DNA of 64,000 nucleotides from Octopus vulgaris (GCA_951406725.2 OX597823.1:50840001-50904000), one strand, 5' to 3'. Positions 1 to 64,000 are shown, counted from the stretch's first letter. The notes: a model not told the origin generated them from the letters alone. Numbers and translations: made by a program.

Positions 1-742
1 ACATTGTCACATAGCAAAGTAATAAGTTACCGCTGAATTCTTTTATATTTTAAGAATGTGTACGGTCTATTTTGCTATTCAATCACAACACAAACGACTT
101 TATATCATGAAGCGGATTGTATGATTCAAACTTGGAGATTTGCACTTACATGCTAAATGCTGATTCATTGGAATCTGGCTCTTAGTAAACATTTTCTATA
201 CGAAATTTTCAACACAGAATACTAAGCAATGCACAGATCTTAGAAGAAATTTCTAGAACACTCTTGATACCAAGATTTGTATATGTACGGGAATGTAAAC
301 TGCGGTAGATCTCATTGCAGATTGTATTCTCATGTGAATGCGTGTTCAGCTATTGCCATACGCGCGCGCGCGCGTGCACGCACACAAACAAACAGACAAA
401 AACACGCGCGCTCACATGCACACGTATTTATATACAAGTACATGCAAACATACATATAGAAGGAGACGCACTCAATTTTTACATGCATTAGTATATATGT
501 TTATTTGTATTTATATTTGGTGGATATTCTTGAATATACATATACATATACATACACAAACACATACACACACACACAAATATATATATATATATGTATG
601 TATATGTATATATATATATATATGTATATAAGGTTATATATATATATATATATATATAAATGGGATAAAATAAAATCCGGGAAGATATCAATAAAGCACT
701 GTGTTAAATGCACTTTGTTTACAATGTTCAACAATCAGATAC

Positions 743-930
743 TCTCTCTTTTACTTGTTTCAGTCATTTGACTGTGGCCATACTGGAGCACCGCCTTTAG
801 TCGAACGAATCGACTACAGGACTTATTCTTTGTAAGCCTAGTACTTATTCTATCGGTCTCTTTTGCCGAACCGCTAAGTTACGTGGATGTGAACACACCA
901 GCATCAGTTGTCAAGCGATGTTGGATGGAC
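743..930 (-). mobile_element. SINE family A, 3' half (tail)
   Basis: Reverse complement reads ...GGCGGTGCTCCAGTATGGCCACAGTCAAATGACTGAAACAAGTAAAAGAG, the tail repeated at 2403, 9400, 15790, 16335, 39160, 54045 and 62720. Confidence 0.85.
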
Positions 931-952
931 AAACAGAGACACACAAACATAG

Positions 953-984
<32 letters not shown>

Positions 985-997
985 GTCTATATATATA

Positions 998-1041
<44 letters not shown>

Positions 1042-1508
1042 CATACATATAGCAATAATTAAGGGTTTAGCAAGAAAACTTTGCAAAGGGTAAGTTTTCT
1101 AGCATTTTTTAAATTTATAACTATCGGAATATTATGTTGATAAGGAAATGAGTTTTATAACTCTAATCCAGAAACGCGTCCATAATTAACCGAAGACTGT
1201 TTGATTTCATTATTTTCCTTCTTTTTTTGCCTGTGTGAGTTACAGAGAGGGTTGTCTGTGGAGTCATATTTTGTAGCGAAAAGAAATAACGGTCTTTTGG
1301 CTGCTATTTCTAAATTTTTCGGTATGTGGTTAAGCAACTCGTTGCTAAACACTTAATCATTGTTATAATTATATATAAAACTTCTTGTATAAGTTTTTAC
1401 CGAATATGGTTCCTTTCCATACCGAAACTACTTGGTGAAATTTATTAATTATAAATTAATAATTTTTTACCCTATATCTATAATAAATATATATGAATAT
1501 ATACATAT

Positions 1509-1673
1509 ACGATGGGCTTCTTTCAGTTTCCGTCCACCAAATCCACTCACAAGGCTTTGGTCGGTCCGAGGCTATAGTAGAAGAAACTTGCCCAGGGTAC
1601 CATGCAGTGGGACTGAACCCGGAACCATGTGGTTCGTAAGCAAGCTACTTACCACACAGCCACTCACACGCCT
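1509..1673 (-). mobile_element. SINE family A, tRNA-like head
   Basis: Reverse complement has A-box-like GTGGCTGTGTGGTAAG and B-box-like GGTTCAGTCCC; closely matches other copies. Confidence 0.85.
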
Positions 1674-2098
1674 ATACCAATAAATGCTCGTAGAATAAAC
1701 ATTCAAAGTAATTCCTCGTGTATGACAAGGAAGTCTAAATATCGTTTACAAGAATTTCAAGAAATTTGGAGTATAAAACAACAAAAATAAGAATGGAGAA
1801 TATCACATCTTTTAATTGGTGATTACACCACACAATACCGACAATTGTTTCTGTTGTGTCAACATATTCAGATACAGAAAATATAAAGTAAAATTAATAT
1901 ATCTGAAAATATATGCTAACACACACACAGTTCCATGCAACGTAAAGTTTCGTAGATTTGCAGAAGGAACATGGCTATCCTCGTTCTGAGAGCATACGAA
2001 ACTATAAAATGTATAGAGCTGAGTCAAACTATTATTAAATGATGCATGTAACTCCTGCCAAATATACAGAGACTGTTACTTTTTTGTTTTACCACTCA

Positions 2099-2170
<72 letters not shown>

Positions 2171-2402
2171 CGTGTTTGTGTGTGCGCATTTGTGTGTGTG
2201 TGTGTGTGACAGTAAGATCCATGGAGGCAGAGTCCGAAAGAGTATAAACATCCAATGGTAATCTCGGTGGATGAGGAGAGGTACCGAAAGTTACCTCCAG
2301 GTGGAAGAAAGGAGGTACCGAAATTTCGAGATGGTAGTTAAAATGTGAGTCCAAGAGAGTAGAAAGTTCAGTCAGGCAGGATCACGTGAGCATATGTAAT
2401 AT

Positions 2403-2812
2403 ACTCTTTACTCTTTTTACTCTTTTACTTCTTTCAGTCATTTGACTGCGGCCATGCTGGAGCACCGCCTTTAGTCGACCAAATCGACCCCAGAACTTAT
2501 TCTTTGTAAGCCTAGTACTTATTCTATCGGTCGCTTTTGCCGAACCGCTAAGTTACGGGGACGTAAACACGCCGGCATCGGCGACAAACACAGACACACG
2601 AACACACACACATACATATATATACATATATACGGCGGGCTTCTTTCAGTTTCCGTCTGAAAGAAGCTTTGTTCAGTTTCCATCTGAAAGAAGGCTTTGG
2701 TCGGCCCGAGGCTATAGTAGAAGAAACTTGCCCAAGGTGCCACGCAGTAGGACTGAACCCGGAACCATGTGGTTGGTAAGCAAGCAACTTACCACACAGC
2801 TACTCCTCCGCC
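2403..2812 (-). mobile_element. Full-length SINE family A (head + internal microsatellite + tail)
   Basis: Complete head, internal (CA)/(TA) tract and tail ending in (GAGTAAAA)-like repeats; TA-rich flanks. Confidence 0.9.
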
Positions 2813-4231
2813 TATATACACCTATATATATATAAATTTACAATATATAAATATTATTCTTAAACAAGAACATTATCGAAGACTTTGAAGTTTTGGCCAG
2901 CAAAGCCATCATCAGCCTGCTTAGCTGTTCGAACCTTCGAAGTTACTGTCAATAGTATCCTTGTTTGTGAATAATAAATTTGTACACTACAAGTTAATAG
3001 AATAATCCACCAGATTAACGTAAACTTATCATTATAACTGAACATAAAAATATTAATATATACATACATGTGTGCGTGTGCGCATGTGTGTACACATATA
3101 TATGTATATACATGCATACATATTGACGCATCAATATAAGTGTCTAAATATGTTTGCGTGAAGAAATCTAACAGAAAATGGAAGTTAATTTCGTTCGTTT
3201 AGGAAAAGCAAGCGAAGAAGGAGCTGAATGCGAGTGACTTTAATAGACTACAAGCAACATAAGAGGTGCGCTACCGCTGTGTTCGTAATCAATAATTTGG
3301 AATCATCAAAACTTGGGGCGACAATTTTGTGTCCGGATAAACCTGAAAAACATTAACATAATGGATCGAATGCACACTTGTGTTTGTGCCTCGAAGACTT
3401 TTACCGCGTGTAATAAATACGCCTGGTTGCACAGTAAGTGTAGTGAGTTTGTTGCCTTTCATATCAGCTGCGATATATATTTGGTGAAAGTATTTTTGGC
3501 ACTGAATCCCTCGACAATTTTTTTTTCCTATTTAGATAATAGAACTAACTTAAAGCCTCTTATATCTACGTACTCTTTTTACTCTTACGACGATTCTTTC
3601 TTCAGTCCGTTTTCCATTTTCATACGCTTTCTTCCTTGCTTTCCTTTTTGTATGATCAAATAAAATCAATCTATAAGTTGCTAGTGCAAAAGAATTGAAT
3701 TAACGTTCGCTTCACTGATTACCATATATACGAAAGAAACGTCTTGTATTTTACACGATACCTACGAAGAAAGGAATATAACAAGATTACAGTTTATTTT
3801 ATTTTATTTTTAACGGCTGAATCATAATCAAATTACTGGCTGAGTTATTTCCCTTAGTTACCTGGCTGGATTTATATGACTGTTGGCAAGATATACTACA
3901 TCAATAAAAATATATAGGCTCTATAATTAAATAGGATAAGTAAATATTTATCTTTGTACTAGTACGATAAGCTGACACTTGATTTTTTCTTAACGCACTA
4001 GGCCTCAGGAGTGTTCTTGAAGATTATAATGGGATTGTAGGAATTTCAAATGGTTATTCTCACCACAGAAACATTTACAACACGAGTGAAACAAAATGGC
4101 TCCAAAGTTTTATGAATTTGGATTGGCGTTTATTTGGTGTTAACGATTATAAATTATATTTGTCTTGCATTTGTTTTACAAAATTACTGGCCTTCATCCT
4201 AAATCAGAAGTCATTATCTTTTATCACTGTA

Positions 4232-4645
4232 AGGCCACAAGCTGGCAGAATCGTTTGCACGCCGGACAAAATGCTCAGCGGCATTTCTTCTGGTTTTGAC
4301 GTTCGGAGTTCAAATTCCACCGATGTCTACTATGTCTTTCATTCTTTCGGTTTCGATAAAATAAATATTAGTTGACCAATAAAGTCGAGGTAATTGACAT
4401 CTCCCTATCCTTAAAAACTACAAGTCTCGTTCCAATAACATCGGGAGGAAATATATTTTAATGTTCTCGCATGTTAAACATCCTATTATTATAGGGAAGT
4501 TTGAAGGATTGTTAGCACACTGGACGAAATACCTAGCGCCGTTTCGGGGTCAGTGCAATAAATACCTGTTGAGTATTGGGGTTGATGAAATCAACCAGCC
4601 TCCCCAAACTTTCAAACTTGTGCCTATAGTAGAAAAGATTATTGT
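4232..4645 (+). mobile_element. Two degraded SINE family B copies
   Basis: GCTGGCAGAATCGTTTGCACGCCGG head, GAGTTCAAATTCC B-box, core TTTCATTCTTTCGGTTTCGATAAA, tail CTTGTGCCTATAGTAGAAAAGATTATT. Confidence 0.7.
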
Positions 4646-4815
4646 TATCATTATTAATTCATTTACGCACAACGGATTAGCCTGAAGGAAAAAAATTCTT
4701 AATATCGCGCTATAACAAGTAGCCTTAGATGCCAAGAAAATTCCTAAGAACCTTAGCTGTCACCAATAAAACTGTTTACTGGAGCTGCACTAAACTAGGT
4801 TTTATGCCTATTTCC

Positions 4816-4876
<61 letters not shown>

Positions 4877-4989
4877 TTGCAGAGTACGACAGAAGTGTTT
4901 CCGAAGGCTCGAAGTAAGTTCTCATTAATTTCGTTGCATACATCCATTTGGTGAGGTTTTTTTGTTTGGAATTTTAATCCCACGTTGTT

Positions 4990-7410
4990 ACTGAAAACCC
5001 CAGGAACCTGTTGCTGGGTTTTCTATTGCCTTTTTCCCCCTTAAGAGAAAAATTTCGGCCCTCCAGAAAATCGCTCGAGAAGCGTTTTGAAAACAGCAAT
5101 TTATAAAGATGGTGGCGTCCACTTTAAAACTTGTAAAAAGAAAATCAGTTCTTCCTCACGGCCTTCTTACTGCTGAAAACTTCTCTCTTCTTCCCTCTCT
5201 TACCAAAAATAATGCAGAAGACGAGGAGAAGACAAAAGGAATGGAAACGGGCAATATCCTAATCTATTTCTTTACTACCCACAAGGGGCTAAACACAGAG
5301 AGGACACACAAGGACAGACAAACGGATTAAGTCGATTATATCGACCCCAGTGCGTAACTGGTACTTATTTAATCGATCCCGAAAGGATGAAAGGCAAAGT
5401 CGACCTCGGCGGAATTTGATAATATCCTAATCTGTCAAGAGAAAGAAGAGGTGAACAGTGGAAAAAATATTTACGGCAACAATAACAGCAGTAACAAAAA
5501 TAGTGGTAGTGGAAGTGACATAGCAATGGTGATAGGGGAAGTAGAGATAGCAAGAATTGCGAGGTTTTGAAGTATAGCAGTAGTAACGACAGCTTCAGCA
5601 GTAACAGTGACAACAACTCAGACGGCGGCAGTAGGAGAGAAGTTAGCAGTGGTGGCAGAGTAGTTGGAGGCAAGCAGTGGTGGTGGTGATGGTAGCAATA
5701 GTGCAAGTGGCTACAACCACACCACCACCACCACCACCACCAGTAGTAGTAGTAAGGTTTCTTTTACCGGCGCCACCGCCTCAAAACAACTCTTTGCACT
5801 CTCTCTAGAGGAAAAAGCCTCTAAATTAGCGAACACCGCCAAGTTCCGAAAAATAGACGGTAGAAGAGAGGAATTAATACCATTACAAGAAATTTTAGCG
5901 AACACAGCAAGGAAAAATAGTAACGTACCATTGTATTAGCCGTATAACAAAACGGCTAGAAACAGAAATGACCGCCAAGATAGAAAGATCTCTTCAGAAT
6001 ATATGGCAGGACATCGGTCATATATCGAGAGCAAAGCAGTTCGGGGGTGGGGGGCCTAGAAGTTCTATTTAAAACTGAGGCCCTGGTTATTCAGCAATCG
6101 GTGGCCGCCTGCTGCAGCGAAGAATTCGTGCTCTTCCCTACACATATGGGAAGATAGGCAGTTAAGATTACCTTACAAGGGGTGCCACCAGAGCTAGAGC
6201 TGTGATGGATACTCGCGTGTGGGGTAATCAACGATAGTGATAATCTCCTGGAGGTGAAGAGATCAAGGAGGGAGAACTGGATAGGATTCGCACTAAAGGT
6301 GTTACTCCATGTAAAACCAGACCAGCTGGAGAAGATCCCTGATTTCATCTCCTTGCCGAACGGAACTGAGTTGAGAGTAATTGTGGAAGGCAAAAATTCG
6401 AGATGCCATGTTTGTGGCATGACAAATCATTTATATGCGGTCTGCCCACAAAACAAAAGAGGAGACGTGGGGCATCCTGCGTGATCTAGAATGCGGAAGG
6501 TTCGTGTCGGCATATGCGGACGACGTCACCGAAATAGTGTCAGTCAGCTCGGAAATCGAGGTAATCGGCACTAACATTGCTGGGTGCTGGATGGAAGGAC
6601 CAGTTAAATTGCTCGGGGCTTGATTTAGTTCAGACTTCCAGGTGGACAAGAACTGGGACGAAGTGACGAGCAAAGTAGCGAGTCTCACCCAGAAATGAGC
6701 AGAGAGGAAGCTGTCCCTGAAAGGTTGAACGAAGGTGGCGAATGCGTACATCACTTCCGTCATCTACTACCGTCTAACCGTCGTCCCTTGCCTTGCTTTG
6801 TGGCTGATCAAGCTGGTGCGCTTGTTCTTCCGCTTTCTGTGGAAGGGATGTGTTCCGCTCGTCGGACGATCCATCTGCTGTCGATAGCCACTGAGTGGGA
6901 ATGTCATGGCTAATGATGCGCAGACGCGCTAGGCTGCGGTATCTCTAGTGCTTTGTTAACGGTGAGCAGGTGTGGTCGCCGTTTGTAACACAGGATTTTT
7001 CGTAGCTCGTCTCAGTCCTAGGTCATAAGTAGACCAAGAAAGGGCGCTTGGCACCTGGAGTGTCAGCAAGTGCTCACAGCTTTCTGCCAGTCGGGCAATG
7101 CGATCAATCGAAGTTCCACTATGGAGTTCTAGACAGGTTTAGTAGAGGGAAAGAGCGACACGTACTCGAGGTAAACTCTGGGTGTCGGGAGGGATCAACT
7201 AACTGATCATTTCCGGAGGACTTTCGGGCCAGTGCTTATGGATAACTTCGAGCAATCTCTGGCCTTGTAGAGCAACCAAGGAGCTCTGCCGGTTCGAGAC
7301 AAGCTTTACAGACACGGAAGTGCTGTCAAACGGACCCGTCCGAAGTTTGCGCAGGGCGACGAAATCGTCCTGCATGCAAAATCGTTGGCCTTGTGCCAAA
7401 ATAAGCAACC
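4990..7410 (+). mobile_element. Degraded, internally deleted L1/Tx1-clade LINE
   Basis: ORF1-like remnant with CCHC knuckle CHVCGMTNHLYAVC (~6405-6446), followed almost directly by RT motif SAYADDVT (~6506-6530) and C-terminal ALPVRDKLYRHG (~7282); many stops and frameshifts; boundaries approximate. Confidence 0.75.
5266..5420 (-). mobile_element. 5'-truncated SINE family B (tail 1) with 13-bp TSD
   Basis: Flanked by a perfect direct repeat AATATCCTAATCT (5253-5265 and 5421-5433); body nearly identical to the 15162 and 58432 copies. Confidence 0.9.
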
Positions 7411-8459
7411 CTTATTCAGGGACATTTTGAGTTGGATGGGCTATTCGACTTGAATAAAATTCTAGCTGGGCCATACCTGCAAGATCATGCGCTGTTTATC
7501 TTGATATAAGGTCACCATGTCGTGCACATGTAGCTGTGACGTCTGTACCTGGTTTACTCTTATCAGATGGGTTGTCATGATGAGTATATTGGACATCGAA
7601 TACTTCGATATTTTGATGGCAAGCGCTACTCTCTCACTCAGTAATTAGAATAGTAATAATAGTAATAATAATAATGAATATAATAATGATAATAATACTA
7701 AATATATAATAAAGATAATAGTAAATATAATAATGATAATAATATTACTATTATTGTTATTGGCGGTGGTGACGGTAGTGGTGATGGGGTAGTGTTAAGA
7801 AAATAACGTGAATATTCAATATTTTTTCATTGAAATATTGGCTGCAGATTGTTGCGACTTGACATTGTAAATGAAGTTTTCAGAAGCAACTGTTGGCATT
7901 GAGAATAATTAATTAAGAAATAGTTTCATTGTGGCAATCAGTTTAATAGGGAAGAAAGCCCTTTAGTGAACTTTAAATGAAAGTGCTTAGGTCATTCCCA
8001 GGGTCATAATCCAGGTCAAACTTAGGCCAGTTTAGTAAATATCTCCTTTGAGTCACCTACTTTTACTTTTACTCATAGAAATACTGGTTCTTCTCTATAG
8101 CACCAAATTTAAGTTATTACAGCCAGTCACACATTACTTACAACAATCACATAAATACTTGCATATATATGTCTATGTATGTATGTATGTATGTATCATA
8201 CAGAAATTTATAGATATACTTATCTTTAAATATATACGTATACAAATATAGGTACATACATGCACACAAACATATGTAAAATACGTTAGTTATTTCTATT
8301 TAAAAGTACTATGCATGTGTTATATATGTCTATATACCGTCCGTGTATCGTATAACCGAAAAAGAAGCACACTAAATCAGTGTAGTATTGTATTTATATA
8401 CAGTTAAGTGTATGTCCGATCATCATATATACATGCACAGACATATATTCATACGTCCA

Positions 8460-8490
<31 letters not shown>

Positions 8491-8809
8491 CCACATGTAT
8501 ATCGATCAAGATAGATTACTTGAACCAAAATAGTATTCAGAATATCACAAGTGGAGTGAAATATATGATAAATAATAGGAACTGTCTTAGAATATTAATT
8601 GTTGCACTGAATTTAGAAAATACATTGTTAGTCTGAAATTCCTGCTCAATTAAACAATTTTTAGAGCATTTGTCGGAAAATTTGCTTGAACAACAAAAGC
8701 TGGAATATTCAAAAATTACTTTAAATATCCCACTTATGTTCGTCAATAAAACTGCTGACGAATATTTGCTTAATTTATTGTTAAATTGAGCAGGAAACTC
8801 AGTGTAGTG

Positions 8810-9395
8810 CTGTGTGTATGAATGTATGTGTGTGTGTGTGTATGTAAGAATGTGTGTGTATGAATGTGTGTGTGTGTGTGTGTGTGTGTGTATGAATGTG
8901 TGTGTGTATGAATGTGTGTATGAATGTGTGTGTATGTGTGTATGAATGTGTGTGTGTGTGTATGAATGTGTGTGTGTATGAATGTGTCTATGGATGTGTG
9001 TGTATGTGTGTATGAATGTCTGTGTATGTATATATGCGTGTGTGTATGAATTTATGCGTGTATGTATGAATATATGTATGTGTATGAATATATGCGTGTG
9101 TATGAATATATGCGTGTGTATGAATATATGCGTGTGTATGAATATATGCGTGTGTATGAATATATGCGCGTATATGAATATATGCGTGTGTGTATGAATA
9201 TATGCGTGTGTATATGAATATATGCGTGTGTATATGAATATATGCGTGTGTGTATGAATATATGCGTGTGTATGAATATATGCGTGTGTATGAATATATG
9301 CGCGTATATGAATATATGCGTGTGTATGAATATAAGCGTGTGTATGAATATGCGTGTGTATGATTATGTGTGTGTGTATGAATATGTGTGTGTGT
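8810..9395. repeat. (TG)n-derived minisatellite, ~18-bp unit GTGTGTATGAATATATGC
   Basis: Tandem array directly visible. Confidence 0.95.
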
Positions 9396-9397
9396 CT

Positions 9398-9918
9398 TTT
9401 TATCTTTTACTTGATCAAGTCATTAGACTGTGGCTATGCTGGGGCACCGCCTTCAGCAATTTTTAGTCAAATGAGACGACACCAGTACTCATTCCACCGA
9501 TATCTTTTGTCGAACCGCTAAGTTAAAGAATCGTAAACACACTAACAGAGGTTATAAAGCGGTGGCGAGGAAAAGAGAGACACAGGCACATACAGATATA
9601 TATTAATATAACGGGCTTCTTTCAGTTTCCATTTACCAAAGCCATTCTCAAGAATTTGGTCTACCCGAGGCAACAGTAGAAGATACTTACTCGAGATGTC
9701 ACCTAATGAGATTGAACCCGAAACCATGTGGTTGGGAAGCAAGCTTCTTACCACATTATACATATAAGACGGGCTTCTTTCAGTTTCTGTCTAGGAAATC
9801 CACTTTGGTCAGCCCGTGACTATAGTAGACAGTTGTTCAAGGTGCCACGCAGTGGGACTGAACCCAGAACTATGTGGTTGGGAAGCAAGCTTCTTACCAC
9901 ACAGTTACTCCTGCGCCA
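9398..9918 (-). mobile_element. SINE family A full copy (9398-9753) plus a second head (9768-9918)
   Basis: Same head and tail sequences as 2403-2812, more diverged. Confidence 0.8.
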
Positions 9919-9922
9919 ATAG

Positions 9923-9987
<65 letters not shown>

Positions 9988-10231
9988 TATATAGAAAATA
10001 TAACGATAAAATCTATATAAGAATTTATGAAGTAGCTAGCATGAAAAACCAGAGTATATACTTTTTCCTTTAAAATATAGATACATTAATTATATGAAGG
10101 GCTATTACTATAAGTAAACTACTTCAAGTAGTTTTTGACTTTAGAATCCCGTTACAGCATGAGGCGTTTACTTAGAGTATTAGTCCTTAATATAATATGA
10201 TATTTTTTTATATATATATATATGTATATGT

Positions 10232-10497
10232 AAAAAAATACAAACTGGGACAAGAACGCAAAACATTTAGAAGACGATACAAAAAACACGGACGGGACAT
10301 TCGAAGCCTTCAATCTTCAGTCAAGAACCGGATCATCCTCGCAATTCGGATCTGATTAATCTTGAGATTGCTCCGACCTGGCCAGCCGCAAAGGAAAATC
10401 TAAGCCAAGCGCATTAGATTCCTTGGAGGAAAGCCTCGAATGTATACAAAACAAGGACGGGAAAACGGACGATGTTACACGAATAAGAATACGAATG
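10232..10497. repeat. Interspersed repeat embedded in (TA)n, unclassified
   Basis: Flanked by TA tracts. Its end AAAATACAAACTGGGACAAGAACGCAAAACA recurs inverted at ~30225-30256. Internal inverted repeat ACATTCGAAGCCTTC / GAAAGCCTCGAATGT. Confidence 0.6.
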
Positions 10498-10525
10498 TAT
10501 ATATATATATATATATATATACACA

Positions 10526-10565
<40 letters not shown>

Positions 10566-10569
10566 CACA

Positions 10570-10672
<103 letters not shown>

Positions 10673-10709
10673 GTAATATATATATAATAAATATATATAT
10701 ATGTAAGCA

Positions 10710-10870
10710 TACGGACTTCTTTCACTTGCCATCTTCCGAATCCACTCCCAAAGCTTGGATCAGATCAAGGCTATAGTAAAAGACACTTGCCCAAGGTATC
10801 ACGCAGTGGGAATTAATCCAAAGCGATGTGACTGGAAAGCAAGCTTTTACAACCCACTCACGCCTGCGCC
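10710..10870 (-). mobile_element. SINE family A head
   Basis: Homologous to 1509-1673. Confidence 0.75.
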
Positions 10871-10878
10871 TATATATA

Positions 10879-11781
10879 CGAGTTCCGTTCAAAAAGTATC
10901 CGACTTCGTTTTTTCCCCACCAAAACAAATGGCGCGTGGCCAAAATCTTTTGAAAGCGAAGTGATGCCACCCTTTCTACTCATGCGCAAAAATTTTCGCA
11001 CCGGTAAGCTGTGTCAGTTTCCGGCTGTTATATGCCAAAGTGCTTTCGTTGGATTTTCGTTTTCACCGAACGCATCGAGCAGAGATATTGCATCAAATTT
11101 TATCGAAAGCTTTGTGATACTCAAACTCAAAACTTCCAGAAGATCCAGCAGATCTTTGGCGAATGTGCCATGGACAGAACTCAGATCAAGAAGTAGTACA
11201 ATCGCTTGAAACACGGCCACACCTCAAAAGAGCGCAGAACGTTCAGGCAGGCTATCCACAAGCCGAAATGAGGAGCCGATTGAGAAGGTTCGGTGAAAAA
11301 ATTATAGAAGACTTTCGTATAACAATCCAGAAAATTGCCCACGAAATTGAAATAAGCACAGGATCAATGCATTCTATTTTAACGGAGAATTTGAGCATGC
11401 GGAGGGAGTCAGGGATATTCGTCCCCAATGTGCCACTGGAGTAGCAGTAACAACTCCGCATAGAAATCGCTCAGAATACGCTGGATTGTGCAAACCACGG
11501 CCCAGTTTTCATGAAGACCATCACCACTGGTGATGAGAAATGGGTTTATGATCTCTGCTTGGTGTGTCCTGTTATCTTGCTTGAGAGCGAAAATCTGACG
11601 AGCACGCATTACACGTCAGTACTTAAGGCGTAACAGCCAGAAACTTAAGCATCCTATTGGTGCGAAAATTTTCATGCATGAGAAGGAAGGGTACAGTCAC
11701 CTCCCTCCGAAAGGATATCGCCCACACGATATCAATTTTGGTTATAAAAAATAATGTCACATACTTTTTGAACGCACCTCG
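10879..11781 (+). mobile_element. Internally deleted mariner transposon with long inverted ends
   Basis: TA-flanked TIRs CGAGTTCCGTTCAAAAAGTAT / ATACTTTTTGAACGCACCTCG. Broken transposase N-terminus: IEQRYCIKFYRKL, EDFRITIQKIAHEIEISTGSMHSILTENL, FVPN, TGDEKWVY. Confidence 0.85.
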
Positions 11782-12039
11782 TACACCAAGGATAAGTGTG
11801 TGCTCGTGTGTGTGCGTGAATATGTGTACACAGTATGTGTGTGTGAGTGCATGTGTTAACATAAATTGAATTACAACGTGAGCATACTGCAGTTATATTT
11901 CTTTAAGACAATAATTTGACTAAATCTTATGAGTGGTATCCATCACATCATACTATAATAGTTGAACAGTTTTACTGTCATTTGGCAGAGGGGTCAGAAT
12001 TCATAATCGAGAAAACAACACCTAGATAATCGACGAGAA

Positions 12040-12598
12040 AACATGTCGACTAAAATCTTTCAAGGCGGTGCCCCAGCATGGCCGTAGTCTAATGACTAAA
12101 ATGAAAAATAGGAGAAAAGATATATATTTGCGTGCGCACGTGCATGTGCGTGTGTGTACGACGGGCCTTCAGTTTCTGTCAAGCAATTCCACTCCCAAGG
12201 ATTTAGTGGATCCAAGGGTATAGTAAAAGTCATTTGCCCAAGGTGTCACGCAATGAGACTGAACCCGGAATCATGTAGTTTGAAAGCAAACTTCTTACCA
12301 CTAAAACTCTTGAGGCTGCCTTAGCATAGTCGCAGTCCAATGACTGAATCAAGTAAAAGATAAAAAAAGAGGCGTGTGTATGTGTGTGGCGGACGTCTTT
12401 CAGTTTCCGTTTATCAAGTCTACTTACAAAGATTAGGTAAGCCCGAGTGTATAGCAGAAGCCACTTGTCCATGGTGCTATGCAGTGGGACTGAACCCACA
12501 ACCGTATATTTTGAAAGCAAACATCTTACCATTAAACCCCTTGAAGCTTCTTCAGCATAGCCACAGTCCACTGACAGAAACACGTAAGCGATAAAAGA
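12040..12598. mobile_element. Cluster of alternating SINE A tails (+) and heads (-)
   Basis: Tail+ ~12040-12120, head- ~12158-12300, tail+ ~12300-12365, head- ~12388-12530, tail+ ~12530-12598. Confidence 0.7.
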
Positions 12599-25516: not shown

Positions 25517-28469
25517 GATTGATTGATTGATTGATTGATTCTAGTTTCAGCTTATGAGCTGTGGCCATGCTGGGGCACCGCCATTTTGTGTTGCCACTTG
25601 GTTTCACTTCATGGAGGCTTTCTAGCAGCTGCTATTTGGTGCATGAGAGAGTTCGATGCAGCTGCCCTCATCTGCCCCTCCTGCCGTGAAGTTGGTTCAT
25701 CTGGGACACCTGACAGGAAGAGATCCAGCTTCATTTTAAAGACATCTGTATCCACCCCATGCAGGTCTCTCAGGTTCTTCGGGAGGATATTGAAGAGCTG
25801 TGGGCCTCGGAAGCCCAGGCTATCACAGTATCTTGTCCTACATCTTGATGGCAGGTTTGGAGTCCTAGGCACCACGCAGTGGCGCCCAGTTCTGGCATTT
25901 GCGTAACTCTCGATGCCAAAGTTCAGGACACTTCCCTCCAGGATCTTCCAGATGTATATTATGGCATATCTTTCCCGCCTACGCTCCAGGGAATATAATT
26001 TTAATCTCTTGAGTCTTTCCCAGTAGCTTACATTCTGCATAGAGGCTATCTTCTTTGTGTAGCTTCGTTGGATCGCCTCAAGTTCTGTGATCAACTTGAC
26101 ACTGGATGGTGACCATAGCTGAGAGCAATAGTCAAAGTGGCTTAGGACAAGTGTCTTCCAGAGGACCATCATGGTTTCTTGTTCTCTTGTTCTAAAGGTT
26201 CTAAGAATCCATCCAGCCAGCCGTCTACATTTCATTGTCAGTTTAGCAACATGTACATGAAAGGTCGCGTCATCACTCATGTGAATACCCAGGTCACGCA
26301 CTGATTGTGCCTCTGGGATTGCAATCCCTCCGGGTCCAGTGTATTCATTGGGTATTGCATTCAGTTTTGCATGCTGATAGTATAAAGCTTGAAACTTTCC
26401 AGCATTGAACTGCATGCTATTCTTTTCAGCCCACTTGTATATTTCGTCCAGCTCACATTGCAGGTGTTTAGTGTCCTCAGGGTTCTGTATTGCCTGTGAA
26501 ACTTTTGTATCATCTGCATAACTTGTGATCGTGGCTCTCTGCGTGGCTGAGGGCATGTCTGAGAGGGCCATTATGAACAGTAGTGGTCCCAGAACAGTGC
26601 CCTGCGGAACACCGCTCACTATTTGTGTGTTAATGGAGGTGGCCCCATTGGCTACTACCACCTGACTTCTATCCTTCAGAAAGTCATGAAGCCATTCTCC
26701 CAGTTTTCCAACTATGTTGAGATCACGCAGTTTGTGACATATCATTCCATGATCGACTTTATCAAAGGCCTTTGCAAAGTCGAGATATATCACTTCCACA
26801 TTTGAGTGGTTGAGCAGCCGTTTCAGCACTCAGTCATAGTGTTGTAGGAGCTGAGTTAAACAGCTTCTCCCTGGTCGGAAACCATGTTGGGTGTCGGGCA
26901 GCAAGTCATTCTCTTCAAGGAAGGTGATCAGCTTCCTTCTGACTATTCGTTCCATGACCTTGCTGATGTGTGAGGTCAGAGAGATAGGTCTATAGTTCTT
27001 GGCTTCCGCTCTGCTACCTCCTTTATGAATGGGGCATATTTTACCTTCCTTCAGTTTTCCTGGAAGTTTGCCAGCTGCAATGAAGCTCTGAAAGAGGAAC
27101 TGCAGTGGTCTTGCTAGGACTCTCTTACATGCTTTTAGGAGGATTGCCGGGAATCCATCGGGGCCAGTAGCTGAGTCTGTTTTCATTTCATCTATAGCCT
27201 TGGTTACATCGTCTTCCTTTATATCGATGTAATCTATCGTCGCCGCCTCTGATTTTATATCTGCAGTGGTAAAAAAGTCAGTTGGATTGGTGATTTGGAG
27301 ATGCCCAAGGGGTGGAGTGAAAACACTCTTGAATTGCTCATTCAGTATTTCACTTACCCTCATTGGTTTTCCTGTAAGTGTGCCATCCTTTTCAAGGAGT
27401 GGCCCTATTCTACAGTGCACTGTAGCTGTTTCTTTGGCATACCTGTAGAAAGCTCTGGGGTTAGATTTTATGTTTTCTATAGCCCAGGCTTCTTTGTCTG
27501 CTCTTTCTTTTTCATGGGAGAGTTGCAGACATTTTTCGATTTCCAACAGTTTTATTTTTAGGCGGGACTTTTCACTGCTTTCAATCTGTTTGTTTAGGCG
27601 ATTTGAAAATTTCGTACGCCGTCTCATTAAAATTTTCCTCTCTCTGGGGATTTTGTTCTTGTGTACAGTGGCCTTTCTCTCTGGGACACATTTGTAGCAT
27701 ATGGCTTGCATTACAGACATGAATTGTTGAAGTTTCACGTCGATGTCTGGCGAGGAGAGACATTCAGGCCAGTTTTGTTTGAGGATCTCTTTCTCAATTT
27801 GTTTCCAGTTTGCCTTATGGTAGTTCAAGCTGGAAAGATTTTGAGGGTTTCTTGTAGGCTGCATGTCCGTGCTCTCTTTTGGCCCGTACATGGTCAGCTC
27901 TATCATGTTGTGATCCGAGAGTAGTGTCGGTGTCACTTTCACATTATGGATGAGATCCATGTCATTTGTGAAGCAGAGATCCAGTGTGTTACCTGCCCTG
28001 GTTGGTTGGAGTATTACCTGCTCCATGTACAGGGTGTTGATGAGGTTCAGGAGGGACCTCGCCTGTCCTCGTTCACATCTTGTCATTCCTGGGAGAGAAA
28101 GGCCCTCGGGCCATCTGACATTCGGCAGATTGAAGTCTCCCATAAGAAGCACACCTATGTGTTGTTCTAATGTGGTTAGAATTTCTTCTATTTTTATAAG
28201 GCAGTCTTCGAACTTGCCCACATGGCTTGGGACATCTGGAGGGCGATATGTAGCACACACAACTACATCAAGTTGCCTAATATGTACAATTAGTGTGTCA
28301 CACACCGAGTTTGAGTATGACAAGAGGACCTGGGGTGTGAGGTCCTCACGGATGTACATAGCAACACCTCCATGACTCCTTTCTTTCCTGTCGGTCCGTA
28401 GTACAGCATACTGTGGTATGTGTAACTCCGCATCTGCTATGTCCGGTTTCAGGTGCGTTTCTGTAAGTA
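25517..28469 (-). mobile_element. 5'-truncated CR1-clade LINE with (AATC)6 tail, inserted in (TA)n
   Basis: Long EN+RT frame, short 3' UTR, (GATT)6 at 25517-25540 on the + strand, TA tracts on both sides. Confidence 0.95.
25609..28467 (-). pseudogene. LINE ORF2 (APE endonuclease + reverse transcriptase) with one in-frame TGA at 26830-26832
   Basis: One frame: LTETHL...GGVAMYI, YRPP, MGDFN, NTLDL, SDH (EN); NYRPISLTS, QHGFRPGRSCLTQLL, YLDFAKAFDKV, GVPQGTVLGPLLF, YADD, RDLGI, SLERRR (RT and C-terminus). The two track ORFs join in frame across CAC TAT GAC TGA GTG. Confidence 0.95.
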
Positions 28470-28490
28470 TATATATATATTTCTGTAAGT

Positions 28491-28549
<59 letters not shown>

Positions 28550-28552
<3 letters not shown>

Positions 28553-28758
28553 GGTGTCCCAGAAGTTGCTCACCACCCTGTTTTTTTAAAAGAATACACC
28601 CCTATTGATTTCAAAAACACTCTATTGAAATTAATAGTAACAAATGCTCAAATTGAGCACCCTCTACAATAAAATATGCCGAAAAAATATAATAAAATAA
28701 AATGCTTTAATTATTTTTAATGAAAACCAGAATGTTGTGTGACTTCTAGGACACCCTG
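28550..28758. mobile_element. Tc1/mariner-type MITE
   Basis: TIRs CAGGGTGTCCCAGAAGT / ACTTCTAGGACACCCTG, TA on both sides, inside (TA)n. Confidence 0.9.
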
Positions 28759-28817
<59 letters not shown>

Positions 28818-28946
28818 TATATATACGAATGAGTGGACAAACAAAAGAGGGGCACTCAGCAAATTTATTGGGGATTACATGTATGGATCAAATCAGTTTG
28901 ATTCGACTTCGTTGGTAGTTTAGAGTTTATATCAAAATGTTTTGAA

Positions 28947-29024
<78 letters not shown>

Positions 29025-29094
29025 ATGTGTGTATAAAATTTAAGAAAGAAAAGGCACACACTTTACATAGTTTTAATATATTTTATATTGTGTT

Positions 29095-29127
29095 TGTCGA
29101 CTGGTTTCACTTTCGCCAATTATGACA
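29095..29127 (-). ncRNA. Degenerate minimal type-I hammerhead-like motif (pLTR copy 1)
   Basis: TGTC-ATAATTG-GC GAAA GT-GAAA-CCAG-TC-GACA; stem I pairs perfectly. Confidence 0.55.
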
Positions 29128-30072
29128 TTGAAATTTATTTAAATATGTATTTTCTTAAGAAAAAAATTGTGTCTATGTTGTGTGTTAAGTTTATGAGTAA
29201 ATGATTCAATAGAAAAATCTAATGGGAGGTAATTGGTGATCCCTATTATTGTGGACAGGAGCGATAAGTGTTCATGTTTCAGAAAATTCAAAAACTAGTT
29301 GGGAGAAATATGTACAATGATGGGTATGTAATCGTGAATTAAAATATGTATAGAGGTCAAAGTTGGTTATGCGTGCATATGTAGACGTGTTCTGTATTTT
29401 CCGATGAATAAATTTACTTTATTTAAACGTTCTTGTATCTTTGCACTGGTAGAAGGGGAAAACTGTGAAATTTGGTTTGATGTTACCTGCACATCTCTCT
29501 ATCTGTTTACTTAAGAGAATCTGTCTGTATTACGGGAATCGGATCTGCTCTTTATGTAGAGTGGCTCTTCATCTCAATGTCATACTCATCTGTCTTATAT
29601 AGTGATATCCACAGCCCGAGCAGGTTATTACATAAGTTAGATTCTCAGAGGTACGAGTGAAGTTGGTTTTAATTGTGAACCTCTCTTCTTGTTTAAAAAG
29701 AAAATCCGTACCTTCAAGTCGGTTGGACCACGTTCCACAGTTAGCGCGTCCACATGTTTTAACCGTTTCCGTGGTTGTTGCGTAAAGCCTCGCATTTGTT
29801 AGAAGATTCTTTAGCGATTTGCGTTGCTTTTTGCATTTGATGAATTTATGTACGATTACATACCCATCACTGTATATATTTCTCCTCACTACTCTAGTTT
29901 TAGAATTTTTGCGTATATATAATTCCTCCCGACCCAATGATGAACAATTATCTTCCCAGTTCAGAATAATAACGATCACCAATAGTCTCCCCTTATATTT
30001 TACTATTTCACACACAAGCTGGACAAGAAAAAATTTTTTTCTTAAGAAAATACGTATTTAAATAAATTTTAA

Positions 30073-30105
30073 TGTTATGATTAGGGAAAGCAAAACCGGT
30101 CGACA
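30073..30105 (+). ncRNA. Degenerate minimal type-I hammerhead-like motif (pLTR copy 2)
   Basis: TGTT-ATGATTA-GG GAAA GC-AAAA-CCGG-TC-GACA; palindromic stem III ACCGGT and GUC site. Confidence 0.55.
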
Positions 30106-30267
30106 AACACAATATAAAATATAATCAAAAATGTACATATTCCTTCTATAATTTTATATATATATACATATTGCAACTCACCACGTGGGGATAATCGAAC
30201 TTCCTCTCTTTCGTTGATGTTTGATGTTTTGCATTCTTGTCCCATTTTGTATTTTATATATATATAA

Positions 30268-30400
30268 GAATAAGTAGAACCGATAGATTAATTATTAGGC
30301 TTACAAAGAATAAGTCCAGGTGTCTATTTGTTAGACTAAAGGCGATACTCCAGCATGGTTGCATTCAAAATGACTGAAACAAGTAAAAGAGTAAAAGAGT
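30268..30400 (+). mobile_element. SINE family A tail
   Basis: AGGCTTACAAAGAATAAGTCC...GACTGAAACAAGTAAAAGAGTAAAAGAG. Confidence 0.75.
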
Positions 30401-31894
30401 ATATACATATGTGTATATGTGTGTGTGTCTATGTGTGTCTGTGTGTGCCTGTGTGCACACATCCTAAAGTGGCAGCAAAAACAACAATCCGATCGCATGT
30501 CAACTACCCATTAATGGTACCCCTTCTTCCACGTTAAGTGGCATTAAGTATATTTGCATCAAATATGTTTCATATTTAAGGCAGCTAAGGAGCTAACCGA
30601 AACTGTCCTCTGAAGTATACTCCTCTCGTCATTGAAAGAGCTCAAGCGCTTAAAACCTCAAATGCCGGCAACGTTTCTCAAGATCTATTTTTCGATAGTA
30701 GAGAGAGCAACATGGCTTATACTATCTGGAAAATACACCACACCTTTCCAGTGACTATCGTATCTTTAGCAAATAATCATCTGAAAAAAAAATGCATTTT
30801 CGTGTGTCACTCTCTCGAAACACTCCTCACACCAAACCTCCTACCGCCCTTTCTAACGCATCTCAAATGGAGGCGGTTTCTCTAAACTAGGCAGTTACAT
30901 ACAATCCTCATCGAAGTCCACTTGACACACACATATTTGCGTCCCTCCTATTGTGCTTCTTCTTCCGGTTCCATAACAACCACTTTGTTGAAACTATCCT
31001 ATAAGTTCGTCAACATTCTGGAATATTCTTCCCGTCGATCCTTCCCTATGGGCATCGAATCACAAACGGTCAAACTGAACATAAATCGTACAGGTCACTC
31101 CAGTGTCAAAGGATTTGCGAAACATGTAGACTATGCCTCTAGGTTAAGTCATAATCTTAATATATAGAATGCTAAATCACGTGATTAGTCTTTTTCATTG
31201 TTTTCATATTTTTCTGACTGGCCGAACGAAGAAAGCAGTAGCTCTGCTGAACGAAGTAAAGGAAAGAGAAAGGCGCCTTGTAATTTACAAATTTTTGAAT
31301 CCATGTAGAAATAGAAGGAAAGCAGTGACACTAATTCTGAATATCAATAACAAGAGTTGATAAAAAAATACATCGGTGAGTATTCTGCCTACGAAGCTAT
31401 CTCTCTTGCCAACAAGTTTTAGATTTTGATGATCCTGTTGTTGATATGCTTCTTGTTTGTGAAGATAATCTCAGCTAATTGGGGTTTTTCAACTCATTAT
31501 ACGTACATGTGACATTCTACAGTAGTGAATTTCATAGGCAGCCACCAGACAGTCAGACAGATATCAGACAATAGACAGCAGACAGACAGAGAACAGACAG
31601 ACAGACAGACAGATAGATAGATAAATAAATAGACGTGTTAAAACATTTAAGTATAGTGGATACGGTAAAATAGAATAATCGATAAATTTGTAGTTAGTGA
31701 TGTATCAGTAAGCTACTGGAAGGGATTGTTGACAAGATCTCGAAGTAAATAGTTTTAACAAGCATTGCATTTATCACTTCGTCTTCTAGTTATTGTTTTT
31801 ATATTCCACATTTTACATATTCCTCTTACTGCTTTTAGTAAATAAGTGTACAGAAATATAAAAATTTGTTGAAGACTAACCTAAACGTATATAA

Positions 31895-32198
31895 GTGGAG
31901 GCACATGGCCTAGTGGTTAGAGCAGTGGACTCGCGGGCGAGGAATCGCGAGTTCGAATCTCAGACCGGGTGATGTGTGTGTTTATGAGCGAAACACCTAA
32001 TCTCCATGCGGCTCCGACAGAAGGTAATGGCGAACTTCTGCTGACTCTTTCGCCACAACTTTCTCTCACTCTTTCCTCCTGCATCTTGCAGCTCACTTGT
32101 GACGGACCGGCGTCCCGTCCAGGTGGGGAACCTATACGCCAAGGAAACCGGGAAACCGGCTCTTACGAGCCAGGCATGGCTCGAGAAGGAATAAACGT
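31895..32198 (+). mobile_element. SINE family D with tail X
   Basis: tRNA-like head TGGCCTAGTGGTTAG...GAGTTCGAATCTC; TSD ACGTATATAA (31885-31894, 32199-32208); near-identical copy at 63777. Confidence 0.9.
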
Positions 32199-32308
32199 AC
32201 GTATATAAACATGTATATCTGCAGAAATGGAATAAACACCCTCAAAAAACATGGAGATACACGCGAAAGTACACACATTTATTCACTCATAACAAGTAGT
32301 AGTAGCAA

Positions 32309-32351
<43 letters not shown>

Positions 32352-32361
32352 AATTACAATA

Positions 32362-33062
32362 ATTCTTTCTACAATAGGCACAAGGCCTAAAATTTTTCGA
32401 GGAGGGGACTAGTCGATTACATCCAGTGTTTCACTGGTGCTTCATTTATCGACCTAGAGAGGATGAAAGGCAAAGTCAACCTCGGTAGAATTTGAACTCA
32501 GAACGTAGCGGCGGGTGATTTCCCGCTAAGAATTTTGTCCAGCGTACTAACGATTCTAGCAGCTCGCTGCCTTAATAAAAATACTAACAATAATATTCGT
32601 TTCAAATTTTGGCACAAGGCCAGAAGTTTCGAGGGAGAGGTTTAGTTGATTACAATAATCCTTTCTACTGGAATTTGGTTGGAGGAAACTAGTCGATTAC
32701 ATCGACCCCAGTTCTCTACTAGTACTTATTTTATCGACCCCCAAAACATGAAAGGTAAAGTTGACCTCGGGGCGGAATTTGAATTAATGAAAAGATGGAC
32801 GAAATGCCGCGAAACATTTGCCCTATGTGCTAACGGTTCTGCTAGATCGACGCCTGAGTACTAATCCTTTCTACTGAAATTTGGTGAGAGGGGACCAGTC
32901 GATTACATCGATTCTAGTGTTTCACTGGTACTTAATCCATCGACTTAGAAAAGATAAAGGCAAAGTCGACCTCGGCGGAATTTGAACTCAAAACTTGAGC
33001 CGGATGAAATGCCGCTAAGTATTTCCCCAGCGTGCTAACGATTCTGCCAGCTCACCGCCTTC
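32362..33062 (-). mobile_element. Tandem cluster of three SINE family B copies
   Basis: Core and B-box repeated at ~32450, ~32730 and ~32940. Confidence 0.8.
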
Positions 33063-33079
33063 GACGCCTTAATAATAAA

Positions 33080-36000
33080 AAATTATTTTCTTTATTCACC
33101 ACCGAGTGTTTATATAAAACAGTGGGAATGGCACAGGAAAACACAACACAAAATGAGTGGGATTGAAGCAGGTAAAAACAATAACAATAAAATTATTACA
33201 ATTATATCTCTAAAAGAGGGTGACTCCCAAGGACTGCTCGTGGAAACCTCACAAGAATCACGATCGCTCTGATCTCCAGGACAAATGCTCTCTCCACTTC
33301 AGATTCTCTCGATCTAGTGGTGCCTGCTTAGAGTACGCCCGTTCACTCGGGCCATTCCCGCTACATTCACCCATCTTTTAACAAAAATTACTGAGAGGCA
33401 CCAGTGCTTCTCTCTCTTCTTTCATTTTCCTTTTCAAGTGAAAACTGAAAATGTTTAATGAGGACTTGGCCAAAGAGGAAAGTGCTTGTCTTCAGCCCTT
33501 TCAACCTGGTCCACTACACGACCTCTTTCGCTAAGGCCACCAGACAAAGAAATACTGCTTACTTTTCCCTGGCAAAAGAAGTCGGCGGAGAAATCTTCAC
33601 GATGGACTCAGCTGATATCTGGATCCGTCCTACACTCGACAGCAGGTGTTTGACATAAACCCACAACTCAGCAATGCTCAGGCACTGGGCGAGAGAGTGC
33701 AGAACAGTTTCGTCGCTCAGTGCATATATCAGACAAGTGCGGCTGACGGCACTTCCCCGCCTGCAGAGTTTATCCCGAACCGGCCATGTAGCACTGTTAA
33801 GCCAGGGATTTCTGGAAGTTATCAGTGCTCCTCGGCCCGAAAGTAACTTCGGGAGAGACCAGCTGACTCATTCTCATCGACTCCTAGAGTTTCCACAAGA
33901 ACGTCATTGCGCTTGCCCACCACTAACTCTCAATAAGAACGTCTGAGTGGAGCTTCCATCGACTGCATTGTTCGACTGACAGAGGACTATGAGTGCCTGA
34001 CGACACTCTAACTGCCAGGCGCCCTTCCTCAGTCTGCGCTTGATTCAAGACTGCAGCTCGGGTAAAGAAATGAGTTGTGGAAAATCGTGTCTGACAGAGA
34101 GCAGCCATATTTGCTCACCGCCTCGTATTCTTTTGGAGCAGTGCCGACCAGGTCTATGCGCATGCTATTTGGCACTATGACGGTGATGTCGTCTGCGTAT
34201 GCCGACACGGTTCTCCCATGTCCTAGTTCGCGCTGGATGCTTCCCAACGCCTCCAATTTCTGCAGTAAGGGCTCAAGAACCAGTACATACAGGAAAGATG
34301 AGAGGGGATATTCCTGATGGACTGAACGCGTGATGTTGAATTGTTAGACTGTCGAAAACGTCTTAGTAGGCTTTTGCGCTCCCCTCAACTTCCCTCATAT
34401 TTTGTGAAGCTTTTGGGCTCTGCTCATCCAACAAGTAGCCCTATACAATCCAAACGTTCGTTCAGGATGGCTTTCCAATTCTCTTTTAGCACTAAAGGTT
34501 CAGACTTTCTCAGGAAAACCTCCAGATGTCTGAAGAAATCTGGTTGTCCTGCCTCTGTCAGTGCATAAAGAGCCACCAATCTGAAAGCATCTCCGTCGCT
34601 ACTATTCACATCCAGGGCGACTAGCTTACCTTCTGGGTCCACGAAGATAGTCATTATCTTGAAATCCAGACCTCTCCTTATCAACACCTAAGTTTCACTC
34701 CCCATTCCCGGTTAAAATGGAGATAAGTAAATCTCGTATGTATCGACAACACGTACGTTGATGAGTCTGGTTTCACTACATCTACACTTAATGACCTGAG
34801 CTCATTGAACTGTTTCCAAGGTGACCCCAGGCCACGTATATTTATGCTGCCTGTTCTGAGCAGAGTTATATTTGTAAGATAGGAGAATGAAGAGAATCAC
34901 TTACCCTGCTTCTGTGGAGAGACATGCTCTGCCCTTCTGGCTATTTGTGGGTGTCTCCATGAAAATTTCTTCATACACTCTATTATATATGGCCCAACGA
35001 AAATCTCCAAAACCTTTGGTATAATTTGCTTTCAGTATTTTTGTTGTGTTGCTTTTATATTTTTTGTGTGAAAAATGGTATTATGCGGGTGTGTGAAGCA
35101 TTCATTCAGAGTAATGTCTGTGTATTTTTGAATATGCTTTATGTTCTTGTTTATGTCTATGGCCGAGTAATTAGTGATGCCTTGAGTGTATTGTTCATGT
35201 TGTTGGTCTGGATTGCTATGTGTTTTCGTTTGTTAATGTGTTTCTAATGTTGGTGGTGTTTGTAGTGTTGAAAATGTTTGTAATTGTGTTGTGGGTGAAG
35301 CTTCTCTTGGTTGCGATGGCATATATGTTGCTATAGTTTTTTTGAGTGCGGTACCACTGCTGCCTTTTCTGTTGATGCTGTTGTTGATTTGGTTTTGGTT
35401 GCTGCTGCTCTTGGAACTGATATTGTTGTTGTAGGTGGTGGTGCTGTAGTTGCTTTTGTTGCTGTTATTGTTGATGTGTTGGCGGTGTCCGCAGCAGCGG
35501 GGTTTTCTTTTCTATGTATGTGATAGAAAGCTTTTTAATGTTTTGTTTCCCCTCATATGTGATATCTCGGCTTTCTGCTCTCTATTGTCACAAATAACTG
35601 TGTTCCATTTGGTAGATTGATCAGGTCAGGAATGGCTTTAACACTCACAAATCGGCGTGTAACCCCAATTCCATGCCCGTGTCAAACTAATACTCCTTTC
35701 CCATTTTTTGAGCATGCAGAATTATTATTTTGTCCTCCATGCCGTATAATAACGGCCGCTACCAGCAAAGAGATGTCAACTTCTAGCTGCACCCCACTAC
35801 CTTTATTTTGATAACCCTCCGACCAAGGTATGTTGGAAATAGCTAAAATTCCTCATTTTTGAAGGTTGTTTTGGCATTTTATTTGTATAATTCTTCAGTT
35901 GAAAATCATACCTCAACTGTGCCAAAGCGTCTTCGACGGGCGCCATAAGGTTTAAACCCCAGACCGATCTCAGACATTTTCGATCGGTGCCTGCGTCATT

Positions 36001-36648
36001 CGCTCCATTCTCTTCATATCAGTTAAGCGATATGAATAATATACATAATGTTTTTTTTTCTTGGTGCTTCTTGAACTTCCACAGCTTTGTGGAGGAAGAC
36101 TGTTCTGCAAGTCTTTAAGAGTCGTTCAACATTTTTTGTATCAACTTGACTTATTCTATTTTCCGACAAACTTGTGCGCAATCGTTCGCATTCTGCTTAG
36201 AAAAAAGAACGGCCGCTGTTGGTATTCTATTAGTGTTTGTGGTGGTGGTATTAATGTTAAGGGCGGTGGTGGAGGTCGTGCTCGCGTTATTTTTAGATAC
36301 ATCTTGCTCATCGGTACTGTCGCTTCTTTTGTTGTGGTTGTTGCAATCTGTGTTTTGTTTTTTGACAAAATCGACTAATGGTGCGAAAATAATGTCATAG
36401 TAGCTATTCCAGCGACCTTCGCTTCTCTCGATTTGGGAAGCCATATTGCTATTTTTGTTTTAAAATATTAAATTTGCAATCCTAACTCAAAATTCGACCT
36501 TAAAAAGGGCGAATTCTCGCCAGGGCAGCTTCCAATTGCAGCGAGCCTGGTTATTTAGTTAACAGTCCAATAAAATTTGGAATACCAACGAATAAAACAA
36601 CAAATTTTAAAGAAACTTAAGAGCCGAGAACACGCGTCCTCTTGCTTC
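33080..36648 (-). mobile_element. Degraded L1/Tx1-clade LINE with both ends and an internal deletion
   Basis: Putative ORF1 start at 36444; EN remnant DPEGKLVALDV..FRLVALYA..PDFFRHLEVFL (34424-34690); RT LYVLVLEPLLQKL and SAYADDIT (~34180-34300); 3' end GTGGTGAATAAAGAAAATAA at ~33082-33101. Confidence 0.75.
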
Positions 36649-36650
36649 AG

Positions 36651-36880
36651 TGGCGAACTGGTAGAAGTGTTAGCACGCCGGGCGAAATGCTTAGCAGTAT
36701 TTCGTCTGCAGTTACGTTCTGAGTTCAAATTCCACCGAGGTCGACTTTGCCTTTCATCCTTTCGGGGTCGATGAAATAAGTACCAGTTGCGTACTAGGGT
36801 CGATGTAATCGACTTAATCCGTTTGTCAGTCCTTGTTTGTCCTCTCTATGTTTAGCTCCCTGAGGGCAATAAAGAAATGA
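36651..36880 (+). mobile_element. SINE family B (tail 1), full length
   Basis: Head, B-box GAGTTCAAATTCC, core GCCTTTCATCCTTTCGGGGTCGAT, tail ending GGCAATAAAGAAAT. Confidence 0.9.
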
Positions 36881-36902
36881 ATAATAATAATACTAATAAT
36901 AA

Positions 36903-37118
36903 TGGTTTCAAATTTTGCCTCAAGGGCAGCCATTTGAGGTGGAGGGGATAAATCATTATCATCGACCCCAATATTTCACTGGTACTTAATGTATCAACCC
37001 CGAAAGGATGAAAGGCAAAGTAGAGCTCGATGGAATTTGAACTCAGAACGTAAGGACAAACTCAATGCCGCTAAGCATTTTACACGGTATGCTAACGATT
37101 CTGCCAGCTCGCTACCTT
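36903..37118 (-). mobile_element. SINE family B, tail-to-tail with the previous copy
   Basis: Core and head on the minus strand. Confidence 0.8.
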
Positions 37119-38429
37119 AATAACAAAACAACAGCAGCAGCAACAACAACAACAACAACAACAATGATTCTATTAAATTATATATCCTCTTCGAAAGTAT
37201 GCATTGTTCTTTTTATCTATCTTACCATCATACTTACTCGTATTTCTTTTATCTCGCATTCTCCTTCTCTGATTCACTTTTACTCTCTCTCTCTTTCTCT
37301 TTCTCTTTCTCTCTCTCTCTAACGTTTCTATCAACTTTCTAAGTGTCACTAATATAATCCATGTATATTGAGAGAATATCTCTTTCAGTGACAATTTTAG
37401 TATGGAAAGGATTAAAAATGACTTCATATAAAGACAGCTAAAACGATTATCTACGCTTAGCGAACCTAGGTTATCAGTTAATATCGTGTATATTTCTTAA
37501 ATCTCAAAAGAATTCATTCTTAATCTCTAAAACCATATTCTATGGTAGTGAGATTGAGGCTAAACATTGATTTTCCGTGAGATATTTTTGAATTGTTTTA
37601 GCTTAAGTAAAACGAAAAGTGAAGCGAAATAAAGAAAATAGTGAATGATTGAGAATGATAGCAGAGCAGTTTATTAAAGATCCAGCACAGATTTGTCTAA
37701 CAACTTTTCTAACTGCAATGAATCATCAGAAAACTTACAATCTGCAGCAGTTCGTATAAAAGTAAGCTAATATGGCTTCTTCAATTTCTAACGATATAAA
37801 TGACCTTTGTCACTCAACAGACAGTTCAGAGAAACTGGGCTGCTACCAAGACATATAGTTAGCCGATTAACATACGGATTTTCGAGGTTTTCTTAGTCTT
37901 TATGCCAATCACTTTTGTATTTAGACAGATTGAAATCTCATCTTATATACAAATTAATCAATACAGAATGATCAATAAATTGTGATCAAACTTATTAAAT
38001 TAGTCACTGATTAACCACCCATCACAAACTAATGATATACAAAAACGAGGGTTAATATGAAATATTCTCGTCATATTTATCTATCTCTGTAATTGTTTCC
38101 GATTGCCATGGCAGTTAGTTATAGATTCACCAACGAAACAATTTCATTCTGGATGATTAGTAGTTCTGTTTCAAACAAGTCTGCTTTTGCACATTCAGAA
38201 GCATTTATATTCGGTGTTTTACGAAAATATTTTTGATCGAATCAGAAAATTCCGAAGTAATTATTCGGAAACAACCAAAAATATATAATAAAGCGAAGTT
38301 AAATGGAGACCTGTGGACTCTGCAATAAAAAAAAAAACAAACAAAAAAAATCACAACAAATATATTTTTTTTAGTTTCTCAGTGCCAAAGCAGTGTATAC
38401 ATACATACATACATACATACATACATACA

Positions 38430-38461
<32 letters not shown>

Positions 38462-38736
38462 AATTCATGTAGGTATGTATTTTACGTACATGCATATATA
38501 TATATAACAAACAAAGGAAAAGAACAATTTCTTCAAAGGGCTGTAAAACATCCAGTTCATCTGGCGCGGCAGTTGAACACCACATTAATAAGGGTATAAT
38601 GAAAATTACAAACAATAGATCAAATAGAGGGATTCAATTGACAATCTATCTATTTACTACATTATAGTATAATATAATATTCTATAAAATATTACATGCT
38701 ATAAGATAAGATAAAATAACCAATTTGTTATTTTTC

Positions 38737-39097
38737 TGTCCCACTGCGTGGAACCTTGGGTAGTTGATTTCTGCAATAGCCTCGGACCGACCAAAGCCTT
38801 GTGAGTAGATTTGGTACACGGAAACTGAAAGAAACCTGTATGTATGTATGTATGTATGTATGTATGTATGTATGTATGTATGTACAGATCGCCATGTTGA
38901 TTCGCTAACCTCTGCACGCATTTTTTTCTCTCCTTGTTTCTTTCTGTGTTTCTTTTCTGTGTATCTTTCTGTTGAAGAGCGTAGGCTCGAAACGTAAAAG
39001 ACTTGTTTTACTTATATTCCTGAGCGCCATACTAATACTATTGTTTGTTTGTATTCCACCTGCCTTCGTCTTTTGTTTATTTTCATAAAGCTTCCCG

Positions 39098-39147
<50 letters not shown>

Positions 39148-39346
39148 GTAAGTGTGTGTATTTGTCTCCCCACTATCGCTTGACAACCAATGTTGGTTTG
39201 TTTACGTCCGTTTAATCTAGCGGTTTGGCAAAAGAAACTGATAGAATAAGTACTAGGCTTACAAGGAATAAGTCCTGGAATCGATTTGTTCGAGTAAAGG
39301 CATGGCCGCAGTTAAATGATCTGAAACAAGTAAAAGAATAAAAGAA
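38737..39346 (+). mobile_element. SINE family A split by an insertion in its internal microsatellite
   Basis: Partial head 38737-38838, (TATG)n, foreign segment 38885-39099, (TA)n, tail ~39160-39346. Confidence 0.75.
38964..39001 (+). ncRNA. Minimal hammerhead-like motif with a variant core
   Basis: TCTTT-CTGTTGA-A-GAGC GTAG GCTC-GAAA-CG-TA-AAAGA: stems I and II pair perfectly; palindromic stem III ACGT. Confidence 0.5.
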
Positions 39347-39354
39347 TATATATA

Positions 39355-40277
39355 TTAGGTTGTTTCACATAAAATGTCGTTTTGGAAAGGTAACAATAAA
39401 ATGCTTCAGAAGTGTTAGAGAACTGAGATATTTAATCAAAGTAAGATCCATATTCATGACGTTTACCCACCGTTTCTCTATGTCATATATTCCATCTTAA
39501 AAAAAAAAAAATCATCTTTTGCTGTGATAATCTATCCGAATGCTTCAATTACCTCTTCTCTATTTAAGAGTGTTTTATTGCTTATGAAAAGCTCAAAATG
39601 CTTAAATAAGTGATGATTAGTAGGAGAGATATCAAGGGAATATGGAAGACGTTGCAAAATCTCATAAGTCAGGCTTTGCAACTTTGGTACCGTAGCTTGA
39701 GGAGTGTGAGGACGTGCCTTGTCTTGGAGCAAAATTAGGCCACCTCTATTTACAGTTTGGGTTGCTTCTTTTTGAAATTCTCATGTATACAATCAATTTC
39801 CTAGCAATATGGTGTTACTGTTACCGTTTGTCCTTGTTGCCAAAATGAATAATGAATAACTCCTTTCGCAGCCCACCATACAGTGATCACTAACTTTTTA
39901 GGGTACAATTGTGGGTTTGGGTAGTGTTTAGGTGACTCTCCTGCATCTAATCACTGTCCTGTTCTCCTGCTGTTGTCAAAGAGTATCTATTTCTCATAAC
40001 AAGTACTGATTTGATGCACAAATAGTATTTTTTCAGTCGAGAATTCAGTCAAGACGCCTGAGTTTTTGAATCTCATTCAGTTGATGTGGAACAAACCTCT
40101 CCGTTTTCTTGACTTTTCCAATTTTTTACAGGTGTCCAAAAATAATTGTACGAGATGTTTGGAGTTCTGATAAAAGTTTTCGAACCTTGGCTCTCGGATT
40201 TTCTTCAACCAAAGCATTTAAACCATCATGCCGAATAACTGATTTTGGCCTACCCCTTCGTTTATTTTCAAGGCTAA
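39355..40277 (-). mobile_element. Mariner transposon remnant, 5'-truncated
   Basis: TA-flanked end TTAGGTTGTTTCACATAAAATG; LQDKARPH...PYSLDISPTNHHLF catalytic region; LENKRRGRPK..LVEENPR HTH linker. Confidence 0.8.
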
Positions 40278-42215
40278 TTGGGAACTGGAATTTCACAAAC
40301 TCTTCACGTAAAGAGCAAGGACTACTGGACGAGGTCAAAAGATACCGGGTACATGCAGTCGGTGTTTTCTCCACATGTTTCCATGACTCTAGCAACGAAG
40401 ATATTGATGAAGAGTGGAAACTCCATTATTCAGGTGTGGCAGCAAACTCTGTCTGCACAAATGGGAGTAGGAATACTCACACGCCCTCGGCTGCGGAATT
40501 GTGGTATGGAGCGGATCACACTTGGTAGGACGACATTGCCTCCTGAAACTTAGGCTAAAGGGAGGAAGCTGTGGCTGTTGCATGTATATGCATTCAACAG
40601 CGAGACCAAATATAAATCTTTCCTTGAAGTTACTACAGCTTCAGATGTAGGTAAGATCGAATCATTTGCTTCTGATTTCGAAACAAGAAGAACTCTTCCA
40701 CACCTACAATTAAGAACTTGGCTGATGCTTTTCTCTCTACATGGAAAACATGGAGAGGATATGTTGTTGATCTCCTAAATGCAGTCACAATGAAAATATT
40801 CTGGTGGATTTGAGATGCATCTTGAGTGAAAACTAACCTCACAAAGCCTGAAGTCATAGAGGCGATAAGAGCACTCAGATGTGGCAAGGTCACCAGTGGG
40901 ATAAAATTCGGCCTTACATTCTATAAGAAGGTATTCTCAGATTGTGTATACCAAGTGGCTTTGGCCATTGGAAAGATACCAAAACAATTGTAATCCTGAG
41001 TAATAATCCCACATTTTAGAGATGGAGACAAGAGAGTGTGCTTTAACTCTATAGAAGTATCTCCTTGTTGAGCATTCCCGGTAAAATTAGTAGCAGCTCT
41101 CTGTAAAAGAGATGTAGAGAAATTGTCGATTCCAAGCTAGCTGAATAACGGCATGTCTTCTGTCCTAGATGCAGCACAATCGACGGGTAGGTCTTCGAGT
41201 AATAGTGGAAATATTGTTGCCAAGAGGCATATGCAGGCTTTGTACATGTCAAGAAGGCACATGACCATACCATAGAACATGATGTGGAGGGTTTTGCAGG
41301 AGTTTGTGATTAATGGAAAATTACTTGCCGTGAATTCCACCTTACGAATATCCAGATGATAGTGCTTGGTTAAATGGTACTAAGTTGAAACCTTTCAATA
41401 TGCGTGTTGTATTTCGGTAGCAGCGCGTATTGTCATCTTTCCTTTTCAAACTTTTTATGAACTGGCTTGACATGCACAGCCGTTGTAGCAGTGGTATCAC
41501 AACCAGTGAGTGTAGAATCGGTTGGCTGTTAACTGTAGACGACATGGTTGGCTCATCAGAAGGCGTTCTCCTGCACGTACTGAATAAATTCACTGTCAAA
41601 GGCTGCAAGGAAGGAATGAAAATTAGTGTTGCAAAGACTGAGACCTTGGTCTTCTCAAAACGTCTTCCCAAGTCATTTTGCCTGTTTGTGGAACATCACT
41701 AACATAAATGGAGAAATTTAAGTAAGATACTAGAATTGATAGAGGTGCTGGTGCAGTAGTGTGGCAACGTTAGCATGCTATCCTTAGAAGAGAGGAGGTT
41801 TGTAGAGATCGAAATTCGCCATCTTCAATTTTTTTGCCTCTACTTACCTATGGTCATGAATATTAGGGAATGATTGAAGTAGTACGATGGCAAATACAAA
41901 CGGCAGAAATGGGATTCCTCCAAAGGATTTCTGGGCTAACGTTACTCGACAGGGTGTGTAGCTTGGAGATCAAGGAGTCTCTCCAAATCGAGCAGGTACT
42001 TCTCTGGATTAACAGGTCACACGTACAGTACTAGAAACATGAAATTAGTATGTCGTAGAAAAGAATAGCGATACGGATTCTTCAAGCCAAGGTAAACAGT
42101 AGAAAACCATGGGATAAGTCAAGAAAAAGGTGGTTAGATAATATCTATAATTTCAGTTGGTCACGGGGAAAGCATCTCGACTGAGAAAGCATCTGAACGG
42201 GTTTACGTTGAACGA
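40278..42215 (+). mobile_element. Degraded RTE-clade LINE ORF
   Basis: EN start GNWNFT..KEQGLLDEVKRYRVHAVGV; YRSISLLSIPGK; LLTVDDMV; QTAEMGFLQRISGLTLLDRV; RKRWLDNI. Many stops and deletions. Confidence 0.8.
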
Positions 42216-42422
42216 AAAAACACCAACCACCAAACTTTCCTTTTCGCGGTTCTTTCTTTTTCCATGTTGTTTTCTTTTTCCATATTTTCTTTATCTCTTT
42301 TTTTTTTCCAGTTTTATCTCAGAAAGCAGCCGTGATTATTTTGAACCTCAAAGATTACAGAATTGCATACTGCACGCAATACAATCTTGTTTGATTGTTG
42401 TATTGCCGGAGCTCGAAGCATA

Positions 42423-42467
<45 letters not shown>

Positions 42468-42700
42468 AATAAATGAGTAACGAAGATGTACAGGTGTCAA
42501 TTCATTATACGTGTGTGTGTACGTGTATATACAAGCATATATAAATTCATATATGCATATAAAGATATGTATATATATATGTATACATATATAAATACCT
42601 ATATATAAATATATATATTGTAATATACTCCATATATATGCATATATATATATATGCACACACACACACACACATATATACATACATACATACATACATG

Positions 42701-42750
<50 letters not shown>

Positions 42751-42754
<4 letters not shown>

Positions 42755-43039
42755 TACATGGGTACAGGGCGTCACCAAGTGTAAAGAACATGAAGTACGA
42801 AAACAACGAGAGAAAAAGATTGAAAACAGGATATATAACACAAAGAACGACCCTTTACCAGTTGTCGTTTGTTTGTCTGCTCCTAATTTCGAGCAAGATA
42901 GCCGACAACTGATGAAGTTTCGTTCTTTGTGTTACTTGTCCTGTTTTCAAATTTTCTTTTCTCACGATGTTTGCGTGTTTAACTCGCTTGTTTTTGTGTT
43001 ATATGTTGCTTACAGTTGGTGACGTCCTGTACCCATATA

Positions 43040-43043
<4 letters not shown>
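42751..43043. mobile_element. Fold-back (palindromic) MITE-like element in (TA)n
   Basis: Ends TGCATACATGGGTACAGGGCGTCACCAA / TTGGTGACGTCCTGTACCCATATATGCA; internal arms also complementary (TAACACAAAGAACGA / TCGTTCTTTGTGTTA, CAGTTGTCG / CGACAACTG). Confidence 0.85.
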
Positions 43044-43094
<51 letters not shown>

Positions 43095-43142
43095 TGAAGG
43101 TGGACAAATTTTATACTACTACGTTCTTAAAATATAACCTAA

Positions 43143-43173
<31 letters not shown>

Positions 43174-43182
43174 TCTCACACA

Positions 43183-43217
<35 letters not shown>

Positions 43218-43276
43218 AAGACACGCACACATACATATATATATATACGTATATGTATATACATATATATGTATAT

Positions 43277-43584
43277 GTTGAAGGCGCATGGCTCAGTGGT
43301 TAGAGCGTCGAGCTTACGATCGTGAGGTTGTGAGCTCGAATCCCGGTCCGGGCTGCGTGTTGTGTTCTTGAGCAAAGCACTTTATTTCACGTTGCTCCAG
43401 TCACTCAGCTGTAGAAATGAGTTGCGACATCACTGGTGCCAAGCTGTATCGACCTTTGTCTTTCCCTTGGATAACACTGGTGGCGTGGAGAGGGAAGGCT
43501 GGTATGCATGGGCGACTGCTGGTCTTCCATAAACAACCTTGCCCGGACTTGTGTCTAGGAGGGTAACTTTCTAGGTGCAATCCC
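43277..43584 (+). mobile_element. SINE family C with tail Z
   Basis: Head TGGCTCAGTGGTTAG...GCTCGAATCCC and body TTGTGTTCTTGAGCAAAGCACTTTATTTCACGTTGCTCCAG; 3' part distinct from tails X and Y. Confidence 0.8.
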
Positions 43585-43670
43585 ATATATATGTATATGT
43601 AAACTGTATTTATGTATGAATATATATATATGTATATATGTATGTATATGTAAATTGTGTTTATATATGA

Positions 43671-43703
<33 letters not shown>

Positions 43704-43783
43704 TATGTATATAAATATATATACATATATATATACTAATATATATATATACATATATATATACACACTCAGATATATATATT

Positions 43784-43856
<73 letters not shown>

Positions 43857-43859
43857 GGC

Positions 43860-44310
43860 TGATGGACTTTTCATACACTATAAACTGTGCCAGTGTTGCT
43901 GGAATAACTACAGATATAATATAAACACACAACACAGCAGACGGTTTCAAAGTATGATAAAGCGATCATACTCTCAGACATGCCGATTCACGCAGACAGG
44001 CAGATTAAGGTAAATCGTCCAGATAATACTGTCAAAGAACATCATGAAGAGAAATGTCTCGTTATCGATATATAAATTCCAGCGGATGACAATTTATCTC
44101 CAAAAGAAATAGCGAAACTCTCTAAATATATTGACCTGGAAATAGTGACGTTCAGAATCATGGTATTTAAAATAGAAATGCTTTATGTAATAAATAAATA
44201 AGAGGTAATCTGTGAATTATGAAATAGTATGAAAAGGAAAAAATATAAGCATGACGCGATAGATCTACAGCAAATACTACTACTATGAAAAATACACATG
44301 GTATGCACGG
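43860..44310 (+). mobile_element. R4/Dong-like LINE 3' fragment (restriction-like endonuclease domain)
   Basis: Frame from 43962: [60 protein letters not shown] (RPD...ID...K..KY signature). Confidence 0.75.
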
Positions 44311-44388
44311 CACAATGGTAATAATATTGTTTTAATCCTTTAGTCACTGGACTAAAAGAATAGTCTAGTGACAAGGGCAATAACATTG

Positions 44389-44440
<52 letters not shown>

Positions 44441-44471
44441 TTCAAAACGATAGAAGTAGTTGTAGTAGCAG

Positions 44472-44536
<65 letters not shown>

Positions 44537-44608
44537 GGAACAGAACAGCAAACTGCTCATATCATATCATATCATATATATATATATATATTTATGTGTG
44601 AATGTATA

Positions 44609-44682
<74 letters not shown>

Positions 44683-44849
44683 GAAATATATATATATATA
44701 TATATATGAAATAGAGCACGCTACTGTAAGTAAAGAAATGAAACGACTACTACTACTACTACTACTATTACAGCTTTCGCTGTATTAGCTCAAGAGACAA
44801 AAACAAGACCGATGAGAGAGGTTACCCTCGACTGACCAATGTGATGCTA

Positions 44850-45500
44850 AAAGTTTACTCAAGTAACTATTCACTATGACCCTCGTGCATTAGCTGTTGT
44901 AAAATGAAGCGATCTAATCTCTCAAAACAAAACCGAAACCGAATCCACTGGAGATCAATTCCAGGTGACGATGTCTGGCCGTCTCAAAATCATTCTATAG
45001 ATCGAACTGGAACAGTGCCACACGAAAGTAAAATATATTACCATCCTTCTTCAAAATTTATCGCTGGTGGTATAGATTGCTGGTGGATCTTCCAAAAAGC
45101 GCATAGGCCTCCACTTTCCAGACCATGCCACCGATGGTAAGTTCCAGGCCGTACGTAAACATTTTGTACAAAATATTGAACTCTGCGAATCACGGGTCAG
45201 AAATTGTTTACACTATCTTCCGAATTCGTGTTGTTTTTTAGTAGCTTAGATTCTTCTAAGTCTGCTGCTACTTGGGATAGACGCTTTCTGAGAAAGGGCG
45301 TAAAAGTATGTTGTGTATGCATAAAGCTCATAAAACTCTTCTTCCACATAAAGTGATTTGTCCATCGCAACTCCATACACTGCCAACTGTATCTTACAAG
45401 CTATTATAAAAAAAAACAAAAACAAACTAACTCCAACTTTATTGCTGAGTGCTGCAATAGGTCGTCGAGATTATCATCACTGTCTCTCGTCTCCGGTCCA
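44850..45500 (-). pseudogene. Possible DIRS-like RT/RNase H remnant
   Basis: Scattered minus-strand motifs in DIRS order across frameshifts: LDDLL, PPAIYTTSD..EGW, RHLELIS, TTA. Confidence 0.3.
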
Positions 45501-48134
45501 CCACTAATTGGAGTTTTATAGAATACTATAGAATACAAATTAGAACAGAAACATAAGTGTTCGAGATCATGTTTGTGTACCGATATTGAAATAATTATCA
45601 AAGTATTCAGCATAAAAATTATTAATTATATTTCCCCCTTCTTAAAACAGAAAACTACATTATAAGATTCTATGAATCGATAAAGAAAATAATTCTAATA
45701 GTTATAGATGACCAAAAGTAGACAAAATTAAAACCACCTGATCCGTTGTAGGAATGGAATGAGAAGAAGCACACATATTTTTATATGTGAGTAACACTAT
45801 TGATAATTAATTGAAATAATTTAAAAAGCAGGAATCAGTTCTGTTGAACTTTGTGTAGTTTCTGACTGTCTGACACTAAACTAATATGTCAATATCTATA
45901 TTACACATATAGCTATAATAATTCATTTTTAGTTTTAAAAACTTATTTATTAAAACAAATAACAGCACCATTAATTTCTCCATAATGGTTAATTTATACA
46001 TACTCCGTTTTGTTAGCCACCTATTATTCTCCCGCAAAAGTGCTTTAATATCGTATGTAATAGCAATCTTATATGTAATATCAATATGTCGGTGTTTAGT
46101 ATTTAAACACTGACTTTTCCCACCTAAATCATTTATTCTTATATAAAAATAGTAATTACTGTACTCTCAGCTCTAGTTGTCTTAAAACTGCGCGCGTACG
46201 CACACAGAAACACACATTCGCACACAGTGACTACATACGATGCTTCTTATTACATTTTACTATACTTTAATGCCTTCGAACAAGCTACAAACTTCTGTAC
46301 TTGTAATCATCTCTCGTTTACATCGATCGCACGTCTGTTTCTAACACATGACCCCCACCTACCAGACCACTTCCTTTCTGCTATCCCCAAGCGAGTGCTT
46401 CAGTTAAAAACGAAAACATTTCATTTAAAGAGGATCTGTTAGTATTCCTCGGTTACTTTCCTTTATCTGTTAACAGACAATTAAACCATTGAACTCACAA
46501 GAAGTTCGAGCACGAAACTAACAGCCTAATACCGGAAACAAGCTATGTCCAAATAAATTTCACTCTAATCGAATTATAAATTTTCTATTATACTTGTAAT
46601 TCTTCGGTCTGTGAAATATTTTGTTGAATCTGTATATAGTTGCCGGTTGGTTTTGAAACGGGCTATCGGTTTGAATCTGCAGGAACCATAAATCAGATGA
46701 CAACGCTAAATTCAAAGGTATCGTACATGGAAAGAAGAGTGATGGAAGAATAACTCTGGCACATCCATATGTATTGAGCACATTTCTTAAGTCAGTGAAT
46801 TCACTGTCATAAGATTACATAGCATGAAGTTTTACGGCGTGTTTGTTGACAAGAAACACACGATTCATTTGCTGAATTTGCTTCTCAGATAATGTTTCCC
46901 AGTCAGTTCCACTTATCTTATTCCAACAGAGAGAAATTACTGATGAAAATGTAAAAGAGAGATGTGAGAGACAAAAGAGAAAGATACACAGAGAAACAGA
47001 CAGATTAGAGAGTGTGTGGGATGGCGCTTCCTGCGGAATTTTTAATTCTCGACTAGTAGTACTGTGAAGCGTATGCTGGAAACATTTCCGAATCAGTCAA
47101 CCGAGAATAGCTGCTAGCTTCTAACGCTGTTGGTGTAGCCAAGAAAGCTGGGGTGTGGCACTCTGACGCCGCCACAATTCTTTTAAATATGCATTCCTCT
47201 GAAATGATCGTTTGCTAATTTTATAATGATTTAATTCAAGAAGGCAAGGCTTGTAAGTCAGTTTTATGAGCTAATTTCTAGCTTAGTTGAACCACATAAT
47301 ATTCTATCAGTAACTAAATGAGCAATGGTTTAACAAGTACTAATAGATACAAGGCAACAGCAAAATTAAATTACTTTCAATAATTTTCTTGTTGTGATGC
47401 TTGCATCGAGTTTCTTTATCATTTCAACATTTCAAGTTAATTCTTAATGCACATCTTGTGAATAAACCAACACCACATACCGTCCATACATTACTATTTA
47501 GACAATTATAGATGAGCCAATATAAATTAGCAGCAACAAGATGGCTTTAATGAATATATTTCTTTCCCTCCTTCTCCTTTATTATTCTTCACTTTCACTT
47601 TTCTTCATCTTTACCTCTATCTTTTTATCATGTTATATCCCTCTCTATAACGTGCGTTAACTCTCACTATCATCTCTCACTCCCCTCCTTTCTTCTCGCT
47701 GTTCTCTCTCTCTCTTTCTCTTTAAATTGTTTCTACTACAAGGAAACTCTTACGTGATCGCTCGGCTTGCTAGAAACAGCAGCCAAATTTCCTCCCAAAG
47801 TTAAGCATACCATTTTCTAAAAACGACGGGATTGTCATGGCTGGAAAGCTTTCGTTTATAGATCTACTTTATTCGAGATTAACCAAAAAGAACTACTCTG
47901 GATATGAAATTAATAGCAAGAAACATAACAAAAATAAATCTAAACATGAGAATTCCATTGTGGGTGGAAGTTGGCAGAGGCAGTACAATGTCAACGGTTC
48001 GGGTCATATATCTGACATTATATTGAGTCTTTTAGTCCCGGGAAAACGCGGAAATTGGATCTAGATATTAATATGTTCAATAGTGGTATACTTTATTTCA
48101 AACGGTAACGGGACCACAGTGTCATTGCTTATAA

Positions 48135-48315
48135 CTTTTGGCACAAGGCCACCAACTGACTTTGTTGATCGCTTGGTACTTATTTTACTGATCATGAGGG
48201 ATGAACGGTAAAGTCAACCACGGCGGAACTTGAACTCAGAACGGAACGTAAAGAGAGATGAAATGCCACTATGCATTTTGCCCGGCGTGCTAGCGACTCT
48301 GCCAGATCGCTGTCC
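48135..48315 (-). mobile_element. SINE family B, degraded
   Basis: B-box and head homology. Confidence 0.65.
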
Positions 48316-49177
48316 TAGGAACCACTGCGTAATTGACAAATGATTTGTTATTATGTATGTTTGGGTTCGAATCCAACCCCAGGAATATTTGAGAAAAGTC
48401 TAAACTCAAACTGCCTTACATTACACCAACACCATTTTTCCTTATTTTAATTCTACTGGGTTCTCCTGTTTGATTATTCAATCACGGGGCTCGAAATGAC
48501 AAAGCCTGGCGGTAATTTAACAGAGTTGTTAGAGTATGGGATAATATTTTTTTCTTGGTCCCCGCGTTCTGTGTTCAAATCCTGCTTTGCCTTTCATTCT
48601 TTAGGATCGTTAACATAAAATACCATTCAGAGTGGTGTATTGTTAAAATTACTTGAGCATTTATTCCAGTTCTTTGTCTTCTGAGTTCCTGCGTGGTTAA
48701 CTTAATCTATAATCCGGTTTAACACCATGACTAGTCCTTGGATGACTTTAACACACTTCACTCTGTTGTAAGCATTTGGGTTCGATCTTTTGTCTGGCAT
48801 ATAACTTCCTCTCTTTTTCTTATCAATCTATGATGTTCTGAAAACAAATAAAGAATCGTGACCATCCTACTTCCCTACTAAACGGCAAAAAACCCCAGAA
48901 AAATCGAATTGTATTGACGGTCTTTTCTGTCACTATTTCACTATCTTTCGACTATTCGTGGTTGGGGTAATTAACGGTGAGTGCATAGTTCTATGCATTA
49001 CGCAGTACAGTTATTGTGAGATTGATACTATGAGTGTTAAAGGCATTTAAGTTCTCTTCAATGAAGACATTCACTCACAGAGCAGCTGTGACTCTTTATC
49101 ACTCGCATTGTACATCGATTGTGAGAAGCTATTACCTGTTGTATTTATTAGGAAACACATTATTATCGTAACAAATA

Positions 49178-50092
49178 CAGTAATGCCTTGATATACCAGT
49201 TAATTTGTTCCCGAAGACAGCTCGTAAAGCGAAAACTCGTAAAGCAGAACAGTAATTTTTCCATAGTAGCAATGTTTATAAATCGTAATTCGTTCCCAGA
49301 AAGGTATTTTACCTATAAATTTTATAAACCTTGTCAATAAATGTCAATAAAACAACAGGTACTTTTTGGTTATCTCACCCAGCTTAAAAAATTACCATTA
49401 AAAAATTGGGTTATCTCCCTACTAAAAAATGGGTTTATGAGGCGACAAGAGATTGGATTAAAAGAGTTTAGATCCTTTTGATTTAATACTTCAGCACATT
49501 GTTGACTTTTGGCCTCCTCAATAGGCATTGTATGATTTTTTATATAAAAATGTTATTAGATTCAATGTTTAATGTTTTTTAATTTCCCTGTTTATTAATT
49601 TTTTCATTCTGTTTTTGCTTTAATGAGGGTTAAACAATTTTTTTTAGTAGGGGGAGATAACCAAAAGTACTAACCCAATTTATTAATGGGTCGAGATAAC
49701 CAAAAAGTACCAAACAACAATAGAATGTAAAGAGTCTTTTATGTGAAGTAAAAATAATGTCAAGATCATTTATAATTTCAAAAATAATTATTATAATAAT
49801 AATCGTTTTCTGAATTACTTTCACATGCACTAGATCCGCGCGCACCATCACTTGTAGACTCGATCACCGATTCCCAAGCAGTCATTGACTGACTTGTGGA
49901 TTTCTTTTTAAAGAACTAGTCTAGAGTTGTTTGCTTAGAAGCTTTTTGTCGCTCTCTATAAATTTCTCGGTAACACGTAGAAGCATTTGTTATGGTAGTA
50001 GAAACATATGCACTTCGTTCAAAATTTGGATCTTTATATCTATTATAAAATAAAACTCGTAAAGCGGGTCCTCGTAAAATGAGGTATTACTG
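49178..50092. mobile_element. pogo/Tigger-like non-autonomous DNA transposon
   Basis: TA-flanked TIRs CAGTAATGCCTTGATATAC / GTAAAATGAGGTATTACTG; subterminal CTCGTAAA(GC) repeats at both ends. Confidence 0.75.
49358..49711. mobile_element. Merlin-like MITE nested in the Tigger-like element
   Basis: TIRs GGTACTTTTTGGTTATCTC / GAGATAACCAAAAAGTACC; perfect 8-bp TSD AAACAACA (49350-49357, 49712-49719); GGNRM terminus. Confidence 0.8.
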
Positions 50093-50708
50093 TATATACT
50101 TACATTCTCAGATACTGCTAGGCAATCTCTGTGTGGTCATTCACCTTACTATAAATAGTGGGAAAAATCTACAACTCACGTTGCCCAGTATGTCCTATAT
50201 TTTTGAATACAGGACATACTGCGCAACGTAGAATGTGGATGGGATGCTTTAGATCATATGTCTATTCGAAGACATTTGACTTGGCATTAAAAAAATCCTT
50301 AAATTCCAGTGCAAAGATTTTATTACTTGCGGCATCCAACAGTTTATGTATGGAAAATTTTATAGTACCTTTACACTAATTAGAAATTGCACCTGTCACA
50401 AAGGAGTTTATTTATGCAACATTATCTCCAAATACTATCTATTAGCTGCGCCGCATAAGCATTGTGCAACATTTTCTCTGTTTGAAGTTTTCATAATTTA
50501 ATCATAAGATATATGCAGTGAAACAGGTTGTGCATTTCAAACGCAGTTACTGATGCTGCGAAGGGAAGAAATTAGTGGTTTTGAACGGATTAAGCAATGG
50601 ATTAAATCTACCACCAAAACTAATTAAGTTGTTTCGTTTATTTAGCCCAAAGTCTCCCTCCTCTCTGTCCACACCTTATTCTCTGTGTGTATATATATAT
50701 ATATATAC

Positions 50709-50740
<32 letters not shown>

Positions 50741-50818
50741 GAGAAAGAGTGATTAAGATGGGAACAGACAGAGAGTAAATACATATAGACACACAGATAT
50801 AGTACATGTATATGACTT

Positions 50819-51134
50819 ATTGGCACTCTGTCCGTTATGACGACGAGGATTTCAGTGATTCGATCAACAGAACAGCCTGTTGGGGAAATTAATGTGAGAG
50901 TGGCTGAGCACTCAACAGACACGCGTCCCTTTAACGTAGATCTCAGGGAAATTGAGCGTGACACAGAATATGACAAAACTGGCCCCTTTTGAATTACAGG
51001 CACAACTTATTTTTTCCAGCTGAGTGAACTGGACCAATGTGAAATAAAGAGTCTAACTCAAGAACACAGCGCGCCACTCATGACCTTACGATCATGAGCT
51101 GAGTACCTATAATCGCTAAGTCATGTGCCTTCAG
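50819..51134 (-). mobile_element. SINE family C with tail Y
   Basis: Homologous to 22058-22373. Confidence 0.75.
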
Positions 51135-51166
51135 ATGTACATGACTATAGACTATATATTAGTAAT

Positions 51167-51551
51167 GGAAGCACTCCGTCGGTTACGACGATGAGGGTTC
51201 CGGTTGATCCGAATCAACGGAACAGCCTGCTCGTGAAATTAACGTGTAAGTGGCTGAGCACTCCACAGACACGTGCAGCCTTAACGTAGTTCTCGGGGAT
51301 ATTCAGCGTGACACAGAGAGTGATAAGCCCGGCCCTTTGAAATACAGGTACAACAGAAGCAGGAAGTAGGAGTGAGAGAAAGTTGTGGTGAAAGAGTACA
51401 GCAGGGATCACCACCATCTCCTGCCGGAGCCTCGTGGAGCTTTAAGGTGCTTTCGCTCAATAAACACTCACAACGCCCGGTCTGGGAATCGAAACCGCGA
51501 TCTTATGACCGCGAGTCCGCTGCCCTAACCACTGGGCCATTGCGCCTCCAC
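51167..51551 (-). mobile_element. SINE family D with tail Y
   Basis: 11-bp TSD ATATTAGTAAT (51156-51166, 51552-51562); D body (CACAACTTTCTCTCACTC) joined to tail Y. Confidence 0.9.
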
Positions 51552-51619
51552 ATATTAGTAATATAGATATAAAGATCGTCTAAGTAAAAAAAAAAACAAA
51601 GCAAACACATGTTTTGGTG

Positions 51620-52320
51620 TGTAATGTTGATCGTTAATTATATAACAACCTAGGTCAAAAGCTGTTTTATATTCAAAGCTTCAGTTAATAGTTCAAGCAA
51701 ATTACATACGAAAAGCGTTCATTCATCAAAATATAGCTCATCATATTCTTTTGTTTATTGCTACTATTGTGTTAGAAGTTCAAGTCTACGCTTATACCAT
51801 CTGGTGCCTTTAGAAGCAAAAAAACTCACTGAACCCGTTTTCAACCTCATCCACATTGAACCTTCGTCCGTGCAGAAGATGAGTTATGGTTTGGAAAAGG
51901 TGGTAATCTGATGGTGCAAGATTAGGATTGTAGGCAAATTTTCGCTTGGCCACATTGGCAGTGTGCGCTGGGACATTGTCATGCTCATGGAGAGCACATC
52001 TTCGATTGACCAATATCGAGTAGTGGGATTTGAAAGCACTATGTACTCCCTGCAGTTCTTAGGCAAGCGTTCATAGCATAACAAGCTCAAAGTGCAACGC
52101 TGCCTCAAAATTCCACCAAACATACAACCTGACTTCCTGTTCAAAACGCATTGGTTTGACAATAGTCTTTGAAACCTGGTCGGAACGCAGCCACTGATTT
52201 CCCTTATTAGGATTACGAAAATAGATCCATTTTTCATCCCATTTACAGTTCGACGGCAAAAACGGGCATCTCGAGGATTTTCTAGCAGTTGTTTGCAAAT
52301 CTTCCCACGTTGTTGAGCCT
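51620..52320 (-). mobile_element. Degraded mariner transposase fragment
   Basis: WDEKWIYFRNP, LYVWWNFE, HDNVPAH and AYNPNLAPSDYHLF in shifting frames; boundaries approximate. Confidence 0.8.
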
Positions 52321-52511
52321 AATGATTGGTCAGTCCATAAGGAATTTCTCGATAGCTTCTGTTCACAAGGACAAGCATATGGAGGTGTCGATTGGTGGTG
52401 CTTTGTGAAGGACCAAGTTCAACTGACAGTGTACGAGTGCTTGTGCTTGGCTGTTATTCAGAGTAAAAGAAGATACTCACACACGCACGCGCGCGCACAC
52501 ACACACACACA

Positions 52512-52582
<71 letters not shown>

Positions 52583-52591
52583 ACACACACA

Positions 52592-53822
52592 CAGGGGTTG
52601 GTCAAATTTATCGAAACACAACAAAATTTTTAAAAGATAATTTAATATGGGTTAGGACCAACTTTGGCAGCAATTATAGCTTGAATTCTCGTACAAAGTT
52701 TGAATTGTTTTCAAAGGAGTTTTTGTCCATTCTTCAGCTAAAACAGTTTGCAGTTCTTGTAATGATGATGGTGTAGGATATCGACTCCTTACTTGTTTTT
52801 TTCTAAAATGCACGATAAATGTTCAATAATATTGAGATCTGGGGACTTTGGTGGCCAGATAAGATGTTCAACTTCGCTAGAATATTCCTCGTGTCATTCA
52901 GTAATAACTTTAGCTGTGTGAATTGGTGCATTATCATCCTGAAAGATTGCGTTTCCCACCGGAAACAGTTCCGCAACCATATGATGAATTTGATCTGATA
53001 AAATGCTTAAATAATCTTGACTATTAATTCTTCCATGAAGGAAAACCACCGGGCCGGCGAATTTCCAAGATATAACCCTCCAGATCATCACAGATCCTCC
53101 TCCATGTTTAACAGTTGGAAGAAGGCAGTCTGGGTCAAATGCTTCTTTTGGCTGTCTCCACACGTATGGTTGGAAATAAGATAAAGGATGACTTGTCTGA
53201 GAAAATAACATTCTTCCACTGTTCTAAGGACCAATACTGTAGGTTTTTACTCCACTCTAAACGTTTTGCAACGTTTGTTTTTGAAAGTAGTGCTTTTCTG
53301 ATTGCAGCCCTCCCGTGAAATCGGGCTTTGTGCAGCTCCTGGCGAGCAGTTTTTGTGGAAACTGGGTTCTCAAGGTGGTCATTAAACTCGGCAGTAATTT
53401 TGGGTGCTGTATTTTTGTGATTCTTTCTAACAATTCGCGTAAGAGGTCGGCGGTCCCTATCTGAAAGTTTTGGTTTTCTTCCGGATTTCTCCCTCTTTCT
53501 AAAAGGCTGTCAGTCATTACATTCGAGACAGTCCTTCTTGATATACCAAAATATTTTAACTGCTTTCGTATGATAGCGTCTGCCATATGAATATCAACAA
53601 TTTTACCTCTTTGAAAGTCCGATAGATGTGTCATTTTAATGAATTTTAATTACCTTTTTCTGATGATATCTGAAAAGAAACAGCAATTTTAGCAAAACAT
53701 ATTAAGCAATACAAATAATAAATCAAAAAACATAAAAATAAACAAGTTTTTAACGATTTTATAGATATTTCAAAATTATGATGCTATGATGCTAGGTTTT
53801 CCATTATTTTATCCAATCCCTG
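52592..53822 (-). mobile_element. Full-length Tc1-family transposon, DD36E spacing (Incomer-like), inactive
   Basis: TIRs CAGGGGTTGGTCAAATTTATCGAAA / TTTCCATTATTTTATCCAATCCCTG; 1231 bp. Confidence 0.9.
52642..53634 (-). pseudogene. Tc1-like transposase, frameshifted
   Basis: MTHLSDFQRGKIV; PTVKHGGGSVMIW; FQDDNAPIH; WPPKSPDLNIIEHL; GPNPY*. Confidence 0.9.
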
Positions 53823-53825
53823 TAT

Positions 53826-53857
<32 letters not shown>

Positions 53858-53866
53858 GCACGCACG

Positions 53867-53941
<75 letters not shown>

Positions 53942-53959
53942 TCCAAATATATATTATAT

Positions 53960-54049
53960 ATAGGCGCAGGAGTGGGTATAGGCGCAGTAGTGGCCATAGG
54001 CGCAGGAGTGGCTATAGGCGAAGGAGTAGCAATAGGCACATGAGTGGCT
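53960..54049 (+). repeat. Five tandem 18-bp copies of the SINE A 5' end
   Basis: ATAGGCGCAGGAGTGGCT units; the last one continues into the SINE. Confidence 0.9.
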
Positions 54050-54178
54050 GTGTGGTAAGTAGCTTGCTTACCAGCCCCATGGTTCCGGGTTCAGTCCCAC
54101 TGCGTGGCATCTTGGGCAAGTGTCTTCTACTATCGCCTCGTCTACTATTTGGTAGACGGAAACTGAAAAAAGCCCGTC

Positions 54179-54216
<38 letters not shown>

Positions 54217-54445
54217 GCATGTGTGTGTGTATGTTTGTGCGTTTGTGTTTGTGCGCCCCCCCCACATCACTTGACAACCGATGCTGGTGTGTTGACGTCT
54301 CCGTAACATAGCGGTTCGACAAAAGAAACCAATAGAATAAGTACTAAGCTTATAAAGAATAAGTTCTGGAGTCGATTTGCTCGACTAAAGGTGGTGCTCC
54401 AGCATGGCTGCAGCCAAGTGACTGAAACAAATAAAAGAATAAAAA
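54032..54445 (+). mobile_element. SINE family A, full length
   Basis: Head, internal (TA)/(TG) tract and tail. Confidence 0.9.
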
Positions 54446-54704
54446 AACATACATATAAGTGTGAATTGCATGGATATTAATGAGTAGATAAATAGATAGC
54501 AAAATAGAGTGACAGAGAGAGGGAGAGAGAGGAGTGAGAGAGGGAGGGAGAGAGGGAAGATAGAGAGAGAGAGAAATCAGTACTGAAAGATGAGTTGATG
54601 CTGAAAATTAGACTTGTAAGCGAAAACGGTAGTGTTTATATGAATAAGCAAACATATAAACAAATAGATATAAACACGTTCAGTGAAACTATTATTTTGT
54701 GATA

Positions 54705-55099
54705 TCTTTATATATAAAAGTCAAGTTGTGTGCTGTCTGTCTCCTATGATTTAGATTCCTAACTACTCCCACATTTTGCGGTGCAGTGTAACCAAAAGCA
54801 GGTATCTTATAGTCGTGATTCATATCGAGCCCTTCTGGGTATTAGCGCGCGTCTACGATGAGTACGATTTAAAAAAAAATTACCATCATTTTTTCATATT
54901 TTTAATGCATTTTTTTGCTATTATATAAGGGAAGTAACTCTCAAAAATGTATTATTAAATCTCAGAACGTAAAAAACTTCAATAACCCCACCCCTTTGTT
55001 GTTAGCCATATTGAGATGGCTATTATACTTTACATCTCTAAAAATGCTTATATAGTTATTTCCCTTACAAACCCGAGCAACGCCGGGCGATACTGCTAG
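54705..55099 (+). mobile_element. Non-autonomous Helitron
   Basis: A|TC 5' end (TCTTTATATATAAAAG), 3' hairpin CCCG-AGCAACGC-CGGG about 12 nt before terminal CTAG|T, no TSD. Confidence 0.8.
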
Positions 55100-55914
55100 T
55101 GGATGATATATTAGTTAGTATATTGTGCAAGTAGTAGAAAGAACAAATAGAAATAATGCAGCAAACTGAGGGGAAGAGAGAGACTGCCCATGACATAAAG
55201 AGTCACAGAATGATTGTAAAAAGGCACCGTGACATAAAGAAAAGGTAAGGGAAACGGCAGAGAGAAAAAACGAGCGCGTCAATTTACCAAGAGAAATAGC
55301 ATTTATATGCTTATACTCAAATGTGCTTCTATGAGTATGCCTATGTACGTGTTATCTACGTCTGTGAGTGGATCGTATAATCACGTACTTCAATTCGTGT
55401 GAATGTAACGAATATATTGCAAAGAATTGTTCTAGCCACCAGTAAGAAAATTAGAAAGGAAATGGGATGTTTCGCTTTTATACGAAAACATGTGAACTTT
55501 AGTTCTTGCGAAAGTGACCTGTTATCAATCAAATCATTCAGTATCTTGACCTACGTTTCTACTTCAGAAAGCTCATCAGTAAAGCACTGGAATCAGTAAA
55601 AGGCTGGAATATTTTTTTCAACAGACTTACCGTTGTTATTGATATATTGGATTATTTTTCTTTAAAATAAATTTTGGGATTTGGAGCCAATTCAGAGAAA
55701 ACTATTGCCAATGATAATCCTCTTTTACAGGCATACAAACAGTTAGCAGTCTTGTTAATGACTCGTCTTACGGCTGCCGTTATTTTCGGTACCTAGTGTG
55801 GTTAGATAGCTAATTATATATGGTTCTAATAATGATTACTTTTTCTCTAAGCACAATGCCTAGACGTCACTACTAAAGGATGTATGGATGCAATTAACTA
55901 CAGAACATTGCTTA

Positions 55915-56122
55915 CAAATTTTGGCATAAGACTAGCAATTTCCGAGGAGGGTTAAATCAATTACATTGACCCTAGTGCTTTACTGGTAATAATTTTATCG
56001 CCCTCGAAAGGACGAATGGCAAAGTCGACCTCAGCAGAATTTGAACTCAGAACGTAATGTTAGACGAAGCGCCTCTATGCATTTTGCCCGGTGTGCTAAT
56101 GATTCTGCCAGCTCGCCGCCTT
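55915..56122 (-). mobile_element. SINE family B
   Basis: Core, B-box and head GATTCTGCCAGCTCGCCGCC. Confidence 0.75.
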
Positions 56123-56237
56123 ACATTAACTATAGAATTGTACTTACACTTTTTCATTGCGATGGAAAGCAACGCGGATCGACGTATGAGTTGAAAGATC
56201 AGCCTCTAACCCAATGGTATAGGTGATAGTGGAGTGA

Positions 56238-56486
56238 CGAAAAATAAAGTTACCTTCTCGAGTCATACTGACACATGAGGGCCAGTTTCACGGCGTATAT
56301 ATTCCCCACCTGGACGGGACGCCGGTCCATTGCAGGATTACTCATTTTTGCCAGCTGAGTGGACTGGAGCAACGTGAAATGAAGTGATTTGCTCAAGAAC
56401 ACAAGGCATCGCTCGGTCCAGGAATCGAAACTGCAATCTTACGATCTTAAGTCCAACACCCTAACCACGAAGCTAAGCGCCTACAC
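56238..56486 (-). mobile_element. SINE family C with tail X
   Basis: TSD TAGT(G/A)GAGTGA at 56227-56237 and 56487-56497. Confidence 0.85.
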
Positions 56487-57497
56487 TAGTAGAGTGAAAG
56501 ATTTAAAAGGAGTTGTATATAAAAGTCACCTAGGGTAATGACTTTAGAGTGAAGTGCACTGTTCTCAATGAGTAAAGAGTAGAACAGTTTGTATTAGAGA
56601 TATGTTCAAAAAGCCATAGAGGCCGCTGATGTATTTCAATGATCGTCCTAGAACAACAGTAACTGGGAGACTATTGCTGACTTCCAGGTTAGAAAAGTAC
56701 GTTGCGAGAAGAGTAATGGTATCTGCAAATACTGAAGCATCAGCCTTCAGGAAGAAATGGGATTATAGTGTAACCATGAACAAGAGATGGATTAAATGTA
56801 GAGGATGAGAAGTTTGTATCTGAGAAAGAAATATATAAAACATAGGTTTACAGTTTTATCGTATATATTGAAAAAGCAGATTAAAAGACACTTGTGAGGG
56901 CAAAATGGCGGAGGAAGAGGGCGGACGTATGATAGACGCAAACTAATATTATCGAATTAATCTTTAGGACGGTGAGCCTTTGAGTGTTGAAAAAAAGGCT
57001 TAAAGGTATTTCTTCCAAACATTGCTGTCATTCTCTCTAGATCGATAAAATATAACAGTCAAGTATTGGAATCGCTCTCTCTCTCTCTACCGATCTATCT
57101 CTCTGTCTATTTATCTATGTGTATATGTATATATGTACGTATATATACATATGCACATATGCATGTATCATATATGTATATCATTAATTAATTTTATTTC
57201 AAGATTTTCTTGCCATAGAGAAAGTTCCTGTTTCTAACACAGATCCAAGGCCCTTCATTGGAATTTCAACATTTTCAGGGTATTTTTGTGTGTATATATT
57301 TATATATGCAGATTTCTATGCGTTGTTTTCTGCATGCATTCTGATGCATATACCTGCATGCCTAAGCATGTTCATATATACTTAAATGATAAACTTCTAG
57401 AAAGTTTTACACATTTTTGTATGTATATATGTATGTATGTGTGTGTTTGTATGTATGTATGTGTGTGCTTATATGTATGTATGTGTGTGTGTGTGTA

Positions 57498-57695
57498 GGC
57501 GTGTGACTGAATGTTGCAGTCATGAGGGTAAGATTGTGGTTTCGATTCCTGGAACGGGCGATGCGTTGCGTCCTTTTGAGCAAAACACATCATGTTACGT
57601 TGTTCCAGTACACTCAGTAGGCAAAAATGTGTAATCCTGCAACGGACCGCCGTCCTATCCAGTGGGAGGCCACAAATTTCAGAAAACCGGCATGA
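57498..57695 (+). mobile_element. SINE family C with tail X, degraded
   Basis: GGTTTCGATTCC B-box, C body, CTGCAACGGACCGCCGTCC tail. Confidence 0.7.
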
Positions 57696-57759
57696 TCAAT
57701 CTAAGGCTTTGAATAGACATTCGATCCTGTTTTGATATATATATATATATATGTATATA

Positions 57760-57944
57760 TTGCCTTCGAAAGGCGGAGTAGATGGAACAGGGACAACTGG
57801 AGAAGGGGAATATTCTTTATATTGTATGTCGCGTTTCTTTGATTTTTCGTTGTTCGAAAAAAAGCTTGTTTCTATGTTTTGTTTTTGTTTTCGCTTCTCA
57901 TTGTGTTCAACGTTTCTTTTTGATGTTCTGTACCCATATATGCA
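57760..57944. mobile_element. Right-arm half copy of the 42751 fold-back family
   Basis: Ends GATGTTCTGTACCCATATATGCA and contains GACAACTG, as in 42751-43043; lies in a TA tract. Confidence 0.6.
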
Positions 57945-57992
57945 TGTATATATACATATATATGTAGGTATGTACATATATGTATGTATATA

Positions 57993-58033
<41 letters not shown>

Positions 58034-58085
58034 TATATATCATTATATGATCGAACGCCACGCATCCTTTTCCAAGTAAGTTTTA

Positions 58086-58154
<69 letters not shown>

Positions 58155-58225
58155 GTGTATATATGCATGCGTACATATAAAATAATATGTTTGTTATATA
58201 CGTGTGCCTGTATGTAGATGAATAC

Positions 58226-58664
58226 AATCCTTCCTACTATAGGCACAAGTCCTTAAATTTTGCGGGAGGTGGTTAGTCGATTACATCGACCCTTATGCTG
58301 GGCTGGTACTTATTTTACCGATACCGAAAGGACGAAAGGCAAAGTGGACTTCAGCAGAATTTGGACCCAGAATGTATATAATAACGACATGCTGCTGCTA
58401 AGCGCTTTTTTTCCGGCGTGCCTATGATTCTTATTTCTTTACTACCTACAAGGGGCTAAACGCAGAGGGGACAAACAAGGACAGACAAACGGATTAAGTC
58501 GATTATAGCGACCCCAGTGCGTAACTGGTACTTATTTAATCGACCCCGAAAGGATGAAAGGCAAAGTCGACCTCGGCAGAATTTGAACTCAGAACGTAGC
58601 GGCAGACGAAATACTGCTAAGCATTTCGCCCGGCATGCTAACGATTCTGCCAGCTCGCCGCCTT
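58226..58664 (-). mobile_element. SINE family B dimer (tail-2 unit + tail-1 unit)
   Basis: Junction GATTCT|TATTTCTTTACT at ~58431. Confidence 0.85.
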
Positions 58665-59309
58665 AATCTCAATAAATATAATATATGCAGAAAAATAAAC
58701 AGGTAATTTATATGCATGTATTATTTTATAAAAAATTCTTTTAATCGTTTTTTTTTTTTAATCCTAAGTTCCGTTTTCGTCATTGAACTTAAAATCTTGA
58801 AAAGGTTCGAAGACTACTCTAAATTTTCAAATAACTATCAAAATAAATTTATCACTACACTGTTCATCGACGCAAATATTGGAGAAGGAAAAAGTAATCT
58901 AAAACAAACGTTCTCATAACTCAATCACCAATTCCTGTTGATAAAAGCATTAATTTTGTTATTCTTTCTGTTTTAACAGATTAAAAGATTAACTGACTAT
59001 CTTAAGACAAAATTTAAAACGGCAAGCAAAAACAAGATGGTAAACATTTAAAAATTTTCTGAAATCCAGCATCGAAAAAATAATTTTTTACAAGAAAGTT
59101 TTTCTTTAAGCTATGAAATATAGACAGCGGATAAAGCAAAATTTTCAAGAAATATGCATGAATTAGAGAGTTGTACTAACACCTTAGTCACTGTAAGTTT
59201 TGTCTTAACTCTTCATTGATTATTAACAACCATTGTGATGGTATTTACATCATTCGTATCTTAACAAATACTTGATTTAACATCGAAGGACATCTAATTA
59301 TCTGGTTAG

Positions 59310-59730
59310 GTTTTTTTACTTGCCTCAGGCATTGGAAAGCGCCCATGCTTGGATACCACCGTGAACGGTTTTGGTCGAACGAATCGAACCCAGTAGTCGA
59401 CTCTGGTACACATTCTACCGGTCTCGTTCGCCGCATCGCTAAATAACAGGAACGTAAACAAACCAACAAGGGATGCCAAGCTGTGGTGGTAGACAATGCC
59501 GCATCGCTAAATAACAGGAACGTAAAGAAACCAACAACGGATGCCAAGCTGTGGTGGTAGACAAATTTCTCATCAAACAGCCACACCTGCGCTTATAAAA
59601 TATTGTGTTCCCACTGATAGAATGAATACTAGGCTTAAAAAAGAAGTACTGGTGACGATTCTTTCGACTAAAAAATTCCAGGCAATATCCCAGCATGACC
59701 GTTGTCTAATGACTCAAAGACGTAAAAGAT
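59310..59730. mobile_element. Degraded SINE A tails in both orientations with a ~66-bp tandem duplication
   Basis: Duplicated unit CCGCATCGCTAAATAACAGG...GTGGTAGACAA at 59431-59496 and 59499-59564. Confidence 0.6.
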
Positions 59731-59768
59731 ATAGACACACACACACACATACATCCATATATATATGT

Positions 59769-59805
<37 letters not shown>

Positions 59806-61619
59806 AAAGGGTGGGTGCATGTATGTGTGCGTGTATGTGTGTTTCTGCGTGTGTATGTGCACGTCAGTTAACTGTATTCCTCTGAAGACAAAAGCTGTAT
59901 ATTCATTATAAGATCACTTGTCTCAATGCGGACGAACACACGAACAAACCTTGTTTTCACACAGCTATTCTTCTTCTGTGAAAGACATTTTAAACATAAG
60001 CACGATGTTCTCATTAATATTTATTTTTCCGCAAGAACCACTCAGATATAAGATTGTGACAAAATTTCCTTTTGTTAGAATTTATACAACAATCAAACTG
60101 CCGATTTAATGAAATGCTGGTCTTCACAAAATGTCTTCCAGTCCTTCACAAGTTTTAGCTTAGTTGGCCGAATTTTAAAAATACAATCCATTCATCTTTG
60201 TTCATTTATTTAGAAATCTAACTTCACTCAGTTGGCAGGTAAGCGTTTCATTACGTAACCAAATACATTGATGACCATAGATATGAAGAACGTGAATGGA
60301 AGTTCTAAGTAACAGAGTTGATTGTCTATTACGTCAATTGTCTACATATTGCTTCTTTTCCATTGACTTCCGCTGTTATATTCTGGCGACAAAGTAATAA
60401 CTCATTTTGCGAAGAGTCGGTTCAACGTTTCTAGATTAGAGAATAAATTTCCAAATCTTGACACTTTTTTTGTCAAATATTGAAGTGTTGTATTGGCATT
60501 TGGGTTCTTAAATAAAAGCATTTACGTTCAGAATAACTGATGAGCATGTTCGTCCTTTCACGATCATGCTATTGCTAAAGAAATGCTATGGAGAATATAT
60601 GATTTATTCATAGGTCATATCTACGATGTAAATCGTAGCCAGTCGAGTTGATAGAATACCTTAAAGACGGCTACGTAATTGACAGTTTACATCACTTTAA
60701 ACGAGGTTGTGTTTTGCCCATCGTCGAGGGAGATCCGTTTATGTGGTCATTCACCCTGCAAGACACAGCAGTCAAATTTTCTTCGAGCATATGCAACAAT
60801 TTAAAACATACAGTCGGGACACAATGGATAAGACTGTTAGATACACTGTCTAAAAAGTGAAGTTCAGGTCACTTTCCAATTACTTTGAGCATAATACTGC
60901 TCAGTCAAACCAGAAATTATCTAACTCTCTTTAAATCTCGCTTTATTGTCTTATAACATGAACGATCCGTTGATAATATAGTCATAGATAATTAAGATGA
61001 GATGGTCAAAGCGGACCAGCTTTGATAATGGGTCTGCTGGAATTTAGTCGATTTGGTACTTAACACCAACAATTGCAAATCTTAGATTACTAAATTGACA
61101 TACTTCAGTCTATTACTTTTAGAAATTCAAACGGCATACTCTTAGAGTTATCACAATTCCAAGGGAAGATGAGAGTTTAAACTCTAACTGATCCCAGATG
61201 ATATAAGGAGGAAACAATTGAAAAAAAAACAATTAAAAGTAATGTGTAGTGGGGGAGCATCTTCCGCCCAACGTATGAAGAAGAAATGAATGAAATGCAG
61301 AAGAAAAAATAATAAAACCGTAAGAACGACAAAAAAAAAAAAAATGAGGACGTAATCAAGAATGAGAACAAGAACAAAAAAGAAGAAAAAGAATTATTGG
61401 TAATACTATGGAAAGACTTTCTCCCGTCATTATTGGTCACCTTGACCAAAGATCAGATTAAACTGAGCAGGTGAGTTACTTAATCGATTGATTTGACAGG
61501 GATTAATTATTTCTCATAATAATTTTAAACTTATTTTTTCCTTTTTTTTAATCTGAGGAAAGAGTTTAGTTGTATGGCCATTGCTGACCTTCTCAAGCTA
61601 GTGAGCAATCAATGGTAAT

Positions 61620-62298
61620 TGGTTTCAAATTTTGGCATGAGTGCACCAATTTCGGACGATAGTATAAGTGGATTTAAAGGTAAAGGTAAAGCTACCCTCT
61701 TGGGTCATGCTGACTCATAAGGGCCAGTTTCCCGGTTTCATTGCATATAAATTCTCCACCTGGACGGGACGCCGGTCCGTCGTAGCATTACTCATTTTTG
61801 CCAGCTGAGAGATTTGGAGGAACGTGAAACGAAATGATTTGCTCAAGAGCATAACGCGTCACCCGGTCCTGAGTTCAACACCCTAACCACTAAGCCTGAG
61901 TTCAACACCCTAACCACTAAACCACACGTCTCCACTGTAAGTGGATTACATCGACCCCAGTGCTCTGATGGTGCTTACTTTATCGACCTCGAAAGGATGA
62001 AAGGCAAGGTCAACCTTGGCCTCGGTGGAATGTGAACTCAGAACGTCAAGACGGACGAAATACCTATTTCTTTACTTCCCACAAGGGACTACACACAGAG
62101 GGAACAAACAAGGACAGACAAACGGATTTAGTCGATTATATCGACCCCAGTGCGTAACTGGTACTTATTCAATCGACCTCGAAAGGATGAAACGCAAAGT
62201 CGACCTCGGCGGAATGTGAACTCAGAACGTAGCGGCAGACGAAATACCGCTAAGCATTTCGCCCGGTGTGCTATCGATTCTGCCAACTCGCCGCCTTA
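61620..62298 (-). mobile_element. SINE B dimer interrupted by a SINE C copy
   Basis: B tail 61620-61674, B core 61938-62064, tail-1 unit 62065-62298. Confidence 0.8.
61675..61937 (-). mobile_element. SINE family C with tail X and (ACCTTT)n end
   Basis: 10-bp TSD TAAGTGGATT (61665-61674, 61938-61947); internal duplication CCTGAGTTCAACACCCTAACCACTAA. Confidence 0.9.
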
Positions 62299-62719
62299 GC
62301 GTTCAAGGTAATTGATATTTAACTTTGGATACCAATCAGTGGAGTTGCGTAGTGGTGGTGGTGGTGGTGGTGGGGAAATATGCACAGGAAGTTTTAAGAG
62401 GTTTGAATTCTGAGCTGGAAAGACTGGAGTAAAGAATTTAGTATAAGATTATCAGGAAGTGATGCGTTGTTTTTTGAGCAAAATATTCCATTTTATATTG
62501 TTCTAGTCCATTCAGTTCTAAAGTAGTAACGACTCTACGAAGGACTGTTTAAACTGTTCAGGTTGAATGTGAATTCGGTCACTTATGCGCCATGGAAACG
62601 AAGTAACCAAACCTACGGGTCCTAAGACTGTAGACAATAATGTTCATGGGTTGATGATGATGATGATGATGATGACGACGGCGACGACGACAATGATGAT
62701 GATAAAGAAACTTTCTCCA

Positions 62720-63045
62720 CGCGTGGCTGTGCTTCTCAACGACATGGTTCCGAGTTCAGTCTCACTGCATGGTACCTTGGGCAAGTGTCTTCTACTATAG
62801 CCTCCAGCCAAGCAAAGCCTTGTGAGTGGATTTGGTAGACGGAAACTGAAAGAAGGCCGTCGTATGTGTATGTGTCCGCCATCGCTTGATAACCGATGCT
62901 GATGTGTTTATCTACCCGTAACTTAGTAGTTTGGCAAAAGAGACCGCTAGAAAAAGTACAGAGGTCGATTTGTTCGACTAAAACCCTATAACTCGGTGCT
63001 TCAGCATGGCTGTAGTCAAACAACTGAAACAAATAAAAGAATACA
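62720..63045 (+). mobile_element. SINE family A
   Basis: Head and tail homology. Confidence 0.8.
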
Positions 63046-63437
63046 TAAGAACGAAGGCATTACAGACTTGACCACACCATATTTATTACGTGTTTCTAGT
63101 CCTTGATTATCTAACTTACCTTTCGCTTTATTTTAAAGATATCTAATATAATTTCAGCAATATCTGTCTCCTACGTCTGTCAGGTTAATAAATAATTTAG
63201 ACATCCAATTGCTGGTTGGCATTTTAAACGCATATGGAAAATACGGTAAGATGGTGGTGTATGCTTTTAAATAATCAAGTCTGTTAAATAATTTTCTAGT
63301 TTAGAGAATGAGGAAACGCTGCAGTTGTACAACAAGAGTGACGGACACAAATACACATATATATGAACGGATAGGTAAGCACAAGTATATATACCTACCT
63401 GCATACCACCAACAATTTCCTTGGATTATGGTTGACG

Positions 63438-63499
<62 letters not shown>

Positions 63500-63681
63500 A
63501 ACGCTTACCTATGCATTCAAATATTATTACCATATTTGTCCTACACTGTATCGGTACAGCTTGTTGCAACCTCCAAAACAAACTGCTATTGTCCTTTGGT
63601 ATCATTAGGCTGTAGCCGGCGTAATGAAAAGATGTTTTTATATGCATATTCAAAAACGTTACCCGTAAATGAACTTAAAGG

Positions 63682-63730
<49 letters not shown>

Positions 63731-63776
63731 TGTGTGTGTGTGTACTTACATATACGTACATGTAAATATAAATATA

Positions 63777-64000
63777 AGGCACATGGCCTAGTGGTTAGAG
63801 CAGCGGACTCGCGGGTTCGAATCTCAGACCGGGCGATGTGTGTATTTATGAACGAAACATCTAAGCTCCACACGGCTCCGGCAGAAGGTAATGGCGAACT
63901 TCTGCTGGCTCTTTCGCCACAACTTTCTCTCACTCTTTCCTCCTGCATATTGCAGCTCACCTGCGACGGACCGGCGTCTCGTCAAGGTGGGGGACTTATA
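63777..64000 (+). mobile_element. SINE family D with tail X (runs off the window)
   Basis: Near-identical to 31895-32135. Confidence 0.9.

Follow-up and report, generated by a model that had tools for sequence, protein, structure and literature searches.

The eel pair UnaL2/UnaSINE, reportedly described by Kajikawa and Okada in 2002, is among the systems closest to the one considered here, and tRNA-derived SINEs of octopus are said to have been described by Ohshima and Okada in 1994. In zebrafish L2, according to the accessible part of the report, the hairpin loop decides specificity and the stem structure is general (PMC4176376). In molluscs, bivalve SINEs and the LINE CR1-14_CGi of Crassostrea gigas share a 3′ tail with compensatory stems, and OR1 and OR2 are counted among the CORE-SINEs, both in the accessible text of the same two studies (PMC4824008, PMC4758252). 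Common 3′ tails have been documented for 58 SINEs, with no mollusc listed and no partner LINE for an octopus SINE given in Table 1, as far as the available part of that compilation goes (PMC3747384). An octopus SINE-LINE pair of this kind was not found in the accessible portions of the literature searched, including PMC9115989 (no mention of CR1) and PMC3531059; Ohshima and Okada 1994 and 2005, Repbase or SINEBase may already hold one.

We have analysed a 64,000-nt stretch of Octopus vulgaris DNA (GCA_951406725.2, OX597823.1:50840001-50904000; the window), in which a LINE and an abundant SINE, here called SINE A, end in a common tail. The SINE A/LINE tail pair is a fresh example of a well-established parasitism. 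The last 92 bases of this LINE form the 3′ tail typical of its young family, F1, with a two-hairpin predicted fold; from sequence comparison, we favour on balance the reading that SINE A would borrow the enzyme of a sister lineage, F8/F9, rather than that of F1.

The LINE copy in the window

The features of the window are collected in Table 1. The host site of the F1 copy is a (TA)n microsatellite, and at the 5′ junction (28462-28500) a short motif is duplicated inside the (TA)n run. Read on the minus strand, the LINE ends as the first-pass annotation of this DNA had claimed, with a 20-nt block (25582-25563), a spacer (25562), CAGCT-CATA-AGCTG (25561-25548), AAACTAG and (AATC)6 (25540-25517). 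The shared block begins 27 nt past the end of ORF2, which is interrupted by a single in-frame stop (26830-26832).

Table 1. Positions of the LINE, SINE and junction features in the window
Feature	Position	Strand
5′-truncated LINE copy, family F1 (young)	25517..28461	-
ORF2 remnant of 950 codons, with endonuclease and reverse transcriptase	25609..28461	-
Hairpin 1 (predicted): 7 pairs, 1x1 G-G mismatch, YCCA loop	25563..25582	-
Hairpin 2 (predicted): 5 pairs, family-specific 4-nt loop	25548..25561	-
F1 terminal repeat, AAACTAG + (AATC)6	25517..25547	-
(AT)n run, 3′ junction of F1 LINE	25495..25516	.
(TA)n run, 5′ junction of F1 LINE	28468..28549	.
SINE A copy; two-hairpin tail 2469-2435 followed by AAAAGAGT-type repeats; outer bounds approximate	2404..2833	-
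SINE A copy, 3′ part; block from 795; ends approximate	745..980	-
SINE A, full-length: A/B-box-like head, internal microsatellite, tail from 54390; ends approximate	54021..54445	+
Older SINE subfamily copy, tail (TAGTC..GACTA)	12064..12098	+
Older SINE subfamily copy, tail	19826..19860	+
Decayed SINE tail	16638..16672	+
Older SINE subfamily copy, tail	9417..9451	-
SINE tail	15819..15853	-

F1-type LINEs encode an N-terminal endonuclease and a reverse transcriptase in ORF2 (Pfam PF14529, PF03372 and PF00078), end in a short-repeat tail and show 5′ truncation. The motifs of the F1 ORF2 are presumably of the CR1 group. Its closest named protein among the homologues listed comes from the octopod Argonauta hians (64% identity), and no named CR1 or L2 reference occurs among the 120 homologues listed or the 12 solved structures retrieved. 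The ORF1 products of F1 (261 aa; L423:2283-3068) and F8 (311 aa; L412:2169-3104) both resemble Myb/SANT domains at the N-terminus and carry a CCCH finger, each below the Pfam cut-offs; the term 'CCCH' was not found in the search listing for an ORF1 survey (PMC4120745).

By extrapolation, F1 tails are in the order of 2,000 genome-wide. Exact F1 and F8 tails together number 2,712, and the first 100 listed comprise 78 F1-type and 22 F8 tails, a ratio of about 3.5:1. Young F1 and F8 ends are dense on C1 (G000) at about 69-74 Mb, which holds 30 of these first 100.

SINE A and its copies

The shared tail motif has 8 matches in the window at no more than 3 mismatches, against a mean of 0.00 in 100 shuffles. 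It is present at the SINE A copies listed by the first-pass annotation, but the single end sequence quoted there is a composite, since the copies differ in detail: the copy at 2432 ends in AAAGAAG, that at 16640 has a decayed 5′ block and the loop TAAT, that at 19826, of an older subfamily, reads CAGTT..GATTG with the loop TAAT, and in that at 54390 a C-A mismatch interrupts the stem. The variant TAGTC..GACTA cited near 12085 is also present, but it is a single decayed copy and makes weak evidence of covariation, for which we have discarded it; double changes of this type occur in 2 of 159 SINE-type hairpins, with 0.2 expected from the single changes.

The young SINE A subfamily has 5,320 exact 77-mer matches in the genome. 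A/B-box-like motifs are visible by eye in the SINE A head, and neither ARAGORN nor Rfam gave a tRNA match; no Rfam match in the window reached the gathering score, and the SINE copy gave sub-gathering, microsatellite-driven matches only. SINE A may be one of the octopus elements OR1 and OR2. No OR1/OR2 sequence and no octopus tail motif was found in the searchable supplements (figures apart) of the two bivalve studies, which are accessible in part (PMC4824008, PMC4758252).

Several other arrangements were seen around these elements. Ahead of the full-length copy, the first 18 nt of the SINE are repeated in five tandem copies (53959-54049). At least two further abundant SINE-like families lack the tail (4228-4398, 5264-5419, 15161-15380, 19037-19255, 56245-56487 and others). 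A diverged inverted pair (29022-29335 and 29852-30168, 69%) flanks a decayed coding-like stretch with no Pfam match (29569-30057), and is perhaps the remnant of an old DNA transposon or Penelope element. Elsewhere in the genome, two groups of loci (L346, L353, L358 and L368; L349, L355, L365, L397, L399 and L400) form small SINE A lineages with common diagnostics and G-rich loops, and in one of them an internal deletion is shared; they suggest that source copies, edited or otherwise variant, have been amplified. In L360, L073, L168 and L170 the tail is fused either with part of another SINE, its head or its body, or with a SINE A of reduced length, and these chimeras possibly arose by template switching.

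The tail is the LINE's own

All 30 F1 loci examined carry the block, the hairpin and the (AATC)n end, in a search whose query included the tail; it gave 40 scored matches (from 743 candidates) that were 99-100% identical. Nine further F1-type ends were found, two of them picked by the tail pattern; the block is intact in six of the other seven and has an internal deletion in the seventh. More LINE families were then recovered by pattern searches excluding the hairpins of the window LINE and of the SINE, together with a 600-kb spot sample, and the C-terminal parts of their ORF2 are roughly 55-80% identical to that of the window LINE. When queries ended before the tail, the matches nevertheless ran into it at 29/30 F7 loci, 30/30 F8 loci (two with block deletions), 24/25 F9 loci and, judged strictly, 22/30 F6 loci, with hairpin 2 kept in seven of the remaining eight. 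A common tail directly after ORF2 is thus present in at least six related LINE families (F1, F2, F6, F7, F8 and F9), and a 35-nt two-hairpin core is common to SINE A and all the families.

The first-pass annotation had named, as one finding that would overturn it, LINE copies lacking this 3′ segment, which would then be an adjacent SINE piece. Such an artefact, a SINE end adjoining the LINE or a chance likeness, gains some plausibility from the density of SINE tails: of the 60 tails in the 600-kb spot sample, 48 were SINE, 3 LINE and 9 other, and exact SINE 30-mer tails number 95,842 genome-wide, with at least that many near-intact tails. Against it, the distance of the tail from ORF2 is fixed at about 140 loci, which belong to five families and show variants specific to each, and shuffled sequence gave 0 matches. 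The 30/30 F1 loci and the tail-free searches of the sister families show that the tail belongs to the LINE; the latter rule out an adjacent SINE, and we regard any such artefact as next to impossible. The shared 3′ end is the LINE's own and is clade-wide, not private to F1.

Some LINE insertions, namely L281 (2896-2952), L248 (2782-2838), L361, L362, L354 and L356, are so strongly truncated that hardly anything but the repeat and the two hairpins is left, and hairpin 1 may often be the last part to be reverse-transcribed before synthesis ends.

Two predicted hairpins and their covariation

The single hairpin of the first-pass annotation gives way to a predicted structure of two tandem hairpins, in which the 20-nt 'flank' is itself hairpin 1. 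The minimum-energy fold has two hairpins in 7/8 LINE and SINE stretches folded (the eighth had wrong bounds), with z of -1.6 to -3.4. Hairpin 1 is nearly invariant across all families and the SINE; its pair 3 varies, being C-G in 30/30 F1, U.G in 8/8 F2 and U-A in 22/24 F9 loci. In hairpin 2 the outer three pairs hardly vary among the families and the SINE, pairs 4 and 5 show two-sided changes between families, and the loop differs from family to family (Table 2) and even among F1 subfamilies (CATA, CGTG, CATG and CATT).

Table 2. Tail states of the LINE families and of SINE A, with downstream (TA)n runs (background 9.4%) and best-match divergence, the latter from the top 30-40 matches and so biased to young copies
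Family	Hairpin-2 stem	Hairpin-2 loop	Terminal repeat	Differences to young SINE A over 51 tail positions	Loci with a run of at least (TA)4 in the 70 nt downstream	Best-match divergence
F1	CT/AG	CATA	(AATC)n	17	27/30	0.0-0.3%
F2	CC/GG	TTCG		14		
F4/5 (further LINE family)			AAAAGA-type			
F6	TC/GA	CTTG		12	14/27	median 10.7%
F7	TC/GA	ATTG	AAAAGA-type	8	11/29	2.9-7.5%
F8	CC/GG	GGAT	AAAAGA-type	6	28/30	0.0-0.3%
F9	CC/GG	GCAT	AAAAGA-type	9	16/24	3.1-10%
Young SINE A	TC/GA	AAAT	(AAAAGAGT)n		8/30	

In an alignment of 12 hand-picked family representatives, 143/144 pairing cells are filled by pairs. The covariation score is 0.222 against 0.123 in shuffles (0/500 shuffles reach 0.222) and above that of all slid controls, for rows that we chose to lie near each family majority and a shuffle that ignores kinship. 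Two-sided change occurs at 3/12 pairs (hairpin-1 pair 3, hairpin-2 pairs 4 and 5); nine pairs show no double change and seven never vary. The compensatory changes proposed earlier between LINE and SINE are therefore borne out at the family level, with three pairs changing on both sides, and a conserved 3′ stem-loop with compensatory change, as expected of a stringent LINE, is found here in a predicted fold. On the ORF2 tree, pairs 4 and 5 each require three changes, with family states assigned by us. F6 and F7 share U-A at pair 4, yet an AU test, chosen after the first ORF2 tree had been inspected, rejects a single clade made up of the two (p 8.6e-6 with 34 DNA rows and 8.5e-41 with 25 protein rows). 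Since these two families with the SINE's exact stem do not form one clade, the covariation has more than one origin.

A LINE subfamily with the exact SINE hairpin had been called for by the first-pass annotation, and this search succeeded in part: F6 and F7 carry the exact stem, but their loops differ. The pattern searches and the 600-kb sample gave no LINE family whose loop is AAAT, as in the SINE, and none was seen in the 50 of 112 LINE-anchored matches or the 30 of 1,364 stem matches inspected. A purine at stem position 4 gave 21 matches, mostly decayed SINE copies, and was dropped as the mark of a family.

Relation of the SINE tail to the LINE families

As listed in Table 2, the family tails differ widely in their distance from the young SINE A, with identities of 45/51 for F8 and 34/51 for F1 at the two ends of the series. 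Over the terminal 16 positions, F8 has 0 differences to the SINE and F1 has 8, and the (AATC)n of F1 is not the same unit as the SINE repeat, which is present in 30/30 F8 loci. Among the families compared, the SINE's loop end (--AT) and its AAACRAGT-AAAAGAGT end are common to F8 and F9 only. F8 departs from the SINE at pair 4 of the stem, at two bases of the loop, in the spacer and at a base of the hairpin-1 loop; F6 and F7 fit the SINE stem better than F8 does.

The ORF2 protein tree places F8, F9, F4/5 and F7, all with AAAAGA-type repeats, on one side and F1, F2 and F6 on the other. Support is moderate (89/89 and 88/76), that for the split of F8/F9/F4/5/F7 being only 89/89, and a grouping of F8 with F9 was neither recovered nor rejected (p 0.42).

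Of 30 young SINE loci, 26 were measurable outside the 77-mer, and 19/26 of these diverge by less than 2.9%, one at 0/261. The activity periods of F8 and F1 thus overlap with that of the young SINE in these best-match samples, which leave out older F8 copies. The frame covering ORF2 is open in 5/9 long F8 loci scored and in 4/10 F1 loci. The terminal repeat of SINE copies itself varies with their distance from the young subfamily, copies with AAAAGAT lying at a distance of 22.5%, those with AAAAGAAT at 12.6% and those with AAAAGAG at 8.1% (n=6, 6 and 24; 12 unclassed; p 0.0013).

Two further candidates were considered and rejected. F7 agrees with the SINE in the whole stem and in the hairpin-1 loop base, yet its best copies are older than 19/26 young SINE copies, and it was not retained as the sole partner; the match at the hairpin-1 base is probably convergent, because old SINE subfamilies have C there. 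SINE copies bearing the GGAT loop of F8 were not accepted as proof of exchange with F8 either: there are 54 SINE-type matches with this loop, other A-to-G loops serving as controls are nearly as common (30, 18 and 15), and A-to-G changes cluster.

Insertion sites

Runs of (TA)4 or longer lie within 70 nt downstream of nearly all F8 and F1 loci (Table 2), and the young F1 and F8 families are likely to have a preference for microsatellite (TA)n targets; no literature on (TA)n targeting by CR1 was found in our search. Such runs are rarer at the young SINE than at F8 (p 1.4e-7), are above background (8/30 against 9.4%, p 0.005) and are not clearly fewer than at the older F6 and F7 taken together (25/56, p 0.11). 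AT precedes 17/20 intact SINE 5′ ends. At one zero-divergence SINE copy (L331:1200-1660), an apparent target duplication, judged by eye, overlaps the terminal repeat, which is consistent with priming by pairing of tail and target.

Clustered A-to-G changes in SINE copies

In the SINE loop, triple changes from AAA to GGG occur 15 times (3 of them in the first 100 matches listed), against about 0.1 expected from single rates near 1%. Outside the loop, these 15 copies have 45 A-to-G and 11 T-to-C changes, the controls having 21 and 40 (p 8e-7). In the five richest copies (L402, L404, L407, L408 and L409), the A-to-G changes are clustered on the sense strand, mostly in the 3′ half, and the changed A follows a G in 0/38 cases against 62/227 for unchanged A. 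The pattern fits A-to-I edited SINE RNA that was copied back into DNA. ADAR-like edits are described for L1-made pseudogene insertions in the accessible part of one study (PMC11702581), and no genomic edited SINE copies were directly found in the literature searched.

Discussion

F8, with the older F9, appears to be the likeliest mobiliser of SINE A, a reading that we hold with moderate confidence because F8 is identical to the SINE in its terminal repeat, is young and has copies with an open ORF2. Against it stand the SINE loop and stem pair 4, which are unlike those of F8, the far rarer use of (TA)n by the SINE, and F1, which is commoner and equally young. The first-pass annotation had proposed that F1 or a close relative mobilises SINE A; the comparison of tails points to the relative only, since among the six families it is F1 whose tail least resembles that of the SINE.

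The SINE could instead be a generalist, any ORF2 of the clade, that of F1 included, reading hairpin 1 plus any intact hairpin 2, with the active families mobilising it. This possibility, which we consider rather doubtful, draws on the near invariance of hairpin 1 and of the outer three hairpin-2 pairs throughout, on a hairpin-2 loop that varies within F1 itself, on a SINE tail that is a mosaic of family states and on the swappable stems of zebrafish L2, as given in the accessible text (PMC4176376); it sits poorly with a terminal 16 nt that is identical to F8 and shared with F1 at only 8/16 positions, and with the 0 matches genome-wide for a LINE combining the SINE hairpin with the (AATC)n end of F1. 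That F1 is the main mobiliser, as the title of the first-pass annotation implied, seems very improbable: the family is young, some of its ORF2 copies are open and no other young family seen is as numerous, but its tail is the least similar, its terminal repeat is another one, pairs 4 and 5 differ and it lies on the opposite side of the tree. An improbable alternative is a young low-copy family with the SINE's own loop that escaped the searches, or F7 or F6 as tail donor with a later change of partner. F8 was met by luck in the 600-kb sample and F7 was missed by one anchored pattern, so the family inventory is incomplete; the exact stem in F6 and F7 and the weak association of the SINE with (TA)n, which the F8 reading leaves unexplained, lean the same way, whereas the lack of AAAT-loop LINEs among the matches inspected and the age of the best F7 copies relative to most young SINE copies lean the other.

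By analogy with eel and zebrafish L2, ORF2 would bind the folded tail via the linker between endonuclease and reverse transcriptase, and reverse transcription would start within the terminal repeat, primed at an AT-rich nick. We propose that hairpin 1 may serve as a clade-wide handle and the hairpin-2 loop with the terminal repeat as a family tag. A bolder extension, which we put forward tentatively and think unlikely as it stands, is a two-part RNA address, in which an invariant hairpin 1 could be gripped by any ORF2 while loop and repeat are rewritten in each family, the SINE re-matching its repeat to successive active families. If this were true, a host-tracking series could be read in one genome, and F1 and F8 would be two live, differently tagged enzymes.

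The finding points to a likely source of the enzyme that copies one of the commonest repeats of this genome, and corrects the family involved. The question of specificity in stringent LINEs has so far rested mainly on fish L2; at least six sister families, among which stems, loops and repeats have been exchanged naturally and of which two are young and have open ORF2, form a panel for studying how such LINEs discriminate between self, cousin and parasite.

Comparison with known systems

SINE A resembles the octopus SINEs that Ohshima and Okada reportedly described in 1994 in being abundant and in having an A/B-box-like head, and is presumably one of them. Like ZfL2-1 and ZfL2-2, as presented in the accessible part of PMC4176376, and like UnaL2/UnaSINE, the octopus elements combine a presumably stringent type of LINE with a short structured 3′ tail and a terminal microsatellite repeat. 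In the fish systems the role of the tail, with one stem-loop each, was shown by experiment, whereas the octopus tail is predicted from its sequence to have two tandem hairpins, one invariant and one variable. The closest parallel in molluscs is that of BivaV-SINE2 and BivaCORE-SINE1 with CR1-14_CGi, where tRNA-type SINEs and a CR1 LINE have a 3′ tail in common; in the accessible text (PMC4824008, PMC4758252), its conserved stem-loops likewise show compensatory changes and the partnership is likewise taken from sequence. Unlike the bivalve pair as described there, the octopus tail has been traced across at least six sister families in one genome, together with their tree, ages and terminal repeats.
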